A DNA stretch of 64,000 nt from a virus: IMG/VR virus record IMGVR_UViG_3300044632_001218, one strand, 5' to 3'. The notes under the pieces are model-generated. The model searched no databases, had not been told where the DNA came from, and was given only the letters and a program-made list of their open reading frames with translations. Both the position numbers and the translations under genes were made by a program. Within the stretch, counting starts at the first letter, position 1, and every line of letters begins with the position of its first letter. Below, piece after piece: positions 1 to 64,000 of this stretch.

Positions 1-22
1 TCATCAATGATCGACGAGTGAG

Positions 23-95
23 TGATACCATGTGCCACTTGTACTAGTGTCACAATACACTTGACAAATCCCTAAAAACGTGCTATCATACAGGT
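23..95 (+). promoter_or_regulatory. Early-gene cassette copy 1: palindrome TGTGCCAC-N8-GTGTCACA (31-54), -35 TTGACA (61-66), 17-bp spacer, extended -10 TGcTATCAT (84-89)
   Basis: Motifs read directly; the ATG of the next ORF is 6 nt after the -10 box; the element recurs at 645, 1416 and 1700. Confidence 0.85.
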
Positions 96-569
96 ATGGA
101 AAAAAACAAAACATTCTCAAAACTAATTTACAACATCTCAAACCCTAAGTGTGTTGTATTTGATCTAGATGCAACTTTGTGTCATCATGGTGATCAATCA
201 GGGTTTGAAGAATGTGATCAATTCCCTGCTATTGATGCAGTTGTAGATGTTGCAAAGCACTGCAAATCTATGGGATTTGATCTAGTCATTGCTACTGCCA
301 GACCTGATACATTTGCAGATGGTACAGCATATTGGTTGCAGGAACATTTGCCTGAGTTTGATGCACTCTACATGAAAAATGCAGATGATGATGCAACTGG
401 TTCCACTGCTAAAGGTCATCAACTGATGGATATTCTTCGCTTTTGGGATGACATTCAATTCTGGGTTGATGATAGTCCTTTCAATGCAAAAGTCATTGAG
501 GATCATGCTGTAACCTGTATTCGTCCTTCCCACAATGATGCTTTCTGGGCAGATTATGGTGACCAATGA
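96..569 (+). CDS. HAD-superfamily phosphatase, similar to the 3'-phosphatase half of T4 polynucleotide kinase/phosphatase
   Basis: Motif I VVFDLDATL (DxDxT), motif II IATAR, motif III LYMK, motif IV WVDDS. Confidence 0.75.
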   Translation: MEKNKTFSKLIYNISNPKCVVFDLDATLCHHGDQSGFEECDQFPAIDAVVDVAKHCKSMGFDLVIATARPDTFADGTAYWLQEHLPEFDALYMKNADDDATGSTAKGHQLMDILRFWDDIQFWVDDSPFNAKVIEDHAVTCIRPSHNDAFWADYGDQ

Positions 570-644
570 TCCTAAAATGCTAGGCAATGTTCTGGCATTT
601 ATGATTATCCAAATGCACAATGTTGTCTGCCTCCTTTATACTGA

Positions 645-709
645 TGTGCCAGTTGTAGAACCGTCACACGAAATGAGCACAGACCCCAAAAATGTGCTAC
701 CATACTAGT
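645..709 (+). promoter_or_regulatory. Early-gene cassette copy 2: TGTGCCAG-N8-CCGTCACA (645-668), extended -10 TGcTACCAT (698-703), weak -35
   Basis: Aligns with copy 1; ATG at 710 is 6 nt after the -10 box. Confidence 0.75.
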
Positions 710-1186
710 ATGGAAAAACAAAACAACACTCAAACCAACCAAATGATTGCTCTTCAAACTAACATTCAACCTGTTGCCCTTACTGTTGACAACTATCTGA
801 CTGAGGTTAGTGATACTCTGCGCAGTAAGATTGAAGAATTGATGGAAGATTCTTTCCATCTTGATGATATGCTGGACTTCATCAATGAGCATGGCGATGA
901 TAATTTCATCAACTATTATGATGATTATGTTCGCTTTGGTGAGGACAATTCCTATGCTGCTGTTGATGCTTTCATTGAAGAGTTTGGTATTCATGAAGTA
1001 GAAAGGTTTGAGGATGCCTATCATGGAGAATGGGAAACTCCTGAGATCTTTGCTGAAGTCTACTGTGATGACATGGGATATAAAGTTCCTGAGTTTGTTG
1101 TGGTAGATTGGGAAGCAACCTGGGAACAAAATCTCCAATATAATTATGCTTTCAACAATGGATTCGTGTTCATCAAGAACTACTGA
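710..1186 (+). CDS. ardA: ArdA-like antirestriction (DNA-mimic) protein; start placed at ATG 710 rather than 692
   Basis: Very acidic; C-terminal pattern FEDAYHGEWETPEIFAEVYCDDMG..PEFVVVDWEATWEQNL...NGFVF resembles ArdA (Y.GEY.S.EDFA....YFDYEA.ARDL...GYVF); the 692 start lies inside the promoter. Confidence 0.7.
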   Translation: MEKQNNTQTNQMIALQTNIQPVALTVDNYLTEVSDTLRSKIEELMEDSFHLDDMLDFINEHGDDNFINYYDDYVRFGEDNSYAAVDAFIEEFGIHEVERFEDAYHGEWETPEIFAEVYCDDMGYKVPEFVVVDWEATWEQNLQYNYAFNNGFVFIKNY

Positions 1187-1228
1187 ATCACACTCTTTCA
1201 CTAACACTTTTTCACTCCAATTAACATC

Positions 1229-1408
1229 ATGACTGCTACTCTGAACCTGCCTAAAACTGCTGCTATGGTGATGCTTGCAAAGGCACAAACTGGTGATGAT
1301 CTTCTCACTGTACTGGATGCAGTTGTAGATACTCAAGAGGATCAAGTTCCTGTGCCTGATGATGCCTACATCATGGAGAATGATTATGATGATACCATTG
1401 ATTTCTGA
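1229..1408 (+). CDS. Small acidic hypothetical protein, 59 aa (MTATLNLPKTAAMVMLAKAQ...DDTIDF), absent from the ORF track
   Basis: Open frame from ATG 1229 to TGA 1408 filling the gap before the next cassette; G-free leader upstream. Confidence 0.75.
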   Translation: MTATLNLPKTAAMVMLAKAQTGDDLLTVLDAVVDTQEDQVPVPDDAYIMENDYDDTIDF

Positions 1409-1415
1409 TCCTGGG

Positions 1416-1488
1416 TGATACCATGTGCCACTAATTAAAGTGGCACAAACATTTACCAAAACCCCTGAATCCGTGCTATCATACATGT
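1416..1488 (+). promoter_or_regulatory. Early-gene cassette copy 3: perfect palindrome TGTGCCAC-TAATTAAA-GTGGCACA (1424-1447), extended -10 TGcTATCAT (1477-1482)
   Basis: Read directly; ATG 1489 is 6 nt after the -10 box. Confidence 0.85.
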
Positions 1489-1698
1489 ATGATGAATGAG
1501 AAAAGCAACCAAATGCAAGTTTATGTGGTGATCGGTGGGCATGATTATGAAGGAGAATCTTTTGATTCTCTGAAAATGTTTGATTGCAAGTCTGCTGCTG
1601 AAGCATACAAGAATCACCTGGAAGTTGAGTGGAGTTATGATTATGTTCTGATGCGTGAGCAAGATGTAATCATGGAGTCTGCTATTGCTGCTGCCTAA
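1489..1698 (+). CDS. Small hypothetical early protein (69 aa)
   Basis: ORF directly behind cassette 3. Confidence 0.75.
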   Translation: MMNEKSNQMQVYVVIGGHDYEGESFDSLKMFDCKSAAEAYKNHLEVEWSYDYVLMREQDVIMESAIAAA

Positions 1699-1699
1699 A

Positions 1700-1772
1700 T
1701 GATACCATGTGCCACTTGTAGAACTGGCACAAACATTTACCGAAAACCCTGAATCCGTGCTATCATACATGT
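1700..1772 (+). promoter_or_regulatory. Early-gene cassette copy 4: TGTGCCAC-N8-CTGGCACA (1708-1731), extended -10 TGcTATCAT (1761-1766)
   Basis: Near-identical to copy 3; ATG 1773 is 6 nt after the -10 box. Confidence 0.85.
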
Positions 1773-2066
1773 ATGATGAATGAAACCAAAGCAATGACCC
1801 AGCAAACTTATAATGGTTGGGCAAATTATGAAACCTGGAATGTATCTCTGTGGATGCAGAATAATGCCTTCCTGTATAACACTGCTGTTGCATGTGTAGA
1901 GTATCACAATGTTAATGAAGAATCACCTTACATCAAGTTCATTAGGTGCATGGACAATTGTGATAAGATTGCCACTGCTGATGATGTTAGGTGGGATTCT
2001 TTGGCAGTAGATCATGATGAGATCAATGCAATGATGTTTGAGATTCATGAAGGAGGAGAAGTTTGA
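1773..2066 (+). CDS. Conserved phage hypothetical protein (YNGWANYETWNVSLW family)
   Basis: The YNGW.NYETWN motif is common in phage early genes; ORF follows cassette 4. Confidence 0.75.
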   Translation: MMNETKAMTQQTYNGWANYETWNVSLWMQNNAFLYNTAVACVEYHNVNEESPYIKFIRCMDNCDKIATADDVRWDSLAVDHDEINAMMFEIHEGGEV

Positions 2067-2191
2067 TGACCATTAAATACACGTTCGACATTCAAACCAA
2101 ACAACCTGTGTATGCTGTCTTCAGGCAAGATGTTTGTATTCTCCTGACCACATCTATCACCACTGCTATCAATAAGATCCAACAAAAATGA
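2066..2191 (+). CDS. Small hypothetical protein, 41 aa (MTIKYTFDIQTKQPVYAVF...), absent from the ORF track
   Basis: TGATG overlap with the upstream stop and ATGA overlap with the downstream start (translational coupling). Confidence 0.6.
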   Translation: MTIKYTFDIQTKQPVYAVFRQDVCILLTTSITTAINKIQQK

Positions 2192-2385
2192 AGTACAAAG
2201 TTACACAAATTGAGTTTGATTTTGATGATGATGAAGAGTTCACGCAGCATCATTATGATAACATCACTGCTGATACATTGAGTACAGTATGGGATGCAGA
2301 TGATGAAGATGATCTAGTTGAAGAGATTACATGTGCAACTGGTTGGTGTATTAAATCCATTGATTATGTTCATGTCCTGAATTAG
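2188..2385 (+). CDS. Small acidic hypothetical protein (65 aa)
   Basis: Coupled ORF; phage early-gene-like sequence (ITCATGWCIKSIDY). Confidence 0.75.
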   Translation: MKYKVTQIEFDFDDDEEFTQHHYDNITADTLSTVWDADDEDDLVEEITCATGWCIKSIDYVHVLN

Positions 2386-2389
2386 AATT

Positions 2390-2542
2390 ATGTTGGAAAC
2401 AAAGACCTGGGTTGTTAAGTTGGAGATCATGATTGATGCTAACAGTCATCCTAGAAAGTTCATTCCTGAAACTATTAGTGAAGCACTGAACTTTGAGATG
2501 GGTGAAGATCTGACACACTATGAGTTTATCTGTTTAGATTAG
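2390..2542 (+). CDS. Small hypothetical protein, 50 aa (MLETKTWVVKLEIMIDANSHPRKFIPE...), absent from the ORF track
   Basis: Open frame exactly filling the gap between 2385 and 2544. Confidence 0.65.
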   Translation: MLETKTWVVKLEIMIDANSHPRKFIPETISEALNFEMGEDLTHYEFICLD

Positions 2543-2543
2543 A

Positions 2544-2774
2544 ATGAAGGAGAACAAAGTGTTTCAACTTGAGTTATGCCAAGAGGATGCTAATCGTATT
2601 CTCAAAGGTGTATGGGAGTTGCGGATACATGAGTATAACAAAGCAAGGCAAGAAGATCCCAATGGTGAACAGGAAAGTGCCTGGATTGAGTATGATTATG
2701 TGACAGCACTGTGGGGAGAGTTAGATGAGAAGTTTTCCACAGTTTATGATAGTTTTCCACAGAAAGTGTGTTGA
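2544..2774 (+). CDS. Small hypothetical protein (76 aa); 3' end overlaps the first two DnaA boxes
   Basis: ORF track; last gene of the early cluster. Confidence 0.65.
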   Translation: MKENKVFQLELCQEDANRILKGVWELRIHEYNKARQEDPNGEQESAWIEYDYVTALWGELDEKFSTVYDSFPQKVC

Positions 2775-3115
2775 TTTGTGGATAAATTAAATGTGTTAAT
2801 AAATGTAATAGTGTGATGTGTATTGTTTGTGTTAATTAGTGTATGTACCTGTAAATGTGTCTAGTTGTTGTGATCTTGGCCTCCAGTGTATCACAAACTC
2901 TCTGAAAAGTCAAGCACCCCCAGTCACTCCTAGGACTGGCACATGACCCCTTGACAGTATAGTTTTCCACAGGTCTTAAGTGTGAATCAGTGAGAACACA
3001 GTGCACCACTGGAGTTATAACAAATGACAGTCAATTTGCCTGTGGAAAACTATAGTCAAACCTGTGGAAAACCCTGTGGAAAACTATACAAATTGTGGAA
3101 AAATAGTTTTCCACA
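2733..3115. repeat. Array of nine DnaA-box 9-mers, candidate origin or DnaA-binding locus: TTTTCCACA at 2733(+), 2753(+), 2963(+), 3107(+), 3041(-), 3063(-), 3075(-), 3094(-); TTATCCACA at 2777(-)
   Basis: Each 9-mer read directly; all fit the DnaA consensus TT(A/T)TNCACA; mostly non-coding DNA. Confidence 0.85.
2885..2913 (-). promoter_or_regulatory. Leftward sigma70-type promoter TTGACT-17-TACACT with extended -10 TG
   Basis: Reverse complement of AGTCAA (2908-2913) and AGTGTA (2885-2890); spacer exactly 17 bp. Confidence 0.6.
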
Positions 3116-3162
3116 GGTTATAATATAGTGTGAGAATGTGTGAGAATGGCAGTGTATGTAAC

Positions 3163-3191
3163 TTGACAGTATTTGTGATGTGTGTTATAGT
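3163..3191 (+). promoter_or_regulatory. Rightward sigma70-type promoter TTGACA-17-TATAGT with extended -10 TG
   Basis: TTGACA 3163-3168, TATAGT 3186-3191. Confidence 0.7.
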
Positions 3192-3302
3192 GAATTGGCA
3201 GTTATTTGTGCCCTTGAGGGTTGGTGGGGGGGTGTAATGCGAAAAACCACAACTACCCTAACCTACAGAGGTGACAAACAGCGAGAGCGATATCAAGATG
3301 AA

Positions 3303-3436
3303 TAAAAAAAATTTTCCCCAGGTAAAAAATTTCCTAGACTTTTTTGAGGAATTAGAGTATATTGTGCTTTGCCTGTGTGCCACTCTAAGTATTATTGGAA
3401 CCCATTATATAAAAAAATTTTCCCAGTATAAAAAAT
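3303..3436 (+). repeat. Two copies of TA7-8TTTTCCC(C)AG..TAAAAAAT (3303-3330 and 3410-3436)
   Basis: Direct reading; paired A-tracts about 19-20 bp apart in each copy. Confidence 0.65.
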
Positions 3437-3596
3437 GACATATAGGTTGATTGCAAGAGACAGGGTGTTTTGTGAGGGCACCTTATCAGAATGCCAGAAA
3501 ACACTCACAGGTATATCCCAGATGATTAGTGCAGGTGTTTCTACTGATTTTCAGGTAGAAGAGTTTCTTATAGTAATTGACAATGAAAAAGAATAA
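3435..3596 (+). CDS. Small hypothetical protein, 53 aa (MTYRLIARDRVFCEGTLSECQK...), absent from the ORF track
   Basis: Open frame from ATG 3435 to TAA 3596, overlapping the next start. Confidence 0.55.
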   Translation: MTYRLIARDRVFCEGTLSECQKTLTGISQMISAGVSTDFQVEEFLIVIDNEKE

Positions 3597-3801
3597 GAAG
3601 ACCCTGTGGAGGATTGTGGCAAAGTCCTTGGGGGAAAAGAGTGGAAGTACAGACAAAGAAGCAGACCAAGTTGCTATAGTTCGTTTGGTTATGTTTCTGT
3701 GTATTTTCATAACTAATGCATTTATTGTATACAATGCTCTTAGGACGCACCATTTCCCAAACTATGAAATACAATGTAAGAGGTATCACAATGGAAATTA
3801 A
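3583..3801 (+). CDS. Conserved cyanophage small protein with one hydrophobic segment (LWRIVAKSLGEKSG...DQVAIVRLVMFL)
   Basis: Motif recognised; ATG at 3583. Confidence 0.7.
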   Translation: MKKNKKTLWRIVAKSLGEKSGSTDKEADQVAIVRLVMFLCIFITNAFIVYNALRTHHFPNYEIQCKRYHNGN

Positions 3802-3937
3802 TGAATTATTGGCAAAGGATCAATTGGAGAATGTTACAAAACTTTTAGGTGGCAAACTGACATACTTAGTTTGCAGCGATAAGTATACAGAACACAGGAA
3901 AATTGTAATTGAATATGATGCTAAAAAGAAGCGATAA
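3791..3937 (+). CDS. Small hypothetical protein (48 aa)
   Basis: ATG 3791 overlaps the upstream stop region; C-terminal part of track ORF 3716..3937. Confidence 0.6.
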   Translation: MEINELLAKDQLENVTKLLGGKLTYLVCSDKYTEHRKIVIEYDAKKKR

Positions 3938-4115
3938 GATCATTGAGGCCCGTTTATACTCTCCCCATAAGTGTGAGTATATTTGTGAACGCGAGGATGG
4001 AACCCATTATGCTTATAGAAAATTAGGTGAAGATGAATATTATGAATTACATCCAAATCCTACAGGAGAAACAAGATGGGTGTGGGGACAGAAAATAGAA
4101 TTATTGGAGAATTAA
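3915..4115 (+). CDS. Small hypothetical protein
   Basis: ORF track; overlapping operon arrangement. Confidence 0.6.
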   Translation: MMLKRSDKIIEARLYSPHKCEYICEREDGTHYAYRKLGEDEYYELHPNPTGETRWVWGQKIELLEN

Positions 4116-4117
4116 AA

Positions 4118-4261
4118 ATGAAGTGTAAAGTACAATTGTATGTGGCAGGTAAGATCTTCTATGAGGAAGTCTATGCAAGAGATTATAAAGATGCAAAGGA
4201 AACTGCCCAGGCACGAAATCCAAAGGCAAAGATTATCAGTGTAACTGCAGTATTTGACTAA
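4118..4261 (+). CDS. Conserved cyanophage small protein (MKCKVQLYVAGKIFYEEVYARDYKDAKETAQARNP)
   Basis: Recognised family that usually precedes the glycosyltransferase gene. Confidence 0.75.
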   Translation: MKCKVQLYVAGKIFYEEVYARDYKDAKETAQARNPKAKIISVTAVFD

Positions 4262-4262
4262 T

Positions 4263-4270
4263 AATAAATA
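4263..4270 (+). promoter_or_regulatory. T4-type late promoter (AATAAATA)
   Basis: Matches the NATAAATA gp55 consensus in an intergenic position. Confidence 0.6.
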
Positions 4271-4319
4271 ATGCAGTATCATTGAGTTGATACGTATCAT
4301 CATAACATTTGATAATTTT

Positions 4320-5075
4320 ATGGCAAAAGGATTTACTGTAAAAGCAAAAGCACCTTCAGAAGAACAACAACCCCTGTTTAATAGAGAAGAGTGTTTAGAA
4401 AAGATTAGGGGTAAGACTATTGTATTCTGTCTTCCAGGTCGGGGCGTATCATATATTTTCCTGAAGAACTTCGTGCAACTGTGCTTTGATTTAGTACAGG
4501 CAGGAGCATCTATTCAGATTTCACAAGATTATTCATCAATGGTAAACTTTGCACGTTGTAAAGTTCTTGGTGCTAATGTTCTTGCAGGTCCTGATCAATT
4601 ACCTTGGCAGGGTAAACTTCAATACGACTACCAGTTGTGGATTGATTCTGATATTGTTTTCAACACTGATGCATTCTGGGCATTGGTTCAGATGGACAAG
4701 GATATTGCTGCAGGTTGGTATGCCACAGAGGATGGCAGAACTACCTCAGTTGCACATTGGTTAGAAGAAGAAGACTTTGCCAAGAATGGTGGCGTCATGA
4801 ACCATGAGATGGTAGACACCATTTCCAACAGAAAGAAACCATTCACTGTGGATTACACAGGCTTTGGTTGGGTTCTGGTTAAGCATGGTGTATTTGAGCA
4901 CCCAGACATGAAGTACCCTTGGTTTGCCCCTCAGATGCAGGTCTTTGAGTCTGGCGATGTTCAGGATATGTGTGGTGAGGATGTTTCCTTCTGCTTAGAG
5001 GCAAAGAAGGCAGGTTTTGAAATCTGGTGCAATCCACAGATTCGTGTAGGTCATGAAAAAACAAGAATCATTTAG
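4320..5075 (+). CDS. GT-A-fold (GT2-like) glycosyltransferase conserved in T4-like cyanophages
   Basis: DxD motif LWIDSDIVF, NFAR, GFGWVL, GEDVSFC and VGHEK motifs; ATG 4320. Confidence 0.75.
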   Translation: MAKGFTVKAKAPSEEQQPLFNREECLEKIRGKTIVFCLPGRGVSYIFLKNFVQLCFDLVQAGASIQISQDYSSMVNFARCKVLGANVLAGPDQLPWQGKLQYDYQLWIDSDIVFNTDAFWALVQMDKDIAAGWYATEDGRTTSVAHWLEEEDFAKNGGVMNHEMVDTISNRKKPFTVDYTGFGWVLVKHGVFEHPDMKYPWFAPQMQVFESGDVQDMCGEDVSFCLEAKKAGFEIWCNPQIRVGHEKTRII

Positions 5076-5229
5076 AATTCTTTGTGATGGGAGGGTGCTG
5101 TACCAGTATCTCTCTCAAGAAGAGTTGTGGGAAATTATGGAAGACCTGTCTCAACAGTTTTATGAGACAGGGGTTCCCAATCCAGAGGATCTTGTGGTAG
5201 AATGTGTAGGTGATCTAGAGGAAAATTAA
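5053..5229 (+). CDS. Small acidic hypothetical protein, 58 aa (MKKQESFRILCDGRVLYQYLSQEE...), absent from the ORF track
   Basis: Open frame overlapping the glycosyltransferase stop. Confidence 0.65.
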   Translation: MKKQESFRILCDGRVLYQYLSQEELWEIMEDLSQQFYETGVPNPEDLVVECVGDLEEN

Positions 5230-5231
5230 TT

Positions 5232-5375
5232 ATGGCAAAGCGTCCTTCACTGACTAATAAAGTTGTTATTGAGTCAAAACCTAAGAAGACTCGTCAGGGT
5301 TGTTCTCAAAATACCAAACTCTCTGCCACATCAAGGAATGGTAGGAAGAAGCGTTATAGGGGTCAAGGTAATTGA
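5232..5375 (+). CDS. Small basic protein, 47 aa (MAKRPSLTNK...RNGRKKRYRGQGN), absent from the ORF track
   Basis: Open frame; KKTRQG...KKRYRGQG pattern seen in T4-like cyanophages. Confidence 0.75.
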   Translation: MAKRPSLTNKVVIESKPKKTRQGCSQNTKLSATSRNGRKKRYRGQGN

Positions 5376-5384
5376 TATAGATAG

Positions 5385-5409
5385 AGCAGGAGGAAACTCC
5401 TGCTTTTTT
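5385..5409 (+). terminator. Intrinsic terminator AGCAGGAG-GAAA-CTCCTGCT-TTTTT
   Basis: Perfect 8-bp stem, GAAA tetraloop, U-tract. Confidence 0.9.
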
Positions 5410-5420
5410 ATTAGGTGTTT

Positions 5421-6053
5421 ATGTCATATCTGAATCACAATCTTCCTACATTTACATGTTATATAAGAAATGAGTTTCTCTACAATCATAAGGAAGGGCA
5501 TGGTGAGGTAACATTATGTGATGTTCACTCAGTGGCATCTTTGGAGAAGCATGTGCCCCTCTTTGAAGCATTTTTAGAGAATGGCGTTAACTGGACTAGA
5601 AGACCAATTCATGCATTTTGCTGGAAACCTGATGCTCCAGTGCCAAAATTAGAGGAGTGTATGTGGTGGGATTGCTTTTCGCCTTATATTGATGTTCAAG
5701 TAAGGTCTAGACTTGCTGGATTGCGTGCAGAATTGATTAATTACAAGGGCGAAAAGAATGAAGGGGTCTATTTGTTCACCCTAGATTGGTCTTGGGAATC
5801 AAAATCAACCTTGAATACCAATTTCAGTGAGACTCCAGAGCATAAATGTGCACATTTTTTCAAAATGGACAATGGAAATTACTATGCATACCCAAATAAT
5901 AAGATTTTGTGGTATGATGATGCCTGGATTCGCAACAGAATTACAAAAAATCCTGGTTATGAAATAGATTTGACTGAATATTCAGTTGAAAATAAAAGAA
6001 AAATTGAAACTTCTGATGATTTTATGTACGAAATAGGGATGGCAACCCCTTAA
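5421..6053 (+). CDS. Conserved cyanophage hypothetical protein
   Basis: ORF track; usual position upstream of gp25. Confidence 0.75.
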   Translation: MSYLNHNLPTFTCYIRNEFLYNHKEGHGEVTLCDVHSVASLEKHVPLFEAFLENGVNWTRRPIHAFCWKPDAPVPKLEECMWWDCFSPYIDVQVRSRLAGLRAELINYKGEKNEGVYLFTLDWSWESKSTLNTNFSETPEHKCAHFFKMDNGNYYAYPNNKILWYDDAWIRNRITKNPGYEIDLTEYSVENKRKIETSDDFMYEIGMATP

Positions 6054-6084
6054 AAAGTTCTAATTCACTCGAATTAGGAGCACA

Positions 6085-6330
6085 ATGGCAAACTTACCTG
6101 TAGATAGAGACAAAAATTACATGTATCAAATGTGGGGGACTACAAATTTAGTCACTGATTATGATACAAAATTTGATAAAAGAACAATTCAAGAAATTAT
6201 GCATGATGATGTTCCAAGAAATAAGCATTTATTAAAGGAACAAGCAGAAATTCATGAAACAATTCGTAATGATGAAGACTATGATGATTGGGAATATGGA
6301 ACTGAACCAACCTATGGGAAACCTCAATAA
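6085..6330 (+). CDS. Conserved cyanophage hypothetical protein (81 aa)
   Basis: AGGAG SD at 6076-6080; position just before gp25. Confidence 0.75.
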   Translation: MANLPVDRDKNYMYQMWGTTNLVTDYDTKFDKRTIQEIMHDDVPRNKHLLKEQAEIHETIRNDEDYDDWEYGTEPTYGKPQ

Positions 6331-6358
6331 ATAAAAGTATCTTATTACGTAGTTGCAG

Positions 6359-6763
6359 GTGCCTTTAGAGAATATTTCAAGAGGATTTAAAGATATCAGC
6401 TTGTCTTTCTTAAGGCACCCTGTAACAAATGACATCGGAACATTAACAAATGAAGATGCAATTAAGCGTTCTGTTGTTAATTTAGTTAGAACAAGAATAG
6501 GTGAAAGGTTTTTTAACTCACTGTTAGGGTCTAATGTAGAAAATTACTTCTTTGAACTTGCAGATAGTGGACTTGTAGACCCAATTCAAGAAGAAATTAG
6601 AACACTTCTTTCTAACTTTGAACCAAGAGTTACAGTCAGACGTGTAGATGTTGGAATTTTTCCAGAAGATAATGAGTTAGATATTACAATTGTTTATGAT
6701 ATTGTTGGACTTCCTCTTCCAACGCAGGCAATTAACTTCATATTACAACCAACTAGGTACTAA
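6359..6763 (+). CDS. gp25: Baseplate wedge subunit gp25
   Basis: FKDISLSF..HP.T.D, AIKRSV.NL..T..GER.F and FEPRV motifs; likely GTG start at 6359; AATAAATA late promoter at about 6327. Confidence 0.92.
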   Translation: MPLENISRGFKDISLSFLRHPVTNDIGTLTNEDAIKRSVVNLVRTRIGERFFNSLLGSNVENYFFELADSGLVDPIQEEIRTLLSNFEPRVTVRRVDVGIFPEDNELDITIVYDIVGLPLPTQAINFILQPTRY

Positions 6764-8643
6764 TGGCTTTTACAGATTTCACTAATCTGGATTTCGATCA
6801 GATTAGAACCTCCATTAAAGATTACTTAAGGTCAAATTCAACCTTTACTGACTTTGATTTTGAAGGTTCTAACTTTTCTATTCTGATTGATGTACTTGCC
6901 TATAACACTTATCTGACTGCCTACAACACCAATATGGTGGCAAATGAGGCATTCCTTGACAGTGCAACCCTTAGAGAGAATGTAGTCTCTCTTGCAAGGA
7001 ACATAGGGTTTGTTCCATTGTCACGAAGAGCAGCAAAAGCAAACATTTCCTTTATAGTAAACAATATTAACACTTCGGTCAAAACAGTTACCCTCAAAGC
7101 AGGTATAGTTTGTACAGGGTCATTGGACAATACGAGTTATATTTTTTCAATTCCAGAAGATATTACTGTTGGGGTAGAAAATAGTGAAGCAATTTTCTCA
7201 GAAATTGACATTTATGAAGGAACATATCTCACAAAAACTTTCACAGTAAATACTTCACAACCAAATCAGAAGTATATTTTACCAAATCCTTACATTGACA
7301 CTTCAACAATTAGGATAAATGTCAAAAATACTGCTCAAGATACCACTACAGAGCAGTATAATTATATTGACAATATTGTTGGAATTAATTCAGAGTCACA
7401 AATCTTTTTAATTCAAGAAATTTCTGATGAAAAATATGAAATTTTCTTTGGTGATGGCATTTTTGGCAAAAAATTAAACAATAATAATCAAATTAATGCC
7501 TCTTACATCACTACAAATGGTTCTGCAGGCAATGGAGCATCTAATTTTAGTTTCTCTGGCACCATAAGAGACAATAATGATGCTATTTTAAATGCAACAA
7601 TAGGTCCTGTAATCACAAATACTGTCTCTCAGAATGGCGATAACATTCAATCCCTAGAATCAGTAAGGTATTATTCCCCAAGATTGTATGCATCACAGTA
7701 CAGAGCAGTCACTGCTGGGGATTATGAGGCACTGATACCATCAATCTACCCAAACATTGAATCAGTTACTGCATATGGTGGCGAAGAATTGACTCCACCA
7801 GAATATGGTAAAGTATTCATTGCAGCAAAACCAAAGAATTCAGATTACTTATCTGAATCTACTAAAGAATCTATTTTGAATTCTTTGAGACAATATTCTG
7901 TGGCAGGCATCAAACCAGAATTTGTCAATATTAATGTTCTTTATGTGGAATTGGATTCCACAGTTTATTATAATTCAAACTTTGTTGGTTCAGTTAGTGA
8001 TTTGAGAACACAAGTAACAAATTCACTGAATGCTTACTCTAACTCTACAGACTTGAATAAGTTTGGTGGAAGATTTAAATATAGCAAAGCATTACGTATA
8101 ATTGATGCTACTAATACTTCAATTACATCTAACATCACAAAAGTTAGAATTAGGAGAAATGTTGGAACTTTAATCAATGATCCAACAAACTATTTGGTGT
8201 GTTTTGAAAATAGATTTTATGTTGATAAGGAAGGATACAATATTCGTTCTACTGGATTTAATATTCAAAATAATCCAAATGTTCTTTACATTTCAGACAA
8301 ACCAAATGATGATATGCAGACTGGAAAATTATTCCTTTTTTACCTGACTGGAACTGTAGTAAATGAGGTTTCAGAAATTGGAACAGTCAATTATGTCACT
8401 GGAATTTTAAATATAGATAATATAAATGTATCTTCAACATTGAGACCAAATAACATTATAGAAATTGAAGCAACCCCATACTCAAATGATATCATTGCCA
8501 AAAAGTCCATTTATTTAAAGTTGGATGTTGGTAGAAGTGATATTACTATGTTAAAAGATACTATCTCTTCAGGAGAAAATGCCTCTGGTAGTATGTTCAC
8601 ACCTGAATCAAGTTACTTATCTGGAATTAAAATAAGAAATTAA
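6763..8643 (+). CDS. gp6: Baseplate wedge subunit gp6
   Basis: LDFDQIR..IKDYL, DFDFEGSN, FLDSATLRENVVSLAR and RAVTAGDYE motifs. Confidence 0.95.
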   Translation: MAFTDFTNLDFDQIRTSIKDYLRSNSTFTDFDFEGSNFSILIDVLAYNTYLTAYNTNMVANEAFLDSATLRENVVSLARNIGFVPLSRRAAKANISFIVNNINTSVKTVTLKAGIVCTGSLDNTSYIFSIPEDITVGVENSEAIFSEIDIYEGTYLTKTFTVNTSQPNQKYILPNPYIDTSTIRINVKNTAQDTTTEQYNYIDNIVGINSESQIFLIQEISDEKYEIFFGDGIFGKKLNNNNQINASYITTNGSAGNGASNFSFSGTIRDNNDAILNATIGPVITNTVSQNGDNIQSLESVRYYSPRLYASQYRAVTAGDYEALIPSIYPNIESVTAYGGEELTPPEYGKVFIAAKPKNSDYLSESTKESILNSLRQYSVAGIKPEFVNINVLYVELDSTVYYNSNFVGSVSDLRTQVTNSLNAYSNSTDLNKFGGRFKYSKALRIIDATNTSITSNITKVRIRRNVGTLINDPTNYLVCFENRFYVDKEGYNIRSTGFNIQNNPNVLYISDKPNDDMQTGKLFLFYLTGTVVNEVSEIGTVNYVTGILNIDNINVSSTLRPNNIIEIEATPYSNDIIAKKSIYLKLDVGRSDITMLKDTISSGENASGSMFTPESSYLSGIKIRN

Positions 8644-8644
8644 G

Positions 8645-11600
8645 ATGAATCAAGAAAATAAAGTAGTCAAGGTTAGTGACGTAGTTCAAAACCAAATACC
8701 AGAGTTTATTCTTACAGAGAACCCAAACTTTGTAGAATTTTTAAAACAATATTATATTTCACAGGAATTTCAAGGTTCCACAATAGACATTGCTGAAAAT
8801 TTAATTTCTTATAAAAACCTTGATAGTTTTGACAGTAAAAATTTAATAGCAGAAACCACTTTATCATCAGATGTAGAATTTTTTGATGATGTTATCAATG
8901 TGGAATCTACTCATGGTTGGCCACAGGAATATGGTCTTCTAAAAGTTGATAATGAAATTATTACCTACACTGGAATTACTTCAACATCATTTACTGGATG
9001 TATTAGAGGATTTAGTGGAATATCTTCGCTGACTCAAGAAAATAATCCAGAATTTTTAGTATTTTCTCAATCAGAAGCATCAGAACACACAGAAGATAGT
9101 ACAGTCCATAATTTAAGTAATCTTTTTCTAAAAGAATTTTTTGAAAAAATTAAGTATCAATTTACACCAGGATTTGAAAACAGGGATTTTGCTCCCCAAA
9201 TTAATCCACAAAATTTTATTAGCAAAGCAAAAACATTTTATCAGTCAAAGGGAACTGATGAAGCCTTTAAGATTCTTTTCAAAGTATTATATGCAGAAAA
9301 TGTAAAAATCATTAAACCAGATGATTATTGCTTTACTCCATCAGATGGCAAATGGAGAATTGTAGAAACTTTTGTTTGTGAATTAGTTGATGGAGATCCA
9401 TTTAAAATTAATGGACAAACATTATATCAAGACAAGTTTTCTCAATATAACATTGAAACTGCAAATGGTTCTATCTATAATGTAGAATCATTCAAATCTA
9501 GAGGAGAAACTTTTTACAAATTACAAATTTTTTCTGGATACTCTAATAATTTAAACCCCAGAGGAAGCATTGAGGGGACCTTCGTGACCACTCCAAAAAC
9601 ATTTGTAGTAGAAGATACTGCTGTGGATTCAACAATCCTCACAGTTGATTCTACAATAGGATTTTCAAATAGTGGGATCTTAGAAATAAATGGTCAAATA
9701 GTTACCTACACAGATAAAACTAATAATCAATTTTTAAACTGCTCTGGAATTAATACTTCAATTTCCAAAAAAACTAAAGTATTTTCAGATCATTTCATTT
9801 ATGCAATAGAAGAAAATAGTTCAGCAGTAGTTAAGTTTAAACTTTGTAATGTTTTGTCAAAGTTAGACCTTTCAAATACTGATGTTGTTTTAGCATATGA
9901 CGAAGACCCAATTGAAATAACTCAAGTTGGTTCTTCGGAATCATCTATATTTTTAAACTCTTTGGTTTATAATCATGCTATCAGCGTTTCTCCTGGAAAT
10001 GTAGTTAATGAATTAACCACACAAATTAGAAATAATCAAAAGGAAGGATTTTCTATTTCTGGTGGAGTTGCACTTTGCAAATTTCCACATTATTTAAAGG
10101 CTGGTGATGTTGTTGATTTATATTTTGAAAACACTAATGCTACAATTGCAACAAATCTTGCAGTAAACTTTATTAACTCTAAAGAATTTTCCGTATCAAC
10201 AACAGTAATTTCTCAACAATATGGAAATTTAAATTCACTTTTAGGGAAAAGAATTTTATTTAGAAGACGTATTGAAAAATCTCCAAACTTAAATTTAACT
10301 GCAAATATTCAAGATTCTTTTGTAGACAATGATTCATATTATTTGACCACAAATGGTTTACCAGAATATCAAGTAAGTCCTTTAACTCTTGATAAATCTT
10401 TTTCTGTGGTAAATATTGATACCTTAAGTGATGATACAAATCATTATTTTAATACTGGTGATGAAGTTACTGTTGTAAGTTTTACTGCATCTCAAGGTTT
10501 TAAAAATGAAATAGGAATTTCTACTGGCATTTCATATTATGTAACTAAAGTTAACGATGCTCAAATTAGATTATCGCAATCAAGAGAAAATATAGAAATA
10601 TTATCTCATGTTCTTTTCTTTGAATACAATCAATTCAATATTGAGTCTGGAAGAGTTAATAATATAACACTAGTACCAACTGCTCAATATGGAAATTCAT
10701 TTACATCAACTAAATTATTTAAAAAAATACCAAAAACCCCACAATTATCATTAACTAAAGAAAATACTTCTCCAGGAAATTTGGGTGTTTTTGTTAATGG
10801 AGTAGAATTACGAAATTATAAATCTTTTAATAAAATTTATTATGGTCCTGTAGAATCAGTCTCAGTTCTTAATTCTGGTTCTAATTATAATTTATCAAAT
10901 CCACCAAGATTTGAGGTGTTTTTCAATAATGCAAAATATCCAAATAGTAAAATAATTCCACAATTAAAAGGGAAATTAGCAAAACTTTCTGTAACTGATC
11001 CTGGATTTGATTATGTTGAAGTTCCAACAGTGGAAATTTTGGGAGGAAATAATCCTACCATTGTAACTGAAGTAAAAATAAAAAATACAAATAATGAAAT
11101 TGAATTCAATTCAACATCAAAGGACAATGTAGTTGATACAGTAAACAATATATTTGTATTTTCAGATAAACACAGGTTTATTACTGGAGAACCTATTCTC
11201 TATAAAACATTCAATACTACGTCTATTGGTATTGGAACTCAAGTCTCTGATGGATTTTTAACAAATAATTCAATTTACTATGTTGTAAATGTTGGTGCAG
11301 GAACTTCCATGGCTCTTGCATTCAATCAAAAAGATGCTTATGAAGGAACAAATTTAATTAATCTGAGAACTTTTGGAGGAGGACTTCAAAGTTTTATTTC
11401 TACTTTACCCAAAAAAATTATTGATGAAGTAAATATCATTCAAAATGAAAGTGAATTTGAATATAAAAAAGTATCTTTTATTGCAGAAGACATAAATCTT
11501 CAAGATGATATTATTACAGTAGAAAATCATGGGTTTTCTACTGGAGAAGAAGTTGTTTATAGTTGGGAACCAGCTCCAGGATTCAATGGAAACACTATTG

Positions 11601-14600
11601 GTGGATTAGACACAAATCTTTATTATTACATAGTAAAAATTGACGATAATAGATTTAAACTAACATATACCAAAAATGGAACTGATTATGTAGATCTACT
11701 TTCAAAGGAAAATTTTAGCACATACTTTATTGAATATTCTCCAATTAGAGTTAGCATTTTAGGTGCAGTTTCTACTACAGGAGTTTCCACTTTTATTGGA
11801 TATGATGCTACAATTGTTCCAATTGTTGAGGGTTCTGTTGTTGGAGCATCTTTACAAAGAAATCCTCAGTTGATAGTAGATACTTTTGGAAGAACTGATA
11901 TCATTGATTATGAAAAATCCCCAGAAATAAGAATAGTAGAGGGTAGTGGAGCTTCTTTACAACCAATTATAGTAGATGGAAAAATTAAAGAAGTTGTAGT
12001 CAAAACTTCTGGTTCTGGTTATTTCAATTCTTTCGATCTTGTTGTTAATGGTAATGGATTTGGTGCTAAACTTGTACCAACTATTATCCAAGGAACAATA
12101 ATTGATGTTAAAGTTGTTAATGGTGGAGTTGGGTATGCATCAACAAACACTACCATTAACATAATTCCTCTTGGAAGTGATGTCAAATTAAAAGCAAATA
12201 TCAAGTCTTGGAATATAGATGATATTTCAAGATATGGAATTAATAATATTCAAGATGGATTATTGTTTGGAAAAAATTATTCTTTAATTGGCAATACTTA
12301 TGGTACATTTTTCTTAAATCAAAATTTAAGACAGTTTTTCAACATTCCAAGTTCACCTTCAACACACTCTCCAATCATTGGTTGGGCATATGATGGGTGT
12401 CCAATTTATGGACCATATGCTTATACAAATATAGATGGCAGTGGTGGAATAATTAGAATGAGAAGTGGATATTCTTATTCTAATCCTATTGGTAGTTTTT
12501 GTAGATTAGTTGAAGAATATGTGTTTACTAATTCTGGTACTTTAGATGAGTACAATGGAAGATTTTGCGTTACTCCAGAGTATCCAAATGGAGTTTATGC
12601 ATATTTTTGCACTTTAGATGAAAATAATACTCCAGAATTTCCATATGTAGTGGGTCCAAAATACAACTATTCTCCTATTGAAGAAAATTTTGATTTGAAT
12701 AAAAATCAAACACTCAATTTCAACAATTTAAACATTATCAAATGGACAAGTCCATATAGAATTTCTGATCAAGACTACAAGTATGAGTATTTTGAATTAT
12801 TCAAAAATAGTAACGGTAAAGATGTTATTATTGAAAAATCATCTGTTGGAGTCATTGATTCTATTAATGTTATAGATTCTGGTATTGACTATCAAGTAGG
12901 AGATTCTGTAATATTTGATAATAGTAATGCTTCTGGATTTGGCGCAATAGCAAAAGTATCTGAAGTTTCTGGAGTTTCTGTAACATCAATATCTTCAGAA
13001 ACTAAATCTTTCTCCAATGTAACATTTATTTCTGATGGCACATCTGTAACTGGAATAGCATCAACATACCATTCACTAAAAACTAATTCCTTTATAAACA
13101 TATCAGGAATTTCAACAAGTTCTTATGAATCTTTAGAGGGATTTGAAAAGATTATTGTGCCATCTATTGTTACAACTTTAGCATCAAATCTTGGACCATC
13201 ATCAATTACTGGAATAGTCACATCAATTCAAGTTAATGAATCCATTAGAACTTTTGATGTTGATTCATACTTGACTATTAGTAATGAAATAGTCAAAGTT
13301 GTAGGAGCAGATTATCAAAATAACTTATTGAACATTTTGAGACCCCCAAGTGCTCCAGCACATGCAGCATTAGAAACTATTACATTACTCCAAAATAAGT
13401 TCCAATATGTATCATCAGAGTTTACTCCAGTAATTTCAGAAGTAGATCAAAATTATTATTTTGATTCATCAAACGCAGTTTCTACTGGGACAAATACTTC
13501 ACCTGGAATTGGAAATACTTTAACCATCTACCCTCTTGGAGTTGGAATTCCTTATGTAAAATATGTTCAAACTGGTGGAATATATCTTCCCAATAATAAG
13601 TTCAGCACTGGAGATAAGTTAAATTATACAGAAGATACAGCAACTATTGTAACCAATTATGGTGACTTAAATGCATTTTCTGAATTGTATGTTTTAAAAT
13701 TAGAAAATGATGTTGTTGGACTTGTAACTAGCAAAACAGATATTTCAAATCCAAGTAGAATTCTAACATATACCTCAGTTGGTTCAGGAAATCTTCACAA
13801 ATTTAAAACAGAAAAAAATATTGTTACTGGGACAATTACTCAAAATGATTGTGTAGTTTCAACAGCATCTACTCATGGGTTATCTGTTGGGAGTTTAATT
13901 AAATTTAATGTTAAATCTGGAATAACTACAACTTTTGATGTAACTTACTCAAATAATAGAGTCTTGATTGACTCTGACACTAATCCAAAAATTGATGTCT
14001 ATACCAATGACACAGTAGTATTTGATTTATCAGATGTTTCATTGTCTGGTAAAACATTTAATTTATATACTGATGAGGACTTTTTAAACCTATATGTAGG
14101 AAATATTGATAATGGAATTGAAGTTGAAAGAACTACCACCCAGTTAACATTAAATGTTAGTGACTATACTCCAAAAACTTTATTTTACAATTTGTCAGAT
14201 TCAATTACTGACATTACAGTAGAAAACTTTAATCAATTATCCATCAATGCTAGCGAATATAACATAGAGTCAATTATCACAGAATCTACTAGTAATCAGT
14301 TTAAGTTTAATCTAAGTTCTACCCCAGAAAGGTCTTCTTATACTAATCCCTCAACTTTATCATATTCAGTATTATCTGAGGGAATTTTAGGTCCAATATC
14401 AAATATTGAAATAATTTCTAAAGGATCCCAATACAAAAAGTTACCAATTATTTCATCTGTTGATAGTGAATTTGGAAGTGGGTGTAATTTATTTGCTAAG
14501 AGCAATTCTATAGGTAAGATTGAAAGGTCTAGAGTAAACAACTCACAATTAATTTGTCCTTTTGATAAAACATTAACGCCACAATCAAATATTTTCTCAA

Positions 14601-16894
14601 TCTTAAAATTAACTGATAATTATACTGTAGATTCTTTAATTGTAAATTCTACAGGACAAAATTATTTGTTCTCGCCAAAAATAAAACTGTACAGTGAAAG
14701 TGATAATTCTATCATATCACAATTTTCTGCTTCTGCAACTTTAAAAAATAATTCTATAGATGACATTAAAATTTTAAATCCTGGATTTGGATTAAAATCT
14801 AATGATAATAAAATTATTGTTATTGATAATAGCAATGGGTTCAATATTATTAATGCATCAGTAACTGGATCTGGACCTTACACAATTACCCTGACCTTAA
14901 AAACTCCCACATCAGGATTTACCACTTCAAATCCATTACCTATTTCAATTGGTGATGAAATATTTGTAGAAAAAATTGTTTCCACTGGAGGTGATGGATT
15001 CAACTCAAGTGATTATAACTATAATCCATTCACTGTGACCTTCGTAGACCCTGCATTTGGGTCTCAGGATGCTGCGATAGTTAGATATCAAACAACACAA
15101 AATCCAGGTTCTTACAGCAGCACCTTGACCTATGATGCAAATGTAATTCCATATTCTTATTTACCTCAAATAGAACCTGTTTTGAAACAAAATGTTTTTT
15201 ATAATGAAGAGTTTGTAAATGATTTGAGAATTATAAAAAATCAAAAAAATAATCCAATAACCAATTTATTAAAAGTCAAACAATCTGAAAATATTCAAAT
15301 AAATGATATTGTTACTGGAAAATCATCAAATTCTAAAGGTAAAGTTGTAGAAATTAATAATTTCAAATCTTCATTTATTTCTGACTACAGTGTTTCTGAA
15401 ATATTAGGAGGACAAGAAAATAGGGGATATCTTTCATCAAATATACAAAAACTTTCTGATAATGATTATTATCAGAAGTTTTCATATTCTTTGAAGAGTA
15501 ATAAATCTTTCTCTGATTGGGAGTCTCCAGTATCTGACATAACTCATACATCTGGATATAAAAAGTTCAGTGACTTATCTGTAGAATCTGTTGGTATTGG
15601 AACTACTCAATCAATTAAAACAGATTCAACATCAACTTTAAATGTTATTTTAGATTCTTATGTTGATGTAAATTCAATTAGCGATTATGACTTGGTAAAT
15701 GAAATTGATATTGAGGACACTGACTATGAATATTCTCAATATTTGAAGTTTAGTAGATTAAAATTAGGACAAAGTTTAAAATCAGTAGACAATAGAGTTT
15801 TATCAATAGATGACATATCAAACTTGTTTAATGTTGAGCCCACTGTTCCTGAAGTTGCAATAGATTCTACATTTAGCACTGACTCAATAGCATTGAAGTA
15901 TACATTTTATCTGACTGCTTCTGAAGGATTTTTAGGTGACTTCGTTTACCCTGAAGTTTTTGAATTGTTGGTAGTCAGAAATGCAAATGACGTAGATTTA
16001 ACATCATATGCTTCTTATTTTGATGCAGAAAATTTGGGAGCAAATGCTGTTTTGGGAAGATTCACTGCTGAAATAAATCCATCAAATGATAATGAATTAG
16101 TTTTATCATTTAGACCAACAAATCCATTTATATCAATAGATATAAAATCAATTAAAGAAACTACTCCCAGCACGGTTGGAGTTGCAACAACTGCTTTTGG
16201 ATATGTAAAAAATGTAGAATTGACTCAACAATATAATACATCTGGAGTTTCTACATTTTATTCTATTCCATTGTCAGATTGCAAGTCTGGAACTTTGATT
16301 GTGGGAATATCTTCTACAAAAAATAGTATCAACAAATCTTTAGAACTTTCATTTACCAATACTTCAAATGATTTGTTTATTAGTAAATATGCAGAAAATG
16401 ATTTGGTTAATTATGGCAACATAAACATAATTGCAAATGGTTCAAATCTTGAATTTAATTTTGACAATACAACTGGAATTGGAGTTACTTTATATGCAAA
16501 CCTAAAACTTCTGACAAATACTTATGCTGGATATGATAGTATTAACAAAACTTTTTCAAAAATTTCAAGTTCAGAAATAACAACAAATTCATTATCTACT
16601 GGAATTTCAACTGTATCTGGAATATATGGGTTTACCAAATATATTATGGAGATATCTCAAGATACTGGAATTACAACTTACAGGTCAATAGTACAATTAA
16701 ATTCAGTTCATTCTGGTGACTACTTAAATAATATTGTATATGATATTAATGGTGATATTGAGTTGACTGACATAGTTTTTGAAACCAATTATAGTTTAGC
16801 ACAAAATGAATACACTTTGTCTTTCAACCCTGTAACCTCTGCAAATTATACCATTAAAATTTATGAAGCAAACATTCTATCTCCAAATCAATAA
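8645..16894 (+). CDS. Large baseplate wedge initiator/structural protein (gp7-like, 2749 aa) containing a YHYH-type domain
   Basis: N-terminal FLKQYY..QE and Y.SKGT...FKILFKVLY gp7 motifs; HSPIIGWAYDGCPIYGPY...LDEYNGRFCVTPEYPNGVYAYF; synteny. Confidence 0.8.
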   Translation: MNQENKVVKVSDVVQNQIPEFILTENPNFVEFLKQYYISQEFQGSTIDIAENLISYKNLDSFDSKNLIAETTLSSDVEFFDDVINVESTHGWPQEYGLLKVDNEIITYTGITSTSFTGCIRGFSGISSLTQENNPEFLVFSQSEASEHTEDSTVHNLSNLFLKEFFEKIKYQFTPGFENRDFAPQINPQNFISKAKTFYQSKGTDEAFKILFKVLYAENVKIIKPDDYCFTPSDGKWRIVETFVCELVDGDPFKINGQTLYQDKFSQYNIETANGSIYNVESFKSRGETFYKLQIFSGYSNNLNPRGSIEGTFVTTPKTFVVEDTAVDSTILTVDSTIGFSNSGILEINGQIVTYTDKTNNQFLNCSGINTSISKKTKVFSDHFIYAIEENSSAVVKFKLCNVLSKLDLSNTDVVLAYDEDPIEITQVGSSESSIFLNSLVYNHAISVSPGNVVNELTTQIRNNQKEGFSISGGVALCKFPHYLKAGDVVDLYFENTNATIATNLAVNFINSKEFSVSTTVISQQYGNLNSLLGKRILFRRRIEKSPNLNLTANIQDSFVDNDSYYLTTNGLPEYQVSPLTLDKSFSVVNIDTLSDDTNHYFNTGDEVTVVSFTASQGFKNEIGISTGISYYVTKVNDAQIRLSQSRENIEILSHVLFFEYNQFNIESGRVNNITLVPTAQYGNSFTSTKLFKKIPKTPQLSLTKENTSPGNLGVFVNGVELRNYKSFNKIYYGPVESVSVLNSGSNYNLSNPPRFEVFFNNAKYPNSKIIPQLKGKLAKLSVTDPGFDYVEVPTVEILGGNNPTIVTEVKIKNTNNEIEFNSTSKDNVVDTVNNIFVFSDKHRFITGEPILYKTFNTTSIGIGTQVSDGFLTNNSIYYVVNVGAGTSMALAFNQKDAYEGTNLINLRTFGGGLQSFISTLPKKIIDEVNIIQNESEFEYKKVSFIAEDINLQDDIITVENHGFSTGEEVVYSWEPAPGFNGNTIGGLDTNLYYYIVKIDDNRFKLTYTKNGTDYVDLLSKENFSTYFIEYSPIRVSILGAVSTTGVSTFIGYDATIVPIVEGSVVGASLQRNPQLIVDTFGRTDIIDYEKSPEIRIVEGSGASLQPIIVDGKIKEVVVKTSGSGYFNSFDLVVNGNGFGAKLVPTIIQGTIIDVKVVNGGVGYASTNTTINIIPLGSDVKLKANIKSWNIDDISRYGINNIQDGLLFGKNYSLIGNTYGTFFLNQNLRQFFNIPSSPSTHSPIIGWAYDGCPIYGPYAYTNIDGSGGIIRMRSGYSYSNPIGSFCRLVEEYVFTNSGTLDEYNGRFCVTPEYPNGVYAYFCTLDENNTPEFPYVVGPKYNYSPIEENFDLNKNQTLNFNNLNIIKWTSPYRISDQDYKYEYFELFKNSNGKDVIIEKSSVGVIDSINVIDSGIDYQVGDSVIFDNSNASGFGAIAKVSEVSGVSVTSISSETKSFSNVTFISDGTSVTGIASTYHSLKTNSFINISGISTSSYESLEGFEKIIVPSIVTTLASNLGPSSITGIVTSIQVNESIRTFDVDSYLTISNEIVKVVGADYQNNLLNILRPPSAPAHAALETITLLQNKFQYVSSEFTPVISEVDQNYYFDSSNAVSTGTNTSPGIGNTLTIYPLGVGIPYVKYVQTGGIYLPNNKFSTGDKLNYTEDTATIVTNYGDLNAFSELYVLKLENDVVGLVTSKTDISNPSRILTYTSVGSGNLHKFKTEKNIVTGTITQNDCVVSTASTHGLSVGSLIKFNVKSGITTTFDVTYSNNRVLIDSDTNPKIDVYTNDTVVFDLSDVSLSGKTFNLYTDEDFLNLYVGNIDNGIEVERTTTQLTLNVSDYTPKTLFYNLSDSITDITVENFNQLSINASEYNIESIITESTSNQFKFNLSSTPERSSYTNPSTLSYSVLSEGILGPISNIEIISKGSQYKKLPIISSVDSEFGSGCNLFAKSNSIGKIERSRVNNSQLICPFDKTLTPQSNIFSILKLTDNYTVDSLIVNSTGQNYLFSPKIKLYSESDNSIISQFSASATLKNNSIDDIKILNPGFGLKSNDNKIIVIDNSNGFNIINASVTGSGPYTITLTLKTPTSGFTTSNPLPISIGDEIFVEKIVSTGGDGFNSSDYNYNPFTVTFVDPAFGSQDAAIVRYQTTQNPGSYSSTLTYDANVIPYSYLPQIEPVLKQNVFYNEEFVNDLRIIKNQKNNPITNLLKVKQSENIQINDIVTGKSSNSKGKVVEINNFKSSFISDYSVSEILGGQENRGYLSSNIQKLSDNDYYQKFSYSLKSNKSFSDWESPVSDITHTSGYKKFSDLSVESVGIGTTQSIKTDSTSTLNVILDSYVDVNSISDYDLVNEIDIEDTDYEYSQYLKFSRLKLGQSLKSVDNRVLSIDDISNLFNVEPTVPEVAIDSTFSTDSIALKYTFYLTASEGFLGDFVYPEVFELLVVRNANDVDLTSYASYFDAENLGANAVLGRFTAEINPSNDNELVLSFRPTNPFISIDIKSIKETTPSTVGVATTAFGYVKNVELTQQYNTSGVSTFYSIPLSDCKSGTLIVGISSTKNSINKSLELSFTNTSNDLFISKYAENDLVNYGNINIIANGSNLEFNFDNTTGIGVTLYANLKLLTNTYAGYDSINKTFSKISSSEITTNSLSTGISTVSGIYGFTKYIMEISQDTGITTYRSIVQLNSVHSGDYLNNIVYDINGDIELTDIVFETNYSLAQNEYTLSFNPVTSANYTIKIYEANILSPNQ

Positions 16895-16900
16895 TAAATA
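16893..16900 (+). promoter_or_regulatory. T4-type late promoter (AATAAATA)
   Basis: Consensus match just upstream of ATG 16910. Confidence 0.7.
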
Positions 16901-16909
16901 TTCATAAAA

Positions 16910-19345
16910 ATGCCCATTAACGAAGTAGGAACAATATACACACCATCAATATATGGGAGAACTTCTTTTCCATTAAAGCATAAAACGTCTGCTATTTTTT
17001 ATAAAATTTTTAATTCAGAAGATTCTAGTACTGTAAACATAGTTCAAGATACAATCAATATTCCAAATCATTTTTTCAAAACAGGAGAACCATTAGCATA
17101 CAATGTTAATGATTCAAATACTGATACACCAATAGGAATTTCAACTTTAAGTCCTGGAGCTGGTGGAACAATTTCACAGTTTCCAAATATTGTTTATCCC
17201 ATAGTTATAGATAAAAATAATATTAGAGTGGCATTGGGAAGCACTTATGCATTAGCAAATGAGTATGTTAATATATCTTCTCTAGGAATAGGAACTGAAC
17301 ATTCACTTGAAGCATTTAAACAAAACTCAAAATGTCTAGTCTCAATTAATAATATCATCCAATCTCCAATATCAGTTGGTTCTACAGTTCAAGTATTGTC
17401 ATATACCCCCTCAAGTTTAGTATTAGAAAGTTTACGAAATATAAAATTAGGCACTTGTTTAAAAATTAATGATGAAATTGTTAGAATTTCTTCTGTAAAT
17501 TATGACACAAAAGAAGTATCTTTATCTAGAGGTCCTCAAGTTCTAGGAACAAATACTAATTTGTTCACAAATTCACTTGTTGGAAGTTATATTGACGTTT
17601 TGTCTGGCAATTATAATATTATAAAAGACATCATTTATTTTGATGAACCTCCTTTAGAAGGTAGAAAAATAAATTACAGAATCCCATCTTCAGACATTGT
17701 TTATAGTAATTACAGTTTCAATTTACTTACTGATATTTTACAGACTGGGAGTCAAGTTTTAGTAATTTGGTCAAATCCTCCACAAGAAATTCCTACACAA
17801 AAGTTTTATTATTTAATTAAGAATAGTGAAAATAACTTTAGTTTTGCAGAAAATTTTGCCAATGCTATTAATGATGTAAAAGTTACATTTTCAAATATTT
17901 CTGATAATGAATTTCCAGTAAGTAATTTTGAAGTTGTTTTCTTTTATCCAAGTGAAGAAAATAGTTTTAATGGAAGAGTTTTTCTAAGGTCAAATTACGA
18001 TGCAAATAACGTATTTGATGATGTTTCTGAACAATTTACAGGAATTTCCAGCTCTTTTGAATTGAAAATTTCTGGAATTAGTACAGTTGGCATATCAAGT
18101 GATAATGGTATTTTATTAGTAAATAATATTTTCCAATATCCAGGTTCTAATGAAGCATTTTCTTTTTCTGAAACTGCATCAGAAACATTTGTAAATTTTG
18201 TTGGGTTTGGAACAACAGGATTCACTGGAAAAGATTATGATGTAAATGTTAAAGGATATCCAAGAGGTGGAATTATTGTTTCTTATGGGACAACCTCAGG
18301 AGGCAGTTATCAACTTTCTACTTCTTACTATAATGTTCCAGTAACTGGTTCAATTTCTGGAATAGGTGCATCAGTATCATTTAACACTGACGAATATGGA
18401 AATGTAAAAGAATTTAAGTTTACCAATCGAGGATACAATTACAAAGTTGGTGAAATTTTAATTCCCACAAATGCTACTGGACTTGGAACTCAAACTTCAA
18501 ATGATAAAATTCACATTACAATCAATGAAGTTACCAAAGATACATTTAATGCTTGGAATATTGGAATATTAGAAAAATTAGATGATTTGAGTGATAAGGT
18601 AAATGGTGTCAGAAGAACTTTTGACATTACAAAAAATAGTCAAAGAATTAGCTTAGATACTGAATCTGAATCTGAAGTAGAACTTCAATATAATCTATTA
18701 ATCTTTGTCAATGATGTTCTTCAAATTCCAAATTCTTCATACATTTTCAATAGTGGTTCAATTATTACATTTACAGAACCTATCCCTACAGGAAGTAATG
18801 TAAAGGTTTATTTTTATAGAGGGTATACAAATGACTCTTTCAATTCTGATGATGCATCTAAATTAAAAGAAGGCGATTCACTTGTTCTTCTTCAGGACAT
18901 TTACAATCCACCACCACTTGAACAAAATGATAGAATTATTAAACAATTTGTTAGTGCTGATGTTTTAAGAACTAATATTTACTCTGATCTTGGATTGTCT
19001 GAAAATTCTTCCCAACTTAGGTCTATAACATGGACACCACAAAAGAAAGATTTAATTATTGACGGAACTTTTGTAAGTAAGTCTAGAGATGAACAAAATT
19101 CTGGAATAACATCTTTTACTAAAATTGCAACATATGTGGGCACATTTTCTGGAGTTAGCACTAATACAATTGGCGTTACTACAACCAGCATTTTAATTGG
19201 AGACTATGTAGAGGGTACTTATGTTGGAACAGGGGTTTCAATTGTATCAATTGGATCATCTATTATTGGGATAGGTTCTACAAGTTATTCATCTTCTCCA
19301 GTTGGAGTTAATACATCATTACTCTCATTCTACAGAAAATCATAA
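16910..19345 (+). CDS. Virion structural (baseplate-associated) protein
   Basis: Between gp7-like and gp8; late promoter; GIST/GIGT-rich composition. Confidence 0.75.
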   Translation: MPINEVGTIYTPSIYGRTSFPLKHKTSAIFYKIFNSEDSSTVNIVQDTINIPNHFFKTGEPLAYNVNDSNTDTPIGISTLSPGAGGTISQFPNIVYPIVIDKNNIRVALGSTYALANEYVNISSLGIGTEHSLEAFKQNSKCLVSINNIIQSPISVGSTVQVLSYTPSSLVLESLRNIKLGTCLKINDEIVRISSVNYDTKEVSLSRGPQVLGTNTNLFTNSLVGSYIDVLSGNYNIIKDIIYFDEPPLEGRKINYRIPSSDIVYSNYSFNLLTDILQTGSQVLVIWSNPPQEIPTQKFYYLIKNSENNFSFAENFANAINDVKVTFSNISDNEFPVSNFEVVFFYPSEENSFNGRVFLRSNYDANNVFDDVSEQFTGISSSFELKISGISTVGISSDNGILLVNNIFQYPGSNEAFSFSETASETFVNFVGFGTTGFTGKDYDVNVKGYPRGGIIVSYGTTSGGSYQLSTSYYNVPVTGSISGIGASVSFNTDEYGNVKEFKFTNRGYNYKVGEILIPTNATGLGTQTSNDKIHITINEVTKDTFNAWNIGILEKLDDLSDKVNGVRRTFDITKNSQRISLDTESESEVELQYNLLIFVNDVLQIPNSSYIFNSGSIITFTEPIPTGSNVKVYFYRGYTNDSFNSDDASKLKEGDSLVLLQDIYNPPPLEQNDRIIKQFVSADVLRTNIYSDLGLSENSSQLRSITWTPQKKDLIIDGTFVSKSRDEQNSGITSFTKIATYVGTFSGVSTNTIGVTTTSILIGDYVEGTYVGTGVSIVSIGSSIIGIGSTSYSSSPVGVNTSLLSFYRKS

Positions 19346-19351
19346 TAAATA
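19344..19351 (+). promoter_or_regulatory. T4-type late promoter (AATAAATA)
   Basis: Consensus match upstream of gp8. Confidence 0.7.
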
Positions 19352-19370
19352 ACATAAAATACAGATTCAA

Positions 19371-20912
19371 ATGGCAGTAATAACTGACAAATTAAGGATA
19401 ATAAATTGCTCTAATTTTGTAAGTGATATTGGGAATGGTAACTACTATACATTCATTGGATTTCCAAACGCAGATTCTCTTTATCCAAGTTGGGATTCTT
19501 CTAGACCAAATCCAACTGACAATTACTTATATTTAAATTCTTATAGAGATAATATTTTAGGTGTCAAAAAAATAACCTCATCTGATGTTATTAGAGTAAT
19601 TCCAAAAATTGTTTGGTCAAGTGGTAAAAAATATGAGATGTATAGGCATGATTATAGTGTTTATAATACATCACCAGTAACGTCTTCTACAAGACTGTAT
19701 GATTCTTCTTATTATGTAATGAATAGAGATTATAGAGTTTACATCTGTATCAACAATAATTCTTTACCATCTAACAATAACACTGGTGCTATCTCTACTC
19801 AAGAACCATTACATACTGATTTGACACCAAGATTAGAGTCTGATGGGTACATGTGGAAATATTTGTATACATTGTCTCCAGCAGATGTTTTGAAATTTGA
19901 CTCTACCAATTATATAAGTGTTCCAAATAATTGGGAAACTGAAGGTCTCAATGCTGAAATTGATAGAATTAGAGATAACTCAGTAGATGGAAAAATTGAA
20001 ACAGTTTTAGTAGAATATAATGCAGTAAATTATCCATTCTTTGGCACATTATCTAATGTTCCCATCAGGGGGGATGGAACTGGAGCAACAGCTTCTGTAG
20101 TTTTTGATGAACAAGGAAAACCTATTAATGTAATTGTGACTAATGGTGGTAGTGGTTATACATTTGCAACCTTAGACTTAGATTCTATTTTAGCACCAAT
20201 TGGAGCACAAAAAGCAATTTTTAATGTAATAATTTCCCCACCAGGAGGTCATGGTGCAAACATTTATAATGAACTTGGTGCTTTTAGGGCATTGGTTTAT
20301 AGTAGAATTGAAAATGATACAATAAATCCAGATTTTATTATTGGAAATCAATTTTCAAGAGTTGGAATTATAAAGGATGTAAAATTAAATGGGAGTAATG
20401 AGGTGTTTACCCCAAACACAGGTTCTGGTGTTTATGCCTTTAGAATAAATGAAGATGCTTCTGCAGAAACATATGATTCTATAATTACTCAAACAAACAC
20501 AGGAGCTATTGGAAATTTAGTTAGTTTTGATAACACAACTAAAGTATTGAGATATATTCAACCCAGAAATAATAATATTGACACTTACTCTGTCCCTCCA
20601 AATATTCAAATTGATTATCATTTTGCAGATAGTGTATCTGGAATTCAAACTGCAACACAATATGCATTAAATGATTTTGATAATAGTACATTAACTATTG
20701 GAGGAAATTCATATACAATAAACACAGGGTACACTGGAAATGAAGTTGATATTGGAGGAACAATATATTATCTTGGACAATCATTCAATGGAGGTCTATC
20801 AAATCCAGACATAAATATAAAGAGTGGTGATGTTGTTTATGTTGATAATAGGGCTTCAGTAACTCGATCATCACAACAACGAGAAGATATTAAAATCATT
20901 TTAGAATTCTAA
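19371..20912 (+). CDS. gp8: Baseplate wedge subunit gp8
   Basis: W.SG..Y.MYRHDY, YYVMN.DYRVYICI.N, DGYMWKYLY and GDVVYVDNR motifs. Confidence 0.92.
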   Translation: MAVITDKLRIINCSNFVSDIGNGNYYTFIGFPNADSLYPSWDSSRPNPTDNYLYLNSYRDNILGVKKITSSDVIRVIPKIVWSSGKKYEMYRHDYSVYNTSPVTSSTRLYDSSYYVMNRDYRVYICINNNSLPSNNNTGAISTQEPLHTDLTPRLESDGYMWKYLYTLSPADVLKFDSTNYISVPNNWETEGLNAEIDRIRDNSVDGKIETVLVEYNAVNYPFFGTLSNVPIRGDGTGATASVVFDEQGKPINVIVTNGGSGYTFATLDLDSILAPIGAQKAIFNVIISPPGGHGANIYNELGAFRALVYSRIENDTINPDFIIGNQFSRVGIIKDVKLNGSNEVFTPNTGSGVYAFRINEDASAETYDSIITQTNTGAIGNLVSFDNTTKVLRYIQPRNNNIDTYSVPPNIQIDYHFADSVSGIQTATQYALNDFDNSTLTIGGNSYTINTGYTGNEVDIGGTIYYLGQSFNGGLSNPDINIKSGDVVYVDNRASVTRSSQQREDIKIILEF

Positions 20913-20916
20913 AAAA

Positions 20917-23900
20917 ATGCCCCAAAGTACTAATTTAAATAAAAATCCTTATTATGATGATTTTAGCGACTCTAAGAACTTTTATAAAGTTCTTTTTAAG
21001 CCTGGAGTCACTGTACAAACAAGAGAATTAACTACTCTCCAATCTATTTTACAAAATCAAGTTGAAAAACTTGGAAGTGCATTTTTTAAGAAAAACACTG
21101 TAGTTGTTCCTGGTGGATTTGCATATGACTCTACATTTTATTCTGTAGAAATTGAAGGTTCTTACAAAGGAATTGATGTAGAAAATTATTTTAGCAAACT
21201 TGTAGGAACAACTCTTACTGGAAGAACTTCAAACGTAACTGCTAAAGTAGAAAAAGTTCTTTCTAGACAAGATTCTATTAGAAACAACACAACACTGTAT
21301 ATAAAATATCAATCTTCATCATCTGAAAATTTTACTTCTAATATTTTTTCAGATGGAGAAGAATTAACAATAAATCAAAATATTACTTTTGATAGTGGTT
21401 CTATTTTAAGTGGGTCTTCAGTAGCCAAAACTATTGCACCAACAAACAGAAAATCTACTTCAATAGCATCAGCAGCAAAAATAGACTCTGGAGTTTATTT
21501 CGTAAGAGGATATTTTGTTAATGTTTCTACGGATACTCTTGTTTTAGACCAATATTCAAATACCCCCTCTTATAGAGTAGGATTAAATATTAGCGAAGAA
21601 ATTATAAATGCTAATCAGGATTCTTCTTTATATGATAATGCTCAAGGTTTTTCAAACTTTGCTGCTCCTGGTGCAGATAGGTTAAAAATATCTTTAAGTT
21701 TATCTAAAAAATCATTAACTGATTTTAATGACGAAAATTTCATAGAACTCTTTAGAGTTGTAAATGGAAATTTACGTAAAATAAAAAATGAAACAGATAG
21801 TTCATATATTACTGACATTTTAGCAAGAAGAACTTTTGATGAATCTGGAAATTATTATGTCAACCCATTTAATGTAGAATCTATAGATTCTTTAAATGAT
21901 AATTTAGGTAATGGTGGATTGTATTCTGAAGGAGAATCAACAGAAAATGGAATAATTCCAGCAGAAGAAACTGGGATCATCAAAGTTTCTGCTGGTAAAG
22001 CTTATGTTCAAGGATATGAAATTCCAACCACTACTGAAGTTTTATCTTTCCCCAAACCAAGAACAACTGCTCATGTAGAATCATCATCAGCAGTATTTTC
22101 TACTGGAAATCTTTTGAGGGTCAATAATGTAAAAAATATTCCAAACATTGGATTAACAACAGATTTTACTATTTCATTATATGATCAAAGACTTTCTGCT
22201 AATGTTGCTTCTGGGACAACAATTGGAGTAGCAAGAGTTTATGATTTCTCATCTTATATAACTTCATACGAAAATCAAGCAAGTCAATTTAATTTACATG
22301 CATTTGATATTCAAGTTTACAGCAAAATTGACACAGACTCACCCCTAACATCAATTGTTGTAGGCGATTATATCAAGGGAAATAATAGTGGTTCAACAGG
22401 ATTTGTTAAGACTAATTCTGGACAAACACTAACACTATATCAAGTTTCTGGACAATTCATTCAAAATGAATCTTTAATAGTCAATGGTATTGGTTCTACA
22501 GTTGCAGTTGGAACATTTACTAATTATTCTGTAGATGACATTAAAGCAGTATCAAATGGAACTTTTGTTGCTGATTCTTTACTTTCCAAAGAAGTAGTTT
22601 TAACTGGACCATTTTCTCTTTCTGTTGATGCTGGTGTTGGTACAATTAGATCAAACAACGGTTCATCATTTGCATCAAATTTAAAAGTAGCAGATATAGT
22701 CAAATATCCTCAAGTTGGTGTTGGTTCTGATATTTTTGCAAAAATTACATCAATTAATGCAACAAAAAATCAAATTGTTTTAGCAACTACATCAACTGTT
22801 CCTAATGTTTGTTCTGGCGATCTTGGAATCAGCACTTCTCTTCAAACAGTTTCTGTAATCAAATCCCAACTAATACAAACAGACGACCCTTCATTAACAA
22901 CTAATTTAAACAACAACAATATTGCTAATGTAGATTTCTTAAATTCAAATATTTACACCAAAGTTTCATATAACTCAGTAACAAAATCATCTACTACATT
23001 AACATTACCAAGTCTTTCTGGAACTGATTATGTGTATTCTACATTTAATCCAGAAAGATATATTGTAGTTAATGTAGATGGTTCAATAGAAAATTTAACC
23101 ACTGCAACTTTTACAATAACTGGTGGTGGCAAAAATGCAGAGTTTACAAATCTTTCTGCAACTGCAGGTCCATGCAAAGTCATTACGACACAAATTAAAT
23201 CTAATGTAAGTCAAAAGTCTAAAAAACTTACAAGATGTGCTTCATTAACTATTAATAAAACAAAATACACTACACCCCCAAATGCTGGTCTTGCTCAAAC
23301 TAGTGTTTATGGAACAAGAGTTGAAGATGATCAAATAAGTTTGAATACTTCTGATATTATCCAAGTTCATGGTGTCTTTGAATCTTCTTCCACTTCCAAT
23401 CCAACTCTTTCTTGGCTTGAACTTTCAGGATTGAATAGCACAAACAGTAGTGTTGATGATTTGATTGTAGGAGAACTAGTTATTGGTGCCACATCTGGAG
23501 CAGTAGCATTATATGCTCAAAAGAAATCTGCAGCTAGAATTGATATCATTTACAAAAATGATTCTGTCTTTGCTTTAGGCGAAACTGTTACTTTTTCAGA
23601 AAGTGGTTATACTGCAACCACTGCATCAATTAATGCTGGGGATAAAAATATTGTCAATGAATTTATATTAGATAATGGACAAAGAACTCACTTTTATGAT
23701 TTTGGTAGATTAATTAGAAAAGAATCATCAAAAGAACCATCTGGAAGATTGACAATTTTCTTTGATCAATTTACTTACAATACTAATGACTATGGGGATT
23801 TAGTAGCAGTTAATAGCTATCCAACAACTCTTACTAAAAAATTAATCCCAGAGTTTGATGGATTAAGAAATACTGATGTTTTAGATGTTAGACCAAGAGT

Positions 23901-26900
23901 TACAAATTACTCTTCGTCTACTATAAGTCCTTTTGATTTTGCTTCAAGAACTTTTACAACTTCATCAAATAACCCAACACAAATTTTATCACCAAATGAA
24001 AGTTTTGTATTCGATTATGATTTTTACTTACCAAGAATTGATAAACTAACTCTTTCCAAAAATGGTGATTTTAATTTAGTTCTTGGAGATCCAAGCGAAG
24101 TCCCAATTCAACCACCAATATCATCTGATGTTTTAGATTTAGCAACAATAGTTAGTGATGCATATGTTTATAACATTAGTGAAGATGTAGACATAATTCT
24201 TTCTGATCACAGAAGATTTACTATGTCTGATATCAGAGACATTGAAAATAGAGTATCTAATTTAGAATTTTATACTACTCTCTCTTTGTTAGAATCTTCC
24301 ACACAAAACTTACTTGTTGTTGATGGGAATGGATTAAATAGATTTAAATCTGGATTTTTTGTAGATGAGTTTAATAATTATGATACTTCAGATGCTGATG
24401 ACTTAAACTTTGATGCATTGATTGAAAATAAAACTTTAAGTGCTACTACAAACGAAGAAAGAATTGATTTATCTTTGTTTAGCACAGATGATTATACTGC
24501 AATTTCAAATATAAATCTCAACAATACTAACTGTAGTAATTTAAGATTGACAGGAACAAAATTATCCTTAAATTATTCTGAAGTAGAATCATCAAAGCAA
24601 CCATTTGCAAGTAAAGTTGTAAATGTAAACCCATTTAATATTGTTACTTGGTCTGGAATTTTAGAATTAAGTCCAAATACTGACACTTGGTCAATTGTTG
24701 TAAACAGAACCAGAAGGGTAAGAGGACGTTTTGGTGGAATATCTATTAGAATTATTAACACCTTTCCATTCATAAGAATAGAAAGAAACAGAGGGGGAGT
24801 TGAAACTACTGTCACTTCAATCCCATTCATAAGAACCAGAAATATTAATTTCACTGCTGCGAAATTAAAACCAAACACAAGATTTAAACTCCTTTTTGAT
24901 AAGAGAGATTTAACTACAAATACTTCAAAATCTGCAGTATTTCCAAAATTCATTGAAATAACTAATATTTCTGGAACTTTCCAAATTGGAGAAACTGTAA
25001 AATGTATTAATTCTAAAGGAACCACAGATTGTTCTTTTAGAATTTGTACACCAAATCACAAGTCAGGTCCTATAGATTCTCCATCAACAACATTTACATC
25101 TAACCCATATAACCCATCAGTTGGCATTTCAACTCAATATGGAGTTCAATCAACATTCTTGAATGTAGATACATCAACTTTATCAAGACAAGAAGTAAGT
25201 GAATTTTGGGGCAAAATCAATAAAGGAAATAAACTTGTAGGTTCTACAAGTAAAGCAAATGCTACTGTATCTGATGTTAGATTAATTACTGACAATGAAG
25301 GTGTTTTACTTGGAAGTATTTGGATTGATGAAAGTGATGAATTTAAAACTGGCCAAAGTTTAGTTGAAGTTGTTCCAAATACAACAACACAAAACCTTCC
25401 AGGAGAGTCTGTAGTTAATTCTGCATCTACATTATTTACATCTCAGGGTCAAAAAATAGACAACCTAACAGTGACATATTATGACCCATTGGCACAAACA
25501 TTCTTGGTAGAAGAAGAAAATGGGATTATCCCAACATCAGTTGATGTTTACTTTGCATCTAAAGATGATAATCTCCCAATTACATTAGAAATTAGAGAAG
25601 TGTCATTTGGAACTCCTGGAGGAACAGATAAGGTTGTTCCTGGATTGAGGAAAGTTTTATCTGCTTCACAAGTAAACATAAGCACTAATGCAAGTGTTGC
25701 AACTACATTTACATTTGATACTTTAACAAATCTTTCAGCAGGAGAATATTCAATAGTTCTTCTTTCAGATTCTTTAGAATATAATGTTTGGGTGTCTGAA
25801 CTTGGCGCAGAAGATATTTCTACTGTAAATCTCCCAACAGTAAATAAAATCTTTATCAGCAAACAACCATCTTTAGGAACCTTATTCAAATCTCAAAATG
25901 GAACTACTTGGGTTCCAAGTCCATTAGAAGATTTGAAATTCACTCTCAAAAAAGCAGAGTTTATAACCAGCGGAGGAACTGCAAGATTATATAATTCTAC
26001 AGTTTCATTGACAAGTCCAGAAAATAAACTTGCTGATAATCCAATAGTTGCAATTTCAACTGCTGGTCAAGTTGTGGGTGATGGTAGACATATTTTAGTA
26101 TTCCATCCAAATCATGGAATGCATTCTTCTTCAAATAAAGTTCAAATCACTGGCGTTCAGTCTGATGTTCTTCCAGAAAAACTAACAGTTTCCTATGCAA
26201 CCACAGACAGTGGTGCCATTTCAGTTGCAAGCACTGCTATCTTTACAACTTTTGAAGGAACTGCAGTCAGTGTAGCAAATCCAGGTTATGTTCAAATTTC
26301 AAATGAAATTATCAAATATGAAGATGTGGGAATTGACCAATTATTGAATGTTACAAGAGGTTTTTATGGAACAACTTTACAAAACCACAATATCAATGAT
26401 TTAGTTTATAAGTATGAATTCAATAATGTTTCCTTGAATAGAATCAATACAGAACACACCTTAATATCCAATCCAAATCCAACATTAAACAATTATTATA
26501 TTCAAGTTAGTGCAGGGTCTTCATTCACCCAAACAAAACTTGGTGGTGGAGAAAATGTCTATGCAACTAAGAATAAGCAATTTAGCGAACTTACTTTCAA
26601 TGATAGATTTATTGAAAGATTTAACAATACACAAGTATCAGCATCTGTAAGAACTATCACATCTACAAGTGTTGATGGTAGTGAAGTGTCATTTATTGAT
26701 AGTGGTTCTCAAACTGTAGGAATTAGTAGTATCAATAATTTAGAAACTCCAAGAATGGTTGCATCTAGAGTAAATGAAACCACTTACCTAAATGCCACAA
26801 ACTTTGCTGGTAGTAGATCATTTACTTTAGAGTTGAATCTTAGCACAAATGACCAAAATGTTTCTCCACTGATAGATTTAACACAAAACTTTGCAATTGG

Positions 26901-27375
26901 TAAAATTTATAATATTAATCAACCAGTTGGTCTGTCATCTTATGCATCTGACAATAGAGCAAACTCAAATACAGATGATTCTCATGATTTTGCATATGTG
27001 TCAAACAGGGTGAACTTAGAGCAAAGTGCAGATTCTCTCAAAGTTCTGTTCTCTGCTTATAGACACTCATCATCTGATGTAAGAGTTCTTTATAAGATTT
27101 TTACAAATGATACTCCAGATAATGAACAAATTTGGAATTTGTTCCCAGGCTATGATAATTTGGATGTTAATGGAAATGTAATTAATTCTGATAATAATGA
27201 TGGAAGGTCTGATTTAAATGTTAGAAGTAGTTTGAATGGTGAATATTTAGATTATACTTTTACAATTGACAACTTACCATCATTTACTGGATTCCAAATT
27301 AAAATTCTTGGAACTGGAACAAATCAAGCATACTCACCATTAATTAGAGAATTGAGAGCAATTGCATTGAGATGA
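20917..27375 (+). CDS. Large virion structural protein, DUF4815/VrlC-like (2152 aa)
   Basis: MPQ.TNLN..PYYDDF...NFYKVLFKPG..VQ.RELT.LQS, APGADRLKI, LARRT.DESG.Y and DPLAQTF motifs. Confidence 0.85.
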   Translation: MPQSTNLNKNPYYDDFSDSKNFYKVLFKPGVTVQTRELTTLQSILQNQVEKLGSAFFKKNTVVVPGGFAYDSTFYSVEIEGSYKGIDVENYFSKLVGTTLTGRTSNVTAKVEKVLSRQDSIRNNTTLYIKYQSSSSENFTSNIFSDGEELTINQNITFDSGSILSGSSVAKTIAPTNRKSTSIASAAKIDSGVYFVRGYFVNVSTDTLVLDQYSNTPSYRVGLNISEEIINANQDSSLYDNAQGFSNFAAPGADRLKISLSLSKKSLTDFNDENFIELFRVVNGNLRKIKNETDSSYITDILARRTFDESGNYYVNPFNVESIDSLNDNLGNGGLYSEGESTENGIIPAEETGIIKVSAGKAYVQGYEIPTTTEVLSFPKPRTTAHVESSSAVFSTGNLLRVNNVKNIPNIGLTTDFTISLYDQRLSANVASGTTIGVARVYDFSSYITSYENQASQFNLHAFDIQVYSKIDTDSPLTSIVVGDYIKGNNSGSTGFVKTNSGQTLTLYQVSGQFIQNESLIVNGIGSTVAVGTFTNYSVDDIKAVSNGTFVADSLLSKEVVLTGPFSLSVDAGVGTIRSNNGSSFASNLKVADIVKYPQVGVGSDIFAKITSINATKNQIVLATTSTVPNVCSGDLGISTSLQTVSVIKSQLIQTDDPSLTTNLNNNNIANVDFLNSNIYTKVSYNSVTKSSTTLTLPSLSGTDYVYSTFNPERYIVVNVDGSIENLTTATFTITGGGKNAEFTNLSATAGPCKVITTQIKSNVSQKSKKLTRCASLTINKTKYTTPPNAGLAQTSVYGTRVEDDQISLNTSDIIQVHGVFESSSTSNPTLSWLELSGLNSTNSSVDDLIVGELVIGATSGAVALYAQKKSAARIDIIYKNDSVFALGETVTFSESGYTATTASINAGDKNIVNEFILDNGQRTHFYDFGRLIRKESSKEPSGRLTIFFDQFTYNTNDYGDLVAVNSYPTTLTKKLIPEFDGLRNTDVLDVRPRVTNYSSSTISPFDFASRTFTTSSNNPTQILSPNESFVFDYDFYLPRIDKLTLSKNGDFNLVLGDPSEVPIQPPISSDVLDLATIVSDAYVYNISEDVDIILSDHRRFTMSDIRDIENRVSNLEFYTTLSLLESSTQNLLVVDGNGLNRFKSGFFVDEFNNYDTSDADDLNFDALIENKTLSATTNEERIDLSLFSTDDYTAISNINLNNTNCSNLRLTGTKLSLNYSEVESSKQPFASKVVNVNPFNIVTWSGILELSPNTDTWSIVVNRTRRVRGRFGGISIRIINTFPFIRIERNRGGVETTVTSIPFIRTRNINFTAAKLKPNTRFKLLFDKRDLTTNTSKSAVFPKFIEITNISGTFQIGETVKCINSKGTTDCSFRICTPNHKSGPIDSPSTTFTSNPYNPSVGISTQYGVQSTFLNVDTSTLSRQEVSEFWGKINKGNKLVGSTSKANATVSDVRLITDNEGVLLGSIWIDESDEFKTGQSLVEVVPNTTTQNLPGESVVNSASTLFTSQGQKIDNLTVTYYDPLAQTFLVEEENGIIPTSVDVYFASKDDNLPITLEIREVSFGTPGGTDKVVPGLRKVLSASQVNISTNASVATTFTFDTLTNLSAGEYSIVLLSDSLEYNVWVSELGAEDISTVNLPTVNKIFISKQPSLGTLFKSQNGTTWVPSPLEDLKFTLKKAEFITSGGTARLYNSTVSLTSPENKLADNPIVAISTAGQVVGDGRHILVFHPNHGMHSSSNKVQITGVQSDVLPEKLTVSYATTDSGAISVASTAIFTTFEGTAVSVANPGYVQISNEIIKYEDVGIDQLLNVTRGFYGTTLQNHNINDLVYKYEFNNVSLNRINTEHTLISNPNPTLNNYYIQVSAGSSFTQTKLGGGENVYATKNKQFSELTFNDRFIERFNNTQVSASVRTITSTSVDGSEVSFIDSGSQTVGISSINNLETPRMVASRVNETTYLNATNFAGSRSFTLELNLSTNDQNVSPLIDLTQNFAIGKIYNINQPVGLSSYASDNRANSNTDDSHDFAYVSNRVNLEQSADSLKVLFSAYRHSSSDVRVLYKIFTNDTPDNEQIWNLFPGYDNLDVNGNVINSDNNDGRSDLNVRSSLNGEYLDYTFTIDNLPSFTGFQIKILGTGTNQAYSPLIRELRAIALR

Positions 27376-27605
27376 TAAAAAAATACGCTAAGGTTGAAGG
27401 ACATCCCAATCTTTTGAGGGATTTGTCTACAAATGCAATAGTTAATACAGATAAAATTGGATTTGATAATTATACTTTAGCAAAAAGAAAAAGACAAGAT
27501 GAGCAAAAAAGAATTGATAATATTGAAGAATCTATATCTGAACTTAAATCTTCACTTGAAGATATTAAACAATTATTGAGGAAAGTTGCAAATGAATCCC
27601 AATGA
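27372..27605 (+). CDS. Conserved hypothetical protein with coiled-coil C-terminus
   Basis: KVEGHPNLLRD..TNAIVN motif; synteny before gp13. Confidence 0.75.
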   Translation: MIKKYAKVEGHPNLLRDLSTNAIVNTDKIGFDNYTLAKRKRQDEQKRIDNIEESISELKSSLEDIKQLLRKVANESQ

Positions 27606-27777
27606 ACTTAATCTAGAAACTGTTTCAAAACTTTTTGAATTTGAAAAAATTTCCAGAGAAATAGATTCTTGCACTAATATTGATTTGCTCAAAAATCTTT
27701 GCAAATGTTATGTAAAACTTTATATGAAACAAGAAGAAGTTGTATCTTCTTTAGGATTACCAAATCTAAATAACTAA
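27592..27777 (+). CDS. Conserved small hypothetical protein
   Basis: LETVSKLFEFEKISREID motif; ATG 27592. Confidence 0.7.
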   Translation: MNPNELNLETVSKLFEFEKISREIDSCTNIDLLKNLCKCYVKLYMKQEEVVSSLGLPNLNN

Positions 27778-27790
27778 AAAGAGCACAATA

Positions 27791-28621
27791 ATGGCTAAAC
27801 CAGCATCAAGACAAGAACTTATTGATTATGCCTTAAGGCAACTTGGTGCCCCTGTATTGGAAATCAATGTTTCTGAAGAGCAAATTGATGACAGATTAGA
27901 TGATGCTTTGCAGTATTTTAATGAGAGGCATTTTGATGGTGTTGAAAAAATGTTTCTTAAGTATAAAATTACTCAAGATGATATTGATAGGGGAAGGTCT
28001 AGAGGTGGTAGTAAAAATGTAGGTATAGTTACAACTACAGTTACAACTGGACTGGGGTCATTTAATTGGGAAGAAAACTCAAATTATATTCCAGTTCCTG
28101 ATACAATTGTTGGTATAGAAAGAATCTTTAAGTTAGATAACAGAACAATCACATCTAATTTATTCAATGTAAACTATCAGTTATTTTTAAATGATATTTA
28201 CTGGTTTAGCTCTACTGAACTTTTGAATTATTATGTAACAAAAAGATATCTTGAAGATATTGATTGGATTGTAAATCCACAAAGACAAATTAGATTTAAT
28301 AAGAGACAGAACAGATTATACTTGGATATGAGTTGGGATGCTGTTACTGTAAATAATTATCTTATAATGGAATGTTATAGAATATTGGACCCCAATAATT
28401 ATATAAAAGTTTATAATGATTCTTTCTTGAAACTTTATTTTACTGCATTACTCAAAAGGCAATGGGGTCAAAATTTAATTAAATTCAATGGCGTAAAACT
28501 TCCTGGTGGAATTGAACTGAATGGAAGACAAATCTATGATGATGCAGTGAAGGAACTGGAAGACATTAGAATGAGAATGCTTAGTGAGTTTGAGACTGCA
28601 CCCTTTGACCTTATTGGTTAA
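27791..28621 (+). CDS. gp13: Neck protein gp13
   Basis: MAKPASRQELIDYALRQLGAPVLEINV, QWGQNLIKF.GVKLPGG motifs. Confidence 0.95.
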   Translation: MAKPASRQELIDYALRQLGAPVLEINVSEEQIDDRLDDALQYFNERHFDGVEKMFLKYKITQDDIDRGRSRGGSKNVGIVTTTVTTGLGSFNWEENSNYIPVPDTIVGIERIFKLDNRTITSNLFNVNYQLFLNDIYWFSSTELLNYYVTKRYLEDIDWIVNPQRQIRFNKRQNRLYLDMSWDAVTVNNYLIMECYRILDPNNYIKVYNDSFLKLYFTALLKRQWGQNLIKFNGVKLPGGIELNGRQIYDDAVKELEDIRMRMLSEFETAPFDLIG

Positions 28622-28625
28622 TATT

Positions 28626-29177
28626 ATGCAATACTACACATATGCTTATTTAAGAGAAAATAAAACTCCTTACTATATTGGTAAAGGAAAAGGAGATAGA
28701 GCATATCATAAAAATGGACATAAATCTCATGGAATTAATTTGCCCCCAATTGAAAGAATTATTATTTTAAAAAATAATCTAACAGAAATTGAAGCATTGC
28801 AACATGAAAAATATATGATTTCAATTTTTGGAAGAAAAGATTTGGGTTCTGGGATTTTATATAATAAAACTGATGGTGGAGACAATCCACCAAAAGCAAA
28901 ACCAAATCAAATTAATAGAATAAAAGCAATACAAAATTTTTGGGACAATTTATCCCAAACTGAAAGAAAAACAAGAGGGAATAAAATTTCAAAAACTAAA
29001 AAAGGAAATGGAAATCATTTACCAACATGCAAAGTTGTTATAAATGAATTAAATATTGAATTTAATTCAATAAAAGAATGTGCTCAATATATTAATGGGG
29101 ATCCTTCTACAATTGTAAAATGTTTGAACGGAAGAAGGCAGAATAGTCATAAAGGATATACTTTTAGTAGGTCATAG
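28626..29177 (+). mobile_element. Free-standing GIY-YIG homing endonuclease (Seg-like) with a C-terminal NUMOD1-like HTH
   Basis: YYTYAYLRENKTPYYIGKG..DRAY, EALQHEKYMI and LYNKTDGG motifs; FNSIKECAQYING..STIVKCLNG; inserted between gp13 and gp14. Confidence 0.85.
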
Positions 29178-29179
29178 AT

Positions 29180-30556
29180 ATGTTAAATCCATTTTTCATA
29201 CAGGGAACATCAGGGGAACAAGGTCTTGTACAAGACCTGATAAATGAACAATTAAAAATGTATGGCATAGAAATTTACTATATGCCAAGAGAATTCGTGT
29301 CTGAAGGAAAAGTTATAAAAGAAGTTTTATATTCAAAATTTACTAAAGCATTTCCAATAGAAGCATACTTGGTAAATTATGAAGGTTTTGACCCAAATAG
29401 TATTTTGATGAGTAAATTTGGAGTAAGAGTTACTGATGAAATGACTCTTATCATTTCATCAGAAAGATTTGAGACATATATTGGCGAATTGATGAAAGAT
29501 ATTACCTTAGTAAAAAATGCTACAAGACCTAATGAAGGTGATTTACTTTATATTCCATTGAGCGATAGCTTTATGGAAATTAAGTATGTTGAAAATAGAA
29601 AACCATTCTATCAACTTCAAAAGAACTATGTTTATGAATTGAGATGTGAAGTATATGAAATAGAAGATGATGAAATAAAAACAACAATTGATTCTATTGA
29701 TAAGTCATTGAAAGATGTAGGATATGAATCCACATTGAATATGTCAGGAATTGGAGTAACTGCAACTGCAACTACAACACTTGTTACTGGTGGGGTTCAA
29801 ACTACAGAAATAATTAGTGGTGGATACAGATATACTTCTATTCCAACATTTAATGTTTCTTCTCCCATTTCTGGCACTAAAGCAACGCTTGTTGGTGTAG
29901 TAACCAGTAAAATGGGATTACTATCATCAAAGAGTTTAAGTGATGTATACATTCAGAATCCAGGATCTGGATACAATCCAAGCAAACCCCCAATAGTGGA
30001 TGTTTCTGGGGGTGGTGGTTATGGTGCTCAAGTTAGAGTTGGAATTGCAACCTCTGGTAGCATAGGACCCATTCAGATAAACAATTCTGGACAGGGTTAT
30101 GTGCTTGAACCAGTAGTAACAATATCAAGTCCAGTTGGAGGAGGAGTAACTGCTGTTGCTAAAGCTTTCTTGAATAATGTTGGAGGTATTTCATCTATTA
30201 GAATTGTCAATGCAGGATATGGTTACACACAAACTCCAACAATCACTGTTTCTGCTGGAACCACTGTTTCTACTGGCAACTTTGTCTTTAATGAAACAGT
30301 AACTGGTTCAATATCCAATGCAGTTGGAACTGTTAAAAATTGGGATTCAGAAACCAGAGAATTGAAGGTGACAGGATTTGGAACTAACTTTATAGTTGGT
30401 GATATTGTAGTTGGTGCAGCATCAAGTGCAATTTACATAGTTTCAAATAGAGAAGAATTTGAAACAACATCTGCATATGATAATTCTGACATTATTGAAG
30501 AAGAAGCAGATAATATTTTAGATTTTAGTGAAATTAATCCTTTTGGAGAAGTTTGA
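29180..30556 (+). CDS. gp14: Neck protein gp14 with an internal beta-repeat insertion
   Basis: LNPFF.QGTSGEQ.LVQDLINEQLKMYG and LDFSE.NPFG motifs. Confidence 0.92.
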   Translation: MLNPFFIQGTSGEQGLVQDLINEQLKMYGIEIYYMPREFVSEGKVIKEVLYSKFTKAFPIEAYLVNYEGFDPNSILMSKFGVRVTDEMTLIISSERFETYIGELMKDITLVKNATRPNEGDLLYIPLSDSFMEIKYVENRKPFYQLQKNYVYELRCEVYEIEDDEIKTTIDSIDKSLKDVGYESTLNMSGIGVTATATTTLVTGGVQTTEIISGGYRYTSIPTFNVSSPISGTKATLVGVVTSKMGLLSSKSLSDVYIQNPGSGYNPSKPPIVDVSGGGGYGAQVRVGIATSGSIGPIQINNSGQGYVLEPVVTISSPVGGGVTAVAKAFLNNVGGISSIRIVNAGYGYTQTPTITVSAGTTVSTGNFVFNETVTGSISNAVGTVKNWDSETRELKVTGFGTNFIVGDIVVGAASSAIYIVSNREEFETTSAYDNSDIIEEEADNILDFSEINPFGEV

Positions 30557-30570
30557 CTAAATACTAAATA
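30557..30570 (+). promoter_or_regulatory. Tandem late-promoter variants CTAAATA-CTAAATA
   Basis: TAAATA core twice, upstream of gp15. Confidence 0.6.
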
Positions 30571-30587
30571 ATGTGAAAAAATAAAAA

Positions 30588-31439
30588 ATGTTTGGTAGGT
30601 ATTTTTATCATAAGTCAATACAAAAGACAGTAACTGCTTTTGGAACTTTATTTAATAATATACAGATCAGAAGATTTGATGAGAATGGAAATGCTTTATC
30701 TGTATTAAAAGTTCCTTTTGCTTATGGTCCAACTCAAAAGTTTTTAGCAAGAATAGAGCAACAACCACAAGGAGATAGAAAAGTTGCTCTAACTCTTCCA
30801 AGAATGTCTTTTGAGATGACTACTATTGATTATGATGCCCAGAGGAAATCGTCAGTTATTCAAACATTCTCTGCTCCAAGATCTGACACTGGAAAGGCTG
30901 CAAAAGTATATTCCCCAACTCCATATAATATTGGATTTGAATTAAATATTATGAGCAAAATACAAGATGATGCTCTGCAAATTATAGAACAAATTTTACC
31001 ATTCTTTCAACCATCATTTAACATATCTGTTAGAATGATCCCAGAAATTAATGAAGTTAGGGATATTCCTGTAATTTTAAATAGAGTTGGGTTTAGAGAT
31101 GATTATGAGGGAGACTATACCACAAGAAGGATTATCATTTATACCTTAAACTTTACTGCAAAAACTTATCTGTTTAGTGAAATTCCTTCAGATGATCAAG
31201 GACTTATCAAAAAAGTTCAAGTTGATTATGCTACAGATGCTATCTTAAATGCAAGAAGGGAAGTTAGATATACATCTACTCCTAAAGCACTTGAAGACTA
31301 CAATGGAGATAATGTTATCAATACTGCTGATGACCCACTTATTCCATATGGGGATGATTTTGGATTTAACGAACAAATCATAGATTTCCAAGATTTCAAA
31401 GATTACAGTAGCAGTCAAGGAATTGATGTTGATATATAG
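30588..31439 (+). CDS. gp15: Tail sheath stabiliser/terminator gp15
   Basis: YFYH.SI.K.V.AFGTLFNNI, KVPFAYGP.QKFLAR and LPRMSFE motifs. Confidence 0.95.
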   Translation: MFGRYFYHKSIQKTVTAFGTLFNNIQIRRFDENGNALSVLKVPFAYGPTQKFLARIEQQPQGDRKVALTLPRMSFEMTTIDYDAQRKSSVIQTFSAPRSDTGKAAKVYSPTPYNIGFELNIMSKIQDDALQIIEQILPFFQPSFNISVRMIPEINEVRDIPVILNRVGFRDDYEGDYTTRRIIIYTLNFTAKTYLFSEIPSDDQGLIKKVQVDYATDAILNARREVRYTSTPKALEDYNGDNVINTADDPLIPYGDDFGFNEQIIDFQDFKDYSSSQGIDVDI

Positions 31440-31442
31440 TGT

Positions 31443-31859
31443 ATGGATAAAAAATTTTCAAAGTTAGAAAAATCTTTAGATATAGAAACTACTTTAGTTC
31501 CTATATCTAAAGAAGTTATTGATATCAAATCTACTGATGTTCCTAATGATCCACAAAAAGATTATGAATATAGTAGAGGTCAACTCTATAGTTTAATCTC
31601 AAAAGGACAAGAAGCAGTTGATGGTATATTGGAGATAGCTCAAGAATCTGGTCATCCAAGAGCATTTGAAGTTGCTGGTCAATTAATTAAATCTGTTGCA
31701 GATACTACAGATAAATTAATTGACCTTCAAAAGAAAATGAGAGACTTGGATGCACCTCAAAAAGGACCTACAACAGTCAACAATTCACTTTTTGTAGGTT
31801 CTACTGCAGAACTATCTAAACTTATAAAACAAGGTCTTCTAAATAATGAAGAAGAATAA
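31443..31859 (+). CDS. gp16: Terminase small subunit gp16
   Basis: DYEYSRGQLY.LI.KGQEA, HPRAFEVAGQLIK and NNSLFVGSTAEL motifs. Confidence 0.95.
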   Translation: MDKKFSKLEKSLDIETTLVPISKEVIDIKSTDVPNDPQKDYEYSRGQLYSLISKGQEAVDGILEIAQESGHPRAFEVAGQLIKSVADTTDKLIDLQKKMRDLDAPQKGPTTVNNSLFVGSTAELSKLIKQGLLNNEEE

Positions 31860-31869
31860 TATTCTATAA

Positions 31870-33255
31870 ATGAAAGACCCAAAAGGACCTGTAAAATCAT
31901 ATAAGACTCCAGAAGAAATTGCCCAAAAGCATAAAGTTTCTTTGGATAAAATTATTCAACAGGTAAAAATGGGAACCAAAGTTGAGGGTGAGCACACCAC
32001 AAGCAAAAGTGGAGCTAAGATCACTGCCCTTCAGCATGTGGATGAATTACCTGATTATTATTCTAAACTAAAAAAAATTGAAAAAGTCAAAGAAGGAAGT
32101 TTACATCAGTGGTTTAGTGGTTCTAAAGATAAGAGTGGAAAACCTGGATGGGTTAATGTTGTAACTGGAGATAGTTGTGCCAGTGACAAACCTGGAGAAG
32201 GTGTTCCAAAGTGCGTTTCTTCTTCTAAAAGAGCAAGTATGTCTCCAGAAGAAAGACGTTCTGCAGCAGCAAGGAAAAGAAGAGCAGATCCTGGACAACA
32301 GGAAAAGTCTGGTGCTTCAAAACCAACTTATGTTTCTACAGATAGTCCAAAAAAAATGAAAGAAGAGGTTATTTCGGAAAAAGACAACAAAGGCAAAGGA
32401 AGTGGTAAAAAGGATGCTTGCTATCATAAAGTAAAAGCAAGATTCAAAGTTTGGCCAAGTGCATATGCTTCTGGAGCACTTGTAAAATGTCGCCAAGCAG
32501 GTGCTAAAAATTGGGGCAATAAATCAGAGAATGTAGAACAGCAGTATGAAGAGGACACAAAGTATTGTCTGCTTTGTAGAAAGAATGAAAAAAGAGAAGA
32601 ATGTTCATATGGTCCTATGATGTGGGACAGATATACAATTGCTAAGATTCATCCAGCAAATGAATCTAAAGTTTATGAAAGTCATAAAGAAATTGCTTCT
32701 GGTAAGATGAAAGATGAAGAAGGATATATGGCAAATATTGAGATGGACAAAATTGAAAGGTCTGTTCAAATTTTAAGAAAAATTGTTAAAAGTCCAAATA
32801 TGCAACTTCCTGCTTGGGTTCAATCAAAAATTACCAGAGCAGCAGATTTTATTGATACTGCAGCAGAATACTTATCAAGTGATGAAGAAGTTTCTGAAGC
32901 ATGTTGGACAGGATACAAGCAAGTTGGAATGAAGAAAAAAGGAAAGAAGATGGTTCCTAACTGTGTTCCTGCAAATGAAGATGCTTGTCGTTCTTTCTCA
33001 CAATTTATGCAACTTACAGAAGTTGCTGCATGGCAAAGAAAAGAAGGAAAGAATCCTAAGGGAGGATTGAATGAGAAGGGAAGAAAATCTTATGAAGCAG
33101 AAAATCCTGGCAGCAATCTACAAGCACCTCAACCAGAGGGTGGACCTCGTAAAAGATCATTCTGTGCTCGTATGGGAGGAATGCCTGGTCCTATGAAAGA
33201 TGAAAAAGGAAGACCTACAAGAAAAGCATTAGCACTCAGAAAGTGGGCATGTTGA
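31870..33255 (+). CDS. Modular basic/Cys-containing protein made of several small conserved domains; putative internal head polyprotein
   Basis: Modules MGTKVEGEHT...PDYY, LHQWF..GWV, KDACYHKVKARFKVWPSAYASGALVKCR, CWTGYKQVG..VPNCVP and AAWQRKEGKNPKGGLN...RKWAC; TATAAATG at 31865. Confidence 0.7.
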   Translation: MKDPKGPVKSYKTPEEIAQKHKVSLDKIIQQVKMGTKVEGEHTTSKSGAKITALQHVDELPDYYSKLKKIEKVKEGSLHQWFSGSKDKSGKPGWVNVVTGDSCASDKPGEGVPKCVSSSKRASMSPEERRSAAARKRRADPGQQEKSGASKPTYVSTDSPKKMKEEVISEKDNKGKGSGKKDACYHKVKARFKVWPSAYASGALVKCRQAGAKNWGNKSENVEQQYEEDTKYCLLCRKNEKREECSYGPMMWDRYTIAKIHPANESKVYESHKEIASGKMKDEEGYMANIEMDKIERSVQILRKIVKSPNMQLPAWVQSKITRAADFIDTAAEYLSSDEEVSEACWTGYKQVGMKKKGKKMVPNCVPANEDACRSFSQFMQLTEVAAWQRKEGKNPKGGLNEKGRKSYEAENPGSNLQAPQPEGGPRKRSFCARMGGMPGPMKDEKGRPTRKALALRKWAC

Positions 33256-33256
33256 T

Positions 33257-33571
33257 ATGAAATCATACAAACAGTTTCTTTCAGAGAGTATTACTATTCA
33301 AGGTGACTTTAATGGAACTTTGAACATTGGATCTCAACCAACTCCACAAAAAGTTGGAGAAGAATTTGCTGTAGATTTTGTTTGGCAAGGCAGCATCTAC
33401 AGAGTGGAGATGGTAACTAATGATGGAATCCCATCAAAGAATAAATTAACAGAGCATCTTCAGAATGAATATCCTGGAGCAATCATTCATAACATTTATC
33501 CATCAACTCCCAGGTCTTCAAACATTACAAAGGTAAATAGGTATCATCCAGCAAAATTGGAATGGATTTGA
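33257..33571 (+). CDS. Hypothetical protein with an N-terminal capsid-targeting-like sequence MKSYKQFLSE
   Basis: N-terminus resembles the T4 internal-protein CTS (MKTYQEFIAE). Confidence 0.65.
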   Translation: MKSYKQFLSESITIQGDFNGTLNIGSQPTPQKVGEEFAVDFVWQGSIYRVEMVTNDGIPSKNKLTEHLQNEYPGAIIHNIYPSTPRSSNITKVNRYHPAKLEWI

Positions 33572-33574
33572 TTT

Positions 33575-34900
33575 ATGGCTATTTGGAATATAACAACACA
33601 AGATTATTTAAATCAAGAAAGATCTCTATTTGAAGTTTATAATGTAGCAACAAGAGATGGTGAGCAAGTTACAATTGATAATCCATTTCCAGTTACTTTT
33701 CCTCCCATAGCAACTGATGCATTTGGCAGATTGAGAACTTCTATTCCACTTACATTATTTGATTCATCTCACAGATATAGAGATAATAATCTTTGGAGTA
33801 GTTTAGTTGTTGGTACTGGTTCTACAGTAGGATTTGTAACAACACAAGGTTTAGTCAATATTGGAATAGGAACTACTGCTGGATGTTCTGTGATTAGGGA
33901 AACCACAAAAGTATTCTCTTATCAACCAGGAAAATCATTACAGGTATTGAATACATTTATAATGAACCCAGCAAAAGCAAATCTTCTTCAAAGAGTAGGG
34001 TACTTTGGTGCAGATAATGGAATGTATTTAGAACTTGATGGAGATACTTTATATTTTGCGGAAAGAAGTTTATCTACTGGAACAACAACAAAAATTTCGC
34101 AACATAACTGGAATATTGACACAATGCTTGGTGCAGGACACTTAAATCCATCAGGTGTCACATTAGATATTTCCAAAGCACAAATCTTATGGATGGATAT
34201 TGAATGGTTAGGACTTGGAACAGTAAGAATGGGTTTTGTAATTGATGGAAAATTTATTCATTGTCATTCATTTCATCATGCAAACATAATTGAATCAACT
34301 TATATTACAACAGCATCACTTCCAGTAAGATATGAGATTGCCAATACTGGAATAACTACGAGTGTAAGTAATCTTAAACAGGTTTGTTCTACAGTTATTT
34401 CAGAAGGTGGTTATGAACTTAGTGGAATACAGCAGGCAGTGGGAATTGCAGTCACAACACCAAAAACTCTTACAACTCAGGGAACTTTTTATCCTATCAT
34501 TAGTTTACGTCTTAAAACATCACCAAATTTTTTGGATGCAATTGTAATTCTCACGGCACTTTCAGTAATGCCAGTTGCTACAGGTTATTACAATTGGCAG
34601 ATTAGAGCATCTGGCACTACTAGTGGAGGAAATTGGGTAAGTGCTGGTGTTGATAGTGCTGTGGATTATAACATTACTGGAACTTCTTACACTGGTGGAA
34701 GAATACTTGGAAGTGGATTTTTTAGTGCTTCAAATCAAGGAACAACTCAAATTGATATTCTCAAAGAAGCACTCTTTAAGTTTCAGTTGGAAAGAAATGG
34801 ACTAACATCAACACCTTTTGAAATTTCTCTTGTTGTTGCTTCTAATGCTAATAATAATACAGTACTTGCTTCAATGGACTGGGAAGAGATTAGTAGGTAA
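33575..34900 (+). CDS. Conserved cyanophage protein, probably virion structural (441 aa)
   Basis: DAFGRLR, FSYQPGKS and IISEGGY motifs; located between gp16 and gp17. Confidence 0.7.
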   Translation: MAIWNITTQDYLNQERSLFEVYNVATRDGEQVTIDNPFPVTFPPIATDAFGRLRTSIPLTLFDSSHRYRDNNLWSSLVVGTGSTVGFVTTQGLVNIGIGTTAGCSVIRETTKVFSYQPGKSLQVLNTFIMNPAKANLLQRVGYFGADNGMYLELDGDTLYFAERSLSTGTTTKISQHNWNIDTMLGAGHLNPSGVTLDISKAQILWMDIEWLGLGTVRMGFVIDGKFIHCHSFHHANIIESTYITTASLPVRYEIANTGITTSVSNLKQVCSTVISEGGYELSGIQQAVGIAVTTPKTLTTQGTFYPIISLRLKTSPNFLDAIVILTALSVMPVATGYYNWQIRASGTTSGGNWVSAGVDSAVDYNITGTSYTGGRILGSGFFSASNQGTTQIDILKEALFKFQLERNGLTSTPFEISLVVASNANNNTVLASMDWEEISR

Positions 34901-34905
34901 TAATT

Positions 34906-36564
34906 ATGGCTGATAATATTTACTTAGGTAATCCCCTTTTAAAAAAGGCAAATACTGCAATTGAATTTACACAAGATCAGATTCTTGAATTTATCAAGTG
35001 CAAAAGTGATCCTGTATATTTTGCAAAAAATTATGTACAGATTGTAACCTTGGATCATGGTCTTCAACCATTTAAACCATATGACTTCCAAGAAAAATTA
35101 ATTACAAATTTTCATAACAATAGATTTAACATTTGTAAGATGCCTCGCCAAACAGGCAAATCTACAACTGTTGTATCTTATTTGCTTCATTATGCCATCT
35201 TTAATGATAATGTAAATATTGCTATTCTTGCAAACAAAGCATCAACTGCAAGAGATTTGTTATCAAGATTACAAACTGCATATGAAAACCTTCCCAAATG
35301 GTTGCAACAAGGCATCCTAGCTTGGAACAAAGGTTCTATGGAACTTGAGAATGGTTCAAAGATTCTTGCTGCTTCTACCTCAGCATCTGCAGTTAGAGGT
35401 GGTTCTTATAACATCATCTTCCTTGATGAATTTGCATTCGTTCAAAACCATCTTGCAGATGACTTCTTTGCATCTGTATATCCTACCATTTCTTCTGGAC
35501 AATCTACAAAAGTTATTATAGTTTCTACCCCACACGGTATGAATCATTTCTACCGTTTGTGGCATGATGCAGAAAGGGGAAAAAATGAATACATTCCAAC
35601 AGATGTTCACTGGTCAGAAGTTCCAGGAAGAGATGCAAAGTGGAAAGAACAAACCATTGCCAACACTTCTGAACAGCAGTTTAAAATTGAGTTTGAGTGT
35701 GAATTTTTAGGATCTGTTGATACTCTAATTGCACCAAGTAAACTGAAGAGTTTGGTATATGATGCTCCAGTCAAAAGAAATAAAGGATTGGATGTTTATG
35801 AAAATTCAACTCCAGACAAAGATTATGTAATTACTGTTGATGTGGCAAGAGGTGTTGGTAGTGACTATTCTGCTTTTGTAGTTTTTGATATAACTACATT
35901 CCCACATAAAATTGTAGCAAAGTATAGGAATAATGAAATAAAACCTATGCTTTTTCCCAACATCATTTATGATGTGGCAAAAAATTATAACAGTGCATTT
36001 ATTTTATGTGAAGTAAATGATGTTGGCGATCAGGTGGCAGCAATTATTCAATATGATTTGGAGTATCAAAATCTTCTTATGTGCTCTATGCGAGGTAGAG
36101 CAGGTCAAATTGTGGGTCAAGGATTTTCTGGAAAGAAAACACAACTTGGATTAAAAATGTCCAAGACAGTCAAGAAGGTTGGATGTCTTAATCTCAAAAC
36201 AATGATTGAGGAAGATAAACTAATCTTTAATGACTATGAAATTATCAGTGAGTTAACCACATTCATTCAGAAACACAATTCCTTTGAGGCAGAGGAGGGA
36301 TGTAATGATGATTTGGCAATGTGCCTTGTAATCTATGCTTGGTTGGTTGCACAGGACTATTTCAAAGAACTTACAGAGCAAGATGTTAGGAAACGTTTAT
36401 ATGAAGAACAAAAAAATCAAATAGAACAAGACATGGCACCATTTGGATTTGTCCTTACTGGTGTGGATGATGAACCTATAGTAGATACTGATGGTGATGT
36501 TTGGCACACTGATGAATATGGAGATAGGTCACATGAATTCTCTTATATGTGGGAATACAGGTAA
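34906..36564 (+). CDS. gp17: Terminase large subunit gp17
   Basis: Walker A PRQTGKST, Walker B IIFLDEFAF, nuclease DVARG and DDLAM motifs; no intein. Confidence 0.97.
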   Translation: MADNIYLGNPLLKKANTAIEFTQDQILEFIKCKSDPVYFAKNYVQIVTLDHGLQPFKPYDFQEKLITNFHNNRFNICKMPRQTGKSTTVVSYLLHYAIFNDNVNIAILANKASTARDLLSRLQTAYENLPKWLQQGILAWNKGSMELENGSKILAASTSASAVRGGSYNIIFLDEFAFVQNHLADDFFASVYPTISSGQSTKVIIVSTPHGMNHFYRLWHDAERGKNEYIPTDVHWSEVPGRDAKWKEQTIANTSEQQFKIEFECEFLGSVDTLIAPSKLKSLVYDAPVKRNKGLDVYENSTPDKDYVITVDVARGVGSDYSAFVVFDITTFPHKIVAKYRNNEIKPMLFPNIIYDVAKNYNSAFILCEVNDVGDQVAAIIQYDLEYQNLLMCSMRGRAGQIVGQGFSGKKTQLGLKMSKTVKKVGCLNLKTMIEEDKLIFNDYEIISELTTFIQKHNSFEAEEGCNDDLAMCLVIYAWLVAQDYFKELTEQDVRKRLYEEQKNQIEQDMAPFGFVLTGVDDEPIVDTDGDVWHTDEYGDRSHEFSYMWEYR

Positions 36565-36575
36565 AAGGAGAAATT

Positions 36576-36583
36576 TATAAATA
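36576..36583 (+). promoter_or_regulatory. T4 late promoter TATAAATA
   Basis: Exact consensus upstream of gp18. Confidence 0.85.
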
Positions 36584-36619
36584 CTTGTAGAGCAAAATGA
36601 AGCATTTAGAGGAGTCAAA

Positions 36620-38776
36620 ATGGCGTTAGGCTTAGCATCTCCAGGTATTAAAGTAAAAGAACTTGATTTGACAAGAGGTGGGATTACAAATACTACTTCA
36701 ATCTCAGCAGGAATTGCAGCACCTTTTGCAAAAGGTCCTGTCAACCAAGTAGTTACTATTGCAAATGAAAACGATCTTGTAAATGTCTTTGGAAAACCAT
36801 CTTCCAATAACTATCATTATGAGTATTGGTATTCAGCATCTAATTTCCTGTCATATGGCGGAAGTTTGAAGGTAGTTAGATGTGGTGGAACTGAGTTAAA
36901 AAATGCTAATGCTGGCGTTGGTGTAGCATCAACTGCAACAGTAAGTATTGATAATTACGAGGATTATCAAGGAACTTCTTTAACTTCAGCATACTGGGCA
37001 GCAAAGAATCAAGGTTCTTGGGCAGAAGGAATTAAAGTTTGTGTAATTGACAACTTTGCAGACCAAACTCTTACAGGAATTAACACCACAGGAATTTCTG
37101 TTGGATTTGGTGTTACTCAACCTTTAAGTGGTATTGTTCCTGGAGTTGGAACTACTTCAACAGCATCTGGACACCTCAAGGGAATCATTACTGGCATTGG
37201 CGCATCTTTAGTTCATGTAAAAGTCCTCTCAACAGTATCTGGTGCTACTGAAACTAATCAAGAATATACTGAAAATGGAATTTATGCCTTTGCAGCATCT
37301 TCTTTAGTTGTAGTAAACAACTCAGGAGCAAATATTTCTACAGCAACTCCTTCTGCAACACAAGATTGGTATAACAATCAAAACCTTTTAGATACTGCAA
37401 ATGGTGATTACACCACAATTTCTTGGAGAAGTGTTGCACCAAAACCAAGAACAAATGCATATGTAACAGAAAGAAATGGTGGTAATGATTCTTTCCATAT
37501 AGTAGTTGTTGATAGTAAAAAAGTAGGAAACATTACAGGAAACCCACAAGCACTACTTGAAAAATTCCTCAATCTTTCCAAAGCAACTGACACTAAAGTT
37601 TCTCCATCTGAAAATGTTTACTACAAAGATTATCTTGCATTAAATTCACAATTCATTTATGCAGGAAAATCAATAGGAAATGATGATGATGCATATTGGA
37701 ATGTAACTCCAGTATCAGTTAAATTTACTTCTGCATTCACACCACAGTCAGTTAATTCTGGTGATTGGGAAGTAGCAGCAGAAAATGTAACTTTTAGTTC
37801 AGTTGGAAATGTTTCTTACACTTTAACTGGAGGTAAAGATTATAGTGGATCTGGTAATGTTGGGGGATTTGCTGCAACCCTGTCAGATTTTACAACTGCT
37901 TATGACAAACTTGCTAATGCAGATGAAGTTCCTCTTAACTTCTTGCTTCAAGGTGGAACTTCATTAGGAAAGGAACAAGAGCAAGCAAAAGCAAACAAAC
38001 TGATTAGTATTGCAGAATCAAGAAAAGATTGTATGGCATTCATCTCACCATACAGAGATGGAGTTGTTAATGTCTCTTCTGCTGCTACTCAACTTCAAAA
38101 TGTCTTATCATTCTTTAGTCCACTGACTTCTTCATCTTATGCAGTGTTTGATAGTGGATATCAATATGTGTATGATAGATTTAATCAGCAGTTTGTTTAT
38201 ATGCCATGTTCAGCAGATGTTGCTGGGCTTTGTGCAAGGACTGATATTGACCAATTCCCCTGGTATTCACCTGCAGGAAAGTCTAGAGGTTCTCTGAAGT
38301 TTACTATCAAACTTGCATACAACCCAGACCAAAACGCAAGAGACCAACTGTATTCACAAAGAGTAAATCCAGTTATCTCTTCTCCTGGATCAGGAATCAT
38401 TCTCTTTGGTGATAAAACTGCACTCTCATATCAATCTGCATTTGATAGAATCAATGTTAGAAGATTGTTCATCACTATTGAACAAGCAATTAAAGGGGCA
38501 GCAGATGCTCAACTCTTTGAGTTTAATGATGCAAGCACAAGAGCAAACTTCATTAATATTGTTGAACCATACTTAAGAGATGTACAAGTTAAGAGAGGAA
38601 TCACTGACTTCCTCTTAGTTTGTGATGAAACAAACAACACCCCTGATGTAATTGATAGAAATGAGTTTATTGCTGACATCTATGTGAAACCTGCAAGATC
38701 AATTAACTTTATTGGTCTTACATTTATTGCTACCAGGACTGGGGTTTCATTTGAATCCATTGTAGGCACAGTTTAA
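36620..38776 (+). CDS. gp18: Tail sheath protein gp18
   Basis: SPGIKVKELDLT, FSSVDSGY-like FDSGYQY, PWYSPAG and FDRINVRRLF motifs. Confidence 0.97.
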   Translation: MALGLASPGIKVKELDLTRGGITNTTSISAGIAAPFAKGPVNQVVTIANENDLVNVFGKPSSNNYHYEYWYSASNFLSYGGSLKVVRCGGTELKNANAGVGVASTATVSIDNYEDYQGTSLTSAYWAAKNQGSWAEGIKVCVIDNFADQTLTGINTTGISVGFGVTQPLSGIVPGVGTTSTASGHLKGIITGIGASLVHVKVLSTVSGATETNQEYTENGIYAFAASSLVVVNNSGANISTATPSATQDWYNNQNLLDTANGDYTTISWRSVAPKPRTNAYVTERNGGNDSFHIVVVDSKKVGNITGNPQALLEKFLNLSKATDTKVSPSENVYYKDYLALNSQFIYAGKSIGNDDDAYWNVTPVSVKFTSAFTPQSVNSGDWEVAAENVTFSSVGNVSYTLTGGKDYSGSGNVGGFAATLSDFTTAYDKLANADEVPLNFLLQGGTSLGKEQEQAKANKLISIAESRKDCMAFISPYRDGVVNVSSAATQLQNVLSFFSPLTSSSYAVFDSGYQYVYDRFNQQFVYMPCSADVAGLCARTDIDQFPWYSPAGKSRGSLKFTIKLAYNPDQNARDQLYSQRVNPVISSPGSGIILFGDKTALSYQSAFDRINVRRLFITIEQAIKGAADAQLFEFNDASTRANFINIVEPYLRDVQVKRGITDFLLVCDETNNTPDVIDRNEFIADIYVKPARSINFIGLTFIATRTGVSFESIVGTV

Positions 38777-38796
38777 TTTAATCAGGAGAAACTAAA

Positions 38797-39432
38797 ATGG
38801 CTTTAACTTTTAACGATAGAAGTATTGATGCTTTTAAATCAAGACTAAGAGGTGGTGGTGCTCGTAGCAACTTATTTGAAGTAAGTTTTGGTCAAGAGCA
38901 AACTGGATCACCAGCAGCAACTACATTAGATTCCTCAATTACACAAGGACTTGATTTTAATGATACTGATTTAATGATGATCAAGGCAGCAGGTCTTCCA
39001 GCTTCAAATATCACAGAAATTCCAGTTCCATTTAGAGGGAGAACCCTTAAAATTGCTGGTGATAGAACCTTTGACATTTGGACCATCACTGTTATCAATG
39101 ACACAGACTTCAAGTGGAGAAGTTTCTTTGAAAGATGGGTAAATTATATTGTCAAAGTTAATGATGGATCTGGTTCAATTAATCCAGCAGAGTATATGTG
39201 TGATATGAATGTTGTTCAACTTTCAAGAGGTCCTGCAACTCCACCAAATCAAAGAAACACTAATAGCATTGAAGTTTTAAGAAAGTATATTGTTAAGCAC
39301 GTATTTCCAACTGCAGTTTCTACTATTGACCTTTCTTATAATAATGAAAATGAAATTGAAGAGTTTACAGTAGACCTTCAGGTTCAATACTGGGAAGCTT
39401 TGACTGGATCAGGAGCTCCAGATATCGTCTAA
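38797..39432 (+). CDS. gp19: Tail tube protein gp19
   Basis: GGGAR.NLFEV, PFRGR.LKIAGDRTF..W and IEEF.V.LQVQYW motifs. Confidence 0.95.
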   Translation: MALTFNDRSIDAFKSRLRGGGARSNLFEVSFGQEQTGSPAATTLDSSITQGLDFNDTDLMMIKAAGLPASNITEIPVPFRGRTLKIAGDRTFDIWTITVINDTDFKWRSFFERWVNYIVKVNDGSGSINPAEYMCDMNVVQLSRGPATPPNQRNTNSIEVLRKYIVKHVFPTAVSTIDLSYNNENEIEEFTVDLQVQYWEALTGSGAPDIV

Positions 39433-39458
39433 ATACTTTTACAGTTTAAAATTATACT

Positions 39459-41147
39459 ATGCCAAAGCTTTTTGGATTTTCTATTGAAGATAAGCCAGAA
39501 TTACCTAAAGGTGCCATATCCCCTGTCCCCGAAAATAACGAGGATGGGGTTGATTACTATATTACATCTGGTTTTTATGGACAATATGTAGATATTGAAG
39601 GTGTATTCAGGAATGAATATGACTTGATTAAAAGATATCGTGAAATGTCACTGCACCCAGAGTGTGATAGTGCGATTGAAAATGTTGTTAATGAAGCAAT
39701 TATAAGTGACTTAAATGATTCTCCAGTAGAAATTGAATTAAGTAACTTAAATGCAAGTGATGGACTAAAAAAAATTATTAGAGAAGAATTTAAATACGTA
39801 AAAGATTTGATGGACTTTGATAAAAAGTCTCATGAAATTTTTAGAAATTGGTATGTTGATGGTCGCTTAATTTATCATAAAGTAATTGATTTAAAGAAAC
39901 CAGAAGAAGGTATTAAAGATATCAGAAGTATAGACCCCCTCAAAATAAAATTTATGAGGGTGGAAAGAAGAACTGGTAAGGAAGCTGGTATGTCTTTTGT
40001 TCCAGATACAAAAAATAAAGATGCTTTTATAGAACCAGAAATTGATGAGTATTTCATTTATTTTCCAGATGCCACAGTTCAAAAATATGCTTCATCTGGA
40101 AAAGGAATTCAAATTGCAAGAGATGCAATAACTTTTGTAACATCAGGTCTTGTAGATAGAAATAGAAAACTTACACTTTCATATCTACATAAAGCAATCA
40201 AAGCTCTCAATCAACTTAGAATGATTGAAGATGCTTTGGTCATTTACAGACTTTCAAGAGCACCAGAAAGAAGAATTTTTTACATTGATGTTGGCAACCT
40301 CCCTAAGGTAAAGGCAGAGCAATACCTTAGAGATGTCATGAACAGGTATAGAAACAAACTCGTTTATGATGCCAACACTGGCGAAATGCGTGATGATAAA
40401 AAGTTCATGAGTATGATGGAAGACTTTTGGCTTCCAAGAAGAGAGGGGGGAAGAGGAACTGAAATCACCACGCTTCCTGGTGGACAAAATCTTGGTGAAC
40501 TTGCTGATATTCATTATTTCCAAAAGAAACTGTTTAGAGCACTCAATGTTCCTGAGTCAAGAACTGCCTCTGATGGGGGATTTAATTTAGGACGTTCATC
40601 TGAAATTCTTCGTGATGAATTGATGTTTAGTAAGTTTATTGGAAGATTGAGAAAGAGATTCTGTCATTTATTTCATGATATGCTCAAGACTCAATTGATT
40701 CTCAAAAATATCGTTACCCCACAAGATTGGGAAAAAATGAGCGATCATATTCAGTATGATTATCTTTATGATAGTCATTTTACTGAATTAAAAGATAGTG
40801 AATTGATGAATGAAAGATTGAATCTTGCTGCAGCAATTCAACCTTATATTGGAACTTATTATTCTAAGGATTATGTAAGAAGGAAAATTCTGAGACAAAC
40901 TGACCAAGAAATTGTAGACCAGAATAGATTAATTGATAAGGAAATTAAAAATGGTGATTATGCCAATCCCAAAGAAAATCCTCCTGTGGGACCAAATGGT
41001 TCACCAATTTTACCAATAACACAAGACCAACAAATGCAAATGTTAGGTCAAGTTCCAATGGAACCTGGACTTGAAGGACAAAGTTCTTCTGTTGATGCTG
41101 AAGCACAATCCGCAACCAATATTAACACCAAAGCAGCAAAAATATAA
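39459..41147 (+). CDS. gp20: Portal protein gp20
   Basis: KALNQLRMIEDALVIYRLSRAPERRIFYIDVGNLPK and EDFWLPRREGGRGTEI motifs. Confidence 0.98.
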   Translation: MPKLFGFSIEDKPELPKGAISPVPENNEDGVDYYITSGFYGQYVDIEGVFRNEYDLIKRYREMSLHPECDSAIENVVNEAIISDLNDSPVEIELSNLNASDGLKKIIREEFKYVKDLMDFDKKSHEIFRNWYVDGRLIYHKVIDLKKPEEGIKDIRSIDPLKIKFMRVERRTGKEAGMSFVPDTKNKDAFIEPEIDEYFIYFPDATVQKYASSGKGIQIARDAITFVTSGLVDRNRKLTLSYLHKAIKALNQLRMIEDALVIYRLSRAPERRIFYIDVGNLPKVKAEQYLRDVMNRYRNKLVYDANTGEMRDDKKFMSMMEDFWLPRREGGRGTEITTLPGGQNLGELADIHYFQKKLFRALNVPESRTASDGGFNLGRSSEILRDELMFSKFIGRLRKRFCHLFHDMLKTQLILKNIVTPQDWEKMSDHIQYDYLYDSHFTELKDSELMNERLNLAAAIQPYIGTYYSKDYVRRKILRQTDQEIVDQNRLIDKEIKNGDYANPKENPPVGPNGSPILPITQDQQMQMLGQVPMEPGLEGQSSSVDAEAQSATNINTKAAKI

Positions 41148-41150
41148 ATA
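41143..41150 (+). promoter_or_regulatory. T4 late promoter TATAAATA
   Basis: Exact consensus at the end of gp20. Confidence 0.8.
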
Positions 41151-41175
41151 CTTCTATAAACTTTGAGGATTTTTT

Positions 41176-41355
41176 ATGGATTCTGATAATGATTTGTTGA
41201 GTATCTTAATGACTGATAATTCTGCAGAAAAAGTTTCTGATAAAATTAAGGAACTTCTTTATGCAAAATCTGCAGAAAAAATTAATTCATTGAGACCAGT
41301 TGTGGCACAATCTATGTTTGGTGATGCCCAATATCAAGAAACAGAGGGAGATTGA
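41176..41355 (+). CDS. Small conserved prohead-core-like protein, 59 aa (MDSDNDLLSILMTDNSAEKVSDKIKELLYAKSAEKI...), absent from the ORF track
   Basis: Open frame after the late promoter; TGATG coupling; position matches the small gene after gp20 in T4-like cyanophages. Confidence 0.75.
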   Translation: MDSDNDLLSILMTDNSAEKVSDKIKELLYAKSAEKINSLRPVVAQSMFGDAQYQETEGD

Positions 41356-41876
41356 TGGCTTTAAAAATTGCACAAGTAGTACCTACATTAGCAGTTGTTT
41401 CTGGAGTAACAACCAGCACAGCATTTGAATTAACTTCTGGATACTTGAGATTAACCTCAAGTGTTGGATGTAATGTTGTTGTTGGTTCAAATCCATCAGC
41501 ATCAACTAATGATTTTTATCTGGCACCAAATGAATCAGAAATTATAAAAGAAAAAGTTGCCAGACAAAAAATTGTAGGTATTACTACTGGGTCTTCTACC
41601 ATTATAAATTTGGGTCATAATAATGGAAATCCATTTGTTGTTGGTGATTATGTAACTATTGCAGGTTCTGTTGGTATCAACACCTCCCACAATGAAGTGA
41701 CAGCAATTGCTGAAAATATTGCCAATACAACTATTACAATTAATTACAATAGTTCTGCTGTTGGTGTTCCAACAATTACAAGTGCATATGTTTCAAAAAG
41801 TGTAAAAGTGTCTGCAGCAGCAACTACTTCAGGTTCTTTATACATTACAGAAGTTCAAATAGCATCACAGGCATAA
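41355..41876 (+). CDS. Conserved virion-associated hypothetical protein
   Basis: ORF track; between the portal region and gp21. Confidence 0.7.
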   Translation: MALKIAQVVPTLAVVSGVTTSTAFELTSGYLRLTSSVGCNVVVGSNPSASTNDFYLAPNESEIIKEKVARQKIVGITTGSSTIINLGHNNGNPFVVGDYVTIAGSVGINTSHNEVTAIAENIANTTITINYNSSAVGVPTITSAYVSKSVKVSAAATTSGSLYITEVQIASQA

Positions 41877-41880
41877 TCAA

Positions 41881-42531
41881 ATGAAACTCATCACGGAAGA
41901 AATAGAATCAGTAGAAATCATCAAAGAAGAAAAGGATGGTAAACAATCCCTGTATATTACAGGACCTTTTCTTCAAGCTGAAATCACTAATAGAAATGGC
42001 AGATGTTATCCATTTCCAATTCTTGAACGTGAAGTAAAAAGGTACACTGATAACTTCATCAAAAATGGTCGTGCTCTTGGAGAACTTGGCCATCCAGATG
42101 GTCCTACAGTAAATCTTGATAGAGTTTCTCATATGATTACTGCCCTCACGGCAGAAGGAAATAATTTTGTAGGAAAGGCAAAAATTCTTGATACTCCTAT
42201 GGGCAACATTGCCAAATCTCTTTTGGATGAGGGTGTTAAGCTTGGGGTTTCTTCCAGAGGACTTGGTTCTATGGTAGAAAAAAATGGAGTAAAATATGTT
42301 GGTGAAGATTTTATGTTAGCAACTGCTGCTGATATTGTTGCAGATCCTTCTGCTCCTGATGCTTTTGTTCAGGGAATTATGGAAGGTAAAGAGTGGGTTT
42401 GGGAAGGTGGTATTCTTAAAGAAAAAGCAGCAGAAAATACAAGAAGAAGAATTGAATTATATTCAAAACAGAGAAAATTGAGTGAGCAGAAAAAACTTAA
42501 ACTTCTGAATGATTATCTCACAAATCTGTAA
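41881..42531 (+). CDS. gp21: Prohead core protease gp21
   Basis: MKLITE, ALGELGHP, LGVSSRG.GS and ADIVADPSAPDAFV motifs. Confidence 0.97.
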   Translation: MKLITEEIESVEIIKEEKDGKQSLYITGPFLQAEITNRNGRCYPFPILEREVKRYTDNFIKNGRALGELGHPDGPTVNLDRVSHMITALTAEGNNFVGKAKILDTPMGNIAKSLLDEGVKLGVSSRGLGSMVEKNGVKYVGEDFMLATAADIVADPSAPDAFVQGIMEGKEWVWEGGILKEKAAENTRRRIELYSKQRKLSEQKKLKLLNDYLTNL

Positions 42532-42533
42532 TT

Positions 42534-42541
42534 TATAAATA
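42534..42541 (+). promoter_or_regulatory. T4 late promoter TATAAATA
   Basis: Exact consensus upstream of gp22. Confidence 0.85.
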
Positions 42542-42582
42542 AATATAGAATAAATCAAAGATTTTTTATTCGGAGTATACAA

Positions 42583-43755
42583 ATGAGTGCCGGTAACAAC
42601 TTACAAGAAATGGAAGTATCTACTAAAAAATCAGTCACCTCTGTAAACAAAGGTGCAAGACCTGCTGAATCAATGCCAAGTTTTGATGCAAAAGTACAAG
42701 GTCAATCAGGTTCATGGGAAGATCTTGGTGGTCCTACCCCAACTGAGAATCATCCTTTAGGAGATTCAAACAAGTTGAAAACTCCTAGTGCTACTCTTAA
42801 GCAAGTTAAGAATGTAGTCAACAAAGGAGCTAAGTCTGCTGACTCAATGCCTGCTAAAATTGTTGGCAAGGAAGCAAGTTATGAAGAAGTTGAGACTGAT
42901 GAAGAACTTGTAGAAGACTCTGAAGAAGATACTAATGCAGTAGTTTCAGAAGCTGAGCATAAGGGTGAGAAGGGTAAGGGGGAGAAAGAAGAGAAGAAAG
43001 ATGAGGATGAAGAAGAAGAAGAAGAAGATATGGAAGAAGAGTTTGAACTCAACTTCACAGAAGATGTTAATGCAATGATTGGTGGTGAAGACCTTTCCGA
43101 AGAGTTCAAAGAGAAAGCAACTCTCATTTTTGAAACTGCAGTTAAAACTAAAATTGCAGAAATTAAAGAATCACTTGAGAATAAGTTCAACAAAGCACTT
43201 GTTGAAGAAGTTGTTGCAATCAAAGAAGAATTAACAGGAAGAGTAGATGCTTATCTTGAGTATGTTGCTGAAGAGTGGATTGATGAAAATGCTCTTCAGA
43301 TTGAGAATGGACTGAAAGGAGAACTTTCAGAATCATTCATGAGTGGTCTGAAGTCACTCTTTGAAGAACATTATGTAGAAATCCCTGAAGATAGATATGA
43401 TGTATTAGAGAATATGGTTATGAGATTAGATGAAATGGAAGAAAAACTCAACGAACAAATCGAAAGAAATGTTCAATTAAATCAAAGATTAAGTGAGGCT
43501 GTAAGCGATACCATTTTCAATGATGTCGCTGAAGGGTTAGCTTTAACTCAGAAGGAGAAGCTTGCTGGTCTTGCTGAAAGTGTTGAGTTTGATAGTGAAG
43601 ATACATATCGTGAAAAACTTGAATCTCTTAAGGAATCATATTTCCATAGAGCAACAGGTTCTTCGAAAAATGAGGTATTGACTGAACAAGCAGGTGAGGA
43701 CTTTGGTCCCCATATGAATGCTTATCTCAGAGCAATTTCCAAATATTCTAAGTGA
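42583..43755 (+). CDS. gp22: Prohead core scaffold protein gp22
   Basis: EDLSEEFK.KA..IFE.AV, YL.YVAEEW..EN and LKSLFEEHY motifs; poly-Glu tract. Confidence 0.93.
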   Translation: MSAGNNLQEMEVSTKKSVTSVNKGARPAESMPSFDAKVQGQSGSWEDLGGPTPTENHPLGDSNKLKTPSATLKQVKNVVNKGAKSADSMPAKIVGKEASYEEVETDEELVEDSEEDTNAVVSEAEHKGEKGKGEKEEKKDEDEEEEEEDMEEEFELNFTEDVNAMIGGEDLSEEFKEKATLIFETAVKTKIAEIKESLENKFNKALVEEVVAIKEELTGRVDAYLEYVAEEWIDENALQIENGLKGELSESFMSGLKSLFEEHYVEIPEDRYDVLENMVMRLDEMEEKLNEQIERNVQLNQRLSEAVSDTIFNDVAEGLALTQKEKLAGLAESVEFDSEDTYREKLESLKESYFHRATGSSKNEVLTEQAGEDFGPHMNAYLRAISKYSK

Positions 43756-43768
43756 AATTAATCTTAAT

Positions 43769-43776
43769 TATAAATA
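43769..43776 (+). promoter_or_regulatory. T4 late promoter TATAAATA
   Basis: Exact consensus upstream of gp23. Confidence 0.85.
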
Positions 43777-43824
43777 ATTTCAGTTAAAACAACACTTTTA
43801 CAAGAAAAACAAGGAGAAAAAGCA

Positions 43825-45276
43825 ATGTTCCTTTCAGAACAATTGCAGAAAAAGTGGGAACCCCTTTTAGAGGCAGAAGGTCTTGATAAGATCTCTGACC
43901 CATATAGAAAGGCTGTTACTGCTGTTCTGCTCGAAAACCAAGAAAGATTTTTACAAGAAGAAAGAGGTTTCCTTTCTGAAACCCCTGCAGGGATGTATGC
44001 CAGCACTGCTGGTGCTGGTGGTGCTGCTGGTTTCAGTCATGGTGCTGCTCCAGGTGGTCCAGTTGCAGGTTTTGACCCTGTTCTGATCTCATTGATCAGA
44101 CGTTCAATGCCTAACCTTGTTGCATATGATCTCGCTGGTGTTCAACCAATGAGTGGTCCTACTGGACTTATCTTTGCAATGAGAAGCAGATATGTTGACC
44201 AGAATGGTAATGAGACCTTCTTTGATGAAGTTGACTCAGCATACTCTGGTCAAGATGATGGTTACAATACCACAACTGGCGACTACACTGGTGGTTCAGA
44301 TGATGGTTCTTCAGTTGGTTTTGGTACTACTGGTTTCCAAGGTAGTGGTGCTACTGCTGCTCAAAAGACTGCTTATGGTTTCAACCCCGCAGACCTGAAT
44401 GCTTCTGGTGCAACTGGAAGAGAGTACAGAGTTGGACAAGGTATGTCCACCTATGATGCAGAAAATCTGGGTGCTGGTTCAGGTGACCAGTTCAACCAGA
44501 TGGCATTCAGCATTGAGAGAATCTCTGTGACTGCAAAGTCAAGAGCACTCAAAGCTGAGTACACTCTGGAACTGGCACAGGACCTCAAGGCTATTCATGG
44601 TCTTGATGCTGAAGCAGAATTGGCAAACATTCTGTCTTCAGAAATCCTTGCTGAAATCAACAGAGAAGTCATCAGAACTATCTACAAGGCTGCTGAGCCT
44701 GGTGCACAAGTCAATGTTGCTAATGCTGGCACCTTTGACCTTGATGTTGACTCAAATGGTAGATGGTCTGTTGAGAAGTTCAAAGGACTTCTGTTCCAGA
44801 TCGAAAGAGATGCTAATGCTATTGCATATAGAACTCGTAGAGGGAAGGGTAACACCATTCTTTGCTCATCTGATGTTGCTTCTGCACTCACAATGGCAGG
44901 AATCCTGGATTACACCCCTGCACTCAATGCTAACCTGAGTGTTGATGATACTGGCAATACTTTTGCTGGTGTTATTAATGGTAAGTTCAAGGTATACATT
45001 GACCCATATTCTGCTAACCTTTCTGCTAACCAATACTATGTTGTTGGTTACAAGGGAACCAATCCTTATGATGCTGGTCTGTTCTACTGCCCATACGTTC
45101 CTCTCCAGATGGTTCGTGCTGTTGGTCAGGACACCTTCCAGCCCAAGATTGGATTCAAGACCAGATATGGTATGGTTGCTAACCCATTTGCAAATGGTCT
45201 TGATAAGGATCTGGGTGCCATCAAGGCTGGTGCTAACAGATACTACAGAAGAGTTGCTGTTAAGAACCTCATGTGA
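43825..45276 (+). CDS. gp23: Major capsid protein gp23
   Basis: GFDPVLISLIRRSMPNL.AYD..GVQPMSGPTGLIFAMR, TAKSRALKAEYT.ELAQDLKA.HGLDAE and FQPKIGFKTRYG motifs. Confidence 0.99.
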   Translation: MFLSEQLQKKWEPLLEAEGLDKISDPYRKAVTAVLLENQERFLQEERGFLSETPAGMYASTAGAGGAAGFSHGAAPGGPVAGFDPVLISLIRRSMPNLVAYDLAGVQPMSGPTGLIFAMRSRYVDQNGNETFFDEVDSAYSGQDDGYNTTTGDYTGGSDDGSSVGFGTTGFQGSGATAAQKTAYGFNPADLNASGATGREYRVGQGMSTYDAENLGAGSGDQFNQMAFSIERISVTAKSRALKAEYTLELAQDLKAIHGLDAEAELANILSSEILAEINREVIRTIYKAAEPGAQVNVANAGTFDLDVDSNGRWSVEKFKGLLFQIERDANAIAYRTRRGKGNTILCSSDVASALTMAGILDYTPALNANLSVDDTGNTFAGVINGKFKVYIDPYSANLSANQYYVVGYKGTNPYDAGLFYCPYVPLQMVRAVGQDTFQPKIGFKTRYGMVANPFANGLDKDLGAIKAGANRYYRRVAVKNLM

Positions 45277-45295
45277 GTTTATCTCACATATTTTC

Positions 45296-45323
45296 AAGGA
45301 CCTCCAAAAGAGGTCCTTTTTTT
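45296..45323 (+). terminator. Intrinsic terminator after gp23 (AAGGACCTC-CAAAA-GAGGTCCTT-TTTTT)
   Basis: 9-bp stem plus U-tract. Confidence 0.9.
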
Positions 45324-45344
45324 ATGTCCTAAATAATTAAAAAA

Positions 45345-45896
45345 ATGTCTTCTAGTTATTTAAATCGTACTCCAACAAATAAAAACCTATTGTCGCCAAT
45401 AGGGTTTAAGTTCGTTTTAGATAAGGCACCCAAAGTAGACTTTTTTTCCAACTATGCAGGAATTCCTGCCATTACATTGGGTTCCGCAATTCAAACTCGC
45501 TATGGGAAGAATATTGATATTCCTGGCGATAAAATGAACTTTGAAGATTTTCGTCTACGTTTTCTTGTAGATGAAGATATGGAAAACTACATGGAAATAT
45601 GGAACTGGATGACTGGTTTGGGGTTCCCATACAGTTTAGAGCAGTATGCAGACCTAAGAGAAAATTCTGACAAATACAATTCTGAAGCATTGAAGAATGA
45701 TTTCTATGAAAGGTCTGATGCAACCCTAAACATTTTGAACAGCAGTTTCAATGTTCAATCTCAAGTTATTTTTGATGGATTATATCCGGTCTACTTATCA
45801 GGTCTAGACTTTGATGCTACACAAGAAGACATTAGATATTTTACTGCAGAGGTAACTTTCAAGTATACTTACTATAGAATTATTACAGGTTTATGA
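45345..45896 (+). CDS. gp3: Tail completion/head-proximal tip protein gp3
   Basis: N.LSPIGFKF, PGDK..FE.F.L.FLVDE.MENY.EI.NW motifs; CTAAATA upstream. Confidence 0.92.
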   Translation: MSSSYLNRTPTNKNLLSPIGFKFVLDKAPKVDFFSNYAGIPAITLGSAIQTRYGKNIDIPGDKMNFEDFRLRFLVDEDMENYMEIWNWMTGLGFPYSLEQYADLRENSDKYNSEALKNDFYERSDATLNILNSSFNVQSQVIFDGLYPVYLSGLDFDATQEDIRYFTAEVTFKYTYYRIITGL

Positions 45897-46324
45897 TTTC
45901 TCTTGAAAATATTCAATCTATGTGGAGTGAAGACTCCAAAATCAACATAGATGACTTACACAATGAATCTTTAAAAGTTGCAAGTTTACACTCAAAATAT
46001 TATGAAATATACAATAACATTTCACTATTGAGAAAAAGAGCAGAGGTTCAATATAACCATAAAAGATTAGAAAGATATAATTTTTATGCAGGGAAAGCAT
46101 CACCTGATGTTTATAAGGAAGAACCATTTCCATATAAAGTCAGGGATAAAGAAGGAATGCAAAGACACATTGAAGCTGATGAAAAACTATCAGAAATGTT
46201 TATGAAAATAGAATATTATGATATAATATTAAAATACTTAGAAGAAATTATTAAAATGATTTCCAACAGAACTTATCAAATTAAAAACTCCATTGACTTT
46301 TTAAGATTCCAGTCTGGTATGTAA
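45893..46324 (+). CDS. uvsY: Recombination mediator UvsY
   Basis: IQSMWSEDSKI..DDLH.ESLK...LH.KYY and RTYQIKN.ID motifs. Confidence 0.9.
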   Translation: MISLENIQSMWSEDSKINIDDLHNESLKVASLHSKYYEIYNNISLLRKRAEVQYNHKRLERYNFYAGKASPDVYKEEPFPYKVRDKEGMQRHIEADEKLSEMFMKIEYYDIILKYLEEIIKMISNRTYQIKNSIDFLRFQSGM

Positions 46325-46325
46325 T

Positions 46326-47789
46326 ATGTCTGATTTAGTGATTTCAAAAAAGAACGAAATATTTTTAAAAATAGAATGCGAACCACATATCAAATATGAA
46401 TTGAGTGATCAGTTTACCTTTGATGTTCCTGGTGCCAAGTTCATGCCTCAGTATAGAAGTAAGTACTGGGATGGTAAAATTCGTTTATTCAACTTACAAA
46501 CAGGAGAAATCTATTCTGGTTTATTGGATAAACTTATTTCCTTCTGCGAAAATCACAACTATACTTTTGAATTATTAGATAACAAATATTATGGTCTTCC
46601 TGGAGAAATGGATGAGTCTATTTCTATGGAAGGTGTTAAAGATTACATGACTAGTATTTGTTCTCACAGTCCAAGAGATTATCAAATACAAGGAGTTTAT
46701 GATGCATTAAAATATAAAAGAAAATTAATATTATCTCCTACTGCATCAGGAAAATCATTGATGATTTATTCTGTAGTTAGATACTTTGTAGAGCAGAATC
46801 AGAATGTTCTCCTTATAGTCCCCACCACATCCCTTGTAGAGCAGATGTATAAGGACTTTGAGGATTATGGATGGAACTCAGAGGAATACTGCCACAGAGT
46901 CTATGGAGGCAGTGATAGAGTATCAGATAAGCAAGTAATCATATCTACTTGGCAATCAATATACAAGTTAGATAAATCATATTTTCAAAAATTTGATGTA
47001 GTAATTGGAGATGAAGCTCATCAATTCAAATCCAAATCACTTGTATCTATTATGTCTAATCTTCATGATGCAAAATATAGATTTGGATTCACAGGAACAC
47101 TTGATGGAACACAGACTCATAAACTTGTTCTTGAAGGTTTATTTGGCCCAACATATAAATTAATTAAAACTGATGAATTGATTAAGAAAGGATATCTTTC
47201 TAAATTGAATATTAAAGTTCTTCTTCTCAAACACAATCCACAATCATTTGAAACTTATGAAGATGAAGTTCAATATTTAATTACACATCAACGAAGAAAT
47301 AACTTTATCAAAAACTTATCAATAAGTTTAGAAGGAAATACTTTGATTTTGTTTAGTAGGGTTTCTACTCATGGGGAACCTTTATATGATCTCATAAATA
47401 AGAACATAGGTGATAATAGAAAAATATTTTTCATCCACGGTGGTGTTGATACTGAAGAAAGAGAATTAGTCAGAAAAATTGCAGAAGAAGAATCTAATGC
47501 AATCATAGTTGCTTCTTATGGGACATTCAGTACAGGAATAAACATTAAAAATCTTCACAATATAATATTTTCATCTCCAAGTAAATCAAGAATCAGAAAC
47601 CTACAATCAATAGGAAGAGTTCTTAGAAAAAGTAAAGAAAAAGTATCAGCAACACTTTATGATATTGCTGATGATATTACTAACAAAAGTAAAAGAAATT
47701 ATACTCTTAATCATTTAGTAGAAAGAATTAAAATCTACAATGAAGAAAACTTTAATTATGAAATTGTAACAATAGACTTTAAAAAATAA
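46326..47789 (+). CDS. uvsW: SF2 helicase UvsW
   Basis: PRDYQ, SPTASGKS, DEAH, TGT and LQSIGR.LR motifs. Confidence 0.96.
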   Translation: MSDLVISKKNEIFLKIECEPHIKYELSDQFTFDVPGAKFMPQYRSKYWDGKIRLFNLQTGEIYSGLLDKLISFCENHNYTFELLDNKYYGLPGEMDESISMEGVKDYMTSICSHSPRDYQIQGVYDALKYKRKLILSPTASGKSLMIYSVVRYFVEQNQNVLLIVPTTSLVEQMYKDFEDYGWNSEEYCHRVYGGSDRVSDKQVIISTWQSIYKLDKSYFQKFDVVIGDEAHQFKSKSLVSIMSNLHDAKYRFGFTGTLDGTQTHKLVLEGLFGPTYKLIKTDELIKKGYLSKLNIKVLLLKHNPQSFETYEDEVQYLITHQRRNNFIKNLSISLEGNTLILFSRVSTHGEPLYDLINKNIGDNRKIFFIHGGVDTEERELVRKIAEEESNAIIVASYGTFSTGINIKNLHNIIFSSPSKSRIRNLQSIGRVLRKSKEKVSATLYDIADDITNKSKRNYTLNHLVERIKIYNEENFNYEIVTIDFKK

Positions 47790-48167
47790 ATGGATAACGA
47801 ATTTTATGCATCAATTAAATTAGTATCAGGTGAAGAAATCTTTGCATTGGTCTCTCCATCAGAAGAAGAAGATAGAACTCTTTTAATTCTTGACACTCCT
47901 GTTATCATTGAACCAATGGTATCTAAAAGTCAAGGAATAGTTGGATATAAAGTTAAGCCTTGGATGTGTATTCCTGATGATGATATTTACATTATTGATA
48001 TGAATAAAGTCATTACCATGACTGAAATTTATAATGATCAAATCATTAGAGTTTATGAAAAGTACACCAAAAATTCTTCTCAAGTATCTTTAGAGAAGAC
48101 TGTAGGATTCATTTCTAAAGTGGATGAAGCTCGTAAAGTACTTGAAAAACTCTATAACAGTAATTAA
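47790..48167 (+). CDS. Conserved hypothetical protein between uvsW and gp55
   Basis: ASIKLVSGEEIFA...KPWM motif; synteny. Confidence 0.8.
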   Translation: MDNEFYASIKLVSGEEIFALVSPSEEEDRTLLILDTPVIIEPMVSKSQGIVGYKVKPWMCIPDDDIYIIDMNKVITMTEIYNDQIIRVYEKYTKNSSQVSLEKTVGFISKVDEARKVLEKLYNSN

Positions 48168-48198
48168 GCCGTACCTATCCTTCAAACCTAACAGAGTG

Positions 48199-48227
48199 AT
48201 TCTAACCATATTCGAGGAAGTTGTCAA
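48199..48227 (-). promoter_or_regulatory. Overlapping leftward (antisense) promoter TTGACA-17-TAGAAT
   Basis: Reverse complement of TGTCAA 48222-48227 and ATTCTA 48199-48204; spacer exactly 17. Confidence 0.6.
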
Positions 48228-48249
48228 CTCCTTGATTTAATGGTATACT
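48221..48249 (+). promoter_or_regulatory. Sigma70-type (middle) promoter TTGTCA-17-TATACT for gp55
   Basis: TTGTCA 48221-48226, TATACT 48244-48249. Confidence 0.7.
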
Positions 48250-48282
48250 AACATTACTAAATTATATTATGAAACAAAGTTA

Positions 48283-48771
48283 ATGAGTATATTAATGGTC
48301 AGAGGTAAAAAGAAATCAGAGCATTATGTAAACAATAAAGAGTTTTATCAAGCTCTTGTTGAATACAATAAGAAAGTAGATGAAGCAAAGTCATTAGGTC
48401 TCCCTAAACCAAGAATCACAAATTATCTTGGTGACTGCTTCTTACGCATTGCCAATCATCTTGCATACAAACCAAACTTCGTGAACTACATGTTCAAGGA
48501 TGATATGATTTGTGATGGAATTGAAAATTGCGTTCAATATATTCATAACTTTGATATAAACAGAACCAATCCTTTTGCATACTTTACCCAAATTGTTTAT
48601 TATGCATTCTTAAGAAGAATTGCCAAAGAGAAGAAACAGTTAGAAATCAAATCTAAAATCATAGAAAGATCTGGTTATGATGAAGTATTCTCTATAGATG
48701 ATCCAGATTTTAGTGGAGGATATTCTGATATGAATAGTATCAAAGATAATATTAATTATAGATTTCAATGA
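48283..48771 (+). CDS. gp55: Late-transcription sigma factor gp55
   Basis: HYVNNKEF, LRIANHLAYKPNF.NY.F..DMI.DGIENC and NPFAYFTQI.YYAFLRRI.KEKKQ motifs. Confidence 0.96.
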   Translation: MSILMVRGKKKSEHYVNNKEFYQALVEYNKKVDEAKSLGLPKPRITNYLGDCFLRIANHLAYKPNFVNYMFKDDMICDGIENCVQYIHNFDINRTNPFAYFTQIVYYAFLRRIAKEKKQLEIKSKIIERSGYDEVFSIDDPDFSGGYSDMNSIKDNINYRFQ

Positions 48772-49802
48772 AAATTGGCATAATTACTGATACTCACTTC
48801 AACTTCAAAAAAGGTAGTAAAGTTTTTCATGATTATTTTGAAAAATTTTATAAGGATATTTTTTTCCCCTCTTTGAAAAAATATAAAGTTGATACAGTCA
48901 TTCACATGGGTGACATGTTTGATAATCGTAAATCAACTGATTATTGGAGTATTGATTGGACAAGAAGGGTTATTCTTGAACCACTAAAAAAATATAAGGT
49001 TCATGCAATCTTGGGTAATCATGATATTTTTTATAAGAATACAACAAAACTAAACAGTCCAATGCTTTTGTTGAATGAGTATAAGAACATCAACGTGTAT
49101 CATAAACCATCTACTGTCCAAGTTGGTGAACAAGAGATACTGTTTGTTCCTTGGATAACACCAGATAGTGAGCAGGAGACCCTACAAGCAATTCAAAGCA
49201 CCTCTGCAAAGGTTTGTATGGGTCATTTAGAATTGAGTGGGTTTGAGCATCACAGAGGTCACCTGAATGAAAATGGTCAAGATAAATCAATCTTCAAAAA
49301 GTTTGATAGAGTATTTTCTGGACATTACCACACAAGAAGCGATGATGGTAATATTTTTTACTTAGGAAATCCATATCAAATGTATTGGAATGATTATAAT
49401 GATAAAAGGGGATTTACAATTTTTGATACAGAAACTTATGAAATAATTTCCATAGACAATCCATATGAAATGTTCAAGATGTGTAAGTATGATGAAGATT
49501 GTCTTGAAGAAGATTTTGATTCTTATCAAGGTTGTATTGTAAAATTAATCATAGAAAATAAAACAAATCAAAAGAAATATGAAAATTTCCTAGATAAACT
49601 GATAAAAGTTCAACCAGTAGAACTCAAGATTATTGAACATATAAAACTCAATTCTGATTTTGATTCTGATGAAATTGTTCAAAATGAGGATACATTGACT
49701 CTATTAAAAAAGTATGTTGATGAATCTGAAATTAAGTTAAATAAGAATAAGATTAAAGATTTAATACAATCAATTTATCAGGAGTCGTTTCAGTTGCAAT
49801 AA
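48768..49802 (+). CDS. gp47: Recombination endonuclease subunit gp47 (Mre11/SbcD-like)
   Basis: IITDTHF, HMGDMFDNRK, GNHD and FSGHYH metallophosphoesterase motifs. Confidence 0.95.
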   Translation: MKIGIITDTHFNFKKGSKVFHDYFEKFYKDIFFPSLKKYKVDTVIHMGDMFDNRKSTDYWSIDWTRRVILEPLKKYKVHAILGNHDIFYKNTTKLNSPMLLLNEYKNINVYHKPSTVQVGEQEILFVPWITPDSEQETLQAIQSTSAKVCMGHLELSGFEHHRGHLNENGQDKSIFKKFDRVFSGHYHTRSDDGNIFYLGNPYQMYWNDYNDKRGFTIFDTETYEIISIDNPYEMFKMCKYDEDCLEEDFDSYQGCIVKLIIENKTNQKKYENFLDKLIKVQPVELKIIEHIKLNSDFDSDEIVQNEDTLTLLKKYVDESEIKLNKNKIKDLIQSIYQESFQLQ

Positions 49803-50083
49803 TGTATATTCTAACACTCAAGGATGAAGATACTGAAGGTGCATATGCAGTAGAAGACAAGTATGGAGAAAAGGTTCTCTATTTGTTTGAAGAGGAAGAT
49901 GATGCTATCAGATATTGTAATATGCTAGAAGAACTTGATTATCCTGAACTTGAGGTTACTGAAGTCAATCCACATGTAGCTTTTATGGCTTGTGATAAAA
50001 TGGACTATCAGTATGCTATAATTACTTCCAATGACATTGTGATTCCCCCTGATTATGTTGACATTCAAAACTCTACGATATAA
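49802..50083 (+). CDS. Conserved hypothetical protein between gp47 and gp46
   Basis: EGAYAV....LYLFEEEDDA.RY motif; synteny. Confidence 0.8.
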   Translation: MYILTLKDEDTEGAYAVEDKYGEKVLYLFEEEDDAIRYCNMLEELDYPELEVTEVNPHVAFMACDKMDYQYAIITSNDIVIPPDYVDIQNSTI

Positions 50084-51773
50084 AAACTTTTTATCATCAG
50101 GGAATCAATTTACAGAAATCCTTTTAACTAATTTTAAGTCTACTTTAGTCATAGGAAGTAATGGAGCAGGAAAAAGTACAATGCTTGATGCATTGACTTT
50201 TGTTCTGTTTAATAAACCTTTTAGAAAGATTAGTAAAACGCAACTTATTAATACATCTAACGAAAAAGAGTGTGTTGTTGAAATAGAATTCAGTATTGGA
50301 AAAACTAACTGGAAAATTATTAGGGGGATTAAACCAACAGTTTTTGAAATTTATAAAGGTAAAACATTATTAGACCAAGCATCATCTGCTAATGACCAAC
50401 AAAAATGGTTAGAACAGAATGTATTGAAATTAAACTTCAAATCATTTACACAAATTATTGTTCTTGGTTCTTCAAGTTTTGTTCCATTTATGCAACTATC
50501 TTCTCAACATAGAAGAGAGGTTGTAGAGGATTTGCTTGATATCAAAGTATTTTCTTCAATGAATGATATTGCCAAAATTAAAATTAAGGAGATTAAGGAT
50601 GATATCAAAGAAATTGGATACAAAAAAGATAATATTGAAGATAAAATTGAATCCCAAAAAATGTTTATTGGTGAGATTGAAAAACTCAAAGATAAAGATA
50701 TTCAAGACAAACAAAACAAAATAGAATCCATAGATTCTAATGTGAATGCTATTAGCATTAATAATACTAATATACAAGAAAAAATCAATCAGTTTACTAA
50801 ATCTTTAGAAGAACTGTCTTACTCAGAAGACAAGATAAAGAAACTTGAAAGGTTGAATATTAAATTGGAACAAAAGATAGCATCAGTTATAGATGACCAC
50901 AAGTTTTTTAAGAAGAATAGTGTTTGCCCTACCTGCACGCAAACTATTGAAGAAGATTTTAGATTAAATAAGATTGGGGAGATTGAAAATAAAGCAAAAG
51001 AAATCAAGGATGGACAACACCAACTGAAACAATCTATTGAACAAGAGACTCAAATACAGAGTCAATTTATAAAAATTACTAAAGAGGTATTAGAACTCAA
51101 CAATGAAATCAGTCTTAACAATGTTAAAATTGTTCAATTCCGAAAACAAATTAAAGAACTTGAATCAGAAATTCAAGAACTTACCACACAATCAGAAGAC
51201 AGAAATATTGAAACTACAAAGTTAGAAACTTATCAAGAAACATTAGAAAATCTTTTAACTGAACTTTCAAACAAAAAAGAAGAATTATCTAACTATGAAT
51301 TTATTCATTTGTTATTGAAGGATGATGGCGCAAAGACAAAAATTATTAAAAAATATTTACCATCAATCAATCAGACATTGAATAAGTATTTGGATATTAT
51401 GGAGTTCTCTGTGAACTTTACATTAGATGAAGAGTTTAGCGAAAAAACTTTGAATCCAATTTATGAAGACTTTAGTTATGAATCCTTTAGTGAAGGTGAA
51501 AAAATGAGAATTGATTTGGCAATCCTGTTTACTTGGAGGGAAATTGCCAAACTAAAAAATTCAATCAATACAAATTTACTAATACTTGATGAAGTTTTTG
51601 ATAGCTCATTGGATGAGTATGGAACAGAATATTTTACAAAAATTATTAAGTATATGATAGACAAATCTAATGTATTTGTAATTTCACATAAGACTGATGA
51701 ATTGTTGGATAAATTTGATTCTGTAATTAAGTTTGAAAAACAAAAGGGATTCAGTGTCATGGTTGACTCTTGA
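50055..51773 (+). CDS. gp46: Recombination endonuclease ATPase gp46 (Rad50/SbcC-like)
   Basis: G.NGAGKST, CPTC zinc hook, FSEGEK signature and LILDEVFD motifs. Confidence 0.96.
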   Translation: MLTFKTLRYKNFLSSGNQFTEILLTNFKSTLVIGSNGAGKSTMLDALTFVLFNKPFRKISKTQLINTSNEKECVVEIEFSIGKTNWKIIRGIKPTVFEIYKGKTLLDQASSANDQQKWLEQNVLKLNFKSFTQIIVLGSSSFVPFMQLSSQHRREVVEDLLDIKVFSSMNDIAKIKIKEIKDDIKEIGYKKDNIEDKIESQKMFIGEIEKLKDKDIQDKQNKIESIDSNVNAISINNTNIQEKINQFTKSLEELSYSEDKIKKLERLNIKLEQKIASVIDDHKFFKKNSVCPTCTQTIEEDFRLNKIGEIENKAKEIKDGQHQLKQSIEQETQIQSQFIKITKEVLELNNEISLNNVKIVQFRKQIKELESEIQELTTQSEDRNIETTKLETYQETLENLLTELSNKKEELSNYEFIHLLLKDDGAKTKIIKKYLPSINQTLNKYLDIMEFSVNFTLDEEFSEKTLNPIYEDFSYESFSEGEKMRIDLAILFTWREIAKLKNSINTNLLILDEVFDSSLDEYGTEYFTKIIKYMIDKSNVFVISHKTDELLDKFDSVIKFEKQKGFSVMVDS

Positions 51774-51791
51774 CTCTTTTGATGGTATTAT
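51763..51791 (+). promoter_or_regulatory. Sigma70-type promoter TTGACT-17-TATTAT (extended TG)
   Basis: TTGACT 51763-51768, TATTAT 51786-51791. Confidence 0.6.
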
Positions 51792-51819
51792 AATCTTTGA
51801 TTAGTTTATTATTTTTATT

Positions 51820-52170
51820 ATGTTTGGACCTGAAGATGAACTTAATTATGTAAATGAGGTTTCTATTAAAACACCCTATATGCCTGAATCAAATCATTTT
51901 TGGAAATATAACGAACATAAAATTCTAAAACAATTGGAACAGTATATCGCAAGTACCTATAATCAGCATTATGTAGATAGGACTGGTGGTAGCACTGAAC
52001 AAACACTGGACAAAATCAAGCACAATCGTAGAGAAGGATTTTGTGCTGGTAATGTGACTAAGTACATTGATAGGTATGATAGTAAAGGAACTCCTCGTGC
52101 TGACCTCTTCAAGGTTTTGCATTATACGATTCTTTTAATTAATCATCTTAATCTAGTTGAAAACAAGTGA
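51820..52170 (+). CDS. DUF3310/SaV-like protein (T7 gp1.7-like nucleotide kinase family)
   Basis: Y..HY...EQTLD...GFCAGNV.KY..RY..KG...ADL.K..HY motif. Confidence 0.7.
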   Translation: MFGPEDELNYVNEVSIKTPYMPESNHFWKYNEHKILKQLEQYIASTYNQHYVDRTGGSTEQTLDKIKHNRREGFCAGNVTKYIDRYDSKGTPRADLFKVLHYTILLINHLNLVENK

Positions 52171-52853
52171 AACTGAAACCTCAAATGATGAAACTTTCCC
52201 CTGATACAGTAACCATTCTTAAGAACTTTTCTAATATCAATCAATCTATTTTGATTAGGAAAGGTTCTAAGATTAGCACCATGAGCATTCTTAAAAACAT
52301 TTATGCAGAAGCAAATGTTGGTGAAGACTTTCCCAAAGAAGTTGCTATCTATGACTTAAATGAGTTTTTGAATGGTTTGGGTTTGCATCAAGACCCAGAT
52401 TTAGATTTTGCCAATGATTCTTATATTTCCATTAAAGAGGGTAACAGAAGGGTTAAATATTTTTGTGCTGACCCTGAAGTGATTGTTGCTCCTCCAGATA
52501 AGGAGGTAAATCTTCCTTCTAAGGATGTGTGCTTCCAACTTGAACATTCTCAACTTGATAAACTCCTCAAGGCAGCAGCAGTTTATAAACTCCAAGACCT
52601 TGCTGTAGTTGGTGCAGCAGGAGTTATTAGTCTTGTTGTTAGAGACAAAAACAATGATACTTCTAATGAATATTCAATCATTGTTGGAGAAACTGATAAA
52701 GAGTTTACTTTCAACTTTAAGGTAGAAAATATCAAGATTATTCCAGGATCTTATGATGTTGTGATTTCTAAAGTTCTGCACGCAGAATTTACTAATACCA
52801 AATACAACATGAGATATTTTATTGCACTGGAACCAGATTCAACTTTTGAATAA
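52167..52853 (+). CDS. gp45: Sliding clamp gp45
   Basis: MKLS.DT..ILKNFS.INQSI, IYDLNEFL and YFIALEPDS motifs. Confidence 0.95.
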   Translation: MKLKPQMMKLSPDTVTILKNFSNINQSILIRKGSKISTMSILKNIYAEANVGEDFPKEVAIYDLNEFLNGLGLHQDPDLDFANDSYISIKEGNRRVKYFCADPEVIVAPPDKEVNLPSKDVCFQLEHSQLDKLLKAAAVYKLQDLAVVGAAGVISLVVRDKNNDTSNEYSIIVGETDKEFTFNFKVENIKIIPGSYDVVISKVLHAEFTNTKYNMRYFIALEPDSTFE

Positions 52854-52868
52854 TTTTTTTAATATATT

Positions 52869-53813
52869 ATGAGTAAAGATTTTTTGTGGGTGGAGAAATA
52901 CCGTCCAAAGAAAATTGAAGATTGCGTATTGCCTGATGAAACTAAAAAGACATTTAAGGAGTTTGTAGAAAAAGGAGAGATTCCTAATCTTCTCCTTGCA
53001 GGACCTCCAGGCATTGGTAAAACTACAATTGCAAAAGCATTATGTAATGAACTGGGAGTAGATTTTTATGTCATCAATGGGTCAGATGAAGGGAGATTTT
53101 TGGACACTGTACGGAACCAAGCAAAAAACTTTGCGTCGACCGTATCACTTCAAGCAACTGGTAAACACAAAGTCATCATCATTGATGAAGCAGATAACAC
53201 AGGGAACGACGTACAACTCCTACTACGGGCTAATATTGAGACATTTTATAACAACTGTAGATTCATCTTTACCTGCAACTACAAAAACAAAATCATTGAA
53301 CCACTTCACTCCAGATGTGCAGTCATTGATTTTACAATCAAAGGAAAAGAAAAAACCAAGTTGGCAGGATCCTTCTTCAAGCGTCTACAAAACATCTTGG
53401 ATGAAGAGAGCATCCAATATGATCAAAAAGTCCTTGCAGAACTAGTCAAAAAATATTTCCCAGATTTCAGAAGAGTCCTCAATGAATGTCAAAGACACTC
53501 AGTAGGGGGAAAAATTGACACAGGAATTCTTGCAACCTTCTCAGACATAGCAGTAAATGAACTCATTAAAAACCTTAAGGAAAAGAACTTTGCAGAAGTC
53601 AGAAAGTGGGTGGTCTCCAACTTGGACAACGATAGTTCTGTCCTTCTTCGCAGGGTTTATGACGCCTGTTATAGTTGTCTTTCACCCCAATCTATCCCTG
53701 CTGCCGTTCTTGTTATTGCTAAGTATCAATACCAAAGTGCGTTCGTGGCTGACCAAGAAATTAACATCTTAGCAGCACTTACAGAGTTAATGGTGGAGTG
53801 TAGTTTCAAATGA
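52869..53813 (+). CDS. gp44: Clamp loader large subunit gp44
   Basis: LWVEKYRP, GPPGIGKTT, IIDEAD, HSRC and PDFRR motifs. Confidence 0.96.
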   Translation: MSKDFLWVEKYRPKKIEDCVLPDETKKTFKEFVEKGEIPNLLLAGPPGIGKTTIAKALCNELGVDFYVINGSDEGRFLDTVRNQAKNFASTVSLQATGKHKVIIIDEADNTGNDVQLLLRANIETFYNNCRFIFTCNYKNKIIEPLHSRCAVIDFTIKGKEKTKLAGSFFKRLQNILDEESIQYDQKVLAELVKKYFPDFRRVLNECQRHSVGGKIDTGILATFSDIAVNELIKNLKEKNFAEVRKWVVSNLDNDSSVLLRRVYDACYSCLSPQSIPAAVLVIAKYQYQSAFVADQEINILAALTELMVECSFK

Positions 53814-54637
53814 CACAACTCAAAACTTGCCTTCGTTACCCTGGTGGGAAATCTAGAGCAGTCCCAAAACTGGCACAATATTTTCCAGACCTCAAAAACT
53901 ATGATGAGTTTAGAGAACCTCTTGTAGGTGGAGGAAGTGTTGCACTATACATTACAAAACAATATCCTTTTCTGGATATTTGGGTGAATGACCTTTATGA
54001 ACCTCTGGTAAACTTCTGGCAGCAACTCCAGATGTTTGGAACAGATCTGAAAGATAATCTTAAAGGAATAAAATTAGCAAACGATAAACCAGAATTAGCA
54101 AGGGATCTATTTCTTTATTGTAAGGATAAATTACACGAAGAAGGACGTTCAAATCTTGATCGTGCTGTTGATTTTTATATTATTAATAAGTGTTCTTTTT
54201 CTGGTCTTACAGAGAGTTCATCCTTTTCTGCACAAGCATCAGAAAACAATTTTAGTTTAAGGGGAATTGAAAAACTCCCAGAATACTCAAAATTAATTGA
54301 GCATTGGCGCATAACTAATTATTCTTATGACTACCTTATGGATGGAAACAAAGGTGTTTTTATGTATCTTGATCCTCCTTATGACATTAAGGATAATCTC
54401 TATGGGAACAGAGGTTCAATGCATAAAGGATTTGATCACGATAAGTTTGCTGCTGATTGTGATGTTAACAATGTGGATATGATGGTCAGTTATAATTCAA
54501 GTCAACTTATCAAAGAAAGATTTAAAAACTGGAAGGCAATTGAGTTTTCTCACACATATACAATGAGGTCTGTTGGAGATTATATGAAAGACCAACATGA
54601 ACGAAAAGAATTAGTATTGATTAATTATGAGTTATGA
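53810..54637 (+). CDS. dam: D12-class N6-adenine DNA methyltransferase (Dam-like)
   Basis: LRYPGGKSR, EP.VGGGSV, NDL and YLDPPY motifs. Confidence 0.9.
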   Translation: MTQLKTCLRYPGGKSRAVPKLAQYFPDLKNYDEFREPLVGGGSVALYITKQYPFLDIWVNDLYEPLVNFWQQLQMFGTDLKDNLKGIKLANDKPELARDLFLYCKDKLHEEGRSNLDRAVDFYIINKCSFSGLTESSSFSAQASENNFSLRGIEKLPEYSKLIEHWRITNYSYDYLMDGNKGVFMYLDPPYDIKDNLYGNRGSMHKGFDHDKFAADCDVNNVDMMVSYNSSQLIKERFKNWKAIEFSHTYTMRSVGDYMKDQHERKELVLINYEL

Positions 54638-55013
54638 ATTGAAAGATTGGTTAAATTCAATTAACCAATCCAAAACCAATATTATGGACGAAGACCCCTC
54701 TTCTACAAAGGAATATCCTCCATATATTATTAATAGATGCTTGTCTGGACATATTGATTGTTTGATGTATGCTAATGAAATGAATAAGTATCACTCATTA
54801 GATAAAAAACTCCAATATGACTTTTTTATAAATACTTTGAGACCAAAGAAAAGATTTTCTCCTTGGATTAAAAAAGAAGAAATCAAAGACCTTGAAGTAG
54901 TCAAATCTTACTATAAGTATAGTAATGAAAAAGCAAAACAAGCTTTGAAAATCCTTTCTAAAGAACAAATTAAATTTATTAAATCAAAACTTGAAACTGG
55001 AGGAAGAAAATGA
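54627..55013 (+). CDS. gp62: Clamp loader small subunit gp62
   Basis: LKDWLNSIN, YPPYIINRCLS, LQYDF.IN and KRFSPW motifs. Confidence 0.93.
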   Translation: MSYELKDWLNSINQSKTNIMDEDPSSTKEYPPYIINRCLSGHIDCLMYANEMNKYHSLDKKLQYDFFINTLRPKKRFSPWIKKEEIKDLEVVKSYYKYSNEKAKQALKILSKEQIKFIKSKLETGGRK

Positions 55014-55450
55014 GCGTTGTAAATGAACCTGAAGTGAAATGGTCCCCAGACCAAATGGTAGAAGTATTTCTAAATGAACCTGATGATTTCTTGAAGGTTC
55101 GTGAAACACTTACAAGAATTGGAGTTGCTTCTCGCAAAGAGAGAAAAATTTACCAATCTTGTCACATTCTTCATAAACAGGGTAAATACTATCTTGTTCA
55201 TTTTAAAGAACTGTTTGCCCTTGATGGTAAGCACGCTAATTTGACTGTAAATGATGTGCAGAGAAGGAATAGAATTGCTCAACTTCTTGCAGATTGGGGT
55301 TTAATTACTGTCAAAGATGTTACTAAAATTCAAGACATTGCTCCATTGAATCAAATCAAAGTCTTATCTTACAAAGATAAAGATGAATGGATTCTTGAAA
55401 CCAAGTATAATATTGGTTCTAAAAAGAAAAGAGTAGAGGAAACTGAATAA
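55010..55450 (+). CDS. regA: Translational repressor RegA
   Basis: PDDFLKVRETLTRIGVAS, QSCHILHKQG.YY.VHFKELF.LDG motifs. Confidence 0.97.
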   Translation: MSVVNEPEVKWSPDQMVEVFLNEPDDFLKVRETLTRIGVASRKERKIYQSCHILHKQGKYYLVHFKELFALDGKHANLTVNDVQRRNRIAQLLADWGLITVKDVTKIQDIAPLNQIKVLSYKDKDEWILETKYNIGSKKKRVEETE

Positions 55451-55456
55451 TTTTGT

Positions 55457-55480
55457 GGGGAATTCAACACTCCCTTTTTT
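55457..55480 (+). terminator. Probable terminator after regA (GGGG...TCCC-TTTTTT)
   Basis: Short G/C stem with U-tract. Confidence 0.5.
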
Positions 55481-55559
55481 ATTGTATGTGATATAATTAG
55501 TATTGGATGCCTTAGGGATCCACAAATCACAAACTCGCTTAAAAAAAGGAGCTACCATA

Positions 55560-56000
55560 ATGACTAACCTTGCAACCTCACGGTTTACATCTGCGGATCT
55601 TCCTGCTCTAATGGATAGGATTACTCGCAATAGTATTGGAATGGATGAGTATTTTGATAGATTGTTTAATCTTCATGAAACAACATCAAATTATCCACCC
55701 TATAATCTAATTCAGGTAAATAATGTAGAATCTCATTTAGAGATTGCACTTGCGGGATTCAAAAGGGAGGAAGTAAATGTCTTCACAGAGTATGGAAAAC
55801 TTTTTGTCGAAGGACAAAAATCAGATACTGAATCGGATAGGACGTTTGTCCACAAGGGTTTGGCTCAACGAAGTTTCAAAAGAGCATGGACACTCTCAGA
55901 TGACACAGAGGTCAGAGAAGTCATCTTTGAAGATGGATTACTTGTCATTCGATTAGGAAAGATTGTTCCAGAGCATCATACACGTAAAAATTATCTCTAA
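55560..56000 (+). CDS. hsp20: Small heat-shock protein Hsp20
   Basis: NYPPYN, EIALAGF, HKGLAQRSFKR.WTLSDD and DGLL motifs; AAGGAG SD; TGaTATAAT at 55489-55497. Confidence 0.95.
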   Translation: MTNLATSRFTSADLPALMDRITRNSIGMDEYFDRLFNLHETTSNYPPYNLIQVNNVESHLEIALAGFKREEVNVFTEYGKLFVEGQKSDTESDRTFVHKGLAQRSFKRAWTLSDDTEVREVIFEDGLLVIRLGKIVPEHHTRKNYL

Positions 56001-56025
56001 ATATAATTGAATATCGTTGCCGCTG

Positions 56026-56064
56026 GGGGAAGGATGACTAAGACCATCCACTTCCCCCTTTTTT
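56026..56064 (+). terminator. Terminator after hsp20 (GGGGGAAGGATG...CATCCACTTCCCCC-TTTTTT)
   Basis: Long bulged stem plus U-tract. Confidence 0.8.
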
Positions 56065-56071
56065 ATAAATA
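56064..56071 (+). promoter_or_regulatory. T4 late promoter TATAAATA
   Basis: Exact consensus just after the terminator and upstream of the NTase. Confidence 0.8.
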
Positions 56072-56087
56072 TCAATAAAAGGATTTG

Positions 56088-56816
56088 ATGAAGACATATA
56101 CTGGGTTTTTTAAAGAATCTATATCTTTCCAAATACATAATCAATTAAATCCTACTTTTTGGGATGGTGAAGTTTTGCGTCCTAAAGTTAGATCGCAACT
56201 CAAAAAAATTGCCATGGCTTGGATTGATTATGTTGGTTTAAATAAAAATTCTGTAGAAGATATTTTACTTCTTGGTGGTAATGCAGGATATAACTACACA
56301 AAGTATTCTGATTTGGATTTGCATGTAGTCATTGATATGGATAAAGCACCAGATTGTCCAGATTTGCTTTCTGATTACTTTAAAGATAAAAAACAACTTT
56401 GGACATTAACACATGATATAAAAATCTATGGACATTCTGTAGAACCTTATATTGAAGAAGTTGGAAAGAAAAGAAGAAAAAATCAAGGGGTGTATTCAGT
56501 TAAGAATAACAAATGGATTGTTTTTCCTGGCAAGTTTGATGGTACTGTAGATAGGGACTTGCTAAAAACAAAGGTTTCTGATATGATGAGAAAGATTGAC
56601 AGCGTTATTAAAACCGGAAACAATGTTTCTGTGTTGGAAAATCTTCTGAAAAAAATCAGAGATATGAGAAATGCTGGGTTAGATAAATCTGGCGAGTTTG
56701 CTTTTGAAAATCTTGTATTCAAAGAATTGAGAAATAAAGGATACATAGACAAACTTGCTGATTATATTATAAAATTACAAGATAAATCATTAACTTTAGA
56801 AAATTATGTCTGTTAA
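56088..56816 (+). CDS. Pol-beta-superfamily nucleotidyltransferase
   Basis: ILLLGGNAGYNYTKYSDLDLHVV (hG[GS]x9DxD) and a distal acidic residue in VEPYIE; GEF..ENLVFKELRN.GY tail. Confidence 0.75.
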   Translation: MKTYTGFFKESISFQIHNQLNPTFWDGEVLRPKVRSQLKKIAMAWIDYVGLNKNSVEDILLLGGNAGYNYTKYSDLDLHVVIDMDKAPDCPDLLSDYFKDKKQLWTLTHDIKIYGHSVEPYIEEVGKKRRKNQGVYSVKNNKWIVFPGKFDGTVDRDLLKTKVSDMMRKIDSVIKTGNNVSVLENLLKKIRDMRNAGLDKSGEFAFENLVFKELRNKGYIDKLADYIIKLQDKSLTLENYVC

Positions 56817-57111
56817 ACTTTTGATTCTAAAATCATATGAAGATGTGATTGCTGATGTAAAAGAAATGCTCTCTGGTGATAAGGTTGTAGGATATGTTTT
56901 AAATAATCCATATCTGATTAGACTTGAAGATAACACTGAAGATTTGCCAGCAAGAGTTTCTTTTTATCCTTATGTTCCACTTTCAAAGGATAAAAATATT
57001 CCAATTCCTTGTGATTGGGTAGTGTCTATTGTGGAACCCCTTGATGAAGTAAAAGATTCTTATTTGGAGCGATTGAATGCAAAACCTGAAAATTCTGATT
57101 CTGAAGAATGA
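56806..57111 (+). CDS. Conserved hypothetical protein upstream of gp43
   Basis: VKLLILKSYEDVIADVKE...NPY...FYPYVP motif. Confidence 0.8.
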   Translation: MSVKLLILKSYEDVIADVKEMLSGDKVVGYVLNNPYLIRLEDNTEDLPARVSFYPYVPLSKDKNIPIPCDWVVSIVEPLDEVKDSYLERLNAKPENSDSEE

Positions 57112-57340
57112 TACAATTCTAATTACTGAAGTTCATGAAATAGAAACTGAACTTGGTGGACCAGATTGTAAATTAGTAAATCCTTGTCAGATGATTGTTT
57201 CTGATGAAGCAGTATATGATATGAGGAAGTGGCCAGTCTTTACTGACCAAAAAGAACTAATGATTCATTCTGATTCTATCTTTACTATTGTAGACCCTAA
57301 ACCTGACCAAATTGAACTTTATTTGAAGACTATTAAATGA
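57077..57340 (+). CDS. Conserved hypothetical protein, likely distant paralog of the preceding gene
   Basis: LKILILK....LI.E......GPDCKL.NP...WP motif. Confidence 0.8.
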   Translation: MQNLKILILKNDTILITEVHEIETELGGPDCKLVNPCQMIVSDEAVYDMRKWPVFTDQKELMIHSDSIFTIVDPKPDQIELYLKTIK

Positions 57341-59829
57341 ACTTTTACACGAATGTAGTTCTTGTTGGAAATGAAATACTTTCCAGAGGGTATTCTAACG
57401 GAAAACATTATAAAAACAGAGAGGATTTTTATCCAACTCTTTATGTTCAGACGAATAAAAAGACTAAGTTTAAAACCCTTGAAGGTAATTATGTAGAAGA
57501 AGTTAAACCAGGAACTATTCGTGAAACAAGAGATTTTATTAAAAGATATGAAAATGTAGAAAATTTTCAACTATCTGGAAATACCAGATACATCAATCAA
57601 TATATTACAGAAAACTATCCTGATGAAATCAAGTTTGATATTTCTAAAATTAGATTGATTACTATTGACATTGAGGTTGCTTCTGAAAATGGGTTTCCTG
57701 ATGTTAAGAGTTGTGCAGAAGAACTTCTGACAATTACTATTCAAGATTATAATACAAAAGAGATTACTACTTGGGGAGTAAAACCATTCAATAACAAACA
57801 AAAAAATGTAACTTATCATTTGTGTTCTGGAGAAGCAGACCTGTTAGACCAGTTTATTTTCTGGTGGGAAAACTATTCTCCAGAAGTTATTACTGGTTGG
57901 AACTGTGATTTGTATGATATTCCATACATCTATGGAAGGATGTGTAGAATTATTGGTGAGAAAGTTGCTAAACAACTTTCTCCTTGGGGAATTGTCACAG
58001 AAAATGAAGTCTTCATAAAAGGTAGGACTCATAGTAGATATGATATTGCTGGGGTAACTATTCTTGACTATCTTGAACTTTATAAGAAATTTACATATAA
58101 AGCACAAGAATCATATCGTCTGGACCACATTGCTGATGTAGAGCTTGGTCAGAAAAAACTTGACCACTCTGAGTTTGATACTTTTAAAGAGTTTTATACC
58201 AAAGGTTGGCAGAAGTTTGTTGAATACAACATCGTTGACGTGGAACTTGTTGACCGTTTGGAAGACAAGATGAAACTGATTGAGTTGGCAATTACTATGG
58301 CTTATGATGCTAAAGTAAATTATAATGATGTATTCTTTCAGGTAAGGACTTGGGATTCTATTATCTACAATTATTTGAAGGAACGAAATATTGTTATTCC
58401 TTTCAAAAAAGAAACTAAAAAAGATGCTAAGTTTGCTGGTGCTTATGTAAAAGAACCTATTCCTGGAAAGTATGATTGGGTTGTGTCTTTTGACCTCAAC
58501 TCCCTATATCCACACCTTCTGATGATGTATAACATTAGTCCAGAAACTTATGTTGGTATGAAACATCCAACAGCAACTGTTGATAGGATTTTGCAACAAT
58601 CTATAGATTTTTCTGATTACAAAGACTATGCAGTTTGTGCTAATGGTGCAATGTATAGAAAGGATATTAAAGGATTTCTTCCAGAGTTGATGGAAAAGAT
58701 GTATAGTGATCGTGTCATCTATAAAAAGAAGATGCTTGTTGCTAAACAACAGTATGAAAAAACTCCCACTAAAGAGTTGGAAAAAGAAATTGCCAGATGT
58801 AATAACATTCAGATGGCAAAGAAGATTTCTCTAAACTCTGCTTATGGTGCTGTTGGCAATGAATACTTCAGATACTTCAAGTTGGAAAATGCAGAAGCAG
58901 TTACACTTTCTGGTCAAGTTTCAATTAGATGGATTGAAAATAAACTTAATGAATATCTGAACAAACTTCTCAAAACTGATGAGGTAGATTATGTTATTGC
59001 TGTGGATACTGATTCCGTGTATCTTAATATGGGTCCTTTGGTTGAAATTATATTCAAGGGACGAGAGAAAACTACTGAAAGCATTGTCACGTTCCTTGAT
59101 AAGATCTGTCAGGTGGAACTTGAAAAGTATATTGAAGGTTGCTACCAAGAACTGGCGAACTATGTAAATGCCTATGAACAGAAGATGCAGATGAAGCGTG
59201 AGAACATTGCTGATCGTGGAATCTGGACTGCCAAGAAAAGATACATTCTCAATGTCTGGGATAGTGAAGGTGTTAGATATGAAACTCCTAAACTGAAGAT
59301 GATGGGTATTGAGGCAGTTAAATCTTCAACTCCTGCTCCTTGTAGGGTGAAAATTAAAGAAGCACTCAATATCATTATGACTAAGACTGAAGATGAGTTG
59401 ATTGATTTTGTGAGTAATTTTAAGAAAGAGTTTTCTAATCTTAACCCAGAAGACATTGCTTTTCCCAGATCAGTTAATGAACTTCTTAAGTATAAGTCAA
59501 ATCAAACAATTTATAGTAAAGGAACCCCTATTCACACCAGAGGAGCTTTGTTGTATAATCACTATATCAAAGATAAAAGTTTGGACTCAAAATATCCATT
59601 GATTAACAATGGTGAAAAAATCAAGTTCATTTTTCTAAAGAAGGCAAACCCAATTAGAGAAAATGTAATCTCATTCATTCAACAGTTTCCCAAGGAACTT
59701 GGATTAGTCAAATATGTAGATTATGATTTACAATTTGAAAAGAGTTTTATTGAACCACTCAAAAGCATTCTAAACTGTATTGGTTGGAATGTAGAAAAAA
59801 CAACAACATTAGATTCACTTTTTGCATAA
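57337..59829 (+). CDS. gp43: Family B DNA polymerase gp43
   Basis: Exo [12 protein letters not shown]; pol [18 protein letters not shown] and DTDS motifs; uninterrupted 830 aa. Confidence 0.98.
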
Positions 59830-59831
59830 CT

Positions 59832-60836
59832 ATGGACTTTCTTAAAGATATCGTAAAGGAAATTGGTGGAGAATACACACAACTGGCAGCAGACATTGAT
59901 GAAACTGAAACATATGTGGACACAGGTAGTTACATATTCAATGCTCTTGTGTCTGGGAGTATCAATGGTGGTGTATCTGGTAACAAAATCACTGCAATTG
60001 CAGGTGAAAGTTCTACTGGAAAAACATTCTTCTCTCTTGCAGTTGTCAAGCATTTTCTTGATAATAATACTAATGGATATTGTCTGTATTTTGATACTGA
60101 AGCTGCAATAACAAAATCCATGCTTGAAAGTAGAGGATTGGATACCAGTAGAGTTGTAGTTGTTAATGTTGTTACTATTGAAGAGTTTAGGTCAAAGGCA
60201 CTTAAAGCAGTTGATTTGTATCTCAAAAGAAAAGAAGGAGAACGTAAACCTTGTATGTTTGTTCTTGATTCTCTTGGTATGCTTTCTACAGAAAAGGAAA
60301 TTCAAGATGCTTTAGATGATAAGCAAGTTCGTGACATGACTAAATCGCAACTTATCAAAGGTGCATTTAGAATGTTGACTCTTAAATTGGGACAAGCAAA
60401 GATTCCTATGATTGTAACTAATCACACTTATGATGTTGTTGGTTCATATGTACCAACTAAAGAAATGAGTGGTGGTTCTGGTCTTAAGTATGCAGCATCT
60501 ACAATCATCTATCTTTCTAAAAAGAAAGAAAAGGATGGCACTGAAGTAGTTGGTAATATCATCAAGGCAACAACCCACAAATCAAGGTTGAGTAAAGAAA
60601 ATAAAACAGTAGAGATTCGTCTTTATTATGATGAGAGGGGATTGGATAAGTATTATGGTCTTTTAGAGTTGGCGGAAAAATATGAAATCTTCAAGAAGGT
60701 GGGAACTCGTTATGATGTGGGAAATGGTATTACTCAGTTTGGAAAAACTATTATGGAAGCTCCACAGAAATACTTTACGCCAGAAATCCTCCAAGCACTT
60801 GATGAAGTAGCAAAAAAAGAATTTTCTTATGGTTGA
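59832..60836 (+). CDS. uvsX: RecA-like recombinase UvsX
   Basis: [19 protein letters not shown] and [10 protein letters not shown] motifs; ATG 59832. Confidence 0.95.
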
Positions 60837-60841
60837 TTTGA

Positions 60842-62221
60842 ATGGATAGTATTGAAGTTACAATTTTAAGAAATTTACTTTTTAATAATGAATATTGCAG
60901 AAAGGTTTTACCTTTTATTAAATTAGATTATTTTGAGAACTTTCATGAGAAAGTTCTCTTTGATGAAATGAGTAAGTTTATCACTACATATGACAGTCTT
61001 GCTACCAAAGAAGTTCTCTTGATTGAGGCAGAAAAAAGAACTGATATTAGTGAAGATACTTATAAAACAATCTGTGAATATGTTTCTAATCTTGATGATT
61101 CCCCAGCAGAACTCAACTGGTTGATTGACACTACAGAAAAGTGGTGTAGAGATCGTGCCATTTATCTGGCACTCATGGAATCAATTAAAATTGCTGATGG
61201 TCAGGAAGAAACAAAATCAAGAGATGCCATTCCATCTATTTTGCAAGAAGCACTTGCTATTGGATTTGACCACAATATTGGACATGATTACTTAAATGAC
61301 TATGAACAAAGATATGAATCATATCACAGGAAGGAAGACAAAATTCCATTTGACCTTGATTACTTCAACAAAATTACAAAAGGTGGCATACCTAATAAGA
61401 CTCTCAATATCGCTTTGGCTGGCACAGGTGTCGGGAAAAGTTTATTCATGTGCCATATGGCTAGCTCCGTCCTCCTGCAAGGGCGCAATGTTCTCTACAT
61501 TACACTTGAAATGGCAGAAGAAAGGATTGCTGAAAGAATTGATGCAAATCTTTTGAATGTTAATATCAAAGATATTGAAGAACTTCCCAAGAAAGTTTTT
61601 GAAACTAAAGTAAATAGCATTAGTAAAAAGACTCAAGGGACTTTAATTATTAAAGAATACCCTACTGCTTCTGCTCATACAGGGCACTTTAAGGCACTTC
61701 TCAATGAACTTTCTCTCAAGAAATCATTTAGACCTGATATTATTTTCATTGACTACCTTAATATTTGTGGTTCCTCTAGGTATAAGGCAAACTTTTCAGT
61801 CAATTCTTATAGTTATGTCAAAGCAATTGCTGAAGAACTTAGAGGTTTGGCAGTGGAATTCAATGTTCCCATTGTCTCTGCTACCCAGACTACCCGCAGT
61901 GGTTATGGCAACTCTGATGTTGAACTTACTGATACTAGTGAGTCCTTTGGTCTCCCTGCTACTGCTGATCTTATGTTTGCCCTTATTAGCACTGAAGAGT
62001 TGGAGCAACTTGGGCAGATTATGGTAAAGCAATTGAAAAATAGATATAATGACCCTACCATCAATAAAAGATTTGTTGTTGGTATTGATAGAGCAAAAAT
62101 GAGACTCTATGATTGTGAACAGAAGGCACAAGATAATATTCTTGACTCTGGAAAGGAAGAGGAGTATACTTATGAAGAAGAACCTAAAAAAGACAAATTC
62201 GCTGGATTTAAATTCTCATGA
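60842..62221 (+). CDS. gp41: Replicative helicase gp41
   Basis: AGTGVGKS, ITLEMAEE, IKEYPT, FIDYLN, SATQT and QLKNRY motifs; no intein. Confidence 0.97.
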   Translation: MDSIEVTILRNLLFNNEYCRKVLPFIKLDYFENFHEKVLFDEMSKFITTYDSLATKEVLLIEAEKRTDISEDTYKTICEYVSNLDDSPAELNWLIDTTEKWCRDRAIYLALMESIKIADGQEETKSRDAIPSILQEALAIGFDHNIGHDYLNDYEQRYESYHRKEDKIPFDLDYFNKITKGGIPNKTLNIALAGTGVGKSLFMCHMASSVLLQGRNVLYITLEMAEERIAERIDANLLNVNIKDIEELPKKVFETKVNSISKKTQGTLIIKEYPTASAHTGHFKALLNELSLKKSFRPDIIFIDYLNICGSSRYKANFSVNSYSYVKAIAEELRGLAVEFNVPIVSATQTTRSGYGNSDVELTDTSESFGLPATADLMFALISTEELEQLGQIMVKQLKNRYNDPTINKRFVVGIDRAKMRLYDCEQKAQDNILDSGKEEEYTYEEEPKKDKFAGFKFS

Positions 62222-62628
62222 TTGATAAAGTTGATTTTAACAAGTATAAAAACTTTGTAGATGCAGTTACATCAGATGCATCAAAAGATTTTGTAGCATT
62301 TTCAGATCGTATTGTAGAACTGGATCGCAAAGGTGCTAATATTGAACGCCTTCTCACTGCTGGTGTTGGCATCAATGCTGAAGGTGGTGAGTTTCTTGAG
62401 ATTGTTAAGAAGATGATTTTTCAAGGTAAGCCATGGAATGAAGATAACAAAGACCACCTGATTACTGAACTTGGTGATATGATGTGGTATGTTATGCAGG
62501 CATGTATTGCTCTTGAAGTTCCTTTGGATTATGTGGTTTCGAGGAATGTTGACAAACTGATGAAGCGTTATCCTGAAGGTGCATTTGATGTATTCTATTC
62601 GGAACATCGTTCTGAAGACGATAGATAA
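62218..62628 (+). CDS. mazG: MazG-like NTP pyrophosphohydrolase
   Basis: GINAEGGEFLEIVKK and ELGDMMWY motifs. Confidence 0.92.
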   Translation: MIDKVDFNKYKNFVDAVTSDASKDFVAFSDRIVELDRKGANIERLLTAGVGINAEGGEFLEIVKKMIFQGKPWNEDNKDHLITELGDMMWYVMQACIALEVPLDYVVSRNVDKLMKRYPEGAFDVFYSEHRSEDDR

Positions 62629-62640
62629 TAATAAAAACCT

Positions 62641-63411
62641 ATGACTGCAAAATTTGATAGGTATGAAATACTAATTGCAGAAGAGATTAATAAAATAAAA
62701 GGTCTTACTGCGATAAGACCTGCATCAAATGTTCATTATTCTGATGTAAAAATTACAAAAAATGGAAAAACCTCTTTTGTAGAAGTAAAGATGGAAGATA
62801 GTAAGGGACAATATCCACAAATTGTAAATACAAGATTTAATTATAATATTACATTACCTGGAAAATGGGGATCTACTAATCCTGGTGCAGCAGCTGAATT
62901 TATGGTAGATAAACTAAATTCCTCAACGATAACAAAAAATATTGTAAAAGAATTATCTCAATTTATTAAAATACCTTTAGATAAATTAAAGATTCCAACA
63001 ACTTTTGGAAATTTAAAAAAATATGCTGATGTATCTCCATCTAAAGAACAAATTAAAAAATTTTTTTCTGATGGTGGAGGAATAAGAGGTAGGCAATATA
63101 TTTTTGAAATTAAAAATATAGATATGAGTGAACTAGCTAAATTACATTATATGACTGGAAAAACATTTCCTGCAGACTACATACAACTGGGAGACAATTT
63201 TTTTAGAATGAATGAACATGATACTTTTAATCTTAAACATGTTCCTATGTTAAATGGAAAAGGAAATTTGTTAGTTAGATTTTCTATACTAAATTCAAAA
63301 AATTATTATGAAATTCAACCTGAAGCAAAGTTTAATAAAAATAGTATTGTAAAAAGTCAATATTCATTTCACCCAGGAACTAAAAAGTTAAACCCATTTT
63401 TTTCTTTATAA
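62641..63411 (+). CDS. Hypothetical protein with a putative PD-(D/E)xK nuclease motif
   Basis: YSDVKITKNGKTSFVEVK (D-x12-E-x-K). Confidence 0.5.
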   Translation: MTAKFDRYEILIAEEINKIKGLTAIRPASNVHYSDVKITKNGKTSFVEVKMEDSKGQYPQIVNTRFNYNITLPGKWGSTNPGAAAEFMVDKLNSSTITKNIVKELSQFIKIPLDKLKIPTTFGNLKKYADVSPSKEQIKKFFSDGGGIRGRQYIFEIKNIDMSELAKLHYMTGKTFPADYIQLGDNFFRMNEHDTFNLKHVPMLNGKGNLLVRFSILNSKNYYEIQPEAKFNKNSIVKSQYSFHPGTKKLNPFFSL

Positions 63412-63413
63412 CT

Positions 63414-64000
63414 ATGGCAACAGAAACAGATTTATTTGAAGCAGCTTCTATAGTTACTTTTTATTATGCGATAGATAAAGGTGCCAACTTAATCCCCAAT
63501 CAGGATTTAATTCTTTTTGAAGATTTGAAAAAAGAATTTCCTAATATGGATAAAGAATGGTATGAAGGTTTGCTCAAACAAGCAAGAGCACTTGTAAAAT
63601 ATCTTTCTCATTCTGAAGGTGCTGAAGATACTTCTTGGAAATATGCAAGATATGGTGGTAAAACAAAAACTCTACCTCCAAATAAAGATACTGATATCTA
63701 TGATTATATTTGGAATAGTTTTAATAGACAGCAGCAACAATTATTTACAGGTAAAAAAGATAGTTGGAATACTACAGATGTCTATATGGTAAAATCATCT
63801 GAAGAATATAAAATTAAACAAATGGTAGATTTGTTAAAAGATGAATTTTCAGATGGAACAACTGCACCAGAAGTATTTGTTGGAACTGTTAATGCTTACT
63901 TGAGCCAACTTTTAAGAGATAAAAAACTTGTAGGTATTTCTCTTAAAAAGCCAACAAAGGCAGAACCAGAATCTCATGTATATGAAACCAATCTTGATGT
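63414..64000 (+). CDS. 5'-part of a hypothetical phage protein, possibly restriction-endonuclease-like; runs off the window end
   Basis: Open frame from ATG 63414 to the end; KDSWNTTDVY...LVGISLKK motif. Confidence 0.65.
   Translation, partial: MATETDLFEAASIVTFYYAIDKGANLIPNQDLILFEDLKKEFPNMDKEWYEGLLKQARALVKYLSHSEGAEDTSWKYARYGGKTKTLPPNKDTDIYDYIWNSFNRQQQQLFTGKKDSWNTTDVYMVKSSEEYKIKQMVDLLKDEFSDGTTAPEVFVGTVNAYLSQLLRDKKLVGISLKKPTKAEPESHVYETNLD

Follow-up and report, generated by a model that had tools for sequence, protein, structure and literature searches.

Why does a lytic T4-like cyanophage, a member of a group that is the textbook case of DnaA-independent replication, carry a dense array of DnaA boxes, and what would host DnaA do there? 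The array lies in a window of 64,000 nucleotides, the whole stretch of DNA analysed, to which all positions below refer, and the window is part of a contig of 107,814 bp (CheckV completeness 51%), in which psbA, sought for host assignment, is absent. DNA and protein searches both match the contig to Kyanoviridae phages of Synechococcus and Prochlorococcus, and we found in it gp41, gp43, gp44, gp45, gp62, UvsX, UvsW, gp55 and gp23. The presence of gp41, gp43, gp44, gp45 and gp62, listed as phage-encoded in the original prediction, is thereby confirmed, and the T4-type replisome set (gp41, gp43, gp44/62 and gp45, together with UvsW) is the phage's own, as a T4-type origin would call for. Nearly all contig genes lie on one strand. 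The array had been placed at the boundary between the early-gene region and the late/replication genes; this holds for the left side, where small ORFs stand behind repeated sigma70-type early promoter cassettes, but the right neighbours are small ORFs of no known function followed by the baseplate genes gp25/gp6, and the replication genes are about 49-59 kb away. The early-promoter cassette is repeated at 23-106, 644-723, 1416-1499 and 1700-1783, and consists of an inverted repeat TGTGCCA-N10-TGGCACA upstream of the -35 element and a palindrome over the -10/+1 region. An ORF at 4320-5075 (phrog_1574; no Pfam match, annotated as a glycosyltransferase by some records) is highly conserved in these phages and marks where their early region ends.

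We found that nine exact 9-mers lie within 383 bp, all of them at the coordinates and on the strands first reported. Two TTTTCCACA boxes, at 2733..2741 (+) and 2753..2761 (+), are inside the 3' end of ORF 2544-2774; the former is otherwise found only in the nearest relatives, L158 and L097, and the latter is the convergent partner, at 24 bp, of the TTATCCACA box at 2777..2785 (-), which sits at the far end of an AT-rich tract, about 95-100 nt downstream of the start of a predicted leftward promoter, P_L. P-SSM7, S-CAM22, ACG-2014a and S-ShM2 likewise have, next to the AT tract, a +/- pair with a separation of 23-24 bp. The TTTTCCACA box at 2963..2971 (+) faces the main pack at 78 bp and shows 92% column identity across 13 relatives; a spacing of 78/79 bp or 56 bp is conserved. 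The main pack, at 3041..3115, comprises four minus-strand boxes at 3041, 3063, 3075 and 3094 (spacing 22, 12 and 19) and one plus-strand box at 3107, and the description of a five-box pack ending in the inverted pair 3094/3107 was correct; among relatives, the copy number of the pack shifts in steps of about 11 or 21 bp. Further right, an A/T tract at 3301..3330 (+) holds the one-mismatch form TTTTCCCCA at 3312-3320, which by its letters is probably a weak tenth box; perfect boxes occupy the equivalent place in P-SSM7 and S-CAM22, and TTTTCCCCA is a common variant within host origins.

This clustering is far above chance. A rough estimate of 0.005 copies of TTTTCCACA in the span had been given, and we compute 0.0049 per 383 bp. 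All eight TTTTCCACA of the 107,814-bp contig fall inside 2733-3115, with a probability of ~1e-18 for at least eight in any 383-bp span of the contig under a base-composition model, and several perfect copies in excess of chance are what a cyanobacterial DnaA-box cluster should show. The count of TTWTNCACA over the available contig, proposed as a check that the cluster stands alone, gave six further occurrences, all elsewhere. An apparent depletion of boxes outside the array (6 seen versus 13-24 expected, P ~0.02 at the highest Markov order) was set aside; box-less relatives show box densities similar to those of this contig outside its array.

The boxes are of the type used by cyanobacterial hosts. 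TTTTCCACA is the cyanobacterial DnaA box, bound cooperatively by domain IV of cyanobacterial DnaA (PMC4674748). Across 42 non-redundant phage arrays we count 265 perfect TTTTCCACA and a single TTATCCACA, with AG-box-GGTT flanks and same-strand spacings mostly of 11/12 and 21/22 bp, and 100 of the 123 same-strand spacings are in helical phase. Host origins, which were fetched via dnaN and not by pattern, have the same word, the same flanks (G-box-GGTT) and spacings of about 11 and 21 bp, in a comparison made at phylum level and with the literature, covering two host families with mostly larger genomes than picocyanobacteria; host-like flanks and helical-turn spacing are again marks of a cyanobacterial DnaA-box cluster. 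A pattern of three TTTTCCACA occurs in at least 106 viral contigs, this locus accounting for 57, versus one viral contig for a control word with one base changed. The corresponding triple TTATCCACA pattern is found in at least 120 contigs of other phages, none of which has this locus's anchor gene, and for this reason the box form, to judge from these patterns, follows the host group. A search for the DnaA DNA-binding domain (Bac_DnaA_C) found none in this contig, itself 51% complete, or in five complete phages with boxes, which makes host DnaA very probably the protein that binds the boxes. Their original assignment as host DnaA boxes is thus well supported by the exact cyanobacterial form, the flanks, the helical spacing, the conservation and the absence of a phage DnaA domain.

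The array is embedded in a wider module. The A/T-rich, C-free tract noted beside it is present at 2761..2847 (87 bp, the third-longest C-free run in the contig) and is a candidate unwinding element; in duplex stability its AT-rich part ranks within the weakest 3% of windows of 40-60 bp, and it is not the easiest-melting DNA in the contig. The earlier description of the locus, which recorded boxes and AT tract, had missed two flanking promoters, predicted from the letters and backed by conservation. P_L, a predicted leftward sigma70-type promoter (2885..2913, -; TTGACT-17-TACACT with a TG extension), is antisense to the early genes, and P_R, a predicted near-consensus rightward sigma70 promoter (3163..3191, +; TTGACA-17-TATAGT with a TG extension), begins 47 bp past the last box. 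The -35 and -10 elements of both show 85-100% identity in 13 relatives, versus 45% for the P_R spacer; P_L is kept with or without boxes (S-SCSM2R, P-TIM68, Bellamy, Sf-FS3, S-SCSM1, RN05-S and L009), and the P_R -35 is invariant, at 46-49 bp from the last box in 10/14 near relatives and at 67-71 or 90 bp in the rest. The leftward transcript through the AT tract is predicted to be unstructured (fold z-score -0.09), no stable RNA fold was found for either predicted transcript, and Rfam gave no credible match to a structured RNA in the array and core region. A predicted promoter followed by an AT-rich unwinding element, over about 100 bp, is the anatomy of a T4-type R-loop origin. Between the two promoters, at 2925..2956 (+), lies a degenerate copy of the early-promoter inverted repeat (TGTGCCA...TGGCACA) with an orphan TTGACA (repeat families D4, I5 and I6). 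Beyond P_R there are a G-rich stretch with a run of seven G (3217..3234, +), in whose place relatives have a G- or C-rich run, and a conserved core 17-mer, AACTACCCTAACCTACA (3251..3267, +), which is family-wide and independent of the boxes; the core region as in S-ShM2 is matched by 294 phage records and is conserved across cultured Kyanoviridae. The core motif was considered as a series of DnaA-trios and rejected, its CTA repeats recurring every 5 bases and not every 3.

Conservation at the same locus in related cyanomyoviruses had been proposed as a check, and we observe it in part: box-bearing relatives exist, but the array is optional, and boxes are absent from 56/69 loci fetched by the core motif alone, without regard to boxes. 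In this unbiased set of 69 non-redundant loci, boxes are enriched 13-fold within 1 kb of the core, and 38/39 have the TTTT form. When the P_L module was detected by profile and boxes were scored within 400 bp of P_L, boxes were present at 16/31 loci with the module and at 2/31 without a detected P_L (Fisher P 1.6e-4, for loci that are not fully independent). About half of the loci are without a detectable P_L module, and about half of the module-bearing loci are without perfect boxes. The boxes peak 85-250 bp left of the P_L -35, in or just beyond the AT tract, and since the distance from the P_L module to the core varies from 0.3 to 3.6 kb, they follow P_L and not the core. Among cultured phages, P-SSM7, S-CAM22, S-ShM2, ACG-2014a, S-SM2, P-TIM68 and DSL-LC03 have 2-7 boxes at the locus, and S-SCSM2R, Bellamy, Sf-FS3, P-SSM2, S-SRM01 and S-SSM7 have zero. 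In most near relatives the AT tract contains a box pair; in this genome, L158 and L097 the pair is missing, and boxes stand immediately to the left of the tract, which on comparison of the sequences is turnover with retention, this genome having lost the in-tract pair. On the anchor-protein tree, at least three box-status changes are forced by well-supported branches and 6-7 occur on the best tree, whose sampling is biased to pattern-fetched loci and whose bootstraps are unsettled, and the order of events was not inferred from it. To judge from these sequences, the array is apparently under selection where present, and optional. L009, whose anchor protein is 87% identical, keeps the module with every box degenerate. 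Over L009:690-1500 the boxes have degenerated in concert, each now with one or two mismatches, and the stretch between the promoters has gained a GIY-YIG ORF (987-1334); in L011 the decay of the boxes is partial.

The best explanation, in our assessment, is host DnaA input to a transcription-primed candidate origin. In T4, oriF and oriG consist of a promoter with an AT-rich unwinding element downstream and are R-loop-primed, and oriE, which relies on an early promoter, carries iterons with no assigned role (PMC3016281). Because P_L and the AT tract share the oriF/oriG anatomy and the transcript would be unstructured, we read the module as a candidate transcription-primed origin, a status for which we would give even odds; that the array is an optional DnaA docking site on such an oriE/oriF-like origin has, in our estimate, a probability of about 40%. 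The docking site would be an add-on to a control module common to many Kyanoviridae, in which, where the early-gene block ends, an antisense sigma70 promoter fires into AT-rich DNA. Host RNA polymerase would use P_L as soon as infection begins, and the resulting unstructured transcript would keep the tract open and serve as primer for the leading strand, which is how T4 oriF/oriG and probably oriE work. From the tract's far end and from the phased pack upstream of P_L, bound DnaA could tune this priming step, through altered promoter firing, through a stall of the transcript at the tract end, or through easier opening and helicase loading, and no DnaA-trio filament melting of the oriC kind would be involved. 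Of the two functions originally offered, the opening of a first-round origin by host DnaA is thus retained in a weaker form, with DnaA aiding or regulating a promoter-plus-AT-tract origin, and dropped as oriC-style opening, for which the trios are absent.

The locus resembles T4 oriF, oriG and oriE in having a promoter that runs into an AT-rich tract, an oriE-type host-style early promoter with a repeat array beside it, and T4-like replisome genes; it differs in that its repeats are host DnaA boxes, that it has no MotA-type promoter, and that it is a candidate origin by sequence alone (PMC3016281, a review of T4 origins in which DnaA is mentioned 0 times). By analogy, the array would serve as an accessory site for DnaA, of the kind found at phage origins or promoters. 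Host DnaA is likewise accessory at P1 oriR and at the DnaA boxes of pBR322, where it flanks an AT tract or aids helicase loading near an RNA primer, and the pBR322 DnaA box is dispensable. In lambda, DnaA stimulates the origin-activating promoter pR, again as a host accessory acting on an origin-activating transcript (PMC7466680). These are temperate-phage or plasmid replicons on the host replisome, whereas this phage has its own; equipped with helicase, polymerase and recombinase, it may be able to do without the host. Against an origin stand a flat GC skew at the site, the L009 module with all its boxes degenerate and the many modules that are box-less. The estimate is held at only about 40% because replication from the site is a prediction from sequence, the AT tract is only moderately weak, and a G-free RNA such as the P_L transcript makes a weak RNA-DNA hybrid and is a poor R-loop former. 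The wider proposition, that a lytic T4-like cyanophage lineage couples its own replication start to host DnaA at the antisense-promoter/AT-tract module, setting the timing or strength of a transcription-primed origin, is somewhat more tentative.

As its sequence stands, the array is not a copy of oriC or a member of the oriC family, and the term oriC-like does not apply in the strict sense. It shares with the cyanobacterial oriC upstream of dnaN (PMC4674748; PMC8287927) the word TTTTCCACA, the G-box-GGTT flanks, 7-12 boxes, the 11/12- and 21/22-bp spacing and an AT-rich neighbour, but it is without trios, convergent, without dnaN, optional and flanked by phage promoters. In host origins, a tandem box is followed by CTA repeats, the DnaA-trios of the basal unwinding system (PMC8287927). 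A search for a box, a spacer of 0-16 bp and then at least three DnaA-trios found none in the phage cassette (best score 6, with one consensus base, only loose every-third-base matches and no CTA repeats), compared with a median score of 9 and clear CTA repeats in one host control family and trios in 30/30 origins of a second. The orientation layout is opposite to that of host origins, convergent neighbour pairs making up 55/201 in phage arrays versus 1/352 in host origins, and the divergent two-arm layout next to dnaN is absent. Cumulative GC skew, a check that had been suggested, runs through the array without inflection, a weak test because nearly all contig genes are on one strand. A true oriC mimic, at which host DnaA alone would open the DNA and load the host replisome for the first round, would account for the box number, word and spacing, which equal those of host origins, and for a 29-49-bp stretch of the pack that aligns at 90-100% with host box clusters; given the missing trios, the convergent neighbours, a host similarity limited to the boxes and the dispensability of the array in relatives, we consider it very improbable. 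A captured host oriC was also rejected, the similarity to host DNA being confined to the box pack.

Other roles for bound DnaA have to be weighed against an origin. Placed between the divergent P_L and P_R, DnaA might act as activator, repressor or roadblock with no origin at all, which would tie the early-to-later switch (antisense early shut-off and P_R firing) to the host replication state. The main pack indeed lies between two predicted promoters, and its fixed 46-49-bp distance to the P_R -35 in most near relatives would, on the sequence, fit promoter control equally well; the pack also stands ahead of an ordinary early promoter in DSL-LC03, L092 and L121, and cyanobacterial chromosomes have similar 3-4-box intergenic clusters away from dnaN. 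Yet this reading offers no account of an AT tract that is conserved and has boxes within or behind it, and beyond the near clade the next promoter lies at widely differing distances. Transcription control only is unlikely. The second function offered originally, a datA- or DARS-like sponge in which the boxes of multiplying phage genomes would soak up or inactivate DnaA and thereby keep the host from initiating, is possible but fails to explain the tie of the boxes to an antisense promoter. Each phage genome brings nine perfect boxes, as many as a whole host oriC (7-12) and compared with 38-105 perfect boxes per host genome, and box number drifts from 3 to 12 among phage arrays. Any position would do for a sponge, yet the boxes stay beside P_L; one incoming genome cannot titrate DnaA, and when copies have built up, the host DNA has already been largely degraded or shut down in infections by T4-like cyanophages. 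Further, datA needs IHF, which cyanobacteria are not known to have; DnaA-box clusters of Bacillus subtilis are comparable chromosomal regulators. With E. coli datA and DARS1/2 the array shares a box cluster without an unwinding motif and closely spaced opposite boxes, the pair 3094/3107 being 4 bp apart and the DARS core having three boxes, two of them opposite and 5 bp apart (a comparison of spacing), but those elements are chromosomal regulators, datA and DARS2 depend on IHF, and they are not tied to a promoter-AT-tract module (PMC6868365). We regard titration as distinctly unlikely. It is hardly probable at all that the repeats serve a phage protein as iterons and resemble the DnaA box only by chance. 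T4 oriE has iterons, this contig is only 51% complete, and other cyanomyophages carry phased arrays of different words in the same early region, namely ATCTCGACGAGA, AATCTAGT, GTATAAAGAAT (27/34-bp period) and ACTTCGTG (loci L056, L030, L032, L083:3380-3480, L065, L015, L018 and L063); here, in contrast, word, flanks and spacing are exactly of the host-phylum type, the word changes with host group, five complete box-bearing genomes have no DnaA-type domain, and the one-base control word is nearly absent.

A role at the genome end is suggested by a precedent. A preprint (bioRxiv 10.1101/866236, citing a 1987 report) describes eight DnaA boxes of unproven function in T5-like phages, at the end of the pre-early block, in the injection-stop (iss) region. 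The original prediction knew of neither DnaA-opened origins nor DnaA titration described for T4-like phages, and our literature search, which covered few subscription journals, indeed found no paper on DnaA boxes or replication origins in T4-like cyanophages; the prediction had missed this lytic precedent, DnaA-box arrays in lytic phages being already known from T5 and such arrays being present in many other phage contigs as well. The T5 iss region and our locus both belong to lytic phages and have about eight conserved boxes in repeat-rich non-coding DNA at the end of the earliest gene block. T5, by contrast, is a siphovirus with two-step injection and a long terminal repeat, and its boxes, about half of them non-consensus, form pairs 3 bp apart in two inverted repeats, a layout absent here, where every box is perfect, the spacing is phased and the genome family has been reported to be circularly permuted. 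In this setting, the core could mark a preferred packaging start, with end-bound DnaA tethering, protecting or gating incoming or packaged DNA. Unrelated phages have a box array and then a G-run just before the terminase genes, and among 19 complete records, hand-picked and not re-oriented, four (RN05-S, S-E7, S-PRM1 and S-M1) end at most 600 bp from the core, versus 0.12 expected. These ends are scattered from -567 to +415 and not at one base, metagenome contig ends have no sharp mode at the core, so that assembly breaks may explain the record ends, the cyanomyophage S-SZBM1 was reported as circularly permuted after termini analysis (PMC9146016), the boxes follow P_L, 0.3-3.6 kb from the core, and the terminase gene is about 32 kb from the array. 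A genome-end role is therefore quite improbable, and a sharp packaging cut at the core was rejected, being absent from contig ends. Deposited record ends on or near the core 17-mer were seen in RN05-S (junction on the core), S-E7, S-PRM1, S-M1, G078 and S-SCSM1 (L659/L660, L662, L663, L664 and L356); packaging might preferentially start at the 17-mer, or assemblies might break there.

If DnaA acts at the module as a docking site on a transcription-primed origin, phage replication could be tied to the host cell cycle, and the locus would be a T4-type origin with host DnaA input, placing a replication start in Kyanoviridae, for which none was found mapped in the literature searched. T4-like cyanophages are major killers of marine and freshwater picocyanobacteria, and the analysis supplies a precise candidate module of about 600 bp, together with a natural experiment in which boxed phages (P-SSM7, S-ShM2, S-CAM22, ACG-2014a, S-SM2 and DSL-LC03) can be set against box-less ones (S-SCSM2R, Bellamy, Sf-FS3 and P-SSM2).

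Box arrays were also observed away from this locus, an indication that many phages share the little-studied trait of phased DnaA boxes, with a box form that tracks the host group. Among the at least 120 contigs with triple TTATCCACA patterns, about 25 of 120 have a terminase large subunit gene no more than a few kb from the array, usually at 1-1.5 kb (L418:1467-1700, L477:2725-2800, L397, L412, L413, L423, L434 and others of L392-L511), and in L418 and L477 a G-run follows the array. A group of phage contigs of 32-43 kb from one data set (L111:2942-3070, L093, L113, L124, L137 and L147; GC ~0.55) has 7-9 TTTTCCACA, with the array just upstream of the terminase genes in L111 and several arrays within 200 bp of the contig end. 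A low-GC contig, L509, has four TTATCCACA at 12-bp spacing (1553-1600), apparently inside an ORF, and weak cobT-like and gp6-like matches, and is possibly from a non-cyanobacterial T4-like phage. In cyanobacterial chromosomes, conserved 3-4-box clusters away from dnaN (L228, L245, L246, L294, L305, L215, L221 and L209) have spacings of 21-21-12 in Pseudanabaena and 21-21 near guaA in others, and are candidate DnaA-regulated promoters or titration sites. Finally, the 284-kb contig G047:C1 holds two diverged copies of the whole locus, at 29317-29434 and 239066-239129 (L390 and L389), each with a box array and with anchors 79% and 71% identical to that of the window, and is probably a chimera of two phages.
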